IMG/VR virus record: IMGVR_UViG_3300020468_000005
Span: 1-64,000 of that record
Direction: 5' to 3' (one strand)
Source: a virus
DNA: 64,000 nucleotides
Part shown: positions 1 to 64,000 of the stretch, in pieces
Layout: each line of letters begins with the position of its first letter
Position numbering within the stretch: the first letter of the stretch is position 1
Notes under the pieces: model-generated
Databases searched by the model: none
What the model was told of the DNA's origin: nothing
What the model saw: the letters and a program-made list of their open reading frames with translations, nothing else
Translations under genes and position numbers: made by a program

Positions 1-1473
1 CTAAGAAGACCAAGTATCCTGAGATCTGGTAACCATACATTTGAATATGTTGGTTATGGTCCTGGTAACTATTCAACTGGTCTACCTTCAGTACAAAACA
101 GAGTTCTAACTGAGCAAGAGATACTTATATCACAGTCACAAAAAGAAAATGGTGGTATCGCATTCTACTCTGGACTTAACAGTAATGGTGACTTGTTTAT
201 TGGTAACACTAAGATTAGTTCTGTTACTGGTGAGGAAGCAAACCTTGATACTCCTACCTTATCAATCGTTGGTGAAACTACAAACTTACGTCCTACATTT
301 GATGAGATCATTGTTAGAGATAAAATCACTGTTGAATCTAATACACTTGAAACTGAGGTTAGAGGTAAGTTAAGAGTACTTAACGAAGCATCTATTGAAA
401 ATAAGTTAACTGTTGATGATATTACTATTGGTGGTACAAACGAATCATCTAAGAACATTGACGTATTTGGATCAGCTCCAACTGCATCTGATGTTGGTGA
501 CGTTGGTGACTGGAAATTACTAGAGAGTATTACCAGAGGAGGGCACTTAGGTTTCTATTACACTGGTGGTGAGTGGGTCAAATTTGGATTAACTGATACT
601 GGTAACATGTCAGTTACTGGTGGTAGTGGTACTGGTGATAGTACAGGTGATTTAGAATTTAACAACGGACTTGGAGTAAAAATTAATGGCACTGGTACAT
701 TCCAAATAGGTACAGGTGATTTAACTACAGGTGGTAACATCATAGGTGGTAACAATATTACTCTTACTGGTGATATTCAAGTAAATGGCGGTGACATCAC
801 AACGAACCAGTCAACGTTTAATATCGTAAATAACACAGCAACAACAATTAATTTTGGTGGTGCAGGTACTAATATTACTATTGGTGCTACTACTGGTACT
901 ACAACCATAAGAAACGACTTGTCTTTGACAGGTGGTTTAACAATCGGTAATAACCTCACAGTTGGTTCATCTAATGTAATCTCCGATGCAAGTGGAACTG
1001 CTACATTAAAAAATATTGATGCTATAGATGCTACTACTGAAGCTACTATAGAATCTGCAATCGACACACTTGGCAACTTAACTTCAGCCTCATCCTTGAG
1101 CACAGTTGGCACAATCACTACTGGTACATGGAACGCAACTACTATCAGTAGGAGCAAGGGTGGAACTGGTATAGATACATCAACTCTCTCTAATGGACAG
1201 TTACTTATTGGTTCTGCTAGTGGATTTGCAAAAGCAACGTTGGGTAATTCAACAGGTATCAGTATCACTAATGGATCTAACTCTATTACTATAAACAATA
1301 CTGGTGTTACATCATTCGCTAATCCTTCAGGATTCTATGATGGATCTGTTAACTCAACAACTGGTGGAGTCACATTCACTATTGGTACAGGATCAAATGC
1401 ATATGGTAGAAGATATATAAGTCAAAGTTCACCTTCGGGTGGTTCAAATGGAGATATTTGGTATAGGTATTAA
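1..1473 (+). CDS. Tail fibre / large virion structural protein, C-terminal part (5' truncated by the window)
   Basis: Frame is open from base 1 (LRRPSILRSGNHTFEYVGYGPGNYSTGLP...GDLFIGN), so the TTG start at 193 is not the true start. G/T/S/N-rich beta-repeats; ends in the PSGGSNGDIWYRY motif typical of fibre tips. Confidence 0.85.
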   Translation, partial: LRRPSILRSGNHTFEYVGYGPGNYSTGLPSVQNRVLTEQEILISQSQKENGGIAFYSGLNSNGDLFIGNTKISSVTGEEANLDTPTLSIVGETTNLRPTFDEIIVRDKITVESNTLETEVRGKLRVLNEASIENKLTVDDITIGGTNESSKNIDVFGSAPTASDVGDVGDWKLLESITRGGHLGFYYTGGEWVKFGLTDTGNMSVTGGSGTGDSTGDLEFNNGLGVKINGTGTFQIGTGDLTTGGNIIGGNNITLTGDIQVNGGDITTNQSTFNIVNNTATTINFGGAGTNITIGATTGTTTIRNDLSLTGGLTIGNNLTVGSSNVISDASGTATLKNIDAIDATTEATIESAIDTLGNLTSASSLSTVGTITTGTWNATTISRSKGGTGIDTSTLSNGQLLIGSASGFAKATLGNSTGISITNGSNSITINNTGVTSFANPSGFYDGSVNSTTGGVTFTIGTGSNAYGRRYISQSSPSGGSNGDIWYRY

Positions 1474-1475
1474 TT

Positions 1476-2495
1476 ATGACACTTCCTTATAATTCCGCTG
1501 TAGCTAATCAACTTGGCGATCAGGGAAAACTAGTAATGGTAAAGGATCAGGATGAATGGCGATATGCTGATCGTGTCTGGGCTAAAGAATCTAACTCATG
1601 GCGTGAAGTAGAAAGAGTATATGTAAAAGATAGTGGAACATGGCGAGAGGTAGGAAAGTATGACATCTATCGTTTTCGGTTTGATCTGAATAGTAATAAT
1701 CAAGGATCTGGAGCTAACTATAATTATAGGATGCTTAATCCCTCTGTAAATAGTAGCAATGATGATCTATACACTGGATCAGCAAATACAAATACTTATT
1801 GGAGTCTATCAACTGCACTAACTACTGTGAGTCCTTGGAGTGGTTCAGATCCTGTAATTGGTGTTGTTTACGTAAACTCTAGTCAAAGAAATTTAAGAAT
1901 AGATACCTTACCTTCAGGTTCTAGAGTTGTGTTGCACATATATGGCAACAGAAGAATTATGGGTAGAGGTGGAAATGGTGGAAATGGAAGTCAGTCACAC
2001 GCTGCTGGTGGTAATGGTGCTAATGGACAAACTGCATTATATGCTAGAGGTAGTGGAGCTGGACAAGTATTATTAGTCAACTACGGTCAGATTGCTGGCG
2101 GTGGTGGAGGAGGTGGAGGTGGCCGTGGAGGTCAATGCGTCTACAACCAAAACACTCAGAAATCATGTATGAAAGGTAGTCAATGCCCTGTTACATATCA
2201 AAACTTCTCCCAAGAACAAGGTGGAGGAGGTGGCGGTGGTGCTGGATATCCTGGTGGGTCAGGTGGATCGGGTGATCCAAATGGTCAAAATGGAAACCAA
2301 AGTGGTGCAGGAAGTGGTGGTGGAAACCAAAGTTGTAACGCTCAAGATGGTAGAAATGGTGGTAATTTTGGACAAAATGGACAAACAAAATCAGGAACTG
2401 CAGGTTCTGCTGGTAGTGCAGGTGCTGCAATTGATGGAGTATCTAACATAAATAAAATTGTAAGTGGAACAATCACGGGACCCCAGACAAACTAA
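1476..2495 (+). CDS. gp38-like receptor-binding adhesin (polyglycine sandwich)
   Basis: N-terminal Trp repeats (WRYADRVWAKESNSWREVERVYVKDSGTWREV), then IMGRGGNGG, NYGQIAGGGGGGGGG and GGGGGAGYPGG motifs like T2/T6-type gp38; directly follows a fibre gene. Confidence 0.8.
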   Translation: MTLPYNSAVANQLGDQGKLVMVKDQDEWRYADRVWAKESNSWREVERVYVKDSGTWREVGKYDIYRFRFDLNSNNQGSGANYNYRMLNPSVNSSNDDLYTGSANTNTYWSLSTALTTVSPWSGSDPVIGVVYVNSSQRNLRIDTLPSGSRVVLHIYGNRRIMGRGGNGGNGSQSHAAGGNGANGQTALYARGSGAGQVLLVNYGQIAGGGGGGGGGRGGQCVYNQNTQKSCMKGSQCPVTYQNFSQEQGGGGGGGAGYPGGSGGSGDPNGQNGNQSGAGSGGGNQSCNAQDGRNGGNFGQNGQTKSGTAGSAGSAGAAIDGVSNINKIVSGTITGPQTN

Positions 2496-2992
2496 TGACT
2501 GAATCTATAGAAAATATTGACCCGCAGTTTAGACTGGATGCTGAGGTATCTCCAGTATATAAATGCACAAATTATAACGCAGAAGAGAGATCTTTTGAGG
2601 TATATTATAATGATGGACTATTAAAGAACGATGAGTGGTATGGTCCTATCATGATGGATTTGGATAACATGGATCCAGAAGAAGTAACTCCATTAAGATT
2701 TCAAATTGCTGAAGTGGTATATCAAGCAGTAGAGAATAGCAAGTTAGTTGAGACTGATATGTCTGGTAGTTTGGTTGCACTCAATGCTATAATGGATACA
2801 GAGCAATCAGTTCCTATGATTGAATTAATGAAACATCATGAAGCAAAAGCAAAAGCAAATCCACAAGGAATTGATCCTATTGCAAATGCTATAAATGCAA
2901 CGCAGGTGATTAACGTTTACAATGAAGATGATTTTGATCTACAATTTGAAGCACTAACACAGGCACTAGCAGAAGAAGATGCAGAGGGGTAA
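2495..2992 (+). CDS. Hypothetical acidic protein, possibly tail-fibre accessory/chaperone
   Basis: 165-aa ORF translationally coupled to the adhesin (TAATG overlap). Confidence 0.7.
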   Translation: MTESIENIDPQFRLDAEVSPVYKCTNYNAEERSFEVYYNDGLLKNDEWYGPIMMDLDNMDPEEVTPLRFQIAEVVYQAVENSKLVETDMSGSLVALNAIMDTEQSVPMIELMKHHEAKAKANPQGIDPIANAINATQVINVYNEDDFDLQFEALTQALAEEDAEG

Positions 2993-2995
2993 TAA

Positions 2996-3715
2996 ATGTA
3001 TCAATTTGCAGAGACACAAGATTCAAGGATAGCACACTATTCTTTTGGTAGAAGCATAACACAATTTGGTATGACTGTATTCAGTACAACTGATGCACGT
3101 CAAGGTAAAAAAATATTTGGCAATGATCCTGACCCATTTAAGGAAATACCTCTAATCACACAGAGTGATGTGGTACAGGAGCATATTGATAATAATCCTA
3201 AAGGTATAGTTGCTGCTCATGAAGATGAAGTAAGGGAATGTGGTAAGTATTTACAAGTACATCATAGAACAGTAATGTTCGGAAGCACATGGAAGAGTGA
3301 CAGTTTAAGACCTGCACACCGATCATTGCTTTATCATAACGGAGCATATACTCATTTTAGATTCTGTGGTCTTGCAAGGATGGTATCTCAAGAAGAACAT
3401 GGTATCGCATCATGTCAAGGTTATGAAGATTTACATGCCACTAACAGGAGAGTGCATTTCTATGAGGAGAGTGGAGCCTTTACACCAACAGGAAAAGGTA
3501 GTATAATAGTACCAATGCACGATTGTTGGTTTCATCAACAGAAATTAATACAGCATTTCCCATATCCAGTATCAGTTGATCACACAGTTCAAATAACAGT
3601 AGAGAAACCTACATTAATAATTGAATTCACAAGAGAAGAACCTGATGTTGCAGAATTTGCTAGGACATGGTTACAACAAGTAGAAGACGGACTTATTGAA
3701 ATTATTGATAGATGA
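2996..3715 (+). CDS. Hypothetical protein, paralogue of 3712..4380
   Basis: 239-aa ORF sharing motifs with the next gene (FGNDPD/FGDDPE, FRFCGLAR/FRISGITR, EKPTLIIEFT/EKPGYLIEFT). Confidence 0.75.
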   Translation: MYQFAETQDSRIAHYSFGRSITQFGMTVFSTTDARQGKKIFGNDPDPFKEIPLITQSDVVQEHIDNNPKGIVAAHEDEVRECGKYLQVHHRTVMFGSTWKSDSLRPAHRSLLYHNGAYTHFRFCGLARMVSQEEHGIASCQGYEDLHATNRRVHFYEESGAFTPTGKGSIIVPMHDCWFHQQKLIQHFPYPVSVDHTVQITVEKPTLIIEFTREEPDVAEFARTWLQQVEDGLIEIIDR

Positions 3716-4380
3716 GTAAATCATACACTGTAACTGATTCTTTCGAGGATTTTACAGTTTTATATCATAGAGGATGTGACCAAGGTTTCAAATTCTTTGG
3801 TGACGATCCAGAAGAACACAAGACATACATAAAACAACCGCACATTGATATGGTCAATACGATCATACCTGATTGGATGGACATTCCTACTGAATTTCTT
3901 ACCCATTTTTATATGCATAGTAGATGTTTACTGTTTACTGAGGGTATATGGATGAGTGAAACAGCAAGACATCCGCATTACTTACGTTATAAACCAGGAA
4001 CTAACGTAAGTTTTCGTATATCTGGGATTACTAGGTTCACATCATTGACCGAAGGTGGTAGTGCTCTCTGTGTTGGTATCAATCCTGATGCCAAAACTAT
4101 ACCAAATTTACGCAGACATGTGCAGAAAGTGGATAGTACTATGCATTTTATGCCTATCAGCACTGATTCTATATTCATCGCTACGGAGAATGCTACATTT
4201 GGTAACATAGAATTACCAATGGGTGCACCTAGACGCTTGAAAAATGATTTTGATGTGCTAGAATTTGAAAAACCAGGTTATCTGATAGAATTTACTAACG
4301 AACCAATGAACCTAGAGGATGAATTAGTCAACTATATCCACCAATATATTGAAGGTAAGATTGAGGTGTTTGAGCGATGA
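3712..4380 (+). CDS. Hypothetical protein, paralogue of 2996..3715
   Basis: 222-aa ORF with ATGA overlap and shared motifs. Confidence 0.75.
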   Translation: MSKSYTVTDSFEDFTVLYHRGCDQGFKFFGDDPEEHKTYIKQPHIDMVNTIIPDWMDIPTEFLTHFYMHSRCLLFTEGIWMSETARHPHYLRYKPGTNVSFRISGITRFTSLTEGGSALCVGINPDAKTIPNLRRHVQKVDSTMHFMPISTDSIFIATENATFGNIELPMGAPRRLKNDFDVLEFEKPGYLIEFTNEPMNLEDELVNYIHQYIEGKIEVFER

Positions 4381-4706
4381 TGGAGTTTCGTGATGGGTTC
4401 ACACCCAACTGGCAAGAGAACGTAGGTCTACCATGGAATGAATACAAGCTCTTAGAACGTGATAAGTTTGAAGAGTTGGTTACTATGATGATAGATGCAT
4501 ACCCAGAGCATGAACTAACAGAGTGGTTGAAGCGTGGTTTCTGCATGAACGAGTGTGATTCTACTATTGCATTCAAATCTCTGGAAGGTACACGCACTTT
4601 AAATCATCATCTTGCAATATGGGATGAGGAAGATGCGGACTGTTACGATAGTTATTGGAATGAAGTTGATGATAGCATAGACTGGGATGATGATTGGGAT
4701 GAGTAG
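4377..4706 (+). CDS. Hypothetical protein with very acidic C-terminus
   Basis: 109-aa ORF, ATGA overlap, D/E/W-rich tail. Confidence 0.65.
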   Translation: MMEFRDGFTPNWQENVGLPWNEYKLLERDKFEELVTMMIDAYPEHELTEWLKRGFCMNECDSTIAFKSLEGTRTLNHHLAIWDEEDADCYDSYWNEVDDSIDWDDDWDE

Positions 4707-4760
4707 ACACTTAAATTAGTGTACACATAGGTTGCATATGCAGAGAATATGTTGTATACT
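4703..4760 (+). promoter_or_regulatory. Early sigma70-like promoter with upstream class-A palindrome
   Basis: TTGCAT(4732)-17 bp-TATACT(4755); ACACT-N6-AGTGT at 4707-4722. Confidence 0.75.
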
Positions 4761-4784
4761 TATAGTATACACATCAGGAGACAC

Positions 4785-5270
4785 ATGACAGTAGCAACCG
4801 CACCTGCAACACTCGAAGAAAGAGTACAAGGTTGGGCAGACGATCTATGTGCAGCATTAGATCTAAACTTCAAGCATCAATCAATCAGAATGCATGAGAG
4901 AGAATTAGCAGATGAGAGATCATTTGAGGACTATCACAAGGAGCAACTAGATAAGATCGCTCTAGGTACTGCTAACCTAAACAGATTTGTTAAGTACACA
5001 GGTCGCAAGTACATCAAGATCGTTATGCAAGAGTTTGGCAGACACGAGACAGAGTACAAGGACAGCAGTGTTCATGCATTTATAGATAAGAAGACAGGTC
5101 AGGTGTATATGCCTGCAGGTTATAATGCACCAACACTAACAGGTAAGTATCCAGTAAGATGGGACTTAAGAATCATCAAGGATAGAGAGTATATCCTTAA
5201 TCCAATCAACTGCACATGGTCAGGTGGTTATCTTTACGACAGATCAACATTACCTACCAAGTACGTTTAA
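4785..5270 (+). CDS. Conserved cyanophage early hypothetical protein
   Basis: AGGAG RBS before ATG 4785; GRKYIKIV...SVHAFIDKKTG.VY motif recognised from cyanophage hypotheticals. Confidence 0.75.
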   Translation: MTVATAPATLEERVQGWADDLCAALDLNFKHQSIRMHERELADERSFEDYHKEQLDKIALGTANLNRFVKYTGRKYIKIVMQEFGRHETEYKDSSVHAFIDKKTGQVYMPAGYNAPTLTGKYPVRWDLRIIKDREYILNPINCTWSGGYLYDRSTLPTKYV

Positions 5271-5313
5271 GACCCCACAAGGGGTCTCTGACCCCTTCTA
5301 GCACAGTAGAAAC

Positions 5314-5571
5314 ATGCCAGTATATAGAGACTACGAAATTAGACTTAATCTTAATGAACTAATAGAACACAGGATTCCAACCTGTGATTTGTTGCATCCA
5401 GACCACTGCTTAACTGAAAGTCAAGTGGCACAGATAGCACATGATATTAATATGGATTTAGATCTACATCCCATATATCATCAAATAGATGATCACATCA
5501 TGCGTTATGTTAAAGCAGCAGGTATTGACAATACAGATCATTGGGTAGAACCTAGACTAGAAGACCTATGA
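5314..5571 (+). CDS. Hypothetical protein
   Basis: 85-aa ORF in operon context. Confidence 0.65.
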   Translation: MPVYRDYEIRLNLNELIEHRIPTCDLLHPDHCLTESQVAQIAHDINMDLDLHPIYHQIDDHIMRYVKAAGIDNTDHWVEPRLEDL

Positions 5572-5714
5572 TGAAACTCGTTGAGTACATAGTTATAGTA
5601 GGAATGGTAGTATTCTTAGGATTTGTATTTTTATATGAGTTGATAGATCTGTTTTTGGTCAGACCTATCTATCAAAGGTTCTTTAAAAAGAAAAAAAGGA
5701 GGAGAAGGCGATGA
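5568..5714 (+). CDS. Small single-TM protein with polybasic tail
   Basis: Manual translation MMKLVEYIVIVGMVVFLGFVFLYELIDLFLVRPIYQRFFKKKKRRRRR; ATGA overlaps on both sides. Confidence 0.6.
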   Translation: MMKLVEYIVIVGMVVFLGFVFLYELIDLFLVRPIYQRFFKKKKRRRRR

Positions 5715-5914
5715 ATGACATAACCATATTCATATTTGGTCTTAGTTTTGCAGCAGTTGTTGGTGCAACGTTCGCATTTATGTGGAAGATGACAGGTGCT
5801 GTATTAGAAGATGTGAATAAACCACGGAAACCACAGAGAACAGTGCATCCAGAGATGAAAGATGTACAGAGTGGTGATGAACTATTAGTATTTAAAGCAA
5901 ACGATGACAGTTAA
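5711..5914 (+). CDS. Small membrane protein (DUF2973-like)
   Basis: N-terminal TM helix and HPEM...GDELLVF motif. Confidence 0.6.
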   Translation: MNDITIFIFGLSFAAVVGATFAFMWKMTGAVLEDVNKPRKPQRTVHPEMKDVQSGDELLVFKANDDS

Positions 5915-6521
5915 TGTATCTCCAGTTGATAATTATGTATCACATGTATTTCCAGTAGGGATTTACGCAAAGCAAGGTATATTAGATGCGGATGAGAACG
6001 CAAAAGTGCTCTCTAAAGTGTATGATCTCCGCAAGATATTCAAAGAAGGTAATACAAAAGATTGGATGAGTGGTGCAATGTCACCTGATAATTGTTTTCA
6101 TGTCACCGACCTTACGGAGTATTTGGAGTTTAGTACGTTAATAAACAGAATATCCGATTGCGTACAAGACTTCGCACTCTACTATGGTAGTGATGAGCTT
6201 TATGAATGCACAGAATCATGGTATAATGTTTACTCAAGTGGAAGATATCAAGAGTTCCACATGCATCCTTACAATATATTCTCCGCAATATATTATGTCA
6301 AGGTACCAAATGGAGCAAATGGCACATACTTCAAGCGTCCTGATATGGGAGCGATGTTACCTCCTAAGAATAAAGTGCAACCAACTCCACTGAATCAGGA
6401 TACTTTGATAGCACCTCCGCAAGAAGGAACTGTCATAATATTCAGATCAAATTTACAACACTCGGTTCCCCCCTCGACATTTGAAGGAGATCGTGTTACA
6501 ATTGCTCTTAACTTCGCATAA
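5904..6521 (+). CDS. 2OG-Fe(II) oxygenase (TIGR02466-like)
   Basis: W.N...QEFHMHP...SAIYYV, FRSNLQHSV and RVTIALN motifs. Confidence 0.85.
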   Translation: MTVNVSPVDNYVSHVFPVGIYAKQGILDADENAKVLSKVYDLRKIFKEGNTKDWMSGAMSPDNCFHVTDLTEYLEFSTLINRISDCVQDFALYYGSDELYECTESWYNVYSSGRYQEFHMHPYNIFSAIYYVKVPNGANGTYFKRPDMGAMLPPKNKVQPTPLNQDTLIAPPQEGTVIIFRSNLQHSVPPSTFEGDRVTIALNFA

Positions 6522-6524
6522 CTT

Positions 6525-6626
6525 ATGAATGGATGGTATGTAGTATTTTGGACAGTAACAAGTCTGTTCATCCTCAGATCTCTTGGTGTATTCAAACCAA
6601 GTAAAAAGAAAAAGAAAAAGAAATGA
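6525..6626 (+). CDS. Micro membrane protein with poly-Lys tail
   Basis: Manual translation MNGWYVVFWTVTSLFILRSLGVFKPSKKKKKKK; fills the gap with an ATGA overlap to the next gene. Confidence 0.55.
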   Translation: MNGWYVVFWTVTSLFILRSLGVFKPSKKKKKKK

Positions 6627-6823
6627 GGAAACTATGGAGGATATGGGCAAAAGCACTCGGTGATAAGTCTGGTAAATCTGATAAGGAAGCAGACTTCGTT
6701 GCAATCATAAGAACCTTTATATTCCTCCAATTGATTATCACCAACTGTTTTATCGTGGGTGGAAATATACGTCATTGGAATGACCATTACGAAAGACCAC
6801 ACTACGAATTGACAGAGCAATAA
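6623..6823 (+). CDS. Conserved small phage membrane protein
   Basis: WRIWAKALG.K...EAD.VA.IRT...ITN.FIV.GNIRHW family motif. Confidence 0.7.
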   Translation: MRKLWRIWAKALGDKSGKSDKEADFVAIIRTFIFLQLIITNCFIVGGNIRHWNDHYERPHYELTEQ

Positions 6824-6837
6824 TTTGTTGCTATCAT
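6809..6837 (+). promoter_or_regulatory. sigma70-like promoter, likely giving a leaderless mRNA
   Basis: TTGACA-17 bp-TATCAT with extended TG; predicted +1 coincides with ATG 6844. Confidence 0.7.
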
Positions 6838-6843
6838 TAGACC

Positions 6844-7344
6844 ATGAACATTTTTGTTACCGATCCAGATCCAATAGTATCAGCACAGTGCTTACCTGAC
6901 AAGCATATTGTCAAAATGCCATTGGAAACATGTCAAATGCTATCCATTGTTGGTAGTGACAAATGGGGTCATGGTTTTGGTATTGTACCTAAGTTAGATG
7001 GTACACCATACAAGACAGACAAAGGTGCATTCAGGAATCACCCATGCACTATCTGGGCACAATCACATTGGACATGGTTAATCAATCATGGTCTTGCATT
7101 GTGTGCAGAGTATACTCACAGATACAATAAGGTTCACAGTTGTCAATCTAGTATCGAGTACGTTAACAATACATTCCCCCATCACGATGATTTCCCTACG
7201 AGCTATACCCGAGCCATGCCCGAACAGTTTAAATTTGACACAAGCATTAGTACTTTTACTGCTTACAAGAATTACATTGGCAGCAAACCTTGGGTTGCAT
7301 CTAATTATCTTCGTGACCCATCCAGAAAACCAAATTGGTTATGA
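6844..7344 (+). CDS. denV: Pyrimidine-dimer DNA glycosylase / endonuclease V-like protein
   Basis: MNIF...LPDKHIVKMPLETCQML...NHPCTIWA...LCAEYTHRYNKVH family motifs. Confidence 0.75.
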   Translation: MNIFVTDPDPIVSAQCLPDKHIVKMPLETCQMLSIVGSDKWGHGFGIVPKLDGTPYKTDKGAFRNHPCTIWAQSHWTWLINHGLALCAEYTHRYNKVHSCQSSIEYVNNTFPHHDDFPTSYTRAMPEQFKFDTSISTFTAYKNYIGSKPWVASNYLRDPSRKPNWL

Positions 7345-8273
7345 ATAAGATACTGTTCGGTGACTGCCGAGAAACATTAAAGACACTTGATACTAAAGCA
7401 CGAATGTGTGTGACCTCTCCTCCTTACTATGGTTTACGTAACTATGGTAATGAAGACAATCAAATTGGAATGGAATCAACACCAGAGGAATATATTGCAC
7501 AGTTAGTGGACGTTTTTAGAAGTGTACGTGATGTGTTGACAGATGATGGTACGTTGTGGCTTAATATAGGAGATACCTATTATAACTATAGATCCGATGG
7601 AAACTATCCAAAACAGACAGTTTCTAAATCTAAACAAGACCTACCAGACTTCTCACCTGTTCGTGGTAACAAACTACAAGGACTAAAGAGTAAGGATTTG
7701 ATTGGCATCCCATGGATGTTAGCATTTGCATTACGTGCAGATGGATGGTGGTTGAGACAGGATATAATATGGCACAAACCAAATCCTATGCCAGAATCGG
7801 TTAAGGATAGATGTACCAAAGCACATGAGTACATATTTTTATTGAGCAAAAGCAAAAACTATTATTATGACAATGAAGCAATTAAAGAACCAGTCAAGCA
7901 AGACTGGGGAACGAGAGATAGATCTAAAGGGAAATATCATAATGAAGGCACAGGGTTACAGCCACATAGTGGTCTTGAGAAGTCATACACCACAAAGAAT
8001 AAACGTTCAGTATGGACAGTTACAAATAAACCGTACAAAGGAGCACATTTTGCAGTGTTCCCCCCAGACCTCATTGAACCATGTATCTTGGCAGGCAGCG
8101 GTGAGGGTGATGTAGTTTTAGATCCATTCATGGGATCAGGAACTACTGCTATGGTTGCTCGTAAACACAATCGTAACTACATTGGTTGCGAATTGCACGA
8201 GGACTATGCCAGTTTACAAACTGACCGAATAGACAGCATTCCATCCCAATTACCTGCTATACTATGGAAGTAA
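7341..8273 (+). CDS. DNA amino-methyltransferase, beta class (N4-C or N6-A)
   Basis: Catalytic SPPY near the N-terminus; SAM-binding DPFMGSGTT near the C-terminus. Confidence 0.9.
   Translation: MNKILFGDCRETLKTLDTKARMCVTSPPYYGLRNYGNEDNQIGMESTPEEYIAQLVDVFRSVRDVLTDDGTLWLNIGDTYYNYRSDGNYPKQTVSKSKQDLPDFSPVRGNKLQGLKSKDLIGIPWMLAFALRADGWWLRQDIIWHKPNPMPESVKDRCTKAHEYIFLLSKSKNYYYDNEAIKEPVKQDWGTRDRSKGKYHNEGTGLQPHSGLEKSYTTKNKRSVWTVTNKPYKGAHFAVFPPDLIEPCILAGSGEGDVVLDPFMGSGTTAMVARKHNRNYIGCELHEDYASLQTDRIDSIPSQLPAILWK
8206..8263 (+). promoter_or_regulatory. Early promoter embedded in the MTase 3' end, with class-A palindrome
   Basis: ATGCCAGTT-TACA-AACTGACC, then TGcTATACT (8255-8263). Confidence 0.6.
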
Positions 8274-8296
8274 TCATCACACCAGACCATTTAACT

Positions 8297-8431
8297 ATGT
8301 CAAAGAGATACGAATCACCATTTTCAAAGAGTGAACTAAGGTATTTCCAGTCACTTATGCAGAATGACACAAAGGCAGAGGGTAGAGGTGCTACCTATGC
8401 TAAACTAGAGGTATTATTAAATGGACGCTAA
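8297..8431 (+). CDS. Small hypothetical protein
   Basis: Manual ORF MSKRYESPFSKSELRYF..., first gene after the promoter. Confidence 0.5.
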   Translation: MSKRYESPFSKSELRYFQSLMQNDTKAEGRGATYAKLEVLLNGR

Positions 8432-8621
8432 AGAATTAACAGGAGCAGAGAAACTCCTCTTCATTTTCTCATTCATCAACTTTCTACATTGGGGAACTCA
8501 GGTATGTCTTGTTATGTTACGTTTGGCGGGTATCGCAATCGCAAGCGGATCACTCGTGCTGCAATCGAGTGGTTCATACAACATCGTAAACTCAATCGCT
8601 TCAACACGTTTATCCATGTAA
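8421..8621 (+). CDS. Small hydrophobic hypothetical protein overlapping the next gene
   Basis: 66-aa ORF with TM-like N-terminal half. Confidence 0.45.
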   Translation: MDAKELTGAEKLLFIFSFINFLHWGTQVCLVMLRLAGIAIASGSLVLQSSGSYNIVNSIASTRLSM

Positions 8622-8962
8622 TTGATAAGCGGTTGTGGCCAGAGGATGATGGTGCATGTATCACAGTAGGTGCACAATCAAAACCTAGATACTTTGAGAT
8701 CGAGATGGAAAACCGTCTAGATAACAAAGAACAATACCTTACCACATTATTTCATGAGTTAGTACACTTCGAGCAACGTATTCGTGGTACTCACCAAGTG
8801 AGATATGATACACGATTATGTCGTAGTGTCAACAAGTGGCATGGTAAGGTCATACCACCAGAAACTGCCTACATGGATGAACCATGGGAGGTAGAAGCAT
8901 ATGGGACAGAGAAGGAATTGTATGATTCCTATAGAAAATATGAAGCAAATCTTAAAGATTGA
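8504..8962 (+). CDS. Zn metallopeptidase-like (HExxH, SprT/neutral zinc type)
   Basis: TLFHELVHFEQ and downstream EPWEVEAY third-ligand motif. Confidence 0.75.
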   Translation: MSCYVTFGGYRNRKRITRAAIEWFIQHRKLNRFNTFIHVIDKRLWPEDDGACITVGAQSKPRYFEIEMENRLDNKEQYLTTLFHELVHFEQRIRGTHQVRYDTRLCRSVNKWHGKVIPPETAYMDEPWEVEAYGTEKELYDSYRKYEANLKD

Positions 8963-9443
8963 GACGTTTTACGTTAAACCACCAGTAAATACAGATGAGA
9001 TACTCGATAGTCTCGATTGGTATCGTCGTGACGATAGACCTGTACAAGCAGATTTAACCGATTGGAATGTATCTGAGTGTTTCCCTGACTTTTGCCGACA
9101 AATTCATGTCCTCTACCCGAACCACAAAATTCAAGATCTTTGGGTTGCGTCCTATGGACGTGGCGATTATGCAGAAACTCATAACCATTCTGATTTTGAT
9201 TGGTCTTTTGTGTGGTATCTGGATGCCTGTATATCTTGCAATCCGATAAGCTTCCCCAATTTAGAGAGACCATGGTTGCAACATGAGAGAATCTACCCAA
9301 GGGTAGGTAGTTTGCATGTGTTCGATGCAGATGCAAAGCATTATGTGTGCCCACACACTTGCTTTGATCATAATCGTGTGGTTGTATCAGGTAATCTTAT
9401 GAAACGACCACAAGGCAAACTAAACAAAAATCCATTTATTTAA
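8940..9443 (+). CDS. 2OG-Fe(II) oxygenase-like protein
   Basis: ETHNH...SFVWY, KHYV and RVVVSGN motifs. Confidence 0.75.
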   Translation: MKQILKIETFYVKPPVNTDEILDSLDWYRRDDRPVQADLTDWNVSECFPDFCRQIHVLYPNHKIQDLWVASYGRGDYAETHNHSDFDWSFVWYLDACISCNPISFPNLERPWLQHERIYPRVGSLHVFDADAKHYVCPHTCFDHNRVVVSGNLMKRPQGKLNKNPFI

Positions 9444-9445
9444 GC

Positions 9446-9652
9446 ATGACACCAGAGCAAAGAGAATTAAATAGCATCTACAACTTTTATAAAGATGCTA
9501 AGTATGGTTTTGCTACAAGAGATGGATATTATGCTATACCTGCAGGTGGTAAGAAGTTGGCTTTAGTGCATAATGGTGCTATAATAAAGTATTGCAGAAA
9601 TGAGCAGAGTGCTCGTAATCTAGTAGATAAACTAAGAAAGAAACGTAAATGA
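9446..9652 (+). CDS. Hypothetical basic protein
   Basis: 68-aa ORF coupled to the next gene. Confidence 0.6.
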   Translation: MTPEQRELNSIYNFYKDAKYGFATRDGYYAIPAGGKKLALVHNGAIIKYCRNEQSARNLVDKLRKKRK

Positions 9653-10233
9653 GTAAATGGATTGACATCTATTCTATACCAAGTGGTATAGATGCTGATG
9701 TATGTCAGGTGATTCGTAAACAGATGGATAAGGTTGTAGTAATTAAAGGTACAACTGGCGATGAAACTGATGAGAGATCAGATAGTCTTAGATCAGGATA
9801 TCCTGAGGTACGATCAAGTAAAGTGTCATGGTTACATACAGACAACTGGATCAGTGGTATGATGGCACACTTCATAAATTGTGCTAATATAGAATCATTT
9901 GAGTTTGATTTAGTTAGTTGGGGATCTGATATACAATACACAATATATGATGAGGAAGGAGATTGCTATGATTGGCACATTGATGGTCCCCTTCAATCAG
10001 CATTCAATCCAAATCATTACAGGAAACTAAGTATTAGTCTATGCCTATCATCTAAAGATGAATATGATGGTGGTGAACTGGATTTAAGAGTGGGAACTTT
10101 AGAACGTAACTTTAAAATGGACATGGGTGATGTTATAATATTCCCAAGTGATACATTACATAGAGTAAGACCAATTAAGAGTGGTAAACGAATATCCTTA
10201 GTTGGATGGTATGCAGGACCTAAGTTTAAATGA
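9649..10233 (+). CDS. 2OG-Fe(II) oxygenase, prolyl-4-hydroxylase/PKHD-like
   Basis: YDWHID, RKLSISL, YDGGEL, FPSDTLHRV and RISLVGW motifs. Confidence 0.9.
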   Translation: MSKWIDIYSIPSGIDADVCQVIRKQMDKVVVIKGTTGDETDERSDSLRSGYPEVRSSKVSWLHTDNWISGMMAHFINCANIESFEFDLVSWGSDIQYTIYDEEGDCYDWHIDGPLQSAFNPNHYRKLSISLCLSSKDEYDGGELDLRVGTLERNFKMDMGDVIIFPSDTLHRVRPIKSGKRISLVGWYAGPKFK

Positions 10234-11087
10234 AACCTATTATTAAATATCAAGGCGGTAAGACAAGAGAGTTACCAATAATTAAAAAGTTAGCACCTAC
10301 ACAGTTCGATAGAATCATTGAACCATTCGCTGGTGGTGCAGCGGTATCATTTGCATATGAAAAACCTGCAATACTATGTGATATCAATGAAGCATTGATC
10401 AACTTGTATTGTATGGTTCAACAACCAAGTATATTTCATGAGATATTCTCACATGTGAGTTGGTTGAAAACACTAGAGCATAATGATCTAGAGAAAGAGT
10501 ATTATAAAGCAAGAGATTATATTAATGGGGAAGAACGTGATGCATACACATATGCTATTTCATACATCACAGTAAGACAGTTATGTTTCTCTGGTATGGA
10601 GAGATACAATAACGATGGTAAATTCAATGTACCCTTCGGACATTACAAGAAGTTTGCCTGTAACCTAGATTGGAATCACATGAAGTATCTAAAGAACTGT
10701 TTGATACTTCATGGATTTCATGATGCATTTGATTATGCATCACATGATGACTGGATCTTTATTGATCCACCATATCGTGATAGGTTAGGATACACAGAAG
10801 GTGATGGCGGTGATCTACATGATAACTTAGTGCATCGGATGATCCATACTCAAACTAAATGGTTGTTTATTCATACTGAGTGTGATTACTATAAAGAGAA
10901 ACTAAAAGATTTTAATATAATAATTAAACCATTTAGTTATGGACAACGGTTCGGTAAGAATAAGAACCATGCCAATGCTTCAGTATCGCACATGTATGTC
11001 ACAAATTATGATACTGATATGACACTTCATTATGTTGCACAACCTAATTTGTTAGAGATTTGTAACAATGACTTGACAGCAGCATAA
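10230..11087 (+). CDS. dam: DNA adenine methyltransferase, D12/Dam family
   Basis: KYQGGK, EPFAGG, RYN..GKFNVPFG and DPPY motifs. Confidence 0.9.
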   Translation: MKPIIKYQGGKTRELPIIKKLAPTQFDRIIEPFAGGAAVSFAYEKPAILCDINEALINLYCMVQQPSIFHEIFSHVSWLKTLEHNDLEKEYYKARDYINGEERDAYTYAISYITVRQLCFSGMERYNNDGKFNVPFGHYKKFACNLDWNHMKYLKNCLILHGFHDAFDYASHDDWIFIDPPYRDRLGYTEGDGGDLHDNLVHRMIHTQTKWLFIHTECDYYKEKLKDFNIIIKPFSYGQRFGKNKNHANASVSHMYVTNYDTDMTLHYVAQPNLLEICNNDLTAA

Positions 11088-11101
11088 TAGTATGATAACT
11101 T
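11050..11101 (+). promoter_or_regulatory. sigma70-like promoter with upstream palindrome
   Basis: TGTTA-N8-TAACA (11050-11067), TTGACA(11073)-17 bp-TAACTT with extended TG. Confidence 0.6.
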
Positions 11102-11106
11102 ACTAA

Positions 11107-11192
11107 TAGGGAAACAGATGCCTTCGGGTATTTTGTTTCTCGCACCCTAACCTCTCGGCAGCAACTGAGAGTGTCATAAGGATTATCCCCTA
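11107..11192 (+). ncRNA. Structured 5' leader / candidate cis-regulatory RNA
   Basis: Long hairpin with C(UUCG)G tetraloop at 11109-11141 and second hairpin CTCTCGG/CTGAGAG at 11152-11171. Confidence 0.5.
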
Positions 11193-11209
11193 TAACAATT
11201 AAAAAGATC

Positions 11210-12367
11210 ATGAGTTCAAGCTATTTGAAACAGCAGGATCGTATTGTCAACTTAAGAAATCTTATAGATGAACTTGAGCGTGAGAATAAGTTCCCAAAAC
11301 TAAAGAAAGGAATCAAAAACACCCAAGCTTTAGTAGAAGAAGAGTTAGATCCGTCTACTCTATCAATATCTGAGTTTTATCAGAGACAATTTTCCGTAAC
11401 TGCACTTAACAGTTACAAGATGTATAACCCACAACTCGTACGTGATGTTGTCGTGGCAGTTAGACCTAAGCAATTAGGAGGTCATAAACTAGTCATTGAT
11501 GGACAACATACTGCGGGTCTTGCCATTTATAGTGGTGATGTGGAAAAGATTAAGTGCAATGTACTCTATCACCCAGAGGACAGACCTCTTGATGAGTGTA
11601 TCAAAGTAGAAGGAGAACTCTTCCATGCATACAACACAGCACGTAAAAACCCAACACTAATTGATAAGTATCGTGCAGGTTTATGTTTCGATGACCATGA
11701 TGCAGTGAGATTCCATAACAATCTATTGACATGTAACTTACAGGTTGATGGATTAGGTGATCTTGATGGTGATAGTTTAGCATCAGCAGGTGCAGCACGT
11801 TTTGACAAGTGTGTCAAACAGTTCGACAATAAGGATGTTGACTTTAAATCTGAGATAGTCAGAGCAGTTAACTATATCCGTGGTACATGGGGTACACCAC
11901 CTAAAACATCAGTTAAGGATGATGATGGTAACGAGATAGTTACTAAGTTCAAGTATCGTGATGATCTCATCCATGGATTGACCACATTACTCGTCCTTAT
12001 CAGTGTTGGAAGAAACAAGAACTGCAAGAGATTAACTCAACAGCAGAAAGATGACTTCCAAGAGTGGTTAACAACTGAAGCACACAAGAAGGCAATTCAG
12101 TTCTATACTGCTAACACTGCTGGTGGTAACACACACTATAAAATTGCTCATAGGTTCTTACAAGAATACAATACTCATGATGCATATGAGACTATTTCTA
12201 ACAAGTGGGCACATGAGAATGGTGTGTGGGATGATGAGTGTTTAAGAGAAAGCGATCCTATGAGGAGAGCAATCCTTATCTCTAACCCAGAATCACGTAA
12301 GGTTAAATCTGGTAAGGTAGAGAATGGTATCTATCGTACAGCAGAATTCCCAAGATACAATGCATAG
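11210..12367 (+). CDS. ParB/Srx-like N-terminal domain protein
   Basis: YQR...VVVAVRP...LVIDGQHT motif of the ParB/DndB-like superfamily; 385 aa. Confidence 0.65.
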   Translation: MSSSYLKQQDRIVNLRNLIDELERENKFPKLKKGIKNTQALVEEELDPSTLSISEFYQRQFSVTALNSYKMYNPQLVRDVVVAVRPKQLGGHKLVIDGQHTAGLAIYSGDVEKIKCNVLYHPEDRPLDECIKVEGELFHAYNTARKNPTLIDKYRAGLCFDDHDAVRFHNNLLTCNLQVDGLGDLDGDSLASAGAARFDKCVKQFDNKDVDFKSEIVRAVNYIRGTWGTPPKTSVKDDDGNEIVTKFKYRDDLIHGLTTLLVLISVGRNKNCKRLTQQQKDDFQEWLTTEAHKKAIQFYTANTAGGNTHYKIAHRFLQEYNTHDAYETISNKWAHENGVWDDECLRESDPMRRAILISNPESRKVKSGKVENGIYRTAEFPRYNA

Positions 12368-12368
12368 T

Positions 12369-12425
12369 ATGCCAGTTTAATAACATATACAGAGGGTTGC
12401 AAAACCCTCTTTTTTATTGTATAAT
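12369..12425 (+). promoter_or_regulatory. Terminator hairpin overlapping an early promoter (PeSL-like cassette)
   Basis: AGAGGGTT-GCAA-AACCCTCT plus T-run contains the -35 TTGCAA(12397); 17 bp spacer; TATAAT(12420); degenerate class-A palindrome at 12369-12390. Confidence 0.75.
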
Positions 12426-12446
12426 ATTATTAGTTAAGCAATTACA

Positions 12447-12629
12447 ATGCTCGTCAGACAACTCATTCAACAACTTGAACAGTTTAATCCTGATGAAGCA
12501 ATATGTCTTGTTGACTATGAGATGCAGAGAGATTATAATATTGAAGTCATTAAGAAAGAGAAAGGATATAATTGTATATTCATTAGAGAAATTCCTACTT
12601 ACAGTTTTGACCATGTTATCATCCACTGA
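12447..12629 (+). CDS. Small hypothetical protein
   Basis: MLVRQLIQQLEQFNPD motif common in phage small proteins; first gene after the promoter. Confidence 0.6.
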   Translation: MLVRQLIQQLEQFNPDEAICLVDYEMQRDYNIEVIKKEKGYNCIFIREIPTYSFDHVIIH

Positions 12630-13278
12630 ATACCTAGAAGCAACATTGCTACCACTCATTGAGAGTATACAACCAAAGACTACTGATTCATTCATACTTG
12701 AAGCATGTGGATTAGAAGCACGTCCATCAACACAGAGTGTATCCATTACTATTGGTGCAAGACTAGAGAAGTTTTGGAACACAGTATTATCTGACATGGA
12801 CAATACAACAAATATGATAGAGGACAGTGATCGTGTAGATGTCAATGGTAGAACAAGACAGATAGATCACTTCTTCACTATACCTGATCTCATGTATGCA
12901 TCACATATGTACCTAGAGAGTAAGTGTAACGTCAACTTTGATACTGAGAAAGTGAGAGCATCTAACCAGAAGATACATGATATTGCAAATGCACTTGAAG
13001 AGCAGCATGACATCATCAACGTTCAGAGTGGTTACTTCGTACCAGTGAAGAGAGACATACCAATAGAGATAGCGAGAGAATATACAAATCTAGGCATAAG
13101 CATCTTTGGAGTATCTGATTTATACAGATGGTTCAATGATGAACTACCATTTACTATTGATGAGTACTTCGAGTTCTTCAAGTATAGGTTAGCACCTATC
13201 ATTGATGCATTACTCGATGGTAGACCACTTAGCAAGGTGTCACATGGGGCTACCCAGAAGGACATGGACTTGCTATAA
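12613..13278 (+). CDS. PD-(D/E)xK nuclease, type II restriction-endonuclease-like
   Basis: G..LEKFW...RQIDHFF...YLESK catalytic-type motif. ATG 12613 is more plausible than the track start 12397, which lies in the promoter. Confidence 0.6.
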   Translation: MLSSTEYLEATLLPLIESIQPKTTDSFILEACGLEARPSTQSVSITIGARLEKFWNTVLSDMDNTTNMIEDSDRVDVNGRTRQIDHFFTIPDLMYASHMYLESKCNVNFDTEKVRASNQKIHDIANALEEQHDIINVQSGYFVPVKRDIPIEIAREYTNLGISIFGVSDLYRWFNDELPFTIDEYFEFFKYRLAPIIDALLDGRPLSKVSHGATQKDMDLL

Positions 13279-13279
13279 T
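13222..13279 (+). promoter_or_regulatory. Early promoter with class-A palindrome
   Basis: GACCACTTAGCAAGGTGTCAC, then TGcTATAAT (13271-13279). Confidence 0.65.
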
Positions 13280-13285
13280 GGTAAT

Positions 13286-13498
13286 ATGAAACTTCGACCA
13301 GGATCTGAATCTATGTACGTGTCAACGGTGAGTCAATGTACTCGACTAATCAATGGTGCTAAAAAAGCACTCAAAGTTGCAGAGCAAGACCCATTTGCAT
13401 ATACAGAGGACGAGATCCGTCATTTAAAACGTAGTTTACGTGATCTATACGATCAACGTAAGTACTTAAATAGTGGTAATGGTTTCGGTAATGATTAG
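13286..13498 (+). CDS. Hypothetical protein (start at 13286 or 13312)
   Basis: ORF downstream of the promoter; ends with the GFG motif common in cyanophage small proteins. Confidence 0.6.
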   Translation: MKLRPGSESMYVSTVSQCTRLINGAKKALKVAEQDPFAYTEDEIRHLKRSLRDLYDQRKYLNSGNGFGND

Positions 13499-13714
13499 AT
13501 GCCCCAACAAACTAAGTTTAATGTCGGTGATCTAGTATCATACAAGGAGTGGCATGAAAGTTATGTGACTTTCGTATGCTCTCACTATATCGTAGTGTGT
13601 ATCAACCGCAAGGAAGATAAGAACACTATGCACGGTGTTAGGGAAGTTAATATTTTAGTATATCCGTCCGAATGGACTTCAATCATCCCCAGAAACACAA
13701 ATGGCAAGAACTAA
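13499..13714 (+). CDS. Hypothetical protein
   Basis: 71-aa ORF; F.VGDLV.Y SH3-like start. Confidence 0.6.
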   Translation: MPQQTKFNVGDLVSYKEWHESYVTFVCSHYIVVCINRKEDKNTMHGVREVNILVYPSEWTSIIPRNTNGKN

Positions 13715-13916
13715 AAAGGTTCAATTTCAAGCACTCAAACGTGACATCGTTGTGGAACTACAACCACGACGTAAAGGAGTATTTTGGAACTATGCAGATA
13801 GTCCCACAAAGTATGGTCCTTTCAAGAATGACCAACAGGCAATTTCAGATGCCAAACTATACTCACAGTATGGTACAACTAACAAAACATTATTAAAACT
13901 CGGAGTATCTAGATGA
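13701..13916 (+). CDS. Hypothetical basic protein
   Basis: 71-aa ORF with YGPFK motif. Confidence 0.6.
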   Translation: MARTKKVQFQALKRDIVVELQPRRKGVFWNYADSPTKYGPFKNDQQAISDAKLYSQYGTTNKTLLKLGVSR

Positions 13917-14058
13917 ACAACGTCCCCTTTTATGATTTCCCACATTCACCGATACTTATTATTGGTTTCTTTGGTATATTCACAGCACTCGCAGTGCTCT
14001 ACGTTGCGAATCGCGATTATTTTGGATCGCCATTAAATAAGGACAGGAGGAATGTCAA

Positions 14059-14319
14059 ATGAAAACAGAAGTAATTCTAGAGAGATATCCCTACCGCTTC
14101 GTGCAAAAGGGATTACTAGAGGAGAACGGAGCACCAGACTTCCGTATCCAAAAGTGGAATGATCTAAACAAGAGATACTATGACATGTACTATCTTGATA
14201 GTCAAGCACAACTAGATTGTTGTATTGAGGACAGAGAGTATGTCAAGTGGTTAGATCCTGATCCAGAAGTGGCAGCATATCCACGCAAAGGAGACAAAGT
14301 GGTATCGCCTTATGGATAA
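14059..14319 (+). CDS. Conserved cyanophage hypothetical protein
   Basis: AGGAGG RBS; ERYPYRFVQKG...PDFRIQK...MYYLD motif. Confidence 0.7.
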   Translation: MKTEVILERYPYRFVQKGLLEENGAPDFRIQKWNDLNKRYYDMYYLDSQAQLDCCIEDREYVKWLDPDPEVAAYPRKGDKVVSPYG

Positions 14320-14490
14320 TAGAATCCAAGAACGTCGCCAGAAGTGCTACAAGAAACTTATACAGTCCGACTTACCAGTCGAGTTTGTATATGCATATTG
14401 TACTGAGTGGGCAGAAGGCGAGGAGAAAGACATAGCAGATGAACGTGCTATCAGAAAGAACACAAAGTATAAAAGAACAGTATACTAGAC

Positions 14491-15084
14491 GTGAGTTACT
14501 TCTATACACCAGATGAAGTAGAGAACACCAAACTCAATGGACTAGAGAAAGTATATCCTACTCTCAAAGAAGAGTGGGATGCACATTCTAATGAGATTGA
14601 GTGGAGAGATTTCACTGACTATCAAGAACGTACTATCAAATATAGTTCACAAGGACATGAGATAGATGGTTCAGCATTTAATACTGCACCAATAGCAACG
14701 TCATCATCCAAGTGGAGTATAGCACCATTGTTCTATAATGACCAACAGTATACTAGAAATACTAACCTATTACCCAAGTTAAGGAAGACTATGTTATGGT
14801 TAGGAGAGACAAAGTATGTTGGTATGGTCAAATTAGCACCAGATGCTAGGTTAGGAGAGCATTATGACCCTGATCCTAACAAGTTTACTCGGAGGTTTCG
14901 ATGTCAACTTCCATTTGTCTCCTCAATCTGTACGTTATCTGTTCAGAGTGAGTACAGACCACTTACGGAGGGTAAGCTCTTAATATTTCAGAGTTCCGCA
15001 CGTCATAAAGTACAAAATATGGGTGATTCAGACCGTATTTCGTTGATTTTTGACATATTCCGTAAGGGAGCAGGTATTCTATAG
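14491..15084 (+). CDS. Aspartyl/asparaginyl beta-hydroxylase-like 2OG-Fe(II) oxygenase
   Basis: HYD, R.QLP, EGK.LIF...RH.VQN...RISLIFD motifs. Confidence 0.75.
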   Translation: MSYFYTPDEVENTKLNGLEKVYPTLKEEWDAHSNEIEWRDFTDYQERTIKYSSQGHEIDGSAFNTAPIATSSSKWSIAPLFYNDQQYTRNTNLLPKLRKTMLWLGETKYVGMVKLAPDARLGEHYDPDPNKFTRRFRCQLPFVSSICTLSVQSEYRPLTEGKLLIFQSSARHKVQNMGDSDRISLIFDIFRKGAGIL

Positions 15085-15155
15085 GTAATCTAAGTAGAAT
15101 TTACCTAGATTTAAGAAACGTTTAAAAAAAGATAGTTGCGTGTTCTGGTTCTGTC

Positions 15156-15249
15156 AGCTTAGCGAGCGATGCACGAGATGTCAACCACTTCTGTGCCAGT
15201 TCTCAAAGTGTCCTCAAAGCTTGCAAAAACACTCGGAATGGACTATAAT
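15156..15249. promoter_or_regulatory. Divergent promoter pair centred on a class-A palindrome
   Basis: Minus strand: TTGACA(15184-15179)-17-TAAGCT. Plus strand: TTGCAA(15221)-17-TATAAT(15244). GTGCCAGTT-CTCA-AAGTGTCC lies between them. Confidence 0.7.
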
Positions 15250-15271
15250 TACTAGTATACAACACAATTAC

Positions 15272-15526
15272 ATGGCATCAAAAAAACACACATTCGATAT
15301 AGATGCACTCAGTTCGGCTATAGATAAGATAGTCGTGCAAGGCTCCAAGGTTTTCATCAATTTCTCAGGAAACGAGAAAACCTACGAGTATGAATGGAAA
15401 CCTGCAAACAAGACTCTTTTAGCCAAGCTGAATGGTTTTGTTGAAGATCCTACTTCTCTGTCACTTGGAGCATTTTATAACAGTTCTTTGAAAAGTGGCG
15501 ACTTAGTTCAAAAACCATTTAACTAG
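15272..15526 (+). CDS. KTSC-domain-like small protein
   Basis: SSAI..I......I.F....KTYEY...SLGAFYN pattern. Confidence 0.55.
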   Translation: MASKKHTFDIDALSSAIDKIVVQGSKVFINFSGNEKTYEYEWKPANKTLLAKLNGFVEDPTSLSLGAFYNSSLKSGDLVQKPFN

Positions 15527-15542
15527 ACAAAAGGTACAAAAC

Positions 15543-15704
15543 ATGGCAAAGTCATGGGATTACGGGAAAAAGAACAAAAGGGGTTCTTTTAGCCAAAAGA
15601 AGAAAGAACTCACAGAGTATGAAGAACTTGAGAGTTCTGGATTTCTTCAAGAGATCTCTAATAATAAGAGATTCAAGGTCAAACAAGAGTACTTGGAGGA
15701 TTAA
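15543..15704 (+). CDS. Small hypothetical protein
   Basis: Manual ORF MAKSWDYGKKNKRGSFSQKKKELTEYEE... Confidence 0.55.
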   Translation: MAKSWDYGKKNKRGSFSQKKKELTEYEELESSGFLQEISNNKRFKVKQEYLED

Positions 15705-15705
15705 T

Positions 15706-15885
15706 TTGAACATTTACCAAAACCTATTAAAAAAAGCAAAAGAGGAAAGAACTCTCAGTTGGGAGGAAAGTGTTGATTTGGTACAATACTTATTAGACAC
15801 AGAAAAACTGACAGAACATCCCGAATTCGAGAAACTCTGTCAGTATTATATCACAGAGGGACTATGTTACTACGTCCCCTCGTGA
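15706..15885 (+). CDS. Small hypothetical protein (TTG start)
   Basis: GGAGG RBS; ...LVQYLLDT...CQYYITEGLCYYV. Confidence 0.55.
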   Translation: MNIYQNLLKKAKEERTLSWEESVDLVQYLLDTEKLTEHPEFEKLCQYYITEGLCYYVPS

Positions 15886-15903
15886 CAGTTATATAATTGT
15901 CAA
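15845..15903 (-). promoter_or_regulatory. Minus-strand (antisense) promoter with hairpin and class-A palindrome
   Basis: TGaTATAAT on the minus strand (15853-15845), GAGGGAC/GTCCCCTC hairpin over the -35, GTGACAGTT-ATAT-AATTGTCAA at 15882-15903. Confidence 0.55.
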
Positions 15904-16050
15904 TTCCTCTGGACGAAATGCCTTGCGGTCAAACCTATCCTCATTTGTCGTGATGCATACCACAGAATTGATCTCAGGGAACAGAGAGAGCACCCACCAT
16001 TCGAGTCCCTCCTCGTCCCTTACTTTGTCAGAAATGCTCAGCTGATTCAT
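15889..16050 (-). CDS. Small hypothetical protein
   Basis: Manual ORF MNQLSISDKVRDEEGLEWWVLSLFPE...; ATGA overlap with the upstream gene. Confidence 0.55.
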   Translation of the reverse strand: MNQLSISDKVRDEEGLEWWVLSLFPEINSVVCITTNEDRFDRKAFRPEELTII

Positions 16051-16259
16051 TTTAATTGAATGTCGTAATAAATGTTTCTAATGCAATAACCTGATGCTGT
16101 AGTGATCTCGTCGATCATGTCATCGTCATCGTCTGCTTCCCAGACACCGAGATGTTGATCACGGATTTCAATTTGTTCATCATCTGTTAATTGCCACTCA
16201 GGGTTTCCATCCCCTATTTCATCGAAATCAAATTCGATATCGGTTACTAGAAATTTCAT
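16047..16259 (-). CDS. Acidic hypothetical protein
   Basis: MKFLVTDIEFDF...WEADDDDDMIDEIT..SGYCI; cyanophage early-gene family. Confidence 0.65.
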   Translation of the reverse strand: MKFLVTDIEFDFDEIGDGNPEWQLTDDEQIEIRDQHLGVWEADDDDDMIDEITTASGYCIRNIYYDIQLK

Positions 16260-16444
16260 TACCAGTCCCCGTTTGCGTCTTTGTAGCAATCCTCATTCCA
16301 ATGTTCGCCCCTCTGCAATATGCCAAGGTTGATTGCGATCTCATCGTAGTATTGCATAGCAGACCTAGACATGCGACCACATGAATAGTCCCACCCTAAC
16401 TCTGTGAAATCATCATAGAGTTTTGAAACGTTAATCTTAGTCAA
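16259..16444 (-). CDS. Hypothetical protein
   Basis: AGGAGG RBS; DF..LGWDY..GRMS.S motif. Confidence 0.6.
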   Translation of the reverse strand: MTKINVSKLYDDFTELGWDYSCGRMSRSAMQYYDEIAINLGILQRGEHWNEDCYKDANGDW

Positions 16445-16589
16445 TTAAAATCCTCCTTTGTTCGCGGTAGTAAAGTTCTTTTTCGATCATGTCATGAGTT
16501 TCACAATCTGGGTCATCGTTCTTGATGATTGCCCTAAGTTGATCATCGGACATGCCGATGATCTTAGAATGTTTAAGAGTGTAACTCAT
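16437..16589 (-). CDS. Small hypothetical protein
   Basis: Manual ORF MSYTLKHSKIIGMSDDQLRAII...; GGAGG RBS. Confidence 0.5.
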   Translation of the reverse strand: MSYTLKHSKIIGMSDDQLRAIIKNDDPDCETHDMIEKELYYREQRRILID

Positions 16590-16846
16590 GCCACCTCCTT
16601 TTCAAGGTATGCAAACGGGTTGTAACCGCCATCGTAAATCTGGTTCATGATGTCTCTTACTCGCTCTCTGTCGAGACTATCGCCATCGCCCCAAGAGTAA
16701 ACGTCGCTGTCATAATGTGCGATTGCATCAAGGTAGATGCATGTAGCGTAAGCGATCTGCTCTCTAGATCTACCTTGGTCATATAGACCGCCATAACCAT
16801 AGAATGACTTGCAGTATTCTATGAAGTCGTTAAATGAACTATTCAT
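16586..16846 (-). CDS. Hypothetical protein with GDSLD motif
   Basis: FIEYCKSFYG..GLY...GDSLDRERVRDIM. Confidence 0.65.
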   Translation of the reverse strand: MNSSFNDFIEYCKSFYGYGGLYDQGRSREQIAYATCIYLDAIAHYDSDVYSWGDGDSLDRERVRDIMNQIYDGGYNPFAYLEKEVA

Positions 16847-17046
16847 TACTGAACCCCCACTAGTCTTGAGATGTCGTTCATGAAATCGTCGAATTTCCAT
16901 TGTGCTGATTGGTTCAGCATCTGTTGACCGTACATAGGTAGATCTCCAGTATCGGTTGCTTCAGCAACTACTTCATCATAACACGCTTGGTAAATACCCT
17001 CTCGTGTTACTGGATAATCTGTGATGTCTACGTAAAGGAATTGCAT
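16846..17046 (-). CDS. Hypothetical protein
   Basis: 66-aa ORF, first gene after the promoter at 17088. Confidence 0.6.
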   Translation of the reverse strand: MQFLYVDITDYPVTREGIYQACYDEVVAEATDTGDLPMYGQQMLNQSAQWKFDDFMNDISRLVGVQ

Positions 17047-17082
17047 AATCTAAAAATGAATGAATTTCGTTTGTACTCTTTT

Positions 17083-17143
17083 ATTATAGTCGATAATATG
17101 CCCACTTAGAGCATAAGTGAGCATATTGAAACAATTGTTTACA
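17083..17143 (-). promoter_or_regulatory. Early promoter with stem-loop and class-B palindrome
   Basis: TATAAT (17088-17083); AATATGCCCACTTA/TAAGTGAGCATATT hairpin; TGTAAA-CAATT-GTTTCA at 17143-17127. Confidence 0.65.
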
Positions 17144-17375
17144 CTTTCTTTTTCTTGAAGTCGCACTTCATATAGTCCTGAATCTCGTCGATAACTTCAC
17201 CGAGATGTTCACCCCAGTAATTCTCTGCTTCTTCTAGGAAATCATGTTCCCCTTGTTTGTCGAAATACTGGAATAGGTCGTCTTGTACATATTGTGCGAG
17301 GTCTTCGGTGGACATATTATCCACCATTCTCTCAGCGAGGAACTCTTTGAGTTCGGTTAATAATGCCCTATCCAT
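17139..17375 (-). CDS. Hypothetical acidic protein
   Basis: ER.VDNMST.DL.QYV.DDL motif; 78 aa. Confidence 0.65.
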   Translation of the reverse strand: MDRALLTELKEFLAERMVDNMSTEDLAQYVQDDLFQYFDKQGEHDFLEEAENYWGEHLGEVIDEIQDYMKCDFKKKKV

Positions 17376-17899
17376 TACAGATAACCCGCTAGTTCACAAC
17401 CTGGTTCATCATAGAACCAACTAATACTTAGATCGTCATACTGTTCTTTAATAGCATAACAGACTTCTTCGGGTGGACTCCACGCTGTTTCAAATTGCAC
17501 CTCGAATCCGTGTGGCATATCTGTATCATCTATTTCCATAGTGTAAGCATCCCACTTAGTTCCCCAGTTATGGACACGCCAGTTATACCACCGATCATCC
17601 ATAACGTCAGTTGATTCAAAACGTAAACCACTTCTAAATGGTTTCTCTTTGTCTATAATGAGTTTTGGACACTCACCTAATTCACCTCTAGGTTTAGAGA
17701 ATGAATACTCTTGGACTGTTTCTTCATTCAATGGAATTTTAGTCCAATCAGGTTCGGGGATGAATGATCCAAACACTGAGTCGTTTGGTTCAGTGTTGTC
17801 ATCAGTCTCGATCCCTTTTAAGAAAATCTTGTGTAGTTTTAGGATCGCTGTTGAGTCGTCACTGTAGAATGTGACTCGATTGTGGCAATGATTCGGCAT
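17375..17899 (-). CDS. DUF1281 / YubB ferredoxin-like domain protein
   Basis: MPNHCHN, WYNWRVHNWGTKWD, FETAWSPP and YDEPG motifs. Confidence 0.75.
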   Translation of the reverse strand: MPNHCHNRVTFYSDDSTAILKLHKIFLKGIETDDNTEPNDSVFGSFIPEPDWTKIPLNEETVQEYSFSKPRGELGECPKLIIDKEKPFRSGLRFESTDVMDDRWYNWRVHNWGTKWDAYTMEIDDTDMPHGFEVQFETAWSPPEEVCYAIKEQYDDLSISWFYDEPGCELAGYL

Positions 17900-18027
17900 T
17901 AGATACACACCTCGTCGAATCTCTTGTTAGCGATTTCTATATGCTGATCCTCTGTAAGTGTTGGGAATTCTTGCATAACCTCGTAGTAGATAGACCAGAG
18001 GATTTCTTCATGATGTAGTGTTGACAT
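17899..18027 (-). CDS. Small hypothetical protein
   Basis: Manual ORF MSTLHHEEILWSIYYEV...KRFDE. Confidence 0.55.
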   Translation of the reverse strand: MSTLHHEEILWSIYYEVMQEFPTLTEDQHIEIANKRFDEVCI

Positions 18028-18032
18028 AATAA

Positions 18033-18230
18033 TTACCTTTTAGGATTAATTGGTTCGTAATCGAACGGACTAGGTTCAGCGATTTTCTCACATAGTGAGT
18101 CATAATCTGCTTGGGTGGAGTCGTTTATCCAACCCATATCGTTGAAAAATGACATCATCTCAACGAGGACTGACTCTTCTGGTTCAGTCATTGTGATGGT
18201 TCTTAACCATTGTGTGTCTTTGTTTTCCAT
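18033..18230 (-). CDS. Hypothetical protein
   Basis: 65-aa ORF after the promoter at 18242. Confidence 0.55.
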   Translation of the reverse strand: MENKDTQWLRTITMTEPEESVLVEMMSFFNDMGWINDSTQADYDSLCEKIAEPSPFDYEPINPKR

Positions 18231-18236
18231 ATCCTT

Positions 18237-18297
18237 ATTATACTATGCCCCCAATCCTTCAGGGTGGCATAGACTAACAATGTAATCATTTGTAACA
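18237..18297 (-). promoter_or_regulatory. Early promoter with stem-loop and class-B palindrome
   Basis: TATAAT (18242-18237); CTATGCC/GGCATAG hairpin; TGTTAC-AAATG-ATTACA at 18297-18281. Confidence 0.6.
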
Positions 18298-18494
18298 GTC
18301 TTAACGTATGTGTCAGCGTGTTTCAAATACTGGTTGATGTGCTTGCTAGTTGTTCGAGAATAGTAGGCATCAGTTTTGAAATAACCATCAACGAGAGTGT
18401 GACCTGCAACAGGTGTTTCATATGAGAAAAATAACGTAGTGCCATTGTTGAAACTGATTTCGGTTTGGTTGCTACCGATTTGTCTAAGAATCAT
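18243..18494 (-). CDS. Conserved phage hypothetical protein
   Basis: IGSNQTE...LFFSYETPVA...YSRTTSKHINQYL motif. Confidence 0.7.
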   Translation of the reverse strand: MILRQIGSNQTEISFNNGTTLFFSYETPVAGHTLVDGYFKTDAYYSRTTSKHINQYLKHADTYVKTVTNDYIVSLCHPEGLGA

Positions 18495-18521
18495 TTTAGT
18501 TCTTTTGTTGTTTACTCTTCT

Positions 18522-18617
18522 ATTATAAGGGATCGATTCCCAGAGTCAACGAGTCAATGTGCAACTAAAATAACTGTCACACTGAGTCGGGATATCGTAT
18601 GCAGCGTCCCTTATAAT
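18522..18617. promoter_or_regulatory. Divergent promoter pair centred on a class-A palindrome
   Basis: Minus strand: TTGACT-16-TATAAT(18527). Plus strand: TATAAT(18612). TGTGCAACT-AAAATA-ACTGTCACA arms lie 35 nt from each -10. Confidence 0.7.
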
Positions 18618-18642
18618 GGAATCAGTTAAGACGGATGCATTA

Positions 18643-18942
18643 ATGCAAACTCACTCAATCACCCTAGGTAGAAACATTCCTAACAGCGGTACCGTAACGA
18701 ATCAGATGTGGATCGAGTTCCTCAAGAACGAAGTCTGTACATCTCTTGAGTATGCGACAGTGACCGAGGGGACGGGAATTTATAAGGGTGAATTGGAACA
18801 GTGCATGATTATTTCAGTGCAGACTGATGACCTAAACGTTATCACCGCACTGCAAGCAATCGGATCACGGTATAAGAAGCAATTCAATCAAGACTGCATT
18901 TTATATTCTACCACAGATAATCCGCAATTCGTACTTACATGA
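18643..18942 (+). CDS. Putative SAM lyase (SAMase) / DUF3574-like protein
   Basis: GIYKGELE and FNQDCIL motifs in a ~100-aa ferredoxin-like pattern, resembling recalled T3 SAMase motifs (G.Y...E, EQDCVL). Confidence 0.55.
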   Translation: MQTHSITLGRNIPNSGTVTNQMWIEFLKNEVCTSLEYATVTEGTGIYKGELEQCMIISVQTDDLNVITALQAIGSRYKKQFNQDCILYSTTDNPQFVLT

Positions 18943-19029
18943 CCAAATCAAAACCAAAGGAAAAGGTCCTTCACCCAGTGTATAAGATCTTTCTTTACGT
19001 GCTTACTTTCACCGCTGTACTATTGGGAG

Positions 19030-19080
19030 CGTAACGTTTTATTACAAATGTGCAGACCTCAACCGATGATCCTTTATAAT
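19030..19080 (+). promoter_or_regulatory. Early promoter with class-B palindrome
   Basis: CGTAAC-GTTTT-ATTACA (19030-19046); TATAAT at 19075. Confidence 0.55.
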
Positions 19081-19108
19081 AAGGATATACAAAACAGGAT
19101 TTCAATCT

Positions 19109-19276
19109 ATGTTCAACAAAGACCTAACACCAATGTACAACGGAAGAGTTCTAATGAACAAAACCGCAATGCAAGATCCAACCGTAAAGGCAGCACTTGA
19201 CGCGATGGCATCAAGGAATTTTGAACCTCAAGAAATCAACCGCTACGGGATCTGGTACATATCAGATAGGCACTAG
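19109..19276 (+). CDS. Small hypothetical protein
   Basis: Manual ORF MFNKDLTPMYNGRVLMNKTAMQDPTVKAALDAMASRNFEPQ...GIWYISDRH. Confidence 0.6.
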   Translation: MFNKDLTPMYNGRVLMNKTAMQDPTVKAALDAMASRNFEPQEINRYGIWYISDRH

Positions 19277-19281
19277 GTGCC

Positions 19282-19413
19282 TTGGGCATTGATTGGGCAT
19301 GGTGAGAGTCCATGCGTTTAAAGGATATCAATCTATGTAAGTCCCATCCAGCTGAGTCGGGCACGGGTAAGCGACCCCAGAGGAACATGCTTTTTAAATC
19401 GAACCTCCGACTC
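19282..19413 (+). ncRNA. Candidate structured non-coding RNA (two multi-stem units)
   Basis: GC-rich intergenic stretch with stems ATTGAT/ATCAAT, GCATGG/CCATGC, GAGTCGG/CCGACTC, GGGT/ACCC and GAGG/CCTC. Confidence 0.5.
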
Positions 19414-19470
19414 GACCACTTCACAAACTGTCCCCATTGTAGTGTTTGGGGGCAGTTTTTCCTTTATAAT
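19414..19470 (+). promoter_or_regulatory. Early promoter with class-A palindrome
   Basis: GACCACT-TCACAA-ACTGTCC, then TATAAT at 19465. Confidence 0.65.
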
Positions 19471-19495
19471 AGAATCAAATCAGATTAAAGCATTT

Positions 19496-19750
19496 ATGAC
19501 TTTTCAGCAATCAATCAACCTCACAGACACACCTCGCACAGAGTACAATGGTTGGTCAGACTGGACGACTTGGAACTGTGCCCTATGGGTTGGCGGTGAC
19601 GAGGGACTCTACAACATAGCAAGGGACTGCGACTCATGGTTCGACTTTATCATATGCATGCAAGATCTAGGCATGAATAAGACTCCAGACGGGGCAAAGT
19701 GGACAGAAGCAGACTATGACGAGATGATGGAGATGATGGATGAACTGTAA
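19496..19750 (+). CDS. Conserved phage hypothetical protein
   Basis: YNGWSDWTTWNCALW...DEGLY...TPDG motif. Confidence 0.7.
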   Translation: MTFQQSINLTDTPRTEYNGWSDWTTWNCALWVGGDEGLYNIARDCDSWFDFIICMQDLGMNKTPDGAKWTEADYDEMMEMMDEL

Positions 19751-19807
19751 ACAAATGTTTCAATACGCATACAATAGCATCGACTCTATTGTATGTACTG
19801 CTATAAT
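19746..19807 (+). promoter_or_regulatory. Early promoter with stem-loop and class-B palindrome
   Basis: TGTAAA-CAAAT-GTTTCA (19746-19762); CATACAATAG/CTATTGTATG hairpin; TGcTATAAT (19799-19807). Confidence 0.65.
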
Positions 19808-19832
19808 GAATACATACCACAAAGGAGCAAAC

Positions 19833-20021
19833 ATGACTACTTGGGCAATCCAACCTTCACACTACGGAAACGAAGTTAAGATCTGGGCAGACGTATTCCA
19901 CGCTGACCACTTCGCAGACGCAAAGCGTCACGCAGAGAGACAGGCAGAATTGCTAGGCGAAGCAATCACAATTTGGAAGTGCGGTAGCATCTCTGAGTTC
20001 AAGTGGATGGAGGTTAAGTAA
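19833..20021 (+). CDS. Hypothetical protein
   Basis: AAGGAG RBS; MTTWAIQPSHYG...KWMEV. Confidence 0.65.
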   Translation: MTTWAIQPSHYGNEVKIWADVFHADHFADAKRHAERQAELLGEAITIWKCGSISEFKWMEVK

Positions 20022-20165
20022 TGAACAACGAAACATACGACCTCCTACTCAATGACAAGTTCATACGTGACCACTTCGTCGTTATCACCTTCGACGAAGA
20101 GGGCGAAGAGGTAGAAGACGATGGGAGACTATTCCCTAAGGACGCACCGATAGGTTAAAGCACTT

Positions 20166-20187
20166 GCCCCCCCTTGGGGGGTTTTTT
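20166..20187 (+). terminator. Rho-independent terminator
   Basis: GCCCCCCC-TT-GGGGGG followed by TTTTTT. Confidence 0.75.
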
Positions 20188-20290
20188 ATATCCGCCTGCT
20201 AAGCTTAACATCCATACGCTTTCTAAGCTATAAAGTCTTGCATGAGCGAGCGTGATATAAAATAAATAATTTTTCAAAAAATTTTTCCCA

Positions 20291-20470
20291 ATGAAAACAT
20301 TCGACGTAGAGACCACAGTAACATATAAGCAGTGGATCAGAGTATCAGCAGAAGATGAGTATGCTGCCCAGAAACGTGTCAACGATATGGCATGGGACGT
20401 AACTGCGATACAGTATCAGGTTATGGAGAAGGCAGAATCCACAGGAACGGTTAGAGACTGCCCAGAGTGA
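20291..20470 (+). CDS. Small hypothetical protein
   Basis: Manual ORF MKTFDVETTVTYKQWIRVSAEDEYAAQ...; GTGA overlap with the PPTase. Confidence 0.6.
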   Translation: MKTFDVETTVTYKQWIRVSAEDEYAAQKRVNDMAWDVTAIQYQVMEKAESTGTVRDCPE

Positions 20471-20913
20471 AACCCATATACTCCGATGAAGTAGCGAGCG
20501 TTTATCTGACCTCAGATGTAAAACTCGCCCTAAGAATGTTTCTCTGCAGAGTTCCTCTGAGTTGCAAAGAACCTGTGAAAATGTATTGGAATAAATCAGA
20601 CACTAACCATTGTACAGTAGTTGCAGTGGGTTTCAAAGAAGTCGGAGTTGATATAGAGTACATGAGATATAGAAGGTTTGAAGATATTTCAAGACGTTAC
20701 TTCCATAAGGATGAGATTACTGATAACATGCATGTCTTCTATGATCTATGGACTCAGAAGGAAGCATACACCAAGTGGAAGAAAGGAAAGATAGCAAAGT
20801 ACATGTCTCAGAAGATAGACAAGGATATATCTCAACTAGTTCCACAGTCGAGGTATAGTATGATAGAACTAGATGGGTTACCTTACAACATTAGAGGGTA
20901 TCTATGTTATTGA
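20467..20913 (+). CDS. 4'-phosphopantetheinyl transferase (Sfp/AcpS superfamily)
   Basis: VGVDIE and FYDLWTQKEAYTK signature motifs. Confidence 0.85.
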   Translation: MKPIYSDEVASVYLTSDVKLALRMFLCRVPLSCKEPVKMYWNKSDTNHCTVVAVGFKEVGVDIEYMRYRRFEDISRRYFHKDEITDNMHVFYDLWTQKEAYTKWKKGKIAKYMSQKIDKDISQLVPQSRYSMIELDGLPYNIRGYLCY

Positions 20914-20938
20914 CAATGTGTTGATACTCTGATATAAT
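20910..20938 (+). promoter_or_regulatory. Consensus sigma70 promoter
   Basis: TTGACA-17 bp-TATAAT with extended TG. Confidence 0.85.
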
Positions 20939-20966
20939 ATATACTATATACCACTCTCCCTTTTCT

Positions 20967-21143
20967 ATGCAATACGTATTATTCAACGAACATTTCGATC
21001 AAGTAGGTACGTATGACAGTATCTACGATCTTCGTAAGTTTCTTTGTGATAGGAAGTATGAGATAGATTGTGATAAGGATATAGGGGATACGTTTGATTA
21101 CATCAAGCATATCAAGTGGCATTTCGATATTAAACAACAATAG
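20967..21143 (+). CDS. Small hypothetical protein
   Basis: Manual ORF MQYVLFNEHFDQVGTYDSIYDLRKFLCDRKYE... Confidence 0.6.
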   Translation: MQYVLFNEHFDQVGTYDSIYDLRKFLCDRKYEIDCDKDIGDTFDYIKHIKWHFDIKQQ

Positions 21144-21151
21144 GAGGATAC

Positions 21152-21367
21152 ATGTCAGGCGATTGCAAACAACAACCGCATATCTACTATTCAGAGCATG
21201 GTAGAAAAACACTCGAAGAGTATTATGTCAATAGGATAGAAGCACTCAACGAGGAAGTAGATAGATTAAAAGGTATAGTCGATTACCTTGAAAGTAAAGT
21301 AAAAACCCACCATACGATCTTTACAAATTATGAACTCTCATTTATCAAACGAAGAACTTCTCGCTAG
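21152..21367 (+). CDS. Hypothetical coiled-coil protein
   Basis: AGGAGG RBS; 71 aa. Confidence 0.6.
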   Translation: MSGDCKQQPHIYYSEHGRKTLEEYYVNRIEALNEEVDRLKGIVDYLESKVKTHHTIFTNYELSFIKRRTSR

Positions 21368-21551
21368 ACTCACTAAACTTGAAGGTGCTGTGAGTAATCT
21401 TATGATGAGACGACCTGGTCATGAGGAATATGAGAAGCTCGTCGATGTTGTATGCGACCATGAGACACGCTTGATCAGAGAGGAAGAGGAACTTCAGAAG
21501 TGCACAGAGACTGTTTCTGAGTTGTCTGAGTCAGAGGATACAAACTGGTAA
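21330..21551 (+). CDS. Conserved cyanophage hypothetical protein
   Basis: LMMRRPG.EEYEKLVDVV motif. Confidence 0.6.
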   Translation: MNSHLSNEELLARLTKLEGAVSNLMMRRPGHEEYEKLVDVVCDHETRLIREEEELQKCTETVSELSESEDTNW

Positions 21552-21597
21552 AAAATCGCGAATCCTAACCAAAGGGCAAAAATCGCGTCGTTGGTCT

Positions 21598-21604
21598 CTA
21601 AATA
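21598..21604 (+). promoter_or_regulatory. T4-like late promoter
   Basis: CTAAATA at the start of the structural operon. Confidence 0.55.
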
Positions 21605-21626
21605 TAACTCATAGGAAGTACAAGCC

Positions 21627-21842
21627 ATGATAGGACTGGAAGCACTAGAAGGAGAATTCGTTATCCGAGATAACGATGAAATCATAAAACTGTCGAGGGT
21701 AAGGGATATACCTCCCTCTTTCGACCATCTGATTAAGTTTGCTCCTACCCCTCCAGAACCACCCCATAGTGTAAATGATCATATGGAGATGGCAAAATAT
21801 AGCGAGTACTTGCACGAGTTAATGACAAGAGAACGCAAATGA
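21627..21842 (+). CDS. Conserved hypothetical protein upstream of baseplate genes
   Basis: DIP..FDHLIKFAP..PEPPH...H motif. Confidence 0.7.
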   Translation: MIGLEALEGEFVIRDNDEIIKLSRVRDIPPSFDHLIKFAPTPPEPPHSVNDHMEMAKYSEYLHELMTRERK

Positions 21843-22045
21843 GCAAATACGAATTCGAGTACGATTCATGGTTTAGAGACGACATACCAAAAGCACAATA
21901 TGGAAGTCTTCAGTGTTGGATAGAGAATGAGAAGACACAACCATGGACGACCGCATACGATATGACCATTCATAGTATAATGTATAATATAGCAATAAAG
22001 AACGGATTACTAACAGAAGCATATGGCAGTAACCATCACTCCTGA
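21839..22045 (+). CDS. Hypothetical protein
   Basis: 68-aa ORF with ATGA overlap. Confidence 0.55.
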   Translation: MSKYEFEYDSWFRDDIPKAQYGSLQCWIENEKTQPWTTAYDMTIHSIMYNIAIKNGLLTEAYGSNHHS

Positions 22046-22523
22046 TGGAACAGCAACGTTCCTTACGGATTTAACTAGACCTAACTTTGCAATGAACCAG
22101 ACAGTGAGTGCTTCTTGTTCGGTTGCTTCACCTAATGTATGTAATGTAACTAATGTTACTGCAACTGTAGCTGGAACACAACCTGACCTAGTAATTACAC
22201 CTGGTAGTACATCTGTATCAATTACTGGTTCAATAGAAGATCCTTTTGTAGACGAATTTAAGTATGTGGAGCAAGGAGAATCAGATAAGACATCTACCCC
22301 TGTGACAGTTCAGCGACTGGTTAACATGCCCCCAGATAAGGTAATGTTTGACCTCAATCAGGACAATACATCGTACACAACTGAAACTTTCACCGTAACG
22401 GTACAATGGGAGAGTGGTCCTGTAGGGAACCTGACTGCCCAAGCACCCGCATCCTTCACACTTGAATTAAAGATATATAATGAGTGGGAAGGTATACGTT
22501 CCTTTATTTCAGATTATTATTAA
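22023..22523 (+). CDS. Putative virion/baseplate protein
   Basis: Beta-rich 166-aa ORF preceding PAAR. Confidence 0.65.
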   Translation: MAVTITPDGTATFLTDLTRPNFAMNQTVSASCSVASPNVCNVTNVTATVAGTQPDLVITPGSTSVSITGSIEDPFVDEFKYVEQGESDKTSTPVTVQRLVNMPPDKVMFDLNQDNTSYTTETFTVTVQWESGPVGNLTAQAPASFTLELKIYNEWEGIRSFISDYY

Positions 22524-22524
22524 A

Positions 22525-22806
22525 ATGCCAGCAGTAACACGAGTAGGAGACGCAGATGTAGCCCATTGTTCTGGAATGTCCAGAGCACAGGGTTCAGGTA
22601 ACGTCTTCTGTAATGGTATTCCTATATCCAGACAAGGAGATAAGAACACCACACACCTATTACCAGGCTCACCGTGCCCTCCTCACAGTGCAGCCATAGG
22701 AAGTGGTAGTAGCACAGTCTTTGTAAATGGCAAAGGATGTGGTAGAGTAGGAGATGCAACATGTACAAGTGTTGCAGCAGGTTCATCAAACGTATTCGCA
22801 GGTTAA
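22525..22806 (+). CDS. PAAR spike-tip protein (gp5.4-like)
   Basis: MPAVTRVGD..VAHC...NVFCNGIPISRQGD...H...VFVNGK...RVGD repeats with metal-binding His/Cys. Confidence 0.9.
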   Translation: MPAVTRVGDADVAHCSGMSRAQGSGNVFCNGIPISRQGDKNTTHLLPGSPCPPHSAAIGSGSSTVFVNGKGCGRVGDATCTSVAAGSSNVFAG

Positions 22807-22809
22807 ATT

Positions 22810-22950
22810 ATGGCAACTAGATATGCAATGGGTCTTCCAACAATCGAAGCAAGACCAAAGAAAACAAGACAAGGTAGAGGACAGCATACTAAGTATAGTG
22901 CTACCTCTCGTAACAAAGCAAGAAAGAGGTATCGTGGCCAAGGCAAATAG
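22810..22950 (+). CDS. Small highly basic protein
   Basis: Manual ORF ...PKKTRQGRGQHTKYSATSRNKARKRYRGQGK. Confidence 0.7.
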   Translation: MATRYAMGLPTIEARPKKTRQGRGQHTKYSATSRNKARKRYRGQGK

Positions 22951-23092
22951 AATCGTAGACGGAAAAAGGAACGCAAATATACCCGTAGATATGTCTGATC
23001 ACTTCTACGATCATGGCAATGAATACTGCAGATATTTAATTACTGATCCTAGATCTGATAGGAAGGTAAAGAATGTTAAAAAAGAAGTATAA
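22934..23092 (+). CDS. Small hypothetical protein
   Basis: GTG start; VDMSDHFYDHG...LITDPRSD. Confidence 0.55.
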   Translation: MAKANRIVDGKRNANIPVDMSDHFYDHGNEYCRYLITDPRSDRKVKNVKKEV

Positions 23093-23095
23093 ATA
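23088..23095 (+). promoter_or_regulatory. T4-like late promoter
   Basis: TATAAATA upstream of gp25. Confidence 0.75.
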
Positions 23096-23122
23096 TATCT
23101 GAAGGTAAACTTTGTCATATAA

Positions 23123-23512
23123 ATGGCGATTAAATCAAAGTCGTTTAGAGACTTTTCGTTGACATTTGAAAAGAATGCAGTAACAAACGATGTTTTGTCA
23201 CTGAAGAACGAAGCAGCCATAAAGGAATCTGTAAGAAATATCATATTGTATAATTTTTACGAGAAACCTTTTGATCCTAAATTTGGCGGTAATATCATTG
23301 GACTATTATTTGAGAATGCTAGTCCCTCATTACAGACAGACTTACAGGATAGAATTGCAGATACAATTAACATTTACGAACCAAGGGTTGTTCATTTAGA
23401 AACTAAAGTTAAATGGACAGAGGATCGTAACAACTTAGATGTATCAATTCGTTATGTAATCTTAGGTATACCTCCTACAGTAGATTCACTCGAGCTTGCA
23501 TTGAAACCATAA
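23123..23512 (+). CDS. gp25: Baseplate wedge subunit gp25
   Basis: AIKESVRNI...EKPFDP.FG...LLFE...YEPRV motif. Confidence 0.9.
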   Translation: MAIKSKSFRDFSLTFEKNAVTNDVLSLKNEAAIKESVRNIILYNFYEKPFDPKFGGNIIGLLFENASPSLQTDLQDRIADTINIYEPRVVHLETKVKWTEDRNNLDVSIRYVILGIPPTVDSLELALKP

Positions 23513-25395
23513 TGTCATTTCAACAGGTAAATGCCTTAGAATTTAACGAAATCAAGGCACAAATTAAAGATTATCTAAAATCACAATCACAGTTTAGCGA
23601 TTATGACTTTGAAGGATCGTCTATGACGGTGCTTTTAGATACTCTTGCATACAATACTTACTATACAGCGGTTAATGCTAACCTTGCAGTCAATGAAGGG
23701 TTCCTAGAAACGGCAGTTTTGCGTGAAAATGTCGTAAAACTAGCAAGGATGCTTGGTTATACACCTCGTTCTGCACGTTCTAGTAAGTGTGTTGTTAATA
23801 TTGCAGTACAAACACAGGTTACAACTAACGCACAAGGCGTAATTACCAAAGGATATCCTACTAGAATTACTTTACAGAAAGGATTGGTAGTTAATTTTAC
23901 AGGTTTAGATAATAATAACTTTGTTTTTTCTATTGGACAGGACGTAATTCAGACTGTGGATAGCGGAACAGGAATTGCAACGTTTTCTAATACTGAATTA
24001 TTTGAAGGAAATTTCCTTACAGACACATTTGTACGTAATACTTCTGAAAGACAACGTTTTATTTTAACAAATGATCGAGCAGATACCTCTACTTTACGAG
24101 TTTTAGTAACTTCTGGAACTGTTACAGAGCGTTATTTGCAAGCAACAGACATTACAAAGATAGATTCTACATCAAAAGTCTTCTTTTTGGAAGAATCTGA
24201 GTATGGAAGACCCGAAATTATGTTCGGAGACGGTATTGTTGGTAGAGATTTGTTAAATGGAGACGTAGTTAGTGCTACTTACACCACTTCTAGTGGTTCT
24301 GGAGCGAATGGATTGCTCCAATTTGAAAATATTGGAACATTTATCAACGATGAAGCTCAATCCGTGACCTCTGGTATAACAATTACGCTAGTTGAGCGTC
24401 CAGAAGGCGGTAAAGATGCAGAAACTACGGAAGCAATCAAGTTTTCAGCTCCAAAATTCTATTCTGCGTTTGGTAGAGCAGTCTCAACACAGGATTATGA
24501 AGCAATTATTCCAAATATTTACCCAAATGTAGCTTCAATCGCTTGTTATGGTGGTGAAGAAGCGGAACCTCCTGAATTTGGTAAGGTATTTTTAGCGATT
24601 AAACCTAAAAATGCAGATAAATTATCACTTTCCGAAAAAAATGTTGTATTAAAGAAGCTCAGAGAGTATTCTGTAGCAGCAGTTCAACCTTCAATCATTG
24701 ATCCGTCCATTTTATACATTGATATTGATAGTTTTGTGTACTATAACCCCAATATTACACGGAAAGAATCAGATGTAATCAAAAATTCCGTACTTGCCAC
24801 CTTAGTTGCACTCAATACTGGATCTGAATTTAATAAATTTGGTGGAAAGTTCAAATATTCTAAGCTTCAGGGTATAATTGATAGTGCAGATACTTCAATT
24901 ACTTCAAATATCACTCGTCTCAAGATGAGAAAGAACGTTATAGTGACTCTGAACGCACGAGTGAACTATAAAATATGTTACGGTAACCGCATTAACCAAG
25001 GAACGTCCACACAACCTACTGTTTCCTCTTCAGGATTTGCTATTTCTGGTGATACAGTTAATACTTATTTCCTCAATGATGATGGTGCAGGTTTGTTGAG
25101 ACTTTACTACATTAAGGGAAGTGGTGAAAAAGAATACATTGGAGGTTCTTGGGGTACTGTTGATTATTCTATGGGAGAGATCGTGATTAACGATTTGGTG
25201 ATTACATCAACAATTGCTTCTGGTAATATACTACAACTTAGTGCAATTCCAGAATCTAATGACCTTGTTTCTTTGCGTGAAACCTATTTGACATTAGGTA
25301 TAGATAATACAACTGTTAATGTTGTAGAAGACACTATCAGTAGTGGTTCAAATCTTTCTGGTACGGGAGTTATACCAGAGTCCAGTTATAGTTAA
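23512..25395 (+). CDS. gp6: Baseplate wedge subunit gp6
   Basis: DYDFEGS...LAYNTYY...LGYTPRS and RAVSTQDYE motifs; synteny. Confidence 0.92.
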   Translation: MSFQQVNALEFNEIKAQIKDYLKSQSQFSDYDFEGSSMTVLLDTLAYNTYYTAVNANLAVNEGFLETAVLRENVVKLARMLGYTPRSARSSKCVVNIAVQTQVTTNAQGVITKGYPTRITLQKGLVVNFTGLDNNNFVFSIGQDVIQTVDSGTGIATFSNTELFEGNFLTDTFVRNTSERQRFILTNDRADTSTLRVLVTSGTVTERYLQATDITKIDSTSKVFFLEESEYGRPEIMFGDGIVGRDLLNGDVVSATYTTSSGSGANGLLQFENIGTFINDEAQSVTSGITITLVERPEGGKDAETTEAIKFSAPKFYSAFGRAVSTQDYEAIIPNIYPNVASIACYGGEEAEPPEFGKVFLAIKPKNADKLSLSEKNVVLKKLREYSVAAVQPSIIDPSILYIDIDSFVYYNPNITRKESDVIKNSVLATLVALNTGSEFNKFGGKFKYSKLQGIIDSADTSITSNITRLKMRKNVIVTLNARVNYKICYGNRINQGTSTQPTVSSSGFAISGDTVNTYFLNDDGAGLLRLYYIKGSGEKEYIGGSWGTVDYSMGEIVINDLVITSTIASGNILQLSAIPESNDLVSLRETYLTLGIDNTTVNVVEDTISSGSNLSGTGVIPESSYS

Positions 25396-25400
25396 CAAGA

Positions 25401-28400
25401 ATGGCAACTAATCAATCATCTTGGAAGGTCGGTCAGTGGACTACACCAACCACGACGGTTACAACTCAACCTGTACCGTCTGAGGTTACCGCTGAATCGA
25501 GATCCCAAATATCCCATAATATTCCTGGACAGTTTGCGTCATTCATTCAGGATGAATATCCTACGTTTATAGAATTTGTTAAAGCATATTATAAATCACA
25601 AGAATTAAGAGGATATTGTTTTGATGTTATTAATAACTGGGGTGATTATTACAATATTGACAATTATGGAAGTTTAATTGTTGAAACGGACTTAATTTCT
25701 TCAATGTCAACTACTTCTACAACAGTTGACGTTACTACAACTCGTGATTTCCCCGATGAAGGTCTTTTGATGATAGATGATGAGATCATTTATTACAAAA
25801 ACAAAGGACAGACTATTTTTAATGACTGTTCAAGAGGATTTGATGCAGTAAAAGCGGTTGGAACTGCTAGTCAGTATGTTTTTGCTGAAACAACTGCTGC
25901 TGAACATGCTCTAGGAGCAAAAGTTGTTAATTTGAACAATATTTTCCCACTTTTCATGTTGGGACAGTTCAAAGATCAGTATTTGTCCACTTATCCAAAG
26001 AATTTTTCAGATGGAGTTACTGAATCTACTGTAATTAAGCGAATTAAAGATTTTTATGCGTCAAAAGGCACAACTAGGTCTTTTCAGTTCGTTTTAAGAA
26101 CACTTTTTGGCGTAGAATCAGAAGTTTCATACCCAAGAGACAGAATCTTCAAACCATCGGATGCATTCTTCACTAATAGAGAGGTAATTCGTGCTACAGC
26201 AGTTAGTGGAGACCCTACAGAGTTAGTTGGCGAAGTTTTGTACCAAGAAAACGATCCAAGTGACCCATATGTCAATGAAGCACGTATTTACGTTAAGGGT
26301 GTTCAAAAAGTTTTCACTGCTTCAGGGGAAATCTATGAAATTGACGTAGATACCAATAACTCTTCAGGAACCTTTGTAACACCTTACAAAACTACTATTG
26401 CATCAGATGTACCTTCAAGATTAGACTTTACAACGATCACAGTTGATAGTACTTTGGGATGGCCAGAGTTAAATGGTAGATTTAGAGTTCAAGATGAAAT
26501 AATAACATATACAAACAAAACAGTTAACCAATTTATAGGATGTACTCGTGCTAGAGAGGGTACAACCTCTGATGAGCATATTGCAGGTCAAGAAGCGTTT
26601 GCTGCATTCCGAATTTACGGTAAAAGTAACCTAGATGGGTCTGATATTCAGATTAAAGTATATGGTGGAACGAGAGGAGTTAATTTAACTAATGGTGGTA
26701 AATATTACCTTCCTAAGAGTAAAGTTACAACGCCTGCAGCACCTGGTTTTGACAGTCTTGATCCAATATGGAGTTCCTTCCAATATAACGTTAGAAAGGC
26801 ACTTAGAGGGGTTACAGCAGAGTTAGCAACACCTGCTGCTGATGGTTCTGTTCGTGTTACAGTTACCACTAGAGAAAAACATCGTTTAAGAAGAGATGAC
26901 AAGGTTAGAATCCTAAATGCTGCTGAAGACATCTATAATAACGAACATGATGTTGTTGGTATTATAGATGAGTTCAAATTTGAATTTATTCTTGGTAGTG
27001 CACCTTCTCAACCTATATTGGAAACAGATGGTTTATTTTTTATCTCTAGAGAATTTGCATTTGGTACAAGTGTCTACACATCTATCAATAACTTAGTTTC
27101 CCAGTACACTGCTGATGTACAAAACGTATATAAGTCAACTGACAATGCAATAGTCGCTAGTACAGGTATACCATCACATAAAATAGGTCCTTTCTCTGTA
27201 AATGATCCAGATCCAGGAAATCAACGATATTTAAAGAGAATACCATTAGTACCATCAACAAAAAGTACAAAAACACCAACTCCTGTTGGGCAAGTTGGGA
27301 TTGGTGTAAATGGAGTTCCATTTTTCTCATATAAGGGAACTTCGACGAAAAAGTTTGGTGGAATTGCTTCTATCACAAAAAATGATGGTGGAGATGGATA
27401 TGATATTGAAAACCCCCCTACAGTTGAGTTTGAACCCGACTATAAGTTAAATACAACTTATGCAAGTGGCAATGTTATAAAATATGATGATAATGGTACT
27501 GTAAGAAGATATAGAGCACAGAATCCTGGCACAAGTGATAAAATTACATATCCAACACATACAAGTGGTGCTGTTAGACATGGAACTATTGATTGGGAAT
27601 ATTTGGGTTTAGGTGCATCAGCAGAAGCTATTATTGATGGTAGAATTATTGCTATCAACGTAACTAACGGTGGGGGAGGATATACCCGTCAACCTATTGT
27701 TTCTATTAGTGGTGGTGGTGCACCTAACAGTACACAGGCAACTGCAGTCGCACAAATTACTGATGGTAGGGTAACTGGTATTGCGGTAACATATTCAGGT
27801 GCTGGTTATACAAAAGTTGCAGGATTACCTAACATATCAATTAGTGGTGGTGGCGGTGTAGGTGCTGCTGCTAGTGCTGTTGTACGTGGACCTATCAATA
27901 CAATAAACATCACAAATACAGGATCTGAGTATACTTACGAACCAAATATTACTTTAAAATCTGGTGATGGTGCTGTGGGTTATGCATCTATTCTTAGTGG
28001 AAAGATTGAGAGTATTATTGTTACATTTGGTGGTGCAGATTACTTTGGTGCTCCAGACGTTGTTATTACTGGAGATGGAGTTGGTGCTACTGCGTTTGCT
28101 GTTGTAGATCCAACTAGTAGACAAGTTACATCGGTTACTGTAACAAATAAAGGACTTGGGTATACAACAGGTAATACTCAAATTAGTATTGTGTATCCTG
28201 GTGATGGTGCTAGATTTACAACTAATTTAACTCAGTTAACTTATAACGAAGCAGCAACTGCAGATGAAATTAAGAAGAATAATCCTAGTGCTATTTTCTC
28301 AGATAGAAAAGTTGTAGACGATGCTAATGGTACAGTTGTAAGAGGAGAAAACATTGGAATCTATGATGGTGAATATGGATACTTCTACACTCCAGATAAT

Positions 28401-31400
28401 CTTAGGTATTACCTAGGAGATAGTATTGAATCTAGAATTCCTACAGTAGCAGATCCTTCACCATGGATAGAACAGACTCCAATAGGACATTCTCCAATTA
28501 TAGGTTGGGCATATGACGGACATCCCATATATGGACCTTATGGATTTGAAGATCGACAAAATCAGAACCCATATAACTCGTATATTCAACCAGCTAGTAG
28601 TTATAGAATAAAAACATCTAGAGCGTCCATTCTAAGCGGTCTGACAGACCCTATGGGAACGTTTATTGAAGATTATGAGTATGTGGAAGGTCTAGGTGAT
28701 TTAGACCGTTATAATGGTAGATATTGCGTAACTCCAGAATATCCAGATGGAGTATATGCTTATTTTACAACAATTGATGGTGTCAGTGGTGCACCTAAAT
28801 TTCCATACTTTGTAGGACCTGATTTTTACTCAGAAGCAGATGAAATTAACTGGAATGGTAATGGACTACAAAGAAACTTTACTGAAGACGCTATCCGTTT
28901 TAGAGCACCATATATCGGAACTGATCAGGTTACTGCAAAGAGAAAAGCGTTAGATTCAAGAATTGATTTTGTACTAGCACTAGAAGATAGTACAACATTA
29001 ATAACATTAGAAAGTGGAGAAGTTCTTCAATATATTGAAGATGGTATTGGTTACTTTAGTTACTACCCAACAATTCGTGGTGGTAGTGCACAATCCTTAA
29101 CAGTTGCAGCTACTAACAGATATTCATCAACTAATATTAATGACTTCCTTGTAGAAGGTGGTGGGCAAGGATATAAGGTTAATGATAGATTATTATTTGA
29201 CAATACTGATACTGGTGGTGATGGAGTAAGTGCCACTATCTCAACTATCACAGGTGAACCTGTTTCTACACTTAATTACGTTGTAAATGATGAAGATGTA
29301 ACAATTGCTACATTAACCACGACTAATAATCACTATTTGGTTGGTGGTGATCAAATAACTGTTTCTATAGGTGACAATACTTATGAAAGAGAACTTAAGT
29401 CATACCTATACAATTCAAAATTCTATTTTAAGTATTTTGATTTAGTAAGTTATGATTTTATTACAGAATGGACAAACAGCACTGCATATAATAAATTTGA
29501 TTTAGTTTTTGTTGCAAATAGAGTATATCAAGCAACTGAAACCGCAACATCAGATTCTGATGCTAATAACGCTCCAACACATGTATCTGGCACAGTCAGT
29601 GATGGTACAATGTTATGGAAGTATATACGGAAACGTACAGATGGTGCACTTATTGCTACTACTACAAATTCCCAAGGATCTGGATATTTACCTGGCGTAT
29701 ACACTGACGTTCCAATGCTCACTAATGGGAATGGTAAAAATCTTATATTAGATCTTACTGTTGCTGCTAATGGAACTATATCAGTTGGTTCTATACCAAC
29801 GACTGCAGATAGAGGAACTGCATTTAAGATTGGCGATACTATTACAGTTGATGATGATAATGTTGGTAGTAACGGTGGATCTGGATTTCAACTTACTGTA
29901 ACTCAAATATCATTAGAAGCTGTAGTTAGAACTGATGCTGCACATCAATTAGGAGTTGGTGATATAGTTGATTTTAAAGGTATGAATGTTGGAACTTATA
30001 ATGGTGATTTTACAGTAGTAAGAACTGAAACTCTTAGAAGATTTACTATTTCAGTTAATCAATTAGGTACAAATGCTGCTCCTAATATTACAAGTTCGGT
30101 AGTTAGTGTAAGGGAACCTAAATTCCAATTTATTAATGGACATTCATATAAATTTGATACTTCAGATTCTACTCTCAATAATGTTACATTAGCATTTACT
30201 CTTGACCCATTAAACACTGATATATTCACATATAAAAACATCACAGATGAGGTTGTTGATACTCAAACTCTTCAACAAACTTCTATAACTCTTAAGGTTG
30301 TAGATTTACCAGGTATTTTCTATTATTTTGATTTAGCAGGTCAATATTCAATAACTGGAAGTTATTTCACTATTATGAACGAACCTCTAGCTGGTACAAA
30401 TATACTATTATCTAAGACTGATACTACTGCTTCATATGCAACTGCATTAGAACCAGAAGTAAATTATGATGCTTCAAATACTATAACTTATAGTACAAAC
30501 TCAATATATCCAACTGGAGGAGTCTCAACAATCTCAATTGGAGACAGTGGACGTAATTATGAATCTTTACCACAATTATCAGGATCCACCAGAGCTGGTG
30601 CAGGTGCAACTGCTGTAGCAACAATTTCTGGAGTATTATCTGGAGTCTCTGTTACAAATAAGGGTTCTGGTTATAATCCTGCGTCTTTACCTACAGGGGT
30701 TGTTACATTACCTGATTTTGTAGATTTAACACTAACAAACGTTCTTGGTTCTGGTTCATTTGCAGTAAATGAAATTATTATATCTCAAAGTGCTCAAGGA
30801 ACTCAAACTGCTAGAGGTAAAGTTATTTCTTGGGATCCATTGAGTTCAACATTGAGAATACAACCTCTTCAAAATGGAAGGACTGGTGCTGCAAATAAAG
30901 GGTATATTATGTTTACCACATTTGCTGCTAATAATGATAGAGGTAAAGTTTTTAGTTCAGATTCTCAGGCAACTATTAGTGCAGTGAGTGGTGCTCAAGC
31001 AACTGTGCTTTGTAGTATTCCTAGTTCAGGTCCTGATGTAGGTAGATTGTCAGAAGTCACTGTTAATGGTCCTGGTTCTAACTATAGAGCAGCACCAAAT
31101 ATTATTCTTGACGATCCTGATTTTGGATTAGTTAATACTGTAACAATTACTACAAATACAACTGGATTAACGCCTGGTCAGTATACTGGTGTTACACAAT
31201 CTGCTGTAAATCCTACTGGTGGTACTAATGTAGAATTTACGGTTACTTCTGGTGCTGGTGGAACTGTTGAACAGGTTGTAGTTACTAATGGTGGTGGTAC
31301 ATATAGACTAGGTGATATCATTACTATTCCTGGTAATCAGATAGGTGGTGCTACAACTGCTAATGATATTACTGTGACAGTTACAGTACTGACACATATT

Positions 31401-34400
31401 GATCCTGCATCCACATTATGTTCTTTAAATGCAACAGTAGATAGTATAACCATTACTAATACTGGATCTGGTTATTTGTCTGCTCCAGATGTTCTTGTTA
31501 GTGGTGGTAGTGGAATCAATGCAAAATTCAATGCATCTATTCAGAATCAAGGAATATCTGCAATTAATATAGAAGCTGGTGGAGAATTGTTCCAAAATGC
31601 TCCTGTAGTTAACATTACACAAAAAACAGGAACGGGTGCTTCTGTATTATTGAAATCTACCGATTTGGGTAAAATATTAAAAATTGGTGGAGATAATATT
31701 ACATTTAATTATAGTCATGATAGAACTCTAAAACCAGAGTTAAATACTACCTTTAATTTACAATTAACAAGAACTCAAGTTATTGACTATCTTGAGGTGA
31801 CAGATGGTGGTGCAAACTTTGTTGCAATTCCAGAAATTGTTCTTACTGGTGGAAGTGGGTCACTTTTTGATTTAAGAGCCGTTATTGAGAATGAGGTTAT
31901 ACAAAGTGTTGAAGTTCGTAATCCAGGTAGAGGTTTCTTATCAGCTCCATCTGTAAGTGCAAGAATAACTCATAATTGGGTTGGATTGAGATCTAACAGT
32001 ACTTTAAACTTCCCATATAATGCAAAAATACCTACAGGTACGAAAGTTACATTAAATGAAAATATAGGAACATTTCCAACTCCATTAGTAACTAATACAA
32101 CATATTATGCCATTGCAGCGACTCTTGCAAATGGATTAGCAAATAATCAAATTAGATTAGCAACAACTCAAGCAAATGCAATAGCTGGAACTTATATTAA
32201 CTTTACAGGTGATCCGATTGGAGATGCTAATGGATTAACAGAATTTACTCTTTCTAGTACTGATCTTGGTGATATTATTACTGCATATATGAAACCTGCT
32301 AATTTCTTAGTTGGAGAAAGAGTTTATCAAGGTACATCCACTACAACATATACTGCGTTTGGAATTATTAAAGATTGGGATAGTCGTGGACGTATTCTTA
32401 GTGTGGAAATTATAGAAGGTGATTTTCTATCTGGCGAACCTGTCTTTGGTGAAGAATCAGCAGCATTTGGTGAAATCCATGCATTTGATAGAGCAGATGC
32501 AACATTTAACGTATCTCCTATTAGTACTTCTGCTGAAGGTTGGGAACGTACCACTGGTTTCTTAGATGTCAATGAGCAGAGAATATATGATAGTGATAGG
32601 TTCCAAGAATACTCATATGAAATTTCTTCACCTATCAATATTAATAAATGGAAAAACCCATTAAAATTTGCAGCACATCCTGCAGGATTTAAGGTACTTG
32701 GTACACAAGTTGTTTTAGAATCTAGTGCTAAAATTTATAGATCCAAATCTACAATAAATTCAAACTATTCTTCAAATGAACCATGGGCATGGTGGGTAGA
32801 ATCACCTCAACCAAATTTACAAACATTTAATGGCACTACCTATGTTTTCCCCAAACCTTCTGCTAGGTCAACTGGTAAATTAGCAACTATTAAGAACTTT
32901 GCACTAGGTGACCCAGACTACTCAGCAGCAGTTCCTACTGAGGTACAAATTTTTGGTAGACAACTATTAGATATTCAGAAAATCTTAAGTTGCATCTCAT
33001 ATAAGATTGATGATATTAGTTCTTCTTTTGATGGATCTACGACTGTTTTTAATTTAACAATTAGTGGTGCTACTGTAACTACTAAAATTGGAAAAACTTC
33101 TATTAAAGAACAATTCTTAGTTACAATAAATGGAATTGTTCAGAATCCTAATAATTACACTTTTGCAAACGATGCCATAACATTCTCAGTTGCACCTAAG
33201 GCAAATTCTGTTGCTTTGATAATGTATTATGATCGTGCATCATATACTTCTAGTTTCCAGTTAGATCAAATTGGAGATGAGATAAAAGCATTTGATATTA
33301 CTAATGGATTGACAGGTGGTACAGGATATGCAGATGGTACATATACTGCAATTCCATTAAGAAATAAAATTGGTAGTGGTGTTGGTGCAACTGCTGATAT
33401 TACAGTTAGTAATGGTTATGTTTCTAACGTTGTATTGAATAACTCAGGTGATGGATTTAGAGATGATGGTATTGTTGGAATTAGTGAAATTGGAAAACCA
33501 TTAACTAACAGTTATACCCCCTCTACAGCAACTTACGCTCCTAGTACAGGTGTACTAGAATTAACAGTAGGATCACATACTTTAAGTGCTCCTACAACAG
33601 CAACTGCCACAGATATTGACTATAATCCTAATACAGGTATTATGACAGTTACACTAGTGTCACACGGATTGGAAGCGGGTGATCAAGTTAAGTTTGCTGA
33701 TAATTCAATAACTCTTAGTTGTGCTTTTGGTGGTGCTTCAGGAGCAGCTGCTCAGAAGACCTATCCACGTAGTACTGACTATGCAAGTGATAGATGGTTA
33801 GAAGTATCAAACATAACAGTTAATACATTTGATGTTCAGGTATTAGATAGTATTCCTTCTACAAACGTAGATCCACATTCATTTGTATCTGCTGTTGCTG
33901 GTGGAATTAGTATTGCACAATCTACTGTTAGATTCTCAAACAATGCAATAACATTCAGTTGTGGATTTGGTGGTGGAGGTAATAGAAGTTACCCAAGGTC
34001 AACAGATCCTATTGCTGGTAAAAACGTTCCTGTTGATGCTATTACATCTACTACGTTTACGATCAATGCATTAAATGGAACCACACCTACAAACACTGAT
34101 GCACACACTTATGTTGGTAATGCCACTGCTGCTTTGAGTCCAACCTTTGTTGATTATGATGCTTCTCTTGGTATCATGAAACTAGAGTTAGCTAATCATG
34201 GACTTTCTAATGGTAACTTTATCCAATTTACTTCAGATTCACTAAACTTTATTTGTTCTCGTGATAACTATGCAACTACAACTGCATATCCTAGAGGATC
34301 AGATCCAGCTGCTGTAAACTGGTTAAATGTATTTGATGTAGAAACTAATAGTTTCAAGGTTCAGGTTGGAGCAAATATAGAAAAAGCATTTACACCAACT

Positions 34401-37400
34401 GGTGCGACATATACTGCGTCAACAGGTTCATTAACTTTAGATATAGAGAACCATGGATTTACGGCTGCTACTGAGCATACTGCAACTGATGCTACTTTTA
34501 ATACTACTACTGGTATTGTCACAATAACTTCTGCAAGTCATGGATTTGCAGCAGGTGATAGAGTTAAAATAAAAGACAGTTCTATAACCATGAGTTGTGG
34601 TTATAATGGAGGTGGGCAAGAATCATATCCTAAACCAGGTCAACCAATTAGCGGTAAGTGGATAACAGTTAGAGCAATTACCCAAGATACTTTTGATATC
34701 CAATGTCTTAAAGATGCTCCTTGTAGTAATAGTGATGCACACACATTTGTTTCTGCTACTGCAAATGGAATCCTCCACGCTAAGAGTGTAATCAGTATTG
34801 ATGATGAAGCATTAACATTTACATGCACACAAGATGATGACTTCTCTAGAAAATCATATCCTCGTACAACAGATCCTGCATCAAGAGAATTACTTGGTAT
34901 TGAAGCAGTTACCACTGACACTCTAACAGTTAACGTAGGTGCATCACCTCAGGTTACATTCACACCAACTAATGCAGTTTATACTCCTAGTACAGGTGTA
35001 CTAGTATTGACAATAGGTAATCATACTCTTCCTGTTGGTACAGGTATTAGTATTGATGTAAACTCCTTGAAGTTTAGATGTGACATGGAAAATGATGGTA
35101 CTCTCATTGCAGGAAACTTATCAAATCTAGGTGCTAGTCTTCACAATTATCCAAGACCAACAGATCCAGCTGCTAAGAGCAATCTTTATATTACTGAAAC
35201 GACAGGTACTACAATCACAGTTAATGTTAAACCATCTGTCACTGTAAATTACCAACCAACAGACGCTGCCTTGAATCTTGCTAATGGAGATCTTTCATTA
35301 ACTATCGGTGCACATCAATTCCGTGGAGAAAAGACATTTACACCAACAGCTGTTGACTATACTCCCAACACTGGTCTTGCAACATTAACAATTAAAGGTC
35401 ATACTATTCAAGCAGGTGACTTTGTTCAGGTTGCTAAAGAATCACTTACATTTACATGTGCACAAGATAGTCATCAGACTAATCATTCTTATCCAAGAAC
35501 TACTGATCCTGTCTATAGAGAGTGGATTCAGGTTATTTCTGTAACAAATGATACAATACTGCTTAACTTCTACTCAACTGTTGCAGGTAATTCAGCACAC
35601 CTATTTGTATCTGCTGCAGATGACTGTATTGCATTAAAAGGAGATACTATCAAGTTAACAGATGGTAGCATCGTAATGAGTTGTGATAATGGTGGTGTTA
35701 GCAACCAGTCTTATCCTAGAACTGATACTATTTCATATACTCCAACAGGTGCAGATTATGATCCTTCTACTGGAGTCATGACTGTTACTCATGGAGGGGG
35801 TGCAGGTGCCTTTGTGAACGGTGATCAAGTTAAGTTTGATGATAATGCTATTGTATTCACTTGTGCTGCTGGTGGTGGCACACACGCTTATCCTAGACCA
35901 GGCGATCCTGCTAGTGGTAGATGGTTAACTATTTGGAATGCTGACGATACAACCTTCAAGGTTCAGGTATTAGATACAATTCCTTCTACAAATACTAGTG
36001 TACATGTATTCTCTAGTGCTGTTAATAATGGCACGAAGAAAAAGAAAGACTGGGCGTATGATAGACCGATTCCGATCAAGAGTGTTGGATATACATCTCA
36101 TGCTGTAACAAATGCTACATATGATCCTAGTACAGGTGTACTAGTAGCAACAGTTGCAGGTCATGGATTCTCAAATGGCGAATATGTTAAAGTAAATCAA
36201 AGTGCATTGAAGTTTACATGTAATAAAGATAGTAATGCAACAGTTAAGAGTTACCCAACACTAGAAGATCCTTATTATGATGAGTGGGTAAAAGTAAGAA
36301 ATGTTACAACTGATACATTTGAGATTAATGTTGGAGTTGCAGGTCCTAATGGACAGCACACCCATACATTTGTACCAGAGGGTAAATTGACACCAACCTT
36401 AGGAGCATACAATCCAACAACAGGTGTTATGACTATAACTATTCCTGATCATGGATTTGTTGCTGGTGATGAGATCAAAGTTGATGACAATGCGTTTAGA
36501 TTCACATGTCTTGAGGACTTTGATACTTCATACCATGATTATCCTCGTAACACAGACCCAATCAGCGGTCAGTGGGTTAAGATATACAATGTCACAACTA
36601 ATACTTTTGATATACAGGTTCTAAACAGTGTACCGTCTACTAATACCACTACTCATACGTTTATTTCCGCAGTTGCTAATTCGATTACTCGCTCTGCCAT
36701 CAAGAAGCAAACTGGCGTTATTACGTTCAATACTAATAATAGAGATGCTGCTATTACTCATCAGTACGCTCATAGTTTTGTATCAGCAAGTGCTACAGCC
36801 GTCATAGCAGGTGGCAATTATACTCACACCTTCATACAGTCAACATCTGGTGCTGTTAAGACTGGTGGTGATTATGTACATACATTCGTCAATGCTAAAC
36901 CTACTTCTGTAAAATATGGATATACTCACTTGTACACAGGAAATGCAATTGCTAATCCTGTAACAAGAGGTCTAGTAACATCTGGTGGTCATGCATACGA
37001 TAGATTAGCTGATGCGGGTAGATTAATACGAGCAAACTTAGATTTCATTGCAACTACTGCATATGGTAGAATGCTTGCATTGAATCCTACTTTTGATGGT
37101 GATCTCTATAAGAGAAAATGTATTCGTGATACTAAGTTAATTTCTGAAGCAGTAGCAAACAATATTGAGTTTGGTGGAAATGATGGTGTTTATGATGCAG
37201 CAAATTTCTATGTTGGAACTGTACACCTAACTGGTGAAGAAGATCAATCTGTACAGGTGTTCAATGCTGCTAGAGATATCTGTCGTGAGGTAATGCGTAA
37301 TATCACTGTTACAACTAATTACGTTACTGAAGGATCACAAGTTAAGGATCTTACTATTACCAATGATAGTGGAGACAATACCTATACTACAGCAGACTGT

Positions 37401-38954
37401 AGCGATATTGCATCTGCTATTAGCACACTATGGGGAATAGTAACACAGGCAGTAGGAACAACTGCAGGTGGTTCAGGTAACTTGAATAACGTTACTAGAA
37501 CTGCTTCTGAATCTCCTGAGTTCCAAGTTGAGATTGATACAGTAACATTTGATGGAGTTGATACAACATTTAACGCACAGGTTAATGGTTCAAACTATTC
37601 ATTACCTGCAAGTGATAACTTCTTAATATTCTTGAATAGTATTCTTCAACTTAAAGGTAGTACTGAATCATATACTTACACAGGTAGTGCAATTACATTT
37701 AATGAAGCACCTGTTAGTGGTATGGACTTCTATGGATTCTACTTTGGTAAATTAGTTCTTTTAGATGATCTTTCTCCATTCTTTGACAATAGTAAGGAAA
37801 CCTTTACTATGACACTAAACAATGAACCATTCTCATTAGAGAGTGATAATGAGAATGTAGAACCATCAAATAACTTGATGATATTCATTAATGGAGTATT
37901 CCAAGAACCTGGTGTCGCATACTCTCTTAATGGATCAATTATAAAATTCAGTGAAGCTCCAAGAGCAAATTCTCAAGCATCCTTGTACATCTATACTGGA
38001 TCTGATGAAGATATATTTGTTTCCAATACATTTAACTCAATTGATCCTACAGACAGAATGCAGGTTGCTAGTGAAGGATCTGATCGTTTAATCGCAACAG
38101 TCTCAAGTGCTACTTCAGTTGATACTTACGAATATGTTGGACTTAGACCAACCACTGCTACATTTACAGCAGTATTGACTAATGGTGTTGTTACTAATAT
38201 TATTATTGACAATCCTGGTGAAAATTATGAAGATCCTCCAGTCCTTCTATTCCAAGGAGGTAGTGGAGTTGGTGCTAGTGGAACTACCACTATTGAACCA
38301 GGTAGCGGTAAAGTACTTACTGCTACTATTGCAAATGGTGGTACTGGATATTTAACCGTACCAACAATAGTTCCTGTTCATGCTGTTGATATAGAGAGAA
38401 AATCTAGAGATAGAATCATTTCCAATTCACTTGCTTTGGGATGTACATATCTTACTTCTTCCATAACTGACAGTAGTACAACTCTCAACTGCAAGAATAT
38501 ATACTATGATACTAGTCAAAGAATTGGTTTCCCCGATGAAGGCGAAGTATTGATACCATTCTATGATACAACTGTTACTCCAAACAGATGGAATGTAGAA
38601 AGAATTCTATACGGATCTAGAAATACATCTGCGAATACAATAACCGTAGCAACAGGTGGTAGAGGATATAGAGGAACCACTGCAGCTGCACACACTGTTT
38701 TAACAGGAACATACAGTGCGTCTGGAATAACTTGTACCGTGACTACATCCGCAACTCATAATTATGTGACTGGTATGAAAGTTTTCTTGGACTTTACAAG
38801 TGGACCTACAGCAGAACCAATAAACTGGGGTTTTGATGGAGAGTATGCGGTTACAGTTACATCTGGGAACACATTTACGGTAGAATTCCCATTCAGTCAA
38901 ACATCAAGCGGAAACGTCTCGATTCTGCCAGAAGTTCGTCTGAGATCATTATAA
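25401..38954 (+). CDS. gp7: Giant baseplate wedge initiator gp7 (4517 aa) with YHYH domain, beta-sandwich repeats and a phycobiliprotein-like domain
   Basis: IKDFYASKGT..SF..LFG and HPAGFK gp7 motifs; lies between gp6 and gp8; IGWAYDGHPIYGPYG...LDRYNGR YHYH-type region. Confidence 0.85.
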   Translation: MATNQSSWKVGQWTTPTTTVTTQPVPSEVTAESRSQISHNIPGQFASFIQDEYPTFIEFVKAYYKSQELRGYCFDVINNWGDYYNIDNYGSLIVETDLISSMSTTSTTVDVTTTRDFPDEGLLMIDDEIIYYKNKGQTIFNDCSRGFDAVKAVGTASQYVFAETTAAEHALGAKVVNLNNIFPLFMLGQFKDQYLSTYPKNFSDGVTESTVIKRIKDFYASKGTTRSFQFVLRTLFGVESEVSYPRDRIFKPSDAFFTNREVIRATAVSGDPTELVGEVLYQENDPSDPYVNEARIYVKGVQKVFTASGEIYEIDVDTNNSSGTFVTPYKTTIASDVPSRLDFTTITVDSTLGWPELNGRFRVQDEIITYTNKTVNQFIGCTRAREGTTSDEHIAGQEAFAAFRIYGKSNLDGSDIQIKVYGGTRGVNLTNGGKYYLPKSKVTTPAAPGFDSLDPIWSSFQYNVRKALRGVTAELATPAADGSVRVTVTTREKHRLRRDDKVRILNAAEDIYNNEHDVVGIIDEFKFEFILGSAPSQPILETDGLFFISREFAFGTSVYTSINNLVSQYTADVQNVYKSTDNAIVASTGIPSHKIGPFSVNDPDPGNQRYLKRIPLVPSTKSTKTPTPVGQVGIGVNGVPFFSYKGTSTKKFGGIASITKNDGGDGYDIENPPTVEFEPDYKLNTTYASGNVIKYDDNGTVRRYRAQNPGTSDKITYPTHTSGAVRHGTIDWEYLGLGASAEAIIDGRIIAINVTNGGGGYTRQPIVSISGGGAPNSTQATAVAQITDGRVTGIAVTYSGAGYTKVAGLPNISISGGGGVGAAASAVVRGPINTINITNTGSEYTYEPNITLKSGDGAVGYASILSGKIESIIVTFGGADYFGAPDVVITGDGVGATAFAVVDPTSRQVTSVTVTNKGLGYTTGNTQISIVYPGDGARFTTNLTQLTYNEAATADEIKKNNPSAIFSDRKVVDDANGTVVRGENIGIYDGEYGYFYTPDNLRYYLGDSIESRIPTVADPSPWIEQTPIGHSPIIGWAYDGHPIYGPYGFEDRQNQNPYNSYIQPASSYRIKTSRASILSGLTDPMGTFIEDYEYVEGLGDLDRYNGRYCVTPEYPDGVYAYFTTIDGVSGAPKFPYFVGPDFYSEADEINWNGNGLQRNFTEDAIRFRAPYIGTDQVTAKRKALDSRIDFVLALEDSTTLITLESGEVLQYIEDGIGYFSYYPTIRGGSAQSLTVAATNRYSSTNINDFLVEGGGQGYKVNDRLLFDNTDTGGDGVSATISTITGEPVSTLNYVVNDEDVTIATLTTTNNHYLVGGDQITVSIGDNTYERELKSYLYNSKFYFKYFDLVSYDFITEWTNSTAYNKFDLVFVANRVYQATETATSDSDANNAPTHVSGTVSDGTMLWKYIRKRTDGALIATTTNSQGSGYLPGVYTDVPMLTNGNGKNLILDLTVAANGTISVGSIPTTADRGTAFKIGDTITVDDDNVGSNGGSGFQLTVTQISLEAVVRTDAAHQLGVGDIVDFKGMNVGTYNGDFTVVRTETLRRFTISVNQLGTNAAPNITSSVVSVREPKFQFINGHSYKFDTSDSTLNNVTLAFTLDPLNTDIFTYKNITDEVVDTQTLQQTSITLKVVDLPGIFYYFDLAGQYSITGSYFTIMNEPLAGTNILLSKTDTTASYATALEPEVNYDASNTITYSTNSIYPTGGVSTISIGDSGRNYESLPQLSGSTRAGAGATAVATISGVLSGVSVTNKGSGYNPASLPTGVVTLPDFVDLTLTNVLGSGSFAVNEIIISQSAQGTQTARGKVISWDPLSSTLRIQPLQNGRTGAANKGYIMFTTFAANNDRGKVFSSDSQATISAVSGAQATVLCSIPSSGPDVGRLSEVTVNGPGSNYRAAPNIILDDPDFGLVNTVTITTNTTGLTPGQYTGVTQSAVNPTGGTNVEFTVTSGAGGTVEQVVVTNGGGTYRLGDIITIPGNQIGGATTANDITVTVTVLTHIDPASTLCSLNATVDSITITNTGSGYLSAPDVLVSGGSGINAKFNASIQNQGISAINIEAGGELFQNAPVVNITQKTGTGASVLLKSTDLGKILKIGGDNITFNYSHDRTLKPELNTTFNLQLTRTQVIDYLEVTDGGANFVAIPEIVLTGGSGSLFDLRAVIENEVIQSVEVRNPGRGFLSAPSVSARITHNWVGLRSNSTLNFPYNAKIPTGTKVTLNENIGTFPTPLVTNTTYYAIAATLANGLANNQIRLATTQANAIAGTYINFTGDPIGDANGLTEFTLSSTDLGDIITAYMKPANFLVGERVYQGTSTTTYTAFGIIKDWDSRGRILSVEIIEGDFLSGEPVFGEESAAFGEIHAFDRADATFNVSPISTSAEGWERTTGFLDVNEQRIYDSDRFQEYSYEISSPININKWKNPLKFAAHPAGFKVLGTQVVLESSAKIYRSKSTINSNYSSNEPWAWWVESPQPNLQTFNGTTYVFPKPSARSTGKLATIKNFALGDPDYSAAVPTEVQIFGRQLLDIQKILSCISYKIDDISSSFDGSTTVFNLTISGATVTTKIGKTSIKEQFLVTINGIVQNPNNYTFANDAITFSVAPKANSVALIMYYDRASYTSSFQLDQIGDEIKAFDITNGLTGGTGYADGTYTAIPLRNKIGSGVGATADITVSNGYVSNVVLNNSGDGFRDDGIVGISEIGKPLTNSYTPSTATYAPSTGVLELTVGSHTLSAPTTATATDIDYNPNTGIMTVTLVSHGLEAGDQVKFADNSITLSCAFGGASGAAAQKTYPRSTDYASDRWLEVSNITVNTFDVQVLDSIPSTNVDPHSFVSAVAGGISIAQSTVRFSNNAITFSCGFGGGGNRSYPRSTDPIAGKNVPVDAITSTTFTINALNGTTPTNTDAHTYVGNATAALSPTFVDYDASLGIMKLELANHGLSNGNFIQFTSDSLNFICSRDNYATTTAYPRGSDPAAVNWLNVFDVETNSFKVQVGANIEKAFTPTGATYTASTGSLTLDIENHGFTAATEHTATDATFNTTTGIVTITSASHGFAAGDRVKIKDSSITMSCGYNGGGQESYPKPGQPISGKWITVRAITQDTFDIQCLKDAPCSNSDAHTFVSATANGILHAKSVISIDDEALTFTCTQDDDFSRKSYPRTTDPASRELLGIEAVTTDTLTVNVGASPQVTFTPTNAVYTPSTGVLVLTIGNHTLPVGTGISIDVNSLKFRCDMENDGTLIAGNLSNLGASLHNYPRPTDPAAKSNLYITETTGTTITVNVKPSVTVNYQPTDAALNLANGDLSLTIGAHQFRGEKTFTPTAVDYTPNTGLATLTIKGHTIQAGDFVQVAKESLTFTCAQDSHQTNHSYPRTTDPVYREWIQVISVTNDTILLNFYSTVAGNSAHLFVSAADDCIALKGDTIKLTDGSIVMSCDNGGVSNQSYPRTDTISYTPTGADYDPSTGVMTVTHGGGAGAFVNGDQVKFDDNAIVFTCAAGGGTHAYPRPGDPASGRWLTIWNADDTTFKVQVLDTIPSTNTSVHVFSSAVNNGTKKKKDWAYDRPIPIKSVGYTSHAVTNATYDPSTGVLVATVAGHGFSNGEYVKVNQSALKFTCNKDSNATVKSYPTLEDPYYDEWVKVRNVTTDTFEINVGVAGPNGQHTHTFVPEGKLTPTLGAYNPTTGVMTITIPDHGFVAGDEIKVDDNAFRFTCLEDFDTSYHDYPRNTDPISGQWVKIYNVTTNTFDIQVLNSVPSTNTTTHTFISAVANSITRSAIKKQTGVITFNTNNRDAAITHQYAHSFVSASATAVIAGGNYTHTFIQSTSGAVKTGGDYVHTFVNAKPTSVKYGYTHLYTGNAIANPVTRGLVTSGGHAYDRLADAGRLIRANLDFIATTAYGRMLALNPTFDGDLYKRKCIRDTKLISEAVANNIEFGGNDGVYDAANFYVGTVHLTGEEDQSVQVFNAARDICREVMRNITVTTNYVTEGSQVKDLTITNDSGDNTYTTADCSDIASAISTLWGIVTQAVGTTAGGSGNLNNVTRTASESPEFQVEIDTVTFDGVDTTFNAQVNGSNYSLPASDNFLIFLNSILQLKGSTESYTYTGSAITFNEAPVSGMDFYGFYFGKLVLLDDLSPFFDNSKETFTMTLNNEPFSLESDNENVEPSNNLMIFINGVFQEPGVAYSLNGSIIKFSEAPRANSQASLYIYTGSDEDIFVSNTFNSIDPTDRMQVASEGSDRLIATVSSATSVDTYEYVGLRPTTATFTAVLTNGVVTNIIIDNPGENYEDPPVLLFQGGSGVGASGTTTIEPGSGKVLTATIANGGTGYLTVPTIVPVHAVDIERKSRDRIISNSLALGCTYLTSSITDSSTTLNCKNIYYDTSQRIGFPDEGEVLIPFYDTTVTPNRWNVERILYGSRNTSANTITVATGGRGYRGTTAAAHTVLTGTYSASGITCTVTTSATHNYVTGMKVFLDFTSGPTAEPINWGFDGEYAVTVTSGNTFTVEFPFSQTSSGNVSILPEVRLRSL
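33510..36950 (+). repeat. About 11 protein-level repeats (~100 aa; Y.P.TG...HG...TF.C...YPR.TDP...H.FV.A) in gp7
   Basis: Eleven YP(R/K/T) cores counted in the translation. Confidence 0.8.
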
Positions 38955-38957
38955 ATA
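38950..38957 (+). promoter_or_regulatory. T4-like late promoter
   Basis: TATAAATA upstream of gp8. Confidence 0.75.
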
Positions 38958-38977
38958 ACAACAAAAGCTTATAAGCA

Positions 38978-40492
38978 ATGGCATTAGTTACTGATAAATT
39001 TAGAATATACGCTGCGGAAAGTTTTAGAGATACACTGCTGACTCAAAATAAAGTCTTTATGTTTGTTGGTAGAGCTAAGTCTTGGGGTAGTACAGATGTA
39101 CCACCCGCAGGTGAGCCGATTGATAGTTTTACCTATCAGTCAGGCACTTATGCTGATTCTGTTGCCTTTAAGCGTGTAGATATTTCAGATACTGCTCTTG
39201 TAGTACCAAGAGTTGATTGGATTGATCCTACACAAACTACAGGTGGTGTGGGACGTACATACTCAATGTATAAACCAGATTATGCACCCGCAAAAACTAC
39301 TGCAAATGGATCTTCCAGATTGTATGATAGTAATTTCTATGTAATGAATTCAGACTTTAACGTCTACAAGTGTCTTTATAATGGACAAACCCCTGAGTAT
39401 CCAAGAGGAAGACCCTCTTTGGTAGAACCAACTGGTACTTCAACCACTATTATCGAAACTGGTGATAGTCCTGGTAGTTACTCCTATCGTTGGAAGTACA
39501 TGTATACTATTGATGCGGATAATATTCTAAAGTTTGTTACTTCTGAATTTGTTCCCGTATTATCAAACTCTCTTGTTAAGTCTGCTGCAGGTGATGGTGC
39601 TATTGATAGTGTAGTTATTGAAAATGCAGGCACTGGTTACAACAACAAAGAATATACTGATGTTCCTATTCGCGGAGATTATGACATCAATGGTGGAACT
39701 CAAGCAAAGTGCACTGTAAAGGTGACTTCTGGTTCTGTTGAATCTGTTACTATCACAACTGCAGGTTCTAAGTATACGTTTGGTACTATTGATGTTGCAC
39801 TCATTCCTAATATCGGAAATGGTGTAAATGCATCTTTAGATGTTGTTATTCCTCCTAATAATGGACATGGTTCTGATGCTGTTAGAGAATTGGGTGCATA
39901 TCGTTTAATGTTTACTAGTAAATTAGAAACTAGTAGTGCATTTGTAGATTTTCCAAATGATTTGACATATAGAAGAGTTGGATTAGTTTTAAATCCTTTT
40001 GATTTCAACACAACAACTGTTTGTAGTCAAAATACTAGATCTGCTGTTAAAGCAATGATTTTCCCTCAGTCAGGCACTGGTACACCCACTGGTGCATTCG
40101 CTCCTGGCGAAACTATTGTTCAAACTACTACGAATGCGAAAGGATTTGTAGTATCATATGATTCCACAACTAAAGTATTGAAATATTATCAAGATTCAGT
40201 TGATGGCACACAAAATGGAAATGTAATTGCGTTCTCTGGTGCTAATCAGATTACATCATCTCAAAATGCTTATACTGCAACTCCAGACACAACGTTTGGA
40301 ACTTCAGCTAATCAACAAACACAGATACAAATTGGTGTCTCTGTGTATGAATTAGGTCTTTCCTTTGTTGGTGGATATGCTAATCAAGAAATCCAAACTA
40401 ACTCTGGAGAAATCCTCTACATAGATAACAGAAACCCAATAACAAGATCTGCGGATCAAAACGAAGAGCTCAAAGTAGTAATTGAATTCTAA
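38978..40492 (+). CDS. gp8: Baseplate wedge subunit gp8
   Basis: FYVMNSDFNVYKCLYN, YRWKYMYTI and SGEILYIDNR..I.R..DQ.E..K..IEF motifs. Confidence 0.9.
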   Translation: MALVTDKFRIYAAESFRDTLLTQNKVFMFVGRAKSWGSTDVPPAGEPIDSFTYQSGTYADSVAFKRVDISDTALVVPRVDWIDPTQTTGGVGRTYSMYKPDYAPAKTTANGSSRLYDSNFYVMNSDFNVYKCLYNGQTPEYPRGRPSLVEPTGTSTTIIETGDSPGSYSYRWKYMYTIDADNILKFVTSEFVPVLSNSLVKSAAGDGAIDSVVIENAGTGYNNKEYTDVPIRGDYDINGGTQAKCTVKVTSGSVESVTITTAGSKYTFGTIDVALIPNIGNGVNASLDVVIPPNNGHGSDAVRELGAYRLMFTSKLETSSAFVDFPNDLTYRRVGLVLNPFDFNTTTVCSQNTRSAVKAMIFPQSGTGTPTGAFAPGETIVQTTTNAKGFVVSYDSTTKVLKYYQDSVDGTQNGNVIAFSGANQITSSQNAYTATPDTTFGTSANQQTQIQIGVSVYELGLSFVGGYANQEIQTNSGEILYIDNRNPITRSADQNEELKVVIEF

Positions 40493-43400
40493 ATGGCACA
40501 GAATACCAACCTTAATATAGCTCCTTACTTCGACGACTTCGATGATAGTAAGGGCTTCCTAAAAGTACTTTTCAAACCTGGCTATCCAGTACAGGCTAGG
40601 GAACTTACTACGCTGCAAAGTTTATTGCAGAATCAGATTGACTCCTTTGGACAAGGTGTTTATAAAGAAGGTGCTCAGGTAATTCCTGGTGGTATTACTT
40701 TGAATAAAGATGTTGCATGTGTAATTATTCAAAACAACTATCTCAATCTTGACGTTGAATTATATCGTACTCAACTTGATAACTTAGTTCTTAAAGGTTC
40801 TACCTCTGGTGTTCGTGCTCGTGTTTTATTTTCTATTAGTTCTACTACATCGACTAGAAATAATATAACTTTTTATATAAATTACTTACAAAAAGCAGAC
40901 GATAACGTCACAACTACCTTTACAGATGGAGAAACACTCACCTGCGAAAGCGACATTACTTACGCAGCTACAACTATTGCTGCTAATACACCTCTTGCTC
41001 AACTCTTAAACTCAAATGCAAATTCTAAGGGTTCTACTGCTAACGTTGGTGCAGGTGTTTATTATACTAGAGGATATTTTGCACCTGTACATGAGCAAAC
41101 TCTAATATTAGATCAGTATGGAACTGATCCAACATATAAAGTAGGTTTAAAGGTAGAAGAAAAAATTATAACTGCTGATGAGGATGAAAGTCTATATGAT
41201 AACGCAATAGGAAGCACAAACTTCTCAGCACCTGGTGCAGATAGGTTTAAAATTAACCTAACATTAATTAAGAAAAATCTTGCGGATCCTAACTCTGCTG
41301 ACTTTATAGAACTACTTAGAACTAATGTTGGAGAAATTGAGAAGAAGGTAGAGAGAAGTGACCTTGGATTTATTCAAGATGTACTTGCCACTAGAACTAA
41401 AGAAGAATCTGGTGACTATTATGTCAAGAAATTTGAGATAGATGCTAGAGAAAATCTTAATGATGGATTTAATAATGGTGTATATGACGCAGGTGCTACG
41501 ACTGGAGATGGCAATACAGCTGATGAAGCAAACATAGCAATACAATTATCCAGTGGTCAAGCTTATATTTCTGGATATAGAACAGAGCGTTTATCTACAA
41601 CATATAAGGATGTAGCTAAACCAAGAACCTTTGTCGGAGAAAATAACAAATATATTGCTACTGATATTGGAAATTATGTCTTTATGACAAATGGCCACAA
41701 AGCACCTGCCATATATGAAATTATTAACTTAAGAGATGAAATAACTGGAACTCCTGGTACTGCAGCTGGTAATATTATTGGTCAAACAAGAGTTCTCAAC
41801 TTTTCTTATGAATCAGGTACGGTTAACAACCAAAGTACGGTTTACCGTACAAACTTAGTTGATACCAAGTTTTTTACTAGACTTGATTGCCAATCAAATG
41901 TTAACTGGCAGTTAGGCGACTTTGTTGTGGGTAGAACTTCTGGTGCTACTGGATTCGTAGCAATTACTAATTCATCTAGTCAAGTAGGATATCTTAGTGA
42001 TGTAATAGGAACATTTACACAAAACGAACAATTAGATTTAAACGCAGCAAGTAGCGGTACTAATATTGGACAGTTAGATAATAATACTTCTGCTGTTAAA
42101 TCTTATAACTTTAGTGATGTAAAGTCATATAGTTTTGGAAGTAATGGAACTGCTGATGCGGTATTGGATGTCAAGGTAGCATTACCTGGTTCAGGTCCTA
42201 TTATCTCGTCTCAAAGTGGGTCTGGTACGTCTCAAACTGCGACTGTAACTGCAACTCTTTCTAACTTTAATGTTCAGTTAAAAGTGGGTGATATCGTTGA
42301 GTTTACAAATGCTAATATAGCACATAAAGTCAAAGTTACTGCTGTTACTGATGCATTCTCCTTTACTATACAGAAGATTGAAGCTGGTGCTGGTAATATG
42401 ACCGATAGTGCCATTACTGGTCAGATAGTTAGATCACGTCCTGAAGTTAAAGATGCACAAAAGAATAAATTAGTTACTGCTCTTGGATATGATGCAGTAA
42501 AGAATACTAATAAGAATAATACTCAGAATCCAACAGGATCATTTAGAAAGTATTTTGCTGGTGGGGCAGCATCTGGAGGGCAACTTGGTTTTAATGCAGG
42601 TTCTGGTCTTGTATTTACCAATACTAATAATAATGATACATTCTTGCTTATTAATAATACTAATGGTGATTTGTTACAAGCACCTTCTACTGACGTAGCT
42701 ACTGGGCAAAATGTTCAAGTTAGTGGATTGTCAGGTACTAATAATTACTCTCTAATTGCTACAGTTAGTGCTTCCGATAGATCTGCTAAGGGAAAAACCA
42801 CGGAAAGGATGAAAATCCTTAAAATAGATAAGAGTTTTGCTGCTGGTGTTAATGGTCTAACACAGGAAAACGCTACAGGAGATGGGTATGGATATAGAGT
42901 AGATGATGCTAGAATCTCACTTGGAAGTGGAGATGTATTTAAGATAAAAGCAATATACGAAGCTAATGGTAGCACTGCAACTGCGGACAATACAATACCT
43001 AATATGCAGTTTACCAACTTAGTTGGTACTCTTTCTACTGATGAAGTAATAACTGGAGATACATCTGGTGCAAGAGGAAGAATAGTTGCTGTTGGTGGTA
43101 ATAGTAATCAAATCTATTTTATTCCAGTAGAAGATGATAAGTTTACCGATGGTGAGACTGTAACTGCACCTAATGCTACTTTAAAACTTATTGCTGGAAC
43201 TGTTCAGTCGGGTGGAAAGAATATAACAGATAGTTATGATCTAGATGATGGGCAGAGAGATCAGTTTTATGATTATTCATCTATCGTTAGAAAATCTGGT
43301 TATGCAGCACCTACACATCAAGTGTTAGTAATATATGATCGTTTTCTTACCACTGCAGGTATCAATCCATATACCGTAGATTCTTATGATACTGCGGATT

Positions 43401-46400
43401 ATAAGATTATTCCAAATTATGATGGTGAGGAATTAAGAGATAGTGTTGATTTTAGACCGATTGTTCCTGAGAAATTGGCAAATACAGGATCTGTAACTAG
43501 TCCCTTTACTTTAAATGGTACAGAATTCTTTGATTTTGGTAGTAGAGCATTCACTGGTAACGAGACTGGTGTACCAGGTCCTGGTGAGACTACTATTATA
43601 AGTTTGGAACATTATCTTGCTAGAGTTGATAAAGTCTTTATGAATAAAGACAATGAAATTCAAGTAGTAAAAGGAGCTCCTAGCACTAACCCTGTTGAAC
43701 CAGAAGACATTGAAGATGCAATGTTACTGGCAACAATCAACTACAATCCATACGTATTTGATGTTGACAAAGATGTTAGTATCAGAGAAACTAACTTCAA
43801 GAGATATACTTTTAGAGATATACAACAGTTAGAAGATAGAATTAAGACACTCGAATATTATACACAATTATCACTACTTGAAAGTGAGACTGCAAGTATG
43901 GAAATTAGAGACACTAGTGGTCTTAGCAGATTTAAAAATGGATTTGTAGTAGATAACTTTGCAAGTCTTTCAACTAGTGATACTTTACATCGAGACTATA
44001 GAGTATCTCTTGATTTTGATGAAGGTCAATGTCGCCCATCTCATTATACTACTCAAGTACCTCTTACATTTTCTACAGCATCTACTAATGTACAGCAAAC
44101 TGGAGATCTTGTAACACTTCCATATACAAGCACAGTTCTTTTAGATCAACCATATTCTTCAGGTGTTGAGAATGTTAACCCATTTAACGTATTCACATAT
44201 GTTGGAGATATTCAGTTGCATCCAGAGTCTGATAACTGGGTAGATACTAAAACTCTTAATCCTGTTAAAGGTCCTGTTGTAGAAGGTAACTTCCTTACTA
44301 CTGTTAGAGAGTATAATGCTGACCAGAATGGTTTTTCTCCAACTCAATGGAACTCATGGAAAACTACATGGACTGGGAAAACTAAATCAGTAGATGTTGG
44401 TAGTTGGAGAAGAAGAACAAAAAGATCTAGAGTTAGAACTATTACTACTACTAGAACAACTACTAGAAAACAAACAAGAACAGGTATCAGGTATAGAGTT
44501 ACTCCTGTTATTGAGCAGAAGTCACTAGGTAACAAGGTTGTTTCTGTAGACCATATTCAGTTTATGCGTTCTAGAAACATTGAGTTTAATTGTAAGAAAT
44601 TAAAACCAAGAACTAAGTTCTTTGGATTTTTTGATGGTATTGCTCTACCTACTAAATTAGTTACACCTAAAATTATTGGTTTGACTAAGGATTCATCTAG
44701 TGATTCTAAAACAAACAATATTCCTTTCCAAGTTGGTGAGACAGTATATGTCAACTCAGCTGGATCTCCTGGTTTTACACCTAAGAAAGGATTTAGATTT
44801 AAGGCAAGAGTTGCAGCACCTAATGAAGGATTTGAAATAAATCCATTAGACGGAACTGATATCCAATCTACTAATGACTATACATCTAACTTAGGTTTCC
44901 TTAACATTGATACTAAGTCTCTTGCTGATCAGGCAAAGGGAACTTATTATGGTTCACCTAAAATTAATGATTATATTATTGGAGAAACTTCTGGTGCAAT
45001 TGCTAAAGTAACAAGTAAAGACTTGATCAGTGACAAGAGAGGTAAACTTAGAGGATCATTCTTTATAGATTCACCTAAGGGTACAGGTAATCTTAAATTC
45101 AAGACTGGTAATAAATTATTCAGACTTACTGATGATGCATCCGATAGTAAGGTTATTGGTGTATCTGATTCTAGTGCTGAGGTAGAATTTACTTCTTCTG
45201 GTATCTTACAGACAGTGCAAGATCAAATTATATCTGTAAGAAATGCTAAGGTTACATCTGAAGAAATGTTCGACTCTAGAACTGTTAAAGATACTAAGCA
45301 ATCTAAAAAGAATGAAGTTAGATTCTGTGACCCACTTGCACAAACCTTCCTTATTGAAGATTCATCATTAGAAGGTGGGGTATTCTTAACTAAGATTGAT
45401 ATATTCTTCTTTACTAAGGATGAGGAAATTCCAGTATCATTAGATATTAGAACTGTAGTTAATGGTAATCCAACTCAAATAATTGTACCTCTTTCTAAAG
45501 TTATTAAAGATCCTGAGGATGTATTCATATCTGCAGATGCTTCTAAACCAACTTCATTTGAGTTTGAATCTCCAGTATACCTACCATTCAGACAGGAACA
45601 TGCTATTGTATTGACTTCTGACTCTAACCAGTATAAGGTATTCATCTCTATTCTTGGTGAAGATGCTATAGATGCTGCACATGCAGGAGAAAAAATTTCT
45701 GAGCAACCATACATCGGTGTATTGTTCAAGTCACAGAACGCATCTACATGGACACCATCACAGTATGAAGACTTGATGTTTAAGATCTATAGAGCAGAAT
45801 TTGCATTACCAAGCACATCATCTAATAGTAAACTTGTACTAGAAAATGCACAACTTGGTGAATCTAATGGTGGTTTCTTAAATCTTGCAGCTAACTCCAT
45901 GCAAATGACTGCAGGTCAAGATGAGATTAGAGTATTCCATGGTAATCACGGTATGCAGTCACCACTTAACTATGTACAGATAAGCGGTGTAACATCTGAA
46001 GTTCCAGATACTGCACTTACATCTACTATTAGTACAACGGGTACCTCCACATTTACAGTTACTAACGCAGCATTATTCCATACCACTATGGGTGGATCTG
46101 CGATAAGTAATTCAAATCCAGGTTTTGTAAGAATTCTTGGAGAAGCAGAAGATGGCAGTGGAGATGAGATTATTGCATATAGTGGTATAAATTCAAACAC
46201 TATAACAATTGCTTCCAATGGACGTAACCATAGTGGTAGTGCAGGTGGATCAACTGGTTTATCACATTCATCTGGTGCTATTGTACAATGTTACAATCTA
46301 AATGGAATTCCACTTACATCAATCAATGCTACTCATACTGCACCTGGTGGAATTATATCTATCAACAGTCCTCATAGTTACAATCTAAAAGTAACTGGTA

Positions 46401-47200
46401 AGACAGCAAATACTTCTATGATGGGTGGTGGTGTCTTTATAACTGCTTCTCAAAATATTCCATGGGACGTATTAACACCACAAATTCAAAATCAAACTCA
46501 ACCAAAAACAAGTATCATTCCAAGAGTATTGGGTACAAGTGGTACTTCATGTGGTCCTGATAGCGATGGGGGTAATTCTGGTTTAGAGACTTCTTTCGTT
46601 AAAGATACTACTTATCTTGATGTGGTTATTGGAGAAGAGAATTACTTCCCTGCTACTAAGATTATTGCTAACCAACTCAATGAGATTAACCGTATGAATA
46701 ATGTGAAGTCGTTTACTATGGAGTTGGATTTAGAATCTGAGGTATCTCACCTATCTCCTGTGATTGATCTATCTGCTGTATCAATTATTACAACAGCAAA
46801 TATCATTAATAACCTTGAACCTACTGCTAATATTGGTAGCGAATGTGCAGCAAATTACATTACTAAGGTTGCTCGAATGGATAAGAGTGCCACTGGATTG
46901 AAGGTTATGCTTACTGCTAACACATGGACACAATCCACTATTAGAGTGATGTACAAGTTAGTACCTGTTGGTTATGCTGGTGCTCTTGATGATTTACCTT
47001 TCCAATTCTTTAATACTACAGGTATTCCAGACAGCGGTATTATTACACCACAGAATGATCTCTTTACATTTACTGATTATGAGTATACAATAGATGATAC
47101 TGAGGACTTCGATGGATTCCAAATCAAAGTAAGTTTCATTGCTTATTCTGAACCATATATACCGAGGATAAAAGACTTCAGAGCAATCGCTTTAGCATAA
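40493..47200 (+). CDS. Large virion structural protein (DUF4815 / VrlC-like)
   Basis: PYFDDF...VLFKPG.PVQARELTTLQS, APGADR and DPLAQTF motifs. Confidence 0.85.
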   Translation: MAQNTNLNIAPYFDDFDDSKGFLKVLFKPGYPVQARELTTLQSLLQNQIDSFGQGVYKEGAQVIPGGITLNKDVACVIIQNNYLNLDVELYRTQLDNLVLKGSTSGVRARVLFSISSTTSTRNNITFYINYLQKADDNVTTTFTDGETLTCESDITYAATTIAANTPLAQLLNSNANSKGSTANVGAGVYYTRGYFAPVHEQTLILDQYGTDPTYKVGLKVEEKIITADEDESLYDNAIGSTNFSAPGADRFKINLTLIKKNLADPNSADFIELLRTNVGEIEKKVERSDLGFIQDVLATRTKEESGDYYVKKFEIDARENLNDGFNNGVYDAGATTGDGNTADEANIAIQLSSGQAYISGYRTERLSTTYKDVAKPRTFVGENNKYIATDIGNYVFMTNGHKAPAIYEIINLRDEITGTPGTAAGNIIGQTRVLNFSYESGTVNNQSTVYRTNLVDTKFFTRLDCQSNVNWQLGDFVVGRTSGATGFVAITNSSSQVGYLSDVIGTFTQNEQLDLNAASSGTNIGQLDNNTSAVKSYNFSDVKSYSFGSNGTADAVLDVKVALPGSGPIISSQSGSGTSQTATVTATLSNFNVQLKVGDIVEFTNANIAHKVKVTAVTDAFSFTIQKIEAGAGNMTDSAITGQIVRSRPEVKDAQKNKLVTALGYDAVKNTNKNNTQNPTGSFRKYFAGGAASGGQLGFNAGSGLVFTNTNNNDTFLLINNTNGDLLQAPSTDVATGQNVQVSGLSGTNNYSLIATVSASDRSAKGKTTERMKILKIDKSFAAGVNGLTQENATGDGYGYRVDDARISLGSGDVFKIKAIYEANGSTATADNTIPNMQFTNLVGTLSTDEVITGDTSGARGRIVAVGGNSNQIYFIPVEDDKFTDGETVTAPNATLKLIAGTVQSGGKNITDSYDLDDGQRDQFYDYSSIVRKSGYAAPTHQVLVIYDRFLTTAGINPYTVDSYDTADYKIIPNYDGEELRDSVDFRPIVPEKLANTGSVTSPFTLNGTEFFDFGSRAFTGNETGVPGPGETTIISLEHYLARVDKVFMNKDNEIQVVKGAPSTNPVEPEDIEDAMLLATINYNPYVFDVDKDVSIRETNFKRYTFRDIQQLEDRIKTLEYYTQLSLLESETASMEIRDTSGLSRFKNGFVVDNFASLSTSDTLHRDYRVSLDFDEGQCRPSHYTTQVPLTFSTASTNVQQTGDLVTLPYTSTVLLDQPYSSGVENVNPFNVFTYVGDIQLHPESDNWVDTKTLNPVKGPVVEGNFLTTVREYNADQNGFSPTQWNSWKTTWTGKTKSVDVGSWRRRTKRSRVRTITTTRTTTRKQTRTGIRYRVTPVIEQKSLGNKVVSVDHIQFMRSRNIEFNCKKLKPRTKFFGFFDGIALPTKLVTPKIIGLTKDSSSDSKTNNIPFQVGETVYVNSAGSPGFTPKKGFRFKARVAAPNEGFEINPLDGTDIQSTNDYTSNLGFLNIDTKSLADQAKGTYYGSPKINDYIIGETSGAIAKVTSKDLISDKRGKLRGSFFIDSPKGTGNLKFKTGNKLFRLTDDASDSKVIGVSDSSAEVEFTSSGILQTVQDQIISVRNAKVTSEEMFDSRTVKDTKQSKKNEVRFCDPLAQTFLIEDSSLEGGVFLTKIDIFFFTKDEEIPVSLDIRTVVNGNPTQIIVPLSKVIKDPEDVFISADASKPTSFEFESPVYLPFRQEHAIVLTSDSNQYKVFISILGEDAIDAAHAGEKISEQPYIGVLFKSQNASTWTPSQYEDLMFKIYRAEFALPSTSSNSKLVLENAQLGESNGGFLNLAANSMQMTAGQDEIRVFHGNHGMQSPLNYVQISGVTSEVPDTALTSTISTTGTSTFTVTNAALFHTTMGGSAISNSNPGFVRILGEAEDGSGDEIIAYSGINSNTITIASNGRNHSGSAGGSTGLSHSSGAIVQCYNLNGIPLTSINATHTAPGGIISINSPHSYNLKVTGKTANTSMMGGGVFITASQNIPWDVLTPQIQNQTQPKTSIIPRVLGTSGTSCGPDSDGGNSGLETSFVKDTTYLDVVIGEENYFPATKIIANQLNEINRMNNVKSFTMELDLESEVSHLSPVIDLSAVSIITTANIINNLEPTANIGSECAANYITKVARMDKSATGLKVMLTANTWTQSTIRVMYKLVPVGYAGALDDLPFQFFNTTGIPDSGIITPQNDLFTFTDYEYTIDDTEDFDGFQIKVSFIAYSEPYIPRIKDFRAIALA

Positions 47201-47424
47201 TGGAAGATAAAATACTTGATCTAATCCCTGTCGAAGGACATAACTCCCTCGGCAGGGATGCTGATTCTAATGCAATCGTCAATACAGACGATAGTGCATA
47301 TGACGCTTATATAAAAGCAAGAGAAAATGCACGCAACAAAGATCGCACTTTAGATGACTTGAAGAGAGAAGTTGACGAACTTAAAGACCTTATAAACGAC
47401 TTAATACAGAAAGAGGATAAATAA
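47200..47424 (+). CDS. Conserved small coiled-coil protein
   Basis: VEGH..L.RD..SNAIVN.D...Y..Y motif. Confidence 0.75.
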   Translation: MEDKILDLIPVEGHNSLGRDADSNAIVNTDDSAYDAYIKARENARNKDRTLDDLKREVDELKDLINDLIQKEDK

Positions 47425-47438
47425 AGTTAAGCTAAATA
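47417..47438 (+). promoter_or_regulatory. Tandem late promoters
   Basis: ATAAATA (47417) and CTAAATA (47432). Confidence 0.6.
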
Positions 47439-47458
47439 TTATATGGAATTCTTAGAGA

Positions 47459-47797
47459 ATGGCAAGTGCTGTATCCAACCTACTAATATATCAAGGTTCT
47501 GACTTTATCATCGACTTCACAGTTGAGAATGATAATGGCACAGAATTTAACCTTACAGGATATACAGTAGCAAGTTTGATAAAGAAACACTACACAAGTA
47601 GTACTTCTCAAACTGTAACGTCTGCAGTCCTGACTCCTACAACGAGTGGAAGAATACAATTATCTCTAACTAATTCCCAGACCGCTGCTATGAAAAGTGG
47701 ACGGTATGTGTATGATGTCGTCATAACTTCAGCATCTGGTATCAAGTCCAGAGTGTTAGAGGGTTCAGTAAGCGTACTTGAGGGGGTAACACTTTAA
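47459..47797 (+). CDS. Ig-like / BppU-like virion protein
   Basis: NL.I.QG.DF...LTGY...G.I.LSL...T....GRYVYDV...R..EG motif. Confidence 0.75.
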   Translation: MASAVSNLLIYQGSDFIIDFTVENDNGTEFNLTGYTVASLIKKHYTSSTSQTVTSAVLTPTTSGRIQLSLTNSQTAAMKSGRYVYDVVITSASGIKSRVLEGSVSVLEGVTL

Positions 47798-48019
47798 ATG
47801 GCAAGATTAAGATTTGGGGACCAATCAGTCCCAAGAGTAACTCGTGTCGCCACTGGTGGTGGCGGTGGCACGATTGGTGCTATGTCAGACGTAGATTTGA
47901 CAGATGTATCACAAGGTGGACTAGCAGAAGGTTCAGTGCTTGTGTATGATTCAGCAGCAACAAGATTTGTCGCCACGAATGTTTTAAATCACGTAACAGT
48001 AAACGGGGGTAGCTTCTAA
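47798..48019 (+). CDS. Small structural protein
   Basis: DVD....EGSVLVYD...F...NGGSF motif. Confidence 0.7.
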   Translation: MARLRFGDQSVPRVTRVATGGGGGTIGAMSDVDLTDVSQGGLAEGSVLVYDSAATRFVATNVLNHVTVNGGSF

Positions 48020-49704
48020 TGGCATCCAATATTCTAATTAAAAGGAGTACTGGTTCAACCGCACCTGGTAGTATTACATTTGGTGAACTCGCCATTACTA
48101 CAGGAGCAAACGGAACTCAGGCAAACGCAGGAGACAGACTATTCATTGGAGACAATAATGGTGCTGCACAGATTGTCGGTGGTAGATATTTTATGGACAT
48201 GTTGGATCATGTTCATGGTACATTAACTGCTAGTTCATCTGTAATAGTCGATAGTAATTCAAAAATTGATCAGTGGAATGTTGACGACATCACCCTTGAT
48301 GCAAATGTCATTACAACATCTACTACTGATGCTGACCTTATCTTCCGTGCAAATGGTACAGGTAAACTGGTTATTGAAGATGGTCAGGAACTAGAGTTTG
48401 GAACTACAGGAGATGTAGAACTCTCATATAATGACTCAGATGCAGTTTTAGACATCAAGCGTGTAGCAGGTACCCCCGACTTGCGTATTGCTGATGATAT
48501 GAAACTAAACTTTGGTAATACAAAGGATGCTTCTATCAGATATGACGAGACAACTTCTGACAAGATTCAAGTAGAAGGTGCAGACTGGAACTATAGTACA
48601 GGTGTACTAGTCAACTATGCTGATACTACAGATGCTTCTAACGTTGCCACAGCAGGTGTTACATTTGCGGGTGGTATTGGTGTAGGAGCTACTGCATGGA
48701 TCAAAGACCTTAAGGTTGATGATAATACAGTTCTTGGTACTGCTGATACAGATACACTGGAAGTTAATGCAACAACTACCTTCCAGAATGGTGTAACCTT
48801 TAATGGAACCACAAACATTTCTGGTAATACATCTCAGACTGGTTCTATTGAAATTGATAACCTTAAGTTAGACGGAAACGTACTTTCTACTATTAATAGT
48901 ATACAAGAATTGATTATTGACCCATTTCCTGCAGGTGGAGACGCTGATGGTTTGGTCATAATTAAAGGTGACCTTCAAATTGATGGTACAACAACTACTG
49001 TTAATAGTGCTTCAATGTCTGTTAACGATCCTACTATTGAATTAGGAGATCCCACTACACCGATCACAGTTAAAACTCTTGCTACCTTTGCGGGTAACGC
49101 AACAGTTGCTGTTGTAGTTGATGCAGTGGAGCAATTATCAGTCGGTGATTCAATCACTGGTACTGGTATTCCTGGTGGCACAACAATCTCTGCTATCAAC
49201 ACAGGTACAAAAACTATTACATTAAGTGCAGCAATTACTGCTGACCAAGTTGTAGGTGCTACCTTAGTTACAGTTAGAGGTGCTGATGATGCAATGGATC
49301 GTGGTGTTAAAATTCACTACAATCTATCTGGAACCAATAAATTTGGTTTCTTTGGTTATGACCGCACTGGTGGTGGTGACGGTGCAGGTGCTTGGACATT
49401 TATTGAAGAAGCAACTGACACAGGTACTGTTTTTGGTGTAACTGGAAACCGTGGTACTGTTCTTATCGGTGATCTTGAACTAGACACTGACCTTGAAGTT
49501 CAGTTTGGTGGTACTGGTGCAGGTACATTTACCTCAAATGGTATCGTATATGGTAATGGCACAAGTCCTCTACAGGTAACTGCAGAGGCTAACATGGCAT
49601 CACCTGGTACTGGAAATGATGCTACTACATCATATCAAGTATTGACTGTTACTTCAGCTGGAGTCCCAGTCTGGACAAACACCCTCGATGGAGGAACTTT
49701 TTAA
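48019..49704 (+). CDS. Tail fibre protein
   Basis: I.IKRS...P....GELA N-terminus; GDLQIDGTTTTVNS...V.D; LDGGTF end. Confidence 0.8.
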   Translation: MASNILIKRSTGSTAPGSITFGELAITTGANGTQANAGDRLFIGDNNGAAQIVGGRYFMDMLDHVHGTLTASSSVIVDSNSKIDQWNVDDITLDANVITTSTTDADLIFRANGTGKLVIEDGQELEFGTTGDVELSYNDSDAVLDIKRVAGTPDLRIADDMKLNFGNTKDASIRYDETTSDKIQVEGADWNYSTGVLVNYADTTDASNVATAGVTFAGGIGVGATAWIKDLKVDDNTVLGTADTDTLEVNATTTFQNGVTFNGTTNISGNTSQTGSIEIDNLKLDGNVLSTINSIQELIIDPFPAGGDADGLVIIKGDLQIDGTTTTVNSASMSVNDPTIELGDPTTPITVKTLATFAGNATVAVVVDAVEQLSVGDSITGTGIPGGTTISAINTGTKTITLSAAITADQVVGATLVTVRGADDAMDRGVKIHYNLSGTNKFGFFGYDRTGGGDGAGAWTFIEEATDTGTVFGVTGNRGTVLIGDLELDTDLEVQFGGTGAGTFTSNGIVYGNGTSPLQVTAEANMASPGTGNDATTSYQVLTVTSAGVPVWTNTLDGGTF

Positions 49705-49714
49705 AATTTGAATT

Positions 49715-49921
49715 ATGAATGCACAAATTGTTATTAACACATTACAAAAGAAAATTTCTGAATTGACATTAGTAAATGTGATGTTAGAAGCACAAATAGC
49801 TGACTTACAAAATCAGTTAAATAGTATGAATCAAGACCAAATTCCTGAGAATGCTCTAGATGGCAACGAGAATCAAGCTAAAGAGATCGACGACAGCAGC
49901 AGTCGTCCCGACAACTTCTAA
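49715..49921 (+). CDS. Small coiled-coil protein
   Basis: INTLQKKISELTLVNVMLEA; overlaps the next gene's start in another frame. Confidence 0.65.
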   Translation: MNAQIVINTLQKKISELTLVNVMLEAQIADLQNQLNSMNQDQIPENALDGNENQAKEIDDSSSRPDNF

Positions 49922-52900
49922 TTTAGAAGATGGCGAAATAGCTCTTAATATAGCGGATAGAAAACTATACGCTAGAAACGGATCAAATATAATAGAGGTT
50001 GCTAACCAGAAACCCAATACGGGTGAGGTGGTTACATCCATGCTTTCCACTGACATCACGAATGGTCAGGGGAATACTTATTATGTCGCGTCAGTAGGTT
50101 CAGATAATAATACTCTTGCTAATGGTGGTAATGCAGGTCTACATCCAGATACACCATTCCTTACTATTACAAAGGCACTTGGAACTGCCACAGCAGGTGA
50201 TACAATCATAGTTGCACCAGGTGAGTATCAAGAAACATTCCCAATGACTGTACCTGACGGAGTCACTCTTCGTGGTACTAATTTACGTTCTACATCTGTA
50301 AAACCAACAGGTGTTACTAATGCTAACACTGCATTTAAACTTTCAGGAGACTGTCACGTTTCCGATTTAACAATCAAAGATTTCTATTATGATAGTTCAA
50401 ATGATGACGGATATGCGTTTGAACTTATCACTTCATTAAATTCTACACAGAGTCCATATATCGAGAGATGTACAGTTAATACAAAAGGTAGTGTAACTAG
50501 TGCATCAGACCCTTATGGGTATGCACAGGGAGATGCAGGACGTGGTGCTAAGTTAGATGGTGCAAATATTGCAGCTGCATCACAGCATAGTTCTGTTTTA
50601 TTCAATGAATGTACATTCATTACACCGAATCAGATTGGTGTAATTGCAACTAATGGTATAAGAGTTGAGTGGTTAAATTGCTTTAACTATTTCGCATCCA
50701 TAGGTATTCAAGGTATTCAAGGTGCTACTGGTAAGTCTGGAACAGGTAATACAAGATTAAAACTAGGTGGAGTCAGTGGAACATACTCTACATCTGAGGT
50801 TACATATCAATTAGAGGACAGTTTCCAGTCAGGAACCTATGCTAGATCAAGTTCTACTGTTACATTGACAAGAACAGGACATGGTTTAGTAACAGGTGAT
50901 TACATCTACGCAGATCATATCAGTGGTTCTGCTACAGATAATTTTTATCAAGTTACAAAGGTAGACAATAATACAGTCACATATGCAGATGGTGCATCTG
51001 GAACAACATCTGGTAATGTTACTTACAAGAAGGCAGTTGCACGAGGTGTAGTTTCTAGTAATGATGGAACTTATATATTCATTACTGGTAAAGGAACTGG
51101 AGCATTTACTACAGTCAATAAATCCGCAAAAACTTTAAGTAGATTTGGTGACTCACAGTTAGATACAGCACAAAAGAAATTTGGAACATCATCTATATTA
51201 TTAGACGGAACTGAAGATAACGTAAAAGTTCCAACTTCAGAAGACTTTGGATTTGGTACATCAAACTGGTGTTTAGAAGCATTCATAAGACCAAACAGTG
51301 TAACAGGCATACAGCATATATTTGATTTAAGAGATGCATCTGGTACAGATACTGCACCAAAATTATACTTAAATGGCACAACCCTTCATTATGGAGTAGG
51401 TAATGCATCAACTCGTAGTGGTGGTACTTTATCAACTGGTACATGGTATCACGTTGCAGTAGCAAGACAGGGAGGAACCACAAAATTATTCTTAGATGGA
51501 GTAGAGTTAGGAACTGGTGCAGATACTAATGACTATGGTTCTACTAAACCAGTTATCATAGGTTCAGACTATCAAGCATCTCCTACTGAAGCATTTAACG
51601 GACATATTGACGAGGTAAGAATTAGTAAAGGTGCTGCTAGATTCACTGCAGGATTTACCCCTACAACAGGCGAATACTCATCAGATCTTAATACAGTACT
51701 ATTGCTTCATGCTAACGGTGATGACGCTTCTACGACCTTTACAGACGGGTCTGGTGGCACATCTGATATTAGATCAAGTGGTGGTGATTCTGCTACATCT
51801 GTTATCACTGCTGACTATTCTGCATTCGGTGCTGAGATGCGTTCAGTTGCATCTGCATGTGTATATGGAAGTAAAGGTGTACAGGCAGACGGTTCTGGTG
51901 TAAAACTTATATTGACTGCACATAACTTTGGTTATGTTGGATCTGGTTCAGACTATACTAATGACCCATCTCTTGCTGTACAGGCAAATGAGGTAGAAGA
52001 ACTTAACAATGGTAAGGTTCTATATTCTTCCACAGACCAAGACGGTGACTTCCGTGTTGGTGAAGCATTTTCTGTAGACCAAGAGACTGGTAACGTTCAA
52101 TTCCAAGCAACCTCTACTGCTCAGTCTGCTGCAAATATTACGTTAAGTGATGGAACTGGTACTACTAACATTTTCCCTGCATACATTGAGACAGGTAACT
52201 TACGTTTAGCAGGTAACAGTATTACTTCAACGACAGGTCAGGTAATCGTTGACCCTTCTGGTCAGGAAGACTTTGTTGTTAACGCTGAAACAATCGTTAA
52301 AGAAGCAGTTTACTTTGATGTTAATAAGTCAATATCATTTGGTAGTGTAATCCAAGGTGCTCTTAATATTGCAGGATTCCAAGACAGTACATTATTTGGT
52401 TCATCTGAAGCATCTTGCTTCTCTACAAGATCATTTGTTGTTCTTAAGAATGGTTTAGGTACAGTTACAGTTACTTCTGCAGGTACTGGATATGAGGGTG
52501 GACAACAATCCGTATCTGTAACATCAGATCCTTTCCAAAAAGGAACTGCCACAGCAGCATTAGCAACAACTGGTGCTATAAAATCAATTACGTTAAGTAA
52601 TAGAGGAAGTGGTTATAGTGCTTCTCCAGACATCACATTTTCATCTGGAGCTGCTGCAGCGACTGCTAATTTAGGTCAAGCAGGTAATGTTGTAGCCGCA
52701 GCAGTTGATTTTGGTGGTACTAACTATTCAGGACCTACTGCAGTCGTAGATCCACCTCCTCAAAATACATTTTCACCTAGTGGTACTGTTGTTGATACAA
52801 CTGCGAATACTATTACAATTTCTAGTCACAGTTTTGAAACTGGTGATCAAGTAACATATGATTCTCAAACTCTTGATGCTGGTGCAACATCTGTTGGTGG

Positions 52901-55900
52901 TCTTACTCATAACAGCACCTATTATATCATTTGGGTAGATACAGATACTATTAAAGTAGCAGCATCACTATCAGATGCAAACGCAGGAACTGAAATATCA
53001 TTGGGACCTGCTACAGGTTCTAACGATCAGTTCTTCATTGGAACATCTGCAACTCTTAATTTAGGACAAACAGGTGGTGTCATTGATAGTGTCACAATAA
53101 CTTCTGCAGGATCTGGATACCAATCAAACCCATCAGTTACTATTGCTGATTCAGGAACTGGTTCTGGTGCTGTATTAACTACAACTCTTGGATATACTGT
53201 TCAAAGTATAACTGTATCAGATGGTGGTCAATACACATCTGCAACTTTACCAACTATAACATTTGCTAATGCTGCTGGTGATACTACAGGATCTGGAGTT
53301 GCAGGTTCACCTGATATAGGTTTCCCTGTTGAAACTCTAACTGTAACTGGTAACGGTCTGGGTTATAGAAATACTCCTGGTGTTACATTTACTGGTGGTA
53401 CTCCCTCTCAGGAAGCAAATGCTACTGCAGTTCTTGATGAAAAGACTGGTAGACTTTCCTCAATTACTCTTGATAGTGGTGGTATTGGATATTCATCTGC
53501 TCCTACTGTTGAAGTAACTGGAGGTGGTGGTAAAGATGGTGTTGTTAATATTGATATTCAATCAATATCTGGTACTATTACATCTTCTGGTTCTGGATAC
53601 TTAGCAGGTTCATATCCAAACGTACAGTTTACTGGTGGAGCTCCAACTACAACTACAACTGCCACATTCGTAATTCCTGGTTTTAGTGGAAGTATCACAA
53701 ATGGTGGTTCTGGATATACTGATGGTACATACCAAACAAACTTTAGAAACGTACCAACTGCAACTTATACAGTTACTGTTGTTCAAAGAGATAAATTAAA
53801 TCTTTCTAATATTACTGGTGGAACATTTGCTGTAGGTAATACTGTTACTGGTTCTGTTTCTGGTGCAACTGGAACAGTTACTAAGGTTCTTACTGATGCT
53901 GTTTTTGTTAACAACGTAACTGGTTCATTCTTAGATGCTCAACAAGAAAATATAGCTACTGGTGGTGTTAGTGCTCAACTTGATTCATTGAACCTTGCTA
54001 CTAATAGGTACTTGATTGACACAGGATCAGGACCTGTTGAAGCTCCATCCATTACACTAGTTGATAATAATACATATCGTTTTGATCAGAGTGACTCTAG
54101 TAATGCTACTCATGAATTAGCAATACAGTCAGTAACTAACGTTACTACAAGAAATGCAGGTACTGCAGGTACTGCGGGTGCATATTTTGAAATGATAGTT
54201 GGTTCTGTGTCTGGAACTACTACTGACGGTACATATCAATGTGTTCAACATGGTGTTGCCATGAGTGAACCAACTCCTAACTTAACATTTACATCTGGTT
54301 CTTCAGGTAACTCTGGTGATCAGATGACTGGTGATTTCACAGTTAGTGGTGGAGCAATAACTTCACTTTCTATATTGACACAAGGTTTAGGATATGCATT
54401 AAATAACCAGTTAACTGTAGATCCTGGTGATGTTGGTGGTACTGGTTCTGGATTTATATACACTTTGAATAGTGAACAGACTGGAGTTACAGCAGTTAAT
54501 GATATATCCCTAACAGGTGCAGGTTATAATATTGGTGATGTTCTTTCAGTAGATGATGCTACAGTTGGTGGTGGAGGTGGAGCTGGATTCCAGTTCACAG
54601 TTAATAACGTAGGTTTTGCAACTGGAGCTACAGTAACCACACCAGGTACTGCATTTGAAGCAGCTGACGCTCCGATAATAGGTAACGTTGGTGGTGACCA
54701 AGCAGTTCAAGGAACAGGTTTAGTTTTAGACATTGCTACTATTAGTAGTGAGAAAAATATTGAGTTAACTCAAGAAGGTCTACTTACTTTAGGACCTACT
54801 GGTGGTGCTCAGGTAATAATGAATCCAGATGGAACTACAACTGCAGCAAACTGGAATATATCAGCAGCTGGTGGTTCTACATTTACAACTATAGCTGGTA
54901 CAACTGGAACGTTTAGTTCCACGCTAACTGTTCAGAGTACATCTACCTTTACTGGATTGGGAACATTCAATGGTGGTATAACTGTAAGTGGTGCTTCAAG
55001 TAGCATAGACCAAGCAACAATTAAACTTGATGATGGTGCAGAAGCAACTCCAACGCTAACATTTACTAATTCTAATACTAGTGGATTCTATAGATCTGCA
55101 AGTAACACAATTGGAATTACTCTTGGTGGAACTCAATTTGGTGAGATTGGTGCTTCTAGAGGTATAGATGCAAAACTATTCCAAGCAGATGCTACAGTTG
55201 GTAGTCTAACTCCATTCTTCAAAGTAGATACTGCTAACACTAAGGTACAGATAGGACCTGCTGCAGCACAAATAGAAATTGACAATACTAATACTATTTT
55301 TGGTAATGGTTCAGATATTAATGTACCACTAAACTTTGATACCAAAGGTGAAGGTAATTTTGTATTTAAAGGTGGCACAAATGTTGACTTCTCTATAACT
55401 GATGGTACTGATGAAAAATTAAAAATTGATACTGGAACTGGTGATTTAACTGTTAGTGGTAACTTAGATGCTGGTCTTTTACGTATTCTTGATAATGTAG
55501 TTCAAAACAATAGTTCAACAGCAACAAGATCATTTGGTCAAATTCTTGCAGTATCAGTTACAGGAACTGGATCTGGATATACTGACGGAACATACACAGC
55601 AACTGCAACAACTTCATCTGGAATTGGAACTGGATTGACTCTAACAGTCACAGTCGCTAGTGGAGACTTCTCAGCAGTAACTGTAGTTGCGAAGGGTCAA
55701 AATTATGCAGTAGGAGATACCATTCTTATAACAGCAGCAGGTGGTGGATCTGGTAGAACAATTACCGTTAGTGATGTTGATGGTACTGGTGTTGCGATCA
55801 AACCTTCTTCAGGATTTGATATTCTTTGTGATACTACTGGTTCACTTATAGTTCCATCAGGAACTACAAACGAACGTCCTAATGCATTAGATCGTAGATC

Positions 55901-57104
55901 AGGTGCTATCAGATATAATACTACACAGTTGCAATTTGAAGGTTTTAACGGAACTGACTTTGTATCTCTTGGTGGTGTTAGAGACGTTGACCAAGATACT
56001 TACATATTAACTGAAGCATCACCTGGTTCTGACGAAGATACATTTGAATACTTTGCAGCAGGGCAAAATAACCTTTCAATAAGCAATACCACTATGACCT
56101 TTAAGGGTAATATGACAGGTGTTGTTTATCCAAACATTGCATTTACTCACAGCATTCCTAACTCTCTTATCATTGATGGTACAAATTTTGGTATTAACCC
56201 ATTAAATGTTCAGGCTTCTGGTTCTAATATTGTATCTGTAAGAAATAAGAAAGATTTTGAAGTTACTGGTGGTTTAAGACTCAGAAATGTTCCTGCACAA
56301 GGTGTTGTTGCTACATTTGATAATGCTACATTAACACAAGTTGCAACATCATATACAGCATCCACTACTGTTACTAGCGTCACAACATCCGCACAGATTG
56401 AAGGTACTGGATTGACTGTAGATATAACTACAGATAGTAATGGAACTGTAACATCTGTTACTGTTAACTCTGGCGGTACTGGTTATGAAATTGGTGAAGT
56501 TATAACTATCGCTGGTACTGCTGTTGGTGGAACGACTCCAGCTCAAGACATAACAATCAAAGTTGATACTATTTCTAGTCCAACATCTCCTATAACAAGA
56601 AAAGATGTATTAAGACAGAATTACACAACTAGAATGGATGATAAACCATTCATTGATTTAGATGCCAACGGTGCTGAAGCGGGATGGAAAATCAATAGAG
56701 GATGGAATGGTGGAACCACATCATACTTAACTATATTTGATACCACTGCTGACTTTGTGGAACTTGATGACTGTCGTGTTGAGGGTGGTCAGATTAGTTC
56801 TTTCACAAGCACCGCAACTGTCGTATCATTTGATAAGACACAATACAAAGGTGGTAAGACTCTTATCACCATTGAAAGTGATGATGGTAAGGTTCACATG
56901 TTTGAGGTCACTGCTATATGTGCAGCTGCAGGTACTGCTGCTCACGCAACAGTTACCAACTCCATTACATCAGATAATGACTTGATGGATGCAACCATAG
57001 CAGTCGCTGCTAACAGTGTTAATATCCAATTAACTAAATCAACAGCTGCAACATCATCTACTAGTTTTACTGGTAGATTCACAACCACTAAAGTTAAGGT
57101 ATAA
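49860..57104 (+). CDS. Long tail fibre (2414 aa) with beta-helix, LamG/ConA lectin-like and cupredoxin-like domains
   Basis: IKLKRS...GEIALN N-terminus; PFLTITKAL..A..GDTI.V.PG.Y beta-helix cap; WYHVAV.R...FNGHIDEVRISKG LamG motif; many GSGY...P repeats. Confidence 0.8.
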   Translation: MATRIKLKRSTTAAVVPTTSNLEDGEIALNIADRKLYARNGSNIIEVANQKPNTGEVVTSMLSTDITNGQGNTYYVASVGSDNNTLANGGNAGLHPDTPFLTITKALGTATAGDTIIVAPGEYQETFPMTVPDGVTLRGTNLRSTSVKPTGVTNANTAFKLSGDCHVSDLTIKDFYYDSSNDDGYAFELITSLNSTQSPYIERCTVNTKGSVTSASDPYGYAQGDAGRGAKLDGANIAAASQHSSVLFNECTFITPNQIGVIATNGIRVEWLNCFNYFASIGIQGIQGATGKSGTGNTRLKLGGVSGTYSTSEVTYQLEDSFQSGTYARSSSTVTLTRTGHGLVTGDYIYADHISGSATDNFYQVTKVDNNTVTYADGASGTTSGNVTYKKAVARGVVSSNDGTYIFITGKGTGAFTTVNKSAKTLSRFGDSQLDTAQKKFGTSSILLDGTEDNVKVPTSEDFGFGTSNWCLEAFIRPNSVTGIQHIFDLRDASGTDTAPKLYLNGTTLHYGVGNASTRSGGTLSTGTWYHVAVARQGGTTKLFLDGVELGTGADTNDYGSTKPVIIGSDYQASPTEAFNGHIDEVRISKGAARFTAGFTPTTGEYSSDLNTVLLLHANGDDASTTFTDGSGGTSDIRSSGGDSATSVITADYSAFGAEMRSVASACVYGSKGVQADGSGVKLILTAHNFGYVGSGSDYTNDPSLAVQANEVEELNNGKVLYSSTDQDGDFRVGEAFSVDQETGNVQFQATSTAQSAANITLSDGTGTTNIFPAYIETGNLRLAGNSITSTTGQVIVDPSGQEDFVVNAETIVKEAVYFDVNKSISFGSVIQGALNIAGFQDSTLFGSSEASCFSTRSFVVLKNGLGTVTVTSAGTGYEGGQQSVSVTSDPFQKGTATAALATTGAIKSITLSNRGSGYSASPDITFSSGAAAATANLGQAGNVVAAAVDFGGTNYSGPTAVVDPPPQNTFSPSGTVVDTTANTITISSHSFETGDQVTYDSQTLDAGATSVGGLTHNSTYYIIWVDTDTIKVAASLSDANAGTEISLGPATGSNDQFFIGTSATLNLGQTGGVIDSVTITSAGSGYQSNPSVTIADSGTGSGAVLTTTLGYTVQSITVSDGGQYTSATLPTITFANAAGDTTGSGVAGSPDIGFPVETLTVTGNGLGYRNTPGVTFTGGTPSQEANATAVLDEKTGRLSSITLDSGGIGYSSAPTVEVTGGGGKDGVVNIDIQSISGTITSSGSGYLAGSYPNVQFTGGAPTTTTTATFVIPGFSGSITNGGSGYTDGTYQTNFRNVPTATYTVTVVQRDKLNLSNITGGTFAVGNTVTGSVSGATGTVTKVLTDAVFVNNVTGSFLDAQQENIATGGVSAQLDSLNLATNRYLIDTGSGPVEAPSITLVDNNTYRFDQSDSSNATHELAIQSVTNVTTRNAGTAGTAGAYFEMIVGSVSGTTTDGTYQCVQHGVAMSEPTPNLTFTSGSSGNSGDQMTGDFTVSGGAITSLSILTQGLGYALNNQLTVDPGDVGGTGSGFIYTLNSEQTGVTAVNDISLTGAGYNIGDVLSVDDATVGGGGGAGFQFTVNNVGFATGATVTTPGTAFEAADAPIIGNVGGDQAVQGTGLVLDIATISSEKNIELTQEGLLTLGPTGGAQVIMNPDGTTTAANWNISAAGGSTFTTIAGTTGTFSSTLTVQSTSTFTGLGTFNGGITVSGASSSIDQATIKLDDGAEATPTLTFTNSNTSGFYRSASNTIGITLGGTQFGEIGASRGIDAKLFQADATVGSLTPFFKVDTANTKVQIGPAAAQIEIDNTNTIFGNGSDINVPLNFDTKGEGNFVFKGGTNVDFSITDGTDEKLKIDTGTGDLTVSGNLDAGLLRILDNVVQNNSSTATRSFGQILAVSVTGTGSGYTDGTYTATATTSSGIGTGLTLTVTVASGDFSAVTVVAKGQNYAVGDTILITAAGGGSGRTITVSDVDGTGVAIKPSSGFDILCDTTGSLIVPSGTTNERPNALDRRSGAIRYNTTQLQFEGFNGTDFVSLGGVRDVDQDTYILTEASPGSDEDTFEYFAAGQNNLSISNTTMTFKGNMTGVVYPNIAFTHSIPNSLIIDGTNFGINPLNVQASGSNIVSVRNKKDFEVTGGLRLRNVPAQGVVATFDNATLTQVATSYTASTTVTSVTTSAQIEGTGLTVDITTDSNGTVTSVTVNSGGTGYEIGEVITIAGTAVGGTTPAQDITIKVDTISSPTSPITRKDVLRQNYTTRMDDKPFIDLDANGAEAGWKINRGWNGGTTSYLTIFDTTADFVELDDCRVEGGQISSFTSTATVVSFDKTQYKGGKTLITIESDDGKVHMFEVTAICAAAGTAAHATVTNSITSDNDLMDATIAVAANSVNIQLTKSTAATSSTSFTGRFTTTKVKV

Positions 57105-57107
57105 ATA
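57100..57107 (+). promoter_or_regulatory. T4-like late promoter
   Basis: TATAAATA. Confidence 0.75.
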
Positions 57108-57128
57108 AACCTGAGGTAATATAACGTC

Positions 57129-57662
57129 ATGCCAACCAAGAATTTTTCATCAATTGGAGGTTTTGCAGTAGGTTCTACTGAAGTCGTCAACACACAGTTC
57201 GAGCTCAAGAACATATCTGCAATTCACATGGTCAGCGATAATTTCGCTGATGCGAGCCATGACAAGTATCTAGTTAAAAGAGTAACAGATTCTGCCAACA
57301 ATACCTTACAATTGACATTAGATGGAACTACTGCTCTAGCAACAAACACACCTGCACTTGCTGCAGATAGAGTTTGTTTTATAAAAGCAAGAGTTTTTGG
57401 TCAAGAGACTACTAGCAATCAATATGTTTATGCAACAACATTTGATATTGTAGTTACTACTGCTAATGATGGTACTCCAACAGTAGCAGCTACCTATGAG
57501 AATATTATTAGGAACAATCCACCAGGACAAGAACTCTGGAATGTAACTCCAGATGCTTTCCAAATTGGAGGAGCTCCTTATTTCACTTTTGAAGTGAAGT
57601 CAGTGACTACCAATTCTACAGTTAAGTGGATTGGTGTTTTGGATATTACCGTCGTATCATAA
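57129..57662 (+). CDS. Virion structural protein
   Basis: 177-aa beta-rich ORF; F.S.GGF.V N-terminus; late promoter. Confidence 0.75.
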   Translation: MPTKNFSSIGGFAVGSTEVVNTQFELKNISAIHMVSDNFADASHDKYLVKRVTDSANNTLQLTLDGTTALATNTPALAADRVCFIKARVFGQETTSNQYVYATTFDIVVTTANDGTPTVAATYENIIRNNPPGQELWNVTPDAFQIGGAPYFTFEVKSVTTNSTVKWIGVLDITVVS

Positions 57663-57677
57663 CCGTTTGGAAAACTA

Positions 57678-60600
57678 ATGGCTCTTAAGATTAATTCTGA
57701 CCAACAGAGAATATCAGCATCGGGTGCTACCCCTACAGGAAATTGGGTTGGTGCTACGTATAGTAGGACTGTGGGAGGACTTGTAAATATCCTTTCAGTT
57801 GGACACGGGTTTATAGGGAACGAAAAGTTATATATTGACTTCACATCTGGTGGTGAAACAGATGGAACATATATTGTATCAAAAGTAGATGATGATAATT
57901 TACAATTTCAGAGTACTAACTTAGGTGTAATCACTGCAGGTAACACTGCAGCATATAGAAGAGTAAGATCTTTAAGTGTACAAGGTGATGAATCTGTAGA
58001 ATTTTCAGTGGGTGTAGATGCCAACGAAAAGGATGCTATAACTTTAAACTTAAATGCACAGAATAATATTAGAGTTGGTGTTAATACTACCGATCCACAG
58101 TATGAACTAGACGTTGAGGGACAGATTAGAACAACTCGTTCTATCATTTCTGATACTGCACAGGTTACAAACCTTGATATCAATACGATTATCAACCCTG
58201 CATTAGATCTTCGTGGTCCTAATTTAATTAACTATGAAGATACAGATGTAACAAGTCCTACATTTGGCACAATATTTTTCCCTACTGCTGACACACCTCC
58301 CCTAAGTGATCAGTCAAGAAGGGTTGCAACCACTGACTTTGTATATAAAGTTGCTACTAATGACACTGGTGGTCGTGTATACGTGTCACAAACTATTGGT
58401 AGTGATCTAAATGATGGTCGTTCAGCTGCAAGACCAGTTAAAACTATTAAGAAAGCAGCACAGATTGCTTATACTTTACAAAAAGCACAACCAGATCCTA
58501 GTGATGAATACGTTTCACTAATCGTATCTGGTGGTGAATACTTTGAAGATAACCCAATTACACTTCCTAGGAACTGTTCACTTATTGGTGACAACTTAAG
58601 ACGAGTAATTGTTAGACCTCAAAACCAAGATCGTCATATGCTCAAAGCGTCTAACGAGACGTATGTGTTCGGTGTTGTATTCAGAGATGCATTACAAAAT
58701 CAGTCAGATCCACAAAGTACTGTTATTCATACTTGGAAGTATGCGTTTGTGTTTGATGACAAACAAAGATTATATTACGAACCAGAGTTAGGACAGATTC
58801 CATCAATACCTGGTGATAAGTTCCGTGGTGATAACCTTTTCAACATTACCTTTACCAACCATACAGGTAACAATACAACTCTCGTAGTTGGTTATTTTCT
58901 ACAAGGTGGATCTTCTGGTACATTAGGTACAATTCAAGAAATTACATTTACAGGTCCTGTTGCATCACCATACTCCACTGGTTCTGTTAAAGTCTTAATT
59001 ACATCAGGTGTTAATGATGTATTCCAAGACGCTGAAAAAGTATTCTATGATTCTGTAGCAGCAAATATTATTACTGACATTAATAATGCAGGTGTGTCTG
59101 ATAGATTTGACGTATCTGATGCTGAATCATTAAGACCAGAATTAGAGACAATCTCTAACCAGATTTATCAGCATACAATCAACTCAGAAAGAGAAACTAT
59201 TGCTTTTGCTGCTGATGGTACTAAAGTAAATACAACTACAGATCGTATTACAATCACTGGTCACGGACTTAAAACTGGTGATCAAGTTTATTATGAAAAA
59301 GATGAAAACGCTGCGGCTCTTGGTGGTCTTGCTGACAGCACACTTTATTATATAAGAAACGTTGATGCTAATACTATAGAACTTTATGATCTTTGGGTAG
59401 ATGCTACAGCAACTACAGCAACTACAGGTATTAGAAATTTAAGTTCGGTTTCCCCAGATACTAAACTTCACTTATTTACTACTGGTAAGATGATGCCAGA
59501 GGGTAATCATATCTTTGTTGATACCCATCAATTTGCAAGTGGTGATGGTGTAGTATACCGTGAGAGTAAAATGGGCAAGATAGACGGTCTTGTCTCTGGT
59601 ACAACATATTATGTTTATAAGGAAAATGTAAATTGGTTTAGACTTGCATCATCTGCTGCTAACGCATTAAACAAAGATGCTCAAGGTAATGATGCTCCTG
59701 TAACTCTTCCTCTTAATAGTACAGGTTTAGGATATCAAAGATTTGAAATAGCAGATAGAATATACTCAATCGCAACTCTTGACACATCATTAGCTACACA
59801 GCAGACCTACAATGGTCCTATATTCAATATTTCTGGTACTACTTATCATGACTATGAGGTAGGACAAGAAATTCAGTTATATGGATTCACAAGTACTGCA
59901 ATTGATTTTGGTGGATCTGTAAACTCATCTTGGAGTTTAGCTTCTGGTGAAGTTACAGTTACTTTAAGCACTGTAGATAATACACTTGTTACTAATCTAT
60001 TCTCCAACTGGATGTCACTTGGAGAATGTGGTCTGAAGTTTAGTTTTGGTGGTACAGGATCTGAAGCATTAAGCAAGACATATCATATTGATAACTTCTC
60101 TCTAGGATCTGGAACTCCATCATTACCTGGCAACACTGCACTAGGTATGGGTTATGCCAGATATAATAGTTCTTCTTTAACTGTTACTTTTGTACTTAAG
60201 ACAGCAAATATTCAATCAACAACTAATACTGCAACTGCTACTGGTTCTACAGTCAGTGTTTTAGATAACGTTGAAGATCTTAATGGTAGAAAATATATTA
60301 CACATCGTATAGAACGTGCTGATGGTTACTCACTACAGTTTGTAGTAAGATCTTCTATCAGTGTATTTAATACAACATTTAATCCAACTGGTAACCAGTC
60401 AGTTATTTCAACTAGCAACTATGTTCTAGCATCTCTAAGGAACTCTCCTTATGGATTTAAAAAGATAGATCAGACAGACAGATATAGAGATGGTGCAGAA
60501 TCTATCAGAGCAAACCAAGAATTTATTGCACAGGAAGCATATGGATATGTTAAATCTCATTATGAAAACTCTGCTACTAGAAATAGCACTTTAACAATAG

Positions 60601-63600
60601 GACCTACTACATTCGTTGCATTAGGAGATACATTTGATCATCCTATTACCGAGTGGTCTACTAGTTTCAATAAGTTAACAGTTAAAGTTAATACTGGACA
60701 TAACTTATTCCAAGGATTCCAAAATCATAATCACATTTACAATGGTGGCACAGCAACTAATGCTATTACCATTACACAGGGTAGTGTTCAGAAAGACGTA
60801 ACTGATGCAACATACAATCCCGTTACAGGTGATCTTGTATTAACAATAGGTGCACACAGTTATACTACTGCTAATACATTAACCATTGCAAATGGTGCTA
60901 TTAGTTTCACATGTTCTAGAGATAATCACGCAACATCTCATACCTACCCAAGAGCAACAGATCCTGCATACGGTGCGACTCTAGCAATTAAAGAAGTAGA
61001 TGCTTCTGGTACAGTTACTGTTAACGTTGGTGTATCTGCTGGTGTTCAGATTAAAGGTAGTTCCACTGCTGCTATTAATGGTACATGGGCTATTGATGAG
61101 GTATATGATCACAGAACATTTGTATTAGATCTAGGTATCACTTCTCTTACAACTGATACTACTGGAACTGACGGTACATTCCAAGATATAAGAAAACCAT
61201 TTAGAACTCCAAATAGTTTCCCAGTAAATAACAAACAAGGTGATGCTGCTGATTTGATAGCTGCTAACGCTGAAATGATCGCTGAGGTAGCTGTTGAGAG
61301 AATGGTTGCTAATACTGGTTATAGCGTACCTACAGGTAATACAGCGTGTACTGATGACATTAAAGACTTCTTACAGAAATCACTTTATCACAACCTCAAG
61401 TGGGGTGGTAATGATAGAGTATATGATGCTGCTAATTACTATCTAAAACAAGTAACTACAAGTAATCAAAGTAAGTATATTGAAGCATTCAATTATGCAA
61501 AAGATTATGCTGCTAAGGTAGTTCGTAACTTGCCTATGCTAAGGCATCCACATACACTTCATACTCAGTTCTTTAATACTACAATTACTTTAGATAGAGC
61601 AGTGTATGGACAGGTTCCTAATAAGACACAGGATGCTTCAAACTTAATTAATCTTAACAACACATTTATATCTAACGAAGCAGTAGAACGTTTTGTTTCT
61701 AGTATGACTGAGACTCCAGTTGAGGCAGTCAATGGAAATGATATTACAATTAATGCACTTAATGGTACTACTCCAACAAATACTAGTCCACATACATTCC
61801 AAGGTTTAAGCACATATCAGTGGCAACCTTCAAACGTTGCTTATGATCCACTCACAGGTGAGATGATCATTACTATTAATGCTCACCCATTTGTTGATGG
61901 AGACAGAATTTTAATAGCACCTAATTCATTAACATTTACATGTGCTTCAGATAGCAACAGTGCTCAGAAAACATATCCTCGCACAACAGATCCATACTAC
62001 AACAAATATATTGGTGTACGTAAAGTAGATGCCAACAATATTAAAGTTAATGTTGGTGCTGCTAAAACTGATGTTACTGCACATACATTTGTAACTGCTA
62101 CATCAACTGCTATTAGTAGAGCAGTCGTTTACAACGATACTGGATTTACAAATCATACAGTAACCAATGCATCCTATGAACCAATTACAGGTGTATTACA
62201 ATTAACAATTCCTAATCATGGATTTACCGTAGGTGAAAAGGTACAAGTTGCACAGGATTCATTGACCTTTACTTGTGCTATGGATGACAACTATTCTAAG
62301 CACACATATCCAAGAGCAACAGATCCTGCACTTAATGTTTGGAAGAGTGTTTCTAATGTTACACAGGACACTTTTGACATTAACGTAGGTACTACACCTC
62401 CTATCACATTTACTCCTACAAACGCTGTATATACCCCTACAACAGGTCTTGTTGAAGTTACCATAGGAAACCATACACTTGAAGCTCCTACCACTCACAC
62501 TGTAGAAGGTGCAACATTAGATGTTGCCACTGGTGTGATGACTGTTACTATTAACGATCATGGATTCCAAGAAGGAAACAAGATCAATATTGCTCAAAGT
62601 TCTATAACTATGAGTTGCCCTTATGGTGGCGGTGGTCAAGAATCTTATCCAAAAGCTGGTCAATATATTGATGGTAAGTGGATCAATATATGGAACGTAA
62701 CTCAAAATACATTTAGTTTTGACACTACTGGTGGTGTACCATTATCAGTTAATGATGCTCATACATTTGTATCTGCAACTCCTAATGGATTAAGTCGTGT
62801 TAAAGAACATATCAAACTTACAACAGGTGCATTAACATTTAAGTGTGCTGAAGATAATTTCTCAACTGAACATTCTTATCCAAGAGCACTTGTAGATACA
62901 CATACAGCAACTAATGGTACAACTTATGATCCTAATACAGGTATCATGAAAGTTACCACCACTGCTGCTCATGGAATGAGAAATGGTGATTGGGTTAAGA
63001 TATCAGAAAATTCCATGACATTCAGTTGTGGATACAATGGTGCTTCTGGTGCAGCTGCACAAAAAACATATCCAAGATCAACAGACCATATTGCTAATAA
63101 ATGGCAGAAGATTCTCAATGTAACTGCAACAACATTTGAAATTCAAGTTTTATCTACAATTCCATCTACTAACCTTGATGTACATACATTTGTATCTGCT
63201 ACTTCAAATGGAATTCAACAGAAACGTGACAAGTCTTACAATACTTCAGTTCCTATCGTAGCAAAAACTGGAACTACAATTACTATTGACGTTGGTATTT
63301 CTTCTAATTCAACTGCACACACTTTCCAGTCTGCACTTAACAACTCAGTTATTACTGGTGGTAACTATGCACACACATTCGTAAGTTCTGTTACTAACGG
63401 TGTTAAGAGAGCAACTTCTTCCACAATCTTAAATTACGTTCCATCTGGTTCAACATATAATCCTTCAACAGGAGATATGGTCATAACGATTGGATCTAAT
63501 CAATTGTTAGCTCCAACTACACATACTTCTACTGATGGTGCTTATAATCCCACTACAGGTATTATGACTGTCACCGTTGCTAATCACGGATTCAATGTTG

Positions 63601-64000
63601 GTGACAAAGTTAAATTTGCTGTCGGTGCTATAAGCTTTAGTTGTACTCATGGTAGTGGTGGTACAACTGCATATCCTCGTTCTTCCGATCCAATTGCGAA
63701 TAAGTGGGTTATCATTTCTAATGTGACTCAGAATACATTTGATGTTCAAACATTAGATTCAGTTCCTTCTACTAATACTACAACTCACACTTATGTAAGT
63801 TCTGCTGCTAATGCTATTAGTCATGCTAGATCTACAGTTAAAGTTGCAACAAACTCTATAATCTTTAGTTGTACTCATGGTAGTGGAGGAAATAAAACAT
63901 ACCCTCGTGTAACTGATCCTATTGCATCTGCTAGATTCTCAATTCCTAATCATAATAAAGATTGTAAGGATGATGTTTCTGATGTATTGAGAGCTGTTGC
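57678..64000 (+). CDS. Giant virion structural protein (>2100 aa, 3' truncated) with beta-helix cap, YPR repeats and phycobiliprotein-like domains
   Basis: ATG 57678 (MALKINSDQQRIS...). Same frame spot-checked at about 60420-60570, 61200-61700 and 63900-64000; absent from the ORF track, consistent with no stop before the window end. Confidence 0.85.
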   Translation, partial: MALKINSDQQRISASGATPTGNWVGATYSRTVGGLVNILSVGHGFIGNEKLYIDFTSGGETDGTYIVSKVDDDNLQFQSTNLGVITAGNTAAYRRVRSLSVQGDESVEFSVGVDANEKDAITLNLNAQNNIRVGVNTTDPQYELDVEGQIRTTRSIISDTAQVTNLDINTIINPALDLRGPNLINYEDTDVTSPTFGTIFFPTADTPPLSDQSRRVATTDFVYKVATNDTGGRVYVSQTIGSDLNDGRSAARPVKTIKKAAQIAYTLQKAQPDPSDEYVSLIVSGGEYFEDNPITLPRNCSLIGDNLRRVIVRPQNQDRHMLKASNETYVFGVVFRDALQNQSDPQSTVIHTWKYAFVFDDKQRLYYEPELGQIPSIPGDKFRGDNLFNITFTNHTGNNTTLVVGYFLQGGSSGTLGTIQEITFTGPVASPYSTGSVKVLITSGVNDVFQDAEKVFYDSVAANIITDINNAGVSDRFDVSDAESLRPELETISNQIYQHTINSERETIAFAADGTKVNTTTDRITITGHGLKTGDQVYYEKDENAAALGGLADSTLYYIRNVDANTIELYDLWVDATATTATTGIRNLSSVSPDTKLHLFTTGKMMPEGNHIFVDTHQFASGDGVVYRESKMGKIDGLVSGTTYYVYKENVNWFRLASSAANALNKDAQGNDAPVTLPLNSTGLGYQRFEIADRIYSIATLDTSLATQQTYNGPIFNISGTTYHDYEVGQEIQLYGFTSTAIDFGGSVNSSWSLASGEVTVTLSTVDNTLVTNLFSNWMSLGECGLKFSFGGTGSEALSKTYHIDNFSLGSGTPSLPGNTALGMGYARYNSSSLTVTFVLKTANIQSTTNTATATGSTVSVLDNVEDLNGRKYITHRIERADGYSLQFVVRSSISVFNTTFNPTGNQSVISTSNYVLASLRNSPYGFKKIDQTDRYRDGAESIRANQEFIAQEAYGYVKSHYENSATRNSTLTIGPTTFVALGDTFDHPITEWSTSFNKLTVKVNTGHNLFQGFQNHNHIYNGGTATNAITITQGSVQKDVTDATYNPVTGDLVLTIGAHSYTTANTLTIANGAISFTCSRDNHATSHTYPRATDPAYGATLAIKEVDASGTVTVNVGVSAGVQIKGSSTAAINGTWAIDEVYDHRTFVLDLGITSLTTDTTGTDGTFQDIRKPFRTPNSFPVNNKQGDAADLIAANAEMIAEVAVERMVANTGYSVPTGNTACTDDIKDFLQKSLYHNLKWGGNDRVYDAANYYLKQVTTSNQSKYIEAFNYAKDYAAKVVRNLPMLRHPHTLHTQFFNTTITLDRAVYGQVPNKTQDASNLINLNNTFISNEAVERFVSSMTETPVEAVNGNDITINALNGTTPTNTSPHTFQGLSTYQWQPSNVAYDPLTGEMIITINAHPFVDGDRILIAPNSLTFTCASDSNSAQKTYPRTTDPYYNKYIGVRKVDANNIKVNVGAAKTDVTAHTFVTATSTAISRAVVYNDTGFTNHTVTNASYEPITGVLQLTIPNHGFTVGEKVQVAQDSLTFTCAMDDNYSKHTYPRATDPALNVWKSVSNVTQDTFDINVGTTPPITFTPTNAVYTPTTGLVEVTIGNHTLEAPTTHTVEGATLDVATGVMTVTINDHGFQEGNKINIAQSSITMSCPYGGGGQESYPKAGQYIDGKWINIWNVTQNTFSFDTTGGVPLSVNDAHTFVSATPNGLSRVKEHIKLTTGALTFKCAEDNFSTEHSYPRALVDTHTATNGTTYDPNTGIMKVTTTAAHGMRNGDWVKISENSMTFSCGYNGASGAAAQKTYPRSTDHIANKWQKILNVTATTFEIQVLSTIPSTNLDVHTFVSATSNGIQQKRDKSYNTSVPIVAKTGTTITIDVGISSNSTAHTFQSALNNSVITGGNYAHTFVSSVTNGVKRATSSTILNYVPSGSTYNPSTGDMVITIGSNQLLAPTTHTSTDGAYNPTTGIMTVTVANHGFNVGDKVKFAVGAISFSCTHGSGGTTAYPRSSDPIANKWVIISNVTQNTFDVQTLDSVPSTNTTTHTYVSSAANAISHARSTVKVATNSIIFSCTHGSGGNKTYPRVTDPIASARFSIPNHNKDCKDDVSDVLRAV

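What the first reader, a model, noticed from the sequence alone, without database searches (positions are those of the whole stretch)
60477..64000. Further, nested phycobiliprotein-like domains in the last giant virion protein
Seen in my translation, three starts of the same domain. (1) 60477: DRYRDGAESIRANQEFIAQEAY, then interrupted. (2) 61230-61530: NKQGDAADLIAANAEMIAEVAVERM...TACTDDIKDFLQKSLYHNLKWGGNDRVYDAANYY...SKYIEAFNYAKD, Cys codon 61347; YIEAFNYAK resembles the recalled phycocyanin-alpha WYIEALKYIK. (3) 61620: NKTQDASNLINLNNTFISNEAVERF, then ~750 aa of beta-repeats, resuming at 63960 with DCKDDVSDVLRAV. Copies 1 and 2 lack their closing helices within the window. Inference: domains are inserted inside one another, so the virion may display an array of putative bilin-binding modules on at least two proteins. 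Arg of CxRD is replaced by Asp here, so ligand or spectral properties may differ from the gp7 copy.
Basis: partly seen in the sequence, partly recalled or inferred. Interest (0 to 1): 0.85.

Follow-up and report, generated by a model that had tools for sequence, protein, structure and literature searches.

The report
Nested phycobiliprotein-like domains in cyanophage fibre
A giant tail-fibre protein of a marine cyanobacterial virus holds three copies, inserted one inside another, of the protein fold its hosts use to carry light-harvesting pigment, with the pigment-attachment residues kept, so the virus particle may carry pigment, although that has not been shown.

Summary
The ORF 57678..70265 (4195 aa) opens three copies of one ~170-aa helical domain. 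It closes them beyond the window in reverse order. The P-HM2 orthologue has copy 3 uninterrupted, so the ~740-aa beta-repeat block here is a clean loop insertion. A fourth, contiguous copy lies in the gp7-like protein.

The domain is a true remote relative of phycobiliproteins:
- A profile of 30 copies hits only phycobiliproteins in the PDB, best E 1.4e-6.
- Pfam PF00502 is hit by 12 of 30 copies.
- An AlphaFold model (pLDDT 88.8) matches phycoerythrin beta at Z 15.7.

The Cys82 and Asp85 equivalents are kept in 99% of about 1330 copies. Matches in 50,697 phage records are all marine cyanophages. The domain co-occurs with the phage lyase gene cpeT and with light-dependent adsorption.

Bilin binding itself is inferred, not shown. 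The scan found this domain family before on other DNA: 59 notes in at least 52 genomes. No paper describing it was found.

The parts
57678..64000 (+). Tail-fibre / baseplate-associated giant gene. It runs on to contig position 70265 and encodes 4195 aa.
   Evidence: ORF. PHROG phrog_5342 'tail fiber protein', 3001.9 bits. Orthologue of the P-HM2 'tail fiber protein / YapH'.
60468..60563 (+). Copy 1 opener helix pair (aa 931-962; corresponds to phycobiliprotein helix B, including the Asp39 equivalent).
   Evidence: HMM positions 4-35, iE 1.3e-6 and 2e-4. Its body lies beyond the window at contig 64434-64808 (aa 2253-2377, HMM 41-173, iE 4.4e-36).
60564..61220 (+). Beta-rich module inserted after the copy 1 opener, before copy 2 (aa 963-1181).
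   Evidence: Translation. No match to the domain HMM. Holds one 'TFxC...YPRxxDP' type repeat.
61221..61610 (+). Copy 2: opener, Cys helix (Cys codon 61347-61349, motif C-x-D-D), GGN, and helices up to the 'TIT.D' strand (aa 1182-1311). Only the last helix is missing.
   Evidence: HMM 4-134, iE 2.6e-49. Pfam PF00502 13.0 bits, below the 22.2 cut-off. Its closing helix, with the second Cys, lies at contig 64311-64430 (aa 2212-2251, HMM 134-174, iE 1.5e-8).
61614..61712 (+). Copy 3 opener helix pair (aa 1313-1345), sitting in the G-H loop of copy 2.
   Evidence: HMM 5-37, iE 6.6e-7.
61713..63929 (+). Array of 'YPR' beta-repeats, ~739 aa, inserted in the B-E loop of copy 3 (aa 1346-2084).
   Evidence: Absent from the P-HM2 orthologue. 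Window aa 1339->2089 corresponds to P-HM2 fragment aa 1557->1566 (blastp).
63930..64000 (+). Start of the copy 3 body (Cys codon 63963-63965, C-x-D-D). It continues to contig 64310 (aa 2085-2211).
   Evidence: HMM 36-174, iE 3.2e-46. 74% identical to the P-HM2 orthologue from here on.
36981..37502 (+). Uninterrupted fourth copy in the 4517-aa gp7-like baseplate protein (Cys codon 37119-37121, C-x-R-D). Used as the reference for alignment and fold.
   Evidence: HMM 4-174, iE 1.6e-74. AlphaFold2 pLDDT 88.8, pTM 0.88. Foldseek and VIA-align top hits are phycobiliproteins.

Best explanation
SHOWN: domain identity.
The region encodes three copies of a ~170-aa all-helical domain. The domain is a divergent member of the phycobiliprotein (globin-like) superfamily and is closest to beta subunits.

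SHOWN: nesting.
The copies are nested by domain insertion.
- Copy 1 is split in its B-E loop. That loop carries a beta module plus the whole of copy 2.
- Copy 2 is split in its G-H loop, just before the second Cys. That loop carries the whole of copy 3.
- Copy 3 is split in its B-E loop by a ~740-aa beta-repeat array.
- The polypeptide therefore opens 1, 2, 3 and closes 3, 2, 1. The three closures lie just past the window.
- A fourth, unsplit copy sits in the gp7-like baseplate protein.

SHOWN: conserved residues.
The residues that align with phycocyanin-beta Asp39, Cys82, Asp85 and Cys153 are kept in all four copies.

INFERRED, about even odds: bilin binding.
Each domain still binds a linear tetrapyrrole. 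The pigment would be thioether-linked at the Cys82 equivalent and perhaps also at the Cys153 equivalent. It would be loaded in the infected cell from host or phage-made bilin, autocatalytically or by the phage T-type lyase CpeT. Baseplate and fibres would then carry pigment.

INFERRED, less likely: light sensing.
The pigment makes the adsorption apparatus light-sensitive.
For: Nesting:
- The piece HMMs abut exactly.
- The P-HM2 orthologue has copy 3 contiguous (HMM 10-174), with 9 aa where this phage has 750.
- The closing pattern recurs in 20 of 64 related IMG/VR loci.
- 5 of 5 loci examined show outer opener / full inner domain / outer closer.

Homology:
- A profile of 30 copies against 177,635 PDB sequences gave 78 hits at E <= 10. 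The 60 listed are all phycobiliproteins. The best is phycocyanin beta 6jpr_B, E 1.4e-6.
- That alignment puts the family's D-A on Asp39-Ala40 and its C-x-[RD]-D on Cys82-x-Arg84-Asp85.
- Pfam PF00502 is hit by 12 of 30 copies, while no other family is hit by more than 2. Two copies pass the curated cut-off, at 27.7 and 22.6 bits against 22.2.

Fold:
- The model has pLDDT 88.8.
- All 35 Foldseek rows shown are phycobiliproteins or, in one case, a 'bacterial fluorescent protein', with TM 0.54-0.63.
- VIA-align of 48,161 chains puts phycobiliprotein-family chains in the top 8, at Z 15.7-11.9.

Site conservation:
- Across 1448 domain hits in 151 proteins, Cys is 99%, Arg 91% (Asp 5%) and Asp 99% at the C-x-R-D positions. 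The second Cys is kept in 56%.

Context:
- tblastn with two divergent copies hit 289 and 341 of 50,697 phage records, all of them marine cyanophages.
- In 18 complete genomes, 12 have both the domain and CpeT, 2 have the domain only, 0 have CpeT only, and 4 have neither. Fisher p = 0.005.
- P-HM1, P-HM2 and S-PM2, which need light to adsorb, carry 7, 7 and 12 matches. P-SSM2 and P-SSP7, which adsorb in the dark, carry 0 (passages of PMC6628666).
Against: - No chromophore has been observed, and none of these tools can show one.
- The domain lacks the N-terminal X-Y hairpin of phycobiliproteins. Alignments start at chain residues 16-35.
- It has a 7-residue deletion just before the Cys. In 6jpr_B that stretch holds Arg77 and Arg78.
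- The three fibre copies have Asp where phycobiliproteins have Arg84.
- The alignment of the second Cys with Cys153 is a sub-threshold stretch (-2.2 bits).
- The window's own copies are weak against Pfam: copy 2 scores 13.0 bits, and the gp7 copy and the copy 3 body have no hit.
- P-SSM2 has a bilin reductase but no domain, so phage bilin synthesis does not depend on the domain.
- The three domain-less T4-like phages may be one clade (recalled), and the tests take no account of relatedness. The co-occurrence and the five-phage light correlation are therefore weak.
- The two incomplete records are uninformative. G001 (71% complete) has 10 matches and no CpeT. The window's own contig (49% complete) has no CpeT. 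Both were left out of the 18.
- In the nested model (pLDDT 67.6) only the inner domain was clearly matched. Reassembly of the outer domain rests on weak rows, for example 4g1b_A at Z 6.6.
Confidence: 0.55

Rival explanations
1. The domain descends from a phycobiliprotein but no longer carries pigment. It serves as a stable helical hub in baseplate and fibre proteins. Its two tolerant loops (B-E and G-H) accept inserted beta modules, and the conserved C-x-R-D survives for folding or packing reasons.
For: - The domain is always embedded in giant structural proteins, with up to 30 matched stretches per protein, and it is repeatedly used as an insertion site.
- The X-Y hairpin is lost, and the stretch holding Arg77/Arg78 is deleted.
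- Arg84 is replaced by Asp in all three fibre copies.
- The second Cys is kept in only 56% of copies.
- The paper searches turned up no report of pigmented cyanophage particles.
Against: - Cys and Asp stay at 99% at exactly the chromophore-attachment positions across about 1330 copies that are otherwise around 25-45% identical. A purely structural role does not easily explain this.
- The domain is restricted to phages of bilin-making hosts.
- CpeT never occurs without the domain: 0 of 12 CpeT-positive genomes lack it.
Confidence: 0.33
2. The pocket binds some other ligand, or the conserved Cys makes a protein-protein cross-link (disulfide or thioether) that stabilises the virion. Bilin is not involved.
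For: - Virions are extracellular, where disulfides are stable.
- There are two conserved Cys per domain in the window's copies.
- Globin-fold sensor domains that bind other ligands also match the model, at Z about 10-11.
Against: - No conserved His that could bind heme appears among the invariant or near-invariant columns.
- By the alignment to phycocyanin beta, the two Cys correspond to Cys82 and Cys153. In phycobiliproteins these are two separate chromophore sites (general knowledge), so an intradomain disulfide is unlikely.
- The full C-x-R-D signature is that of bilin sites.
Confidence: 0.08
3. The resemblance is a generic helical-bundle similarity or a modelling artefact, and the 'nest' is merely a set of unrelated helices.
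For: - Helical models often reach middling Z scores (tool note).
- Whole-protein Pfam scans found nothing significant.
- The ESM Atlas gave no usable hit.
Against: - The sequence-only profile search is significant and exclusive to phycobiliproteins.
- The alignment register is the same in every Pfam hit, protein positions about 5-70 against profile positions about 27-99.
- The top Z of 15.7 stands well above rank 50 at 5.5.
- A natural un-inserted orthologue proves that the halves belong together.
Confidence: 0.02

Closest known systems
Phycobiliprotein beta subunits (phycocyanin CpcB, phycoerythrin CpeB; Pfam PF00502)
   Same: - Globin-like fold: Z 15.7, rmsd 3.4, 147 aligned to 5aqd_M, and TM about 0.6.
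- Significant profile similarity.
- Equivalents of Asp39, Asn47, Gly71-Asn72, Cys82, Asp85 and, weakly aligned, Cys153. The Gly-Gly lies 18-19 residues after the Cys, as in the phycoerythrin alpha alignment.
   Different: - 13-20% identity.
- No X-Y N-terminal hairpin.
- A 7-residue deletion before the Cys.
- Arg84 is Asp in the three fibre copies.
- The domains are embedded, and nested, inside 4-kaa virion proteins rather than being free 17-20 kDa antenna subunits.
- No evidence of bilin or of alpha-beta pairing.
Phycobiliprotein-like domain of the core-membrane linker ApcE
   Same: - A phycobiliprotein fold built into a large multidomain protein and interrupted by a loop insertion.
- Close structural match: 4xxi_A at Z 12.9, rmsd 2.4, 117 aligned, and Z 13.8, rmsd 2.3 for the inner nested copy.
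- ApcE attaches its bilin without a lyase (recalled), which would be a precedent for self-loading.
   Different: - ApcE is a cellular phycobilisome component with a single such domain.
- Here the host protein is a phage baseplate or fibre protein, the copies are multiple, and the insertions are whole domains hundreds of residues long.
Phycobiliprotein-like arrays in giant baseplate proteins of other marine T4-like cyanophages
   Same: - Same domain family. The profile finds 773 representative proteins at E <= 1e-3.
- It finds 2-15 matches in 14 of 17 complete T4-like cyanophage genomes.
   Different: - Most of those are described as tandem or contiguous copies in gp7-like proteins.
- Here three copies are nested three deep in the fibre gene.
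- They belong to the minority C-x-D-D variant (5%).
Globin-coupled sensors and photocobilins (globin-fold ligand or light sensors)
   Same: - Same broad fold: 8j2y_B Z 11.2, 4zva_A Z 10.8.
- They show that this fold can act as a sensor module.
   Different: - Lower scores than phycobiliproteins.
- No sequence-level hit.
- No heme-binding His is conserved.

Membership tests
Phycobiliprotein family (Pfam PF00502 'Phycobilisome protein') | Globin-like phycobiliprotein fold (helices B, E, F, G, H around a bilin pocket). | tested here: met
   AF2 model of the gp7 copy has pLDDT 88.8. Foldseek gave 10 hits at E <= 1e-3, all phycobiliproteins. VIA-align top 8 of 48,161 chains are phycobiliprotein family, Z 15.7-11.9. 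The fibre copies themselves were not folded; they are assigned by alignment.
Phycobiliprotein family (Pfam PF00502 'Phycobilisome protein') | Sequence similarity above a curated or statistical threshold. | tested here: inconclusive
   The family profile against the PDB is significant (E 1.4e-6). Two of the 20 copies examined singly pass Pfam's cut-off (27.7 and 22.6 bits against 22.2). The window's own copies do not: copy 2 scores 13.0 bits, and the gp7 copy and the copy 3 body have no hit.
Phycobiliprotein family (Pfam PF00502 'Phycobilisome protein') | Bilin-attachment Cys82 in the motif C-x-R-D, with Asp85. | tested here: met
   Cys and Asp are invariant in 30 of 30 rows and 99% in about 1330 copies, aligned on Cys82 and Asp85 of 6jpr_B. 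Arg84 is met in the gp7 copy and in 91% of the family. It is not met in the three fibre copies, which have Asp.
Phycobiliprotein family (Pfam PF00502 'Phycobilisome protein') | N-terminal X-Y helix hairpin used for alpha-beta pairing. | tested here: not met
   Model residues 1-159 align to 5aqd_M residues 26-184. Sequence alignments begin at chain residues 16-35. Beta-rich sequence directly precedes each opener.
Phycobiliprotein family (Pfam PF00502 'Phycobilisome protein') | Second bilin site of beta subunits (Cys153, with Asp39). | tested here: inconclusive
   Asp39 aligns with the family's near-invariant Asp, but in the wide family that position is only Asp 38% / Asn 34%. The second Cys aligns with Cys153 only in a sub-threshold stretch (-2.2 bits). 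It is present in all four copies here and in 56% of the family.
Phycobiliprotein family (Pfam PF00502 'Phycobilisome protein') | Covalently bound linear tetrapyrrole. | not testable with these tools
   Needs expression with bilin synthesis genes, or spectroscopy or mass spectrometry of virions.
Phycobiliprotein family (Pfam PF00502 'Phycobilisome protein') | Assembly into alpha-beta monomers and ring-shaped trimers or hexamers. | not tested
   No oligomer prediction was obtained. The only complex-prediction request did not complete.
Nested (domain-in-domain) architecture | The two halves of a split copy together make one complete domain, and an un-inserted form exists. | tested here: met
   HMM coordinates abut: 5-37 | 36-174 and 4-134 | 134-174. 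The P-HM2 orthologue has copy 3 contiguous. 5 of 5 relatives examined show outer/inner/outer order. The structural model confirms the inner domain (Z 15.3), but the outer one only weakly.

The most novel reading that the evidence does not exclude
T4-like cyanophage particles are biliproteins. Bilin (phycoerythrobilin or phycocyanobilin from host or phage enzymes) is attached in the infected cell to the phycobiliprotein-like domains of the gp7-like protein and the fibres, with the phage's own CpeT serving the Cys153-type site. In the free virion these pigments then act as a photoreceptor that gates fibre or baseplate deployment. This would explain two open puzzles. One is why P-HM1, P-HM2 and S-PM2 adsorb only in the light, independently of host photosynthesis. 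The other is why phages of Prochlorococcus, which has no phycobilisomes, carry cpeT and bilin-synthesis genes.
Probability: 0.2. Interest if true: 0.95.

Novelty: new variant of a known kind. Interest (0 to 1): 0.85.

Why it matters
Phycobiliproteins are known only as antenna subunits and linker domains of cyanobacteria, red algae and cryptophytes. Finding their fold, with the attachment Cys and Asp almost invariant, as a repeated building block of the adsorption apparatus of the ocean's commonest cyanophages is unexpected.

It gives concrete, cheap experiments for two questions the literature calls unresolved.
- The role of phage cpeT, pebS and pcyA is described as 'remains unresolved' and 'remains a mystery' (passages of PMC3037559; PMC2984593).

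The three-deep nest with a natural un-inserted orthologue is also a clean example of how giant phage fibre proteins grow by inserting domains into loops.

Tried and rejected
Leads that gave nothing:
- Whole-protein Pfam scans of the window part and of the full 4195-aa protein gave only chance-level hits, E1_FCCH and End_beta_barrel. The domain is seen only when copies are scanned singly or as a profile.
- The ESM Atlas gave no usable hit for the gp7 copy.
- The first, shallow profile (4 rows) gave only E 0.35-0.48 hits to phycoerythrin alpha. I treated these as a lead, not a result.
- CpeT (PF06206) was not found in the window's own contig. This is uninformative. The contig is about 49% complete. 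By comparison with P-HM2 (cpeT at about 19.9-20.2 kb, gp7 starting at 46.3 kb), the contig should begin just past where cpeT lies.
- 34 longer homologues of the gp7 copy carry no precomputed PF00502 (0 of 34), and those with a source name are called 'hypothetical protein'.

Structural test of the outer, split domain:
- The two-level nest of a relative (L026, 330 aa, 6-row alignment) folded at only pLDDT 67.6.
- VIA-align rows were taken up by the inner domain. Only weak rows span both outer halves, for example 4g1b_A at Z 6.6 with 131 aligned over residues 2-321.
- This test is therefore inconclusive. The nest rests on sequence evidence and on the P-HM2 orthologue.

Readings rejected:
- A heme-binding globin, because no conserved His appears.
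- An intradomain disulfide, because the two Cys map to separate sites.
- A chance helical match.

Papers:
- Searches listed no paper that describes phycobiliprotein-like domains in phage structural proteins. I saw only listings and the starts of abstracts.
- 'phycobiliprotein-like' together with 'phage' returned 0 papers.
- I read passages only of PMC2984593, PMC6628666, PMC10452541 and PMC3037559.
- Gasper et al. 2017 on phage CpeT (PMC5336146) is not held and was seen only as a reference. Jia et al. 2010 was seen only as reference 18 of PMC6628666.
- Supplementary files were not opened. Tables of virion proteomics there could bear on whether these proteins are in particles.
- Freshwater phage AS-1, also reported as light-dependent (references 16 and 17 of PMC6628666), was not tested for the domain.

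Full report
What is there.
- The window is the first 64 kb of an 88,572-bp viral contig.
- It comes from a relative of the Prochlorococcus myoviruses P-HM1, P-HM2 and MED4-213, about 75% nucleotide identity over 500 bp only.
- Positions 23.5-57.7 kb encode a T4-type baseplate module: gp6-like, a 4517-aa gp7-like protein, gp8-like, and further 'baseplate wedge' and 'virion structural' proteins.
- The finding lies in the next gene, 57678..70265. This is a single open frame of 4195 aa that runs off the window. It matches PHROG 5342 'tail fiber protein'.

The observation.
- I cut the three copies into three kinds of piece: opener helices, Cys-helix block and closing helix. I built an HMM of each kind and searched all 150 ORFs of the contig.
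- Each HMM found one further place, and the three places lie in order and contiguous in the gp7-like ORF (iE 2.7e-6, 1.9e-15, 1.2e-6). Everything else was noise, iE >= 0.26.
- So there is a real ~170-aa domain with four copies in this contig: one whole, three split.

The nest.
- Past the window's end the protein continues with the body of copy 3 (aa 2085-2211), then the lone closing helix of copy 2 (aa 2212-2251), then the body of copy 1 (aa 2253-2377).
The HMM coordinates of the halves abut: 5-37 | 36-174 and 4-134 | 134-174.
- The strongest evidence is a natural control. In the P-HM2 orthologue, copy 3 is uninterrupted (HMM 10-174). blastp aligns window aa 1106-1339 to P-HM2 fragment aa 1329-1557, and window aa 2089-3726 to aa 1566-3207 at 74% identity.
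- So 9 residues in P-HM2 stand where this phage has about 750. The 'YPR' beta-repeat block at 61713-63929 is therefore a lineage-specific insertion into a loop of copy 3.
- Among 64 related IMG/VR loci, the closing pattern (body, lone closer, body) recurs in 20. The opener pattern (three-quarter copy followed at once by a lone opener) recurs in 2.
- Five of five loci examined more closely show outer opener / complete inner copy / outer closer.
- The insertions sit at two places. One is between the opener helices and the Cys helix (copies 1 and 3). The other is just before the last helix (copy 2).

What the domain is.
- A 30-row alignment was built from references only (A2). As a profile against all PDB sequences it gave 78 hits at E <= 10. 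The 60 listed are all phycobiliproteins.
- The best hit is phycocyanin beta 6jpr_B at E 1.4e-6. Cryptophyte and red-algal phycoerythrin beta chains follow, and alpha chains come further down.
- Counting along the printed alignment, the family's Asp-Ala falls on Asp39-Ala40. Its Asn falls on Asn47, a Gly-Asn on Gly71-Asn72, and its C-x-[R/D]-D on Cys82-Ile83-Arg84-Asp85. Seven residues of the phycobiliprotein, including Arg77 and Arg78, have no counterpart.
- A second, sub-threshold stretch puts the family's second Cys on Cys153.
- Pfam's Phycobilisome model (PF00502) is hit by 12 of the 30 copies scanned singly. No other family is hit by more than 2.
- The register is always the same. Two copies pass the curated cut-off: P0145 at 27.7 bits and the L068 copy at 22.6 bits, against 22.2. 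The window's own copy 2 reaches 13.0 bits. The gp7 copy and the copy 3 body reach nothing.
- AlphaFold2 on A2 gave a confident model of the gp7 copy: pLDDT 88.8, pTM 0.88, six helices.
- All 35 Foldseek rows shown are phycobiliproteins, or in one case a 'bacterial fluorescent protein', with TM 0.54-0.63 over about 165 columns and 10 hits at E <= 1e-3.
- An independent all-against-all alignment to 48,161 chains ranks phycoerythrin beta first: 5aqd_M, Z 15.7, rmsd 3.4, 147 aligned, model 1-159 on chain 26-184.
- Allophycocyanin follows (Z 14.0), then the ApcE bilin-binding domain (Z 12.9, rmsd 2.4) and five more phycobilisome chains. Only after these come photocobilins (11.2) and globin sensors (10.8). 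Rank 50 has Z 5.5.
- Sequence and fold therefore agree. This is a phycobiliprotein-superfamily domain without the N-terminal X-Y hairpin.

Conservation of the pigment site.
- The profile finds 773 representative proteins at E <= 1e-3 in a 1.84-billion-protein library. Most are 1-7 kaa long, with up to 30 matched stretches.
- In the best 150 plus this protein I counted 1448 domain hits. At the motif positions Cys is 99% of 1327, Arg 91% with Asp 5% of 1337, and Asp 99% of 1339.
- Also conserved are an Asp 14 residues later (96%), a Tyr (95%) and the Asn of the opener (92%). The second Cys is present in 56% of 430. The Asp39-equivalent position is Asp 38% / Asn 34%.
- The roles of Cys82, Asp85, Asp39 and Cys153 in binding the two bilins of beta subunits are taken from established knowledge of phycobiliproteins, not from a call.
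- The three fibre copies belong to the C-x-D-D minority. All four copies here keep both Cys.

Distribution and context.
- tblastn of the gp7 copy hit 289 of 50,697 phage records, and a 23%-identical copy (L068) hit 341. Every hit record is named Synechococcus, Prochlorococcus, Cyanophage or Marine. The features under the hits are gp7 / baseplate wedge, short tail fibre, tail fibre and structural protein.
- A whole divergent representative gave the same picture, 381 records.
- In 18 complete genomes I searched for the domain (A2) and for CpeT (PF06206).
- Both present, 12 genomes, with domain match counts: P-HM2 7, P-HM1 7, S-PM2 12, S-SM1 3, P-RSM4 4, Syn33 3, Syn19 2, Syn1 8, S-SSM5 3, P-SSM4 2, Syn9 3, S-RSM4 15.
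- Domain only, 2 genomes: S-ShM2 5 and P-SSM7 4. CpeT only: 0. Neither, 4 genomes: P-SSM2, S-SM2, S-SSM7 and the podovirus P-SSP7.
- Fisher p = 0.005, or 0.015 without the podovirus.
- These genomes are related. The three domain-less myoviruses may form one clade (recalled). The p-values therefore overstate the evidence.
- Two incomplete records, G001 and the window's contig, were left out.
- A bilin reductase (PF05996) is present in P-HM2 and P-SSM2 but not in S-PM2 or P-SSP7. Bilin synthesis genes therefore do not track the domain, whereas the lyase gene does in this sample.
- A review states that T-type lyases serve the position equivalent to Cys153 of the beta subunit (passage of PMC10452541).
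- Liu et al. 2019 report that P-HM1 and P-HM2 do not adsorb in the dark. P-SSM2 adsorbs in the dark, though less, and P-SSP7 adsorbs in the dark.
- The three light-requiring phages carry 7, 7 and 12 domain matches, and the two dark-adsorbing ones carry none. Five phages are far too few for a claim, but the prediction is sharp.

How it most likely works.
- Shown: a phycobiliprotein-derived domain, nested three deep, on two proteins of the adsorption apparatus, with the attachment Cys and its partner Asp under strong constraint.
- Inferred, about even odds: the domains still bind bilin covalently.
- Inferred, about one in five: the pigment makes adsorption light-dependent, with phage CpeT as the loading enzyme.
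- The main rival is a pigment-free structural hub whose loops accept insertions. The lost hairpin, the deletion of the Arg77/78 stretch, the Asp-for-Arg change in the fibre copies, and the absence of any report of coloured virions keep that rival alive.

Structure of a nest.
- A 330-aa natural two-level nest from a relative (L026) folded at pLDDT 67.6 with a 6-row alignment.
- The inner copy again matched phycoerythrin beta (Z 15.3). The outer, split copy could not be assessed properly, because each PDB chain reports only its best placement.
- Only weak rows span both halves, for example a flavohemoglobin globin domain at Z 6.6 with 131 aligned over residues 2-321.

Novelty.
- Six searches aimed at phycobiliprotein-like domains in phages and two on adjacent topics listed no description of such domains in phage structural proteins. 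'phycobiliprotein-like' with 'phage' returned no paper.
- None of 34 database homologues of the gp7 copy carries PF00502. Those with a source name are called 'hypothetical protein'.
- Within this scan the family has been noted before on other DNA: 59 notes in at least 52 genomes, several followed up with the same conclusion. The gp7 copy and the nesting of this genome were also noted.
- New here are the three-deep nest proven by an un-inserted orthologue, the C-x-D-D variant, and the small co-occurrence tables. Other follow-ups may hold similar tables that I did not see.

Noticed in passing
window 58360-58650 and contig 64850-65800 (beyond the window): The stretch around aa 230-330 looks like the start of a right-handed beta-helix. 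The sequence straight after the nest (from about aa 2395) looks like its continuation. If so, the whole 2000-aa nest may itself sit inside a split beta-helix domain. This is read from the translation only.
   Followed up: no
window 61713-63929: The 739-aa array of 'TFxC...YPRxxDP' beta-repeats is missing from the P-HM2 orthologue. The same repeat type occurs in the gp7-like protein, according to earlier notes e1-6124501 and e1-6124503. It appears to be a mobile module within these giant genes.
   Followed up: partly
P-SSM4 record NC_006884, about 16642-17064: Pfam CpeT matches P-SSM4 at 37.4 and 22.9 bits, although the 2010 review says cpeT is not found in P-SSM2 and P-SSM4 (passage of PMC2984593). 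P-SSM7 and S-ShM2 had candidates that did not pass E <= 0.001, so divergent CpeT-like genes may be under-counted.
   Followed up: no
protein P0187: One homologue of the gp7 copy is named in NCBI as a hypothetical protein of a Porticoccaceae MAG. This is probably a cyanophage contig binned into a bacterial genome.
   Followed up: no
window 1 (contig start): By synteny with P-HM2 (cpeT at about 19.9-20.2 kb, gp7 from 46.3 kb), this contig should begin just downstream of where cpeT would lie. Its absence from the contig therefore says nothing.
   Followed up: partly
L051 and L060, 1093-1368: In these relatives the closer of the outer copy is followed directly by a 'YPR' repeat (alignment A5). This shows a third way the two module types are combined.
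   Followed up: no
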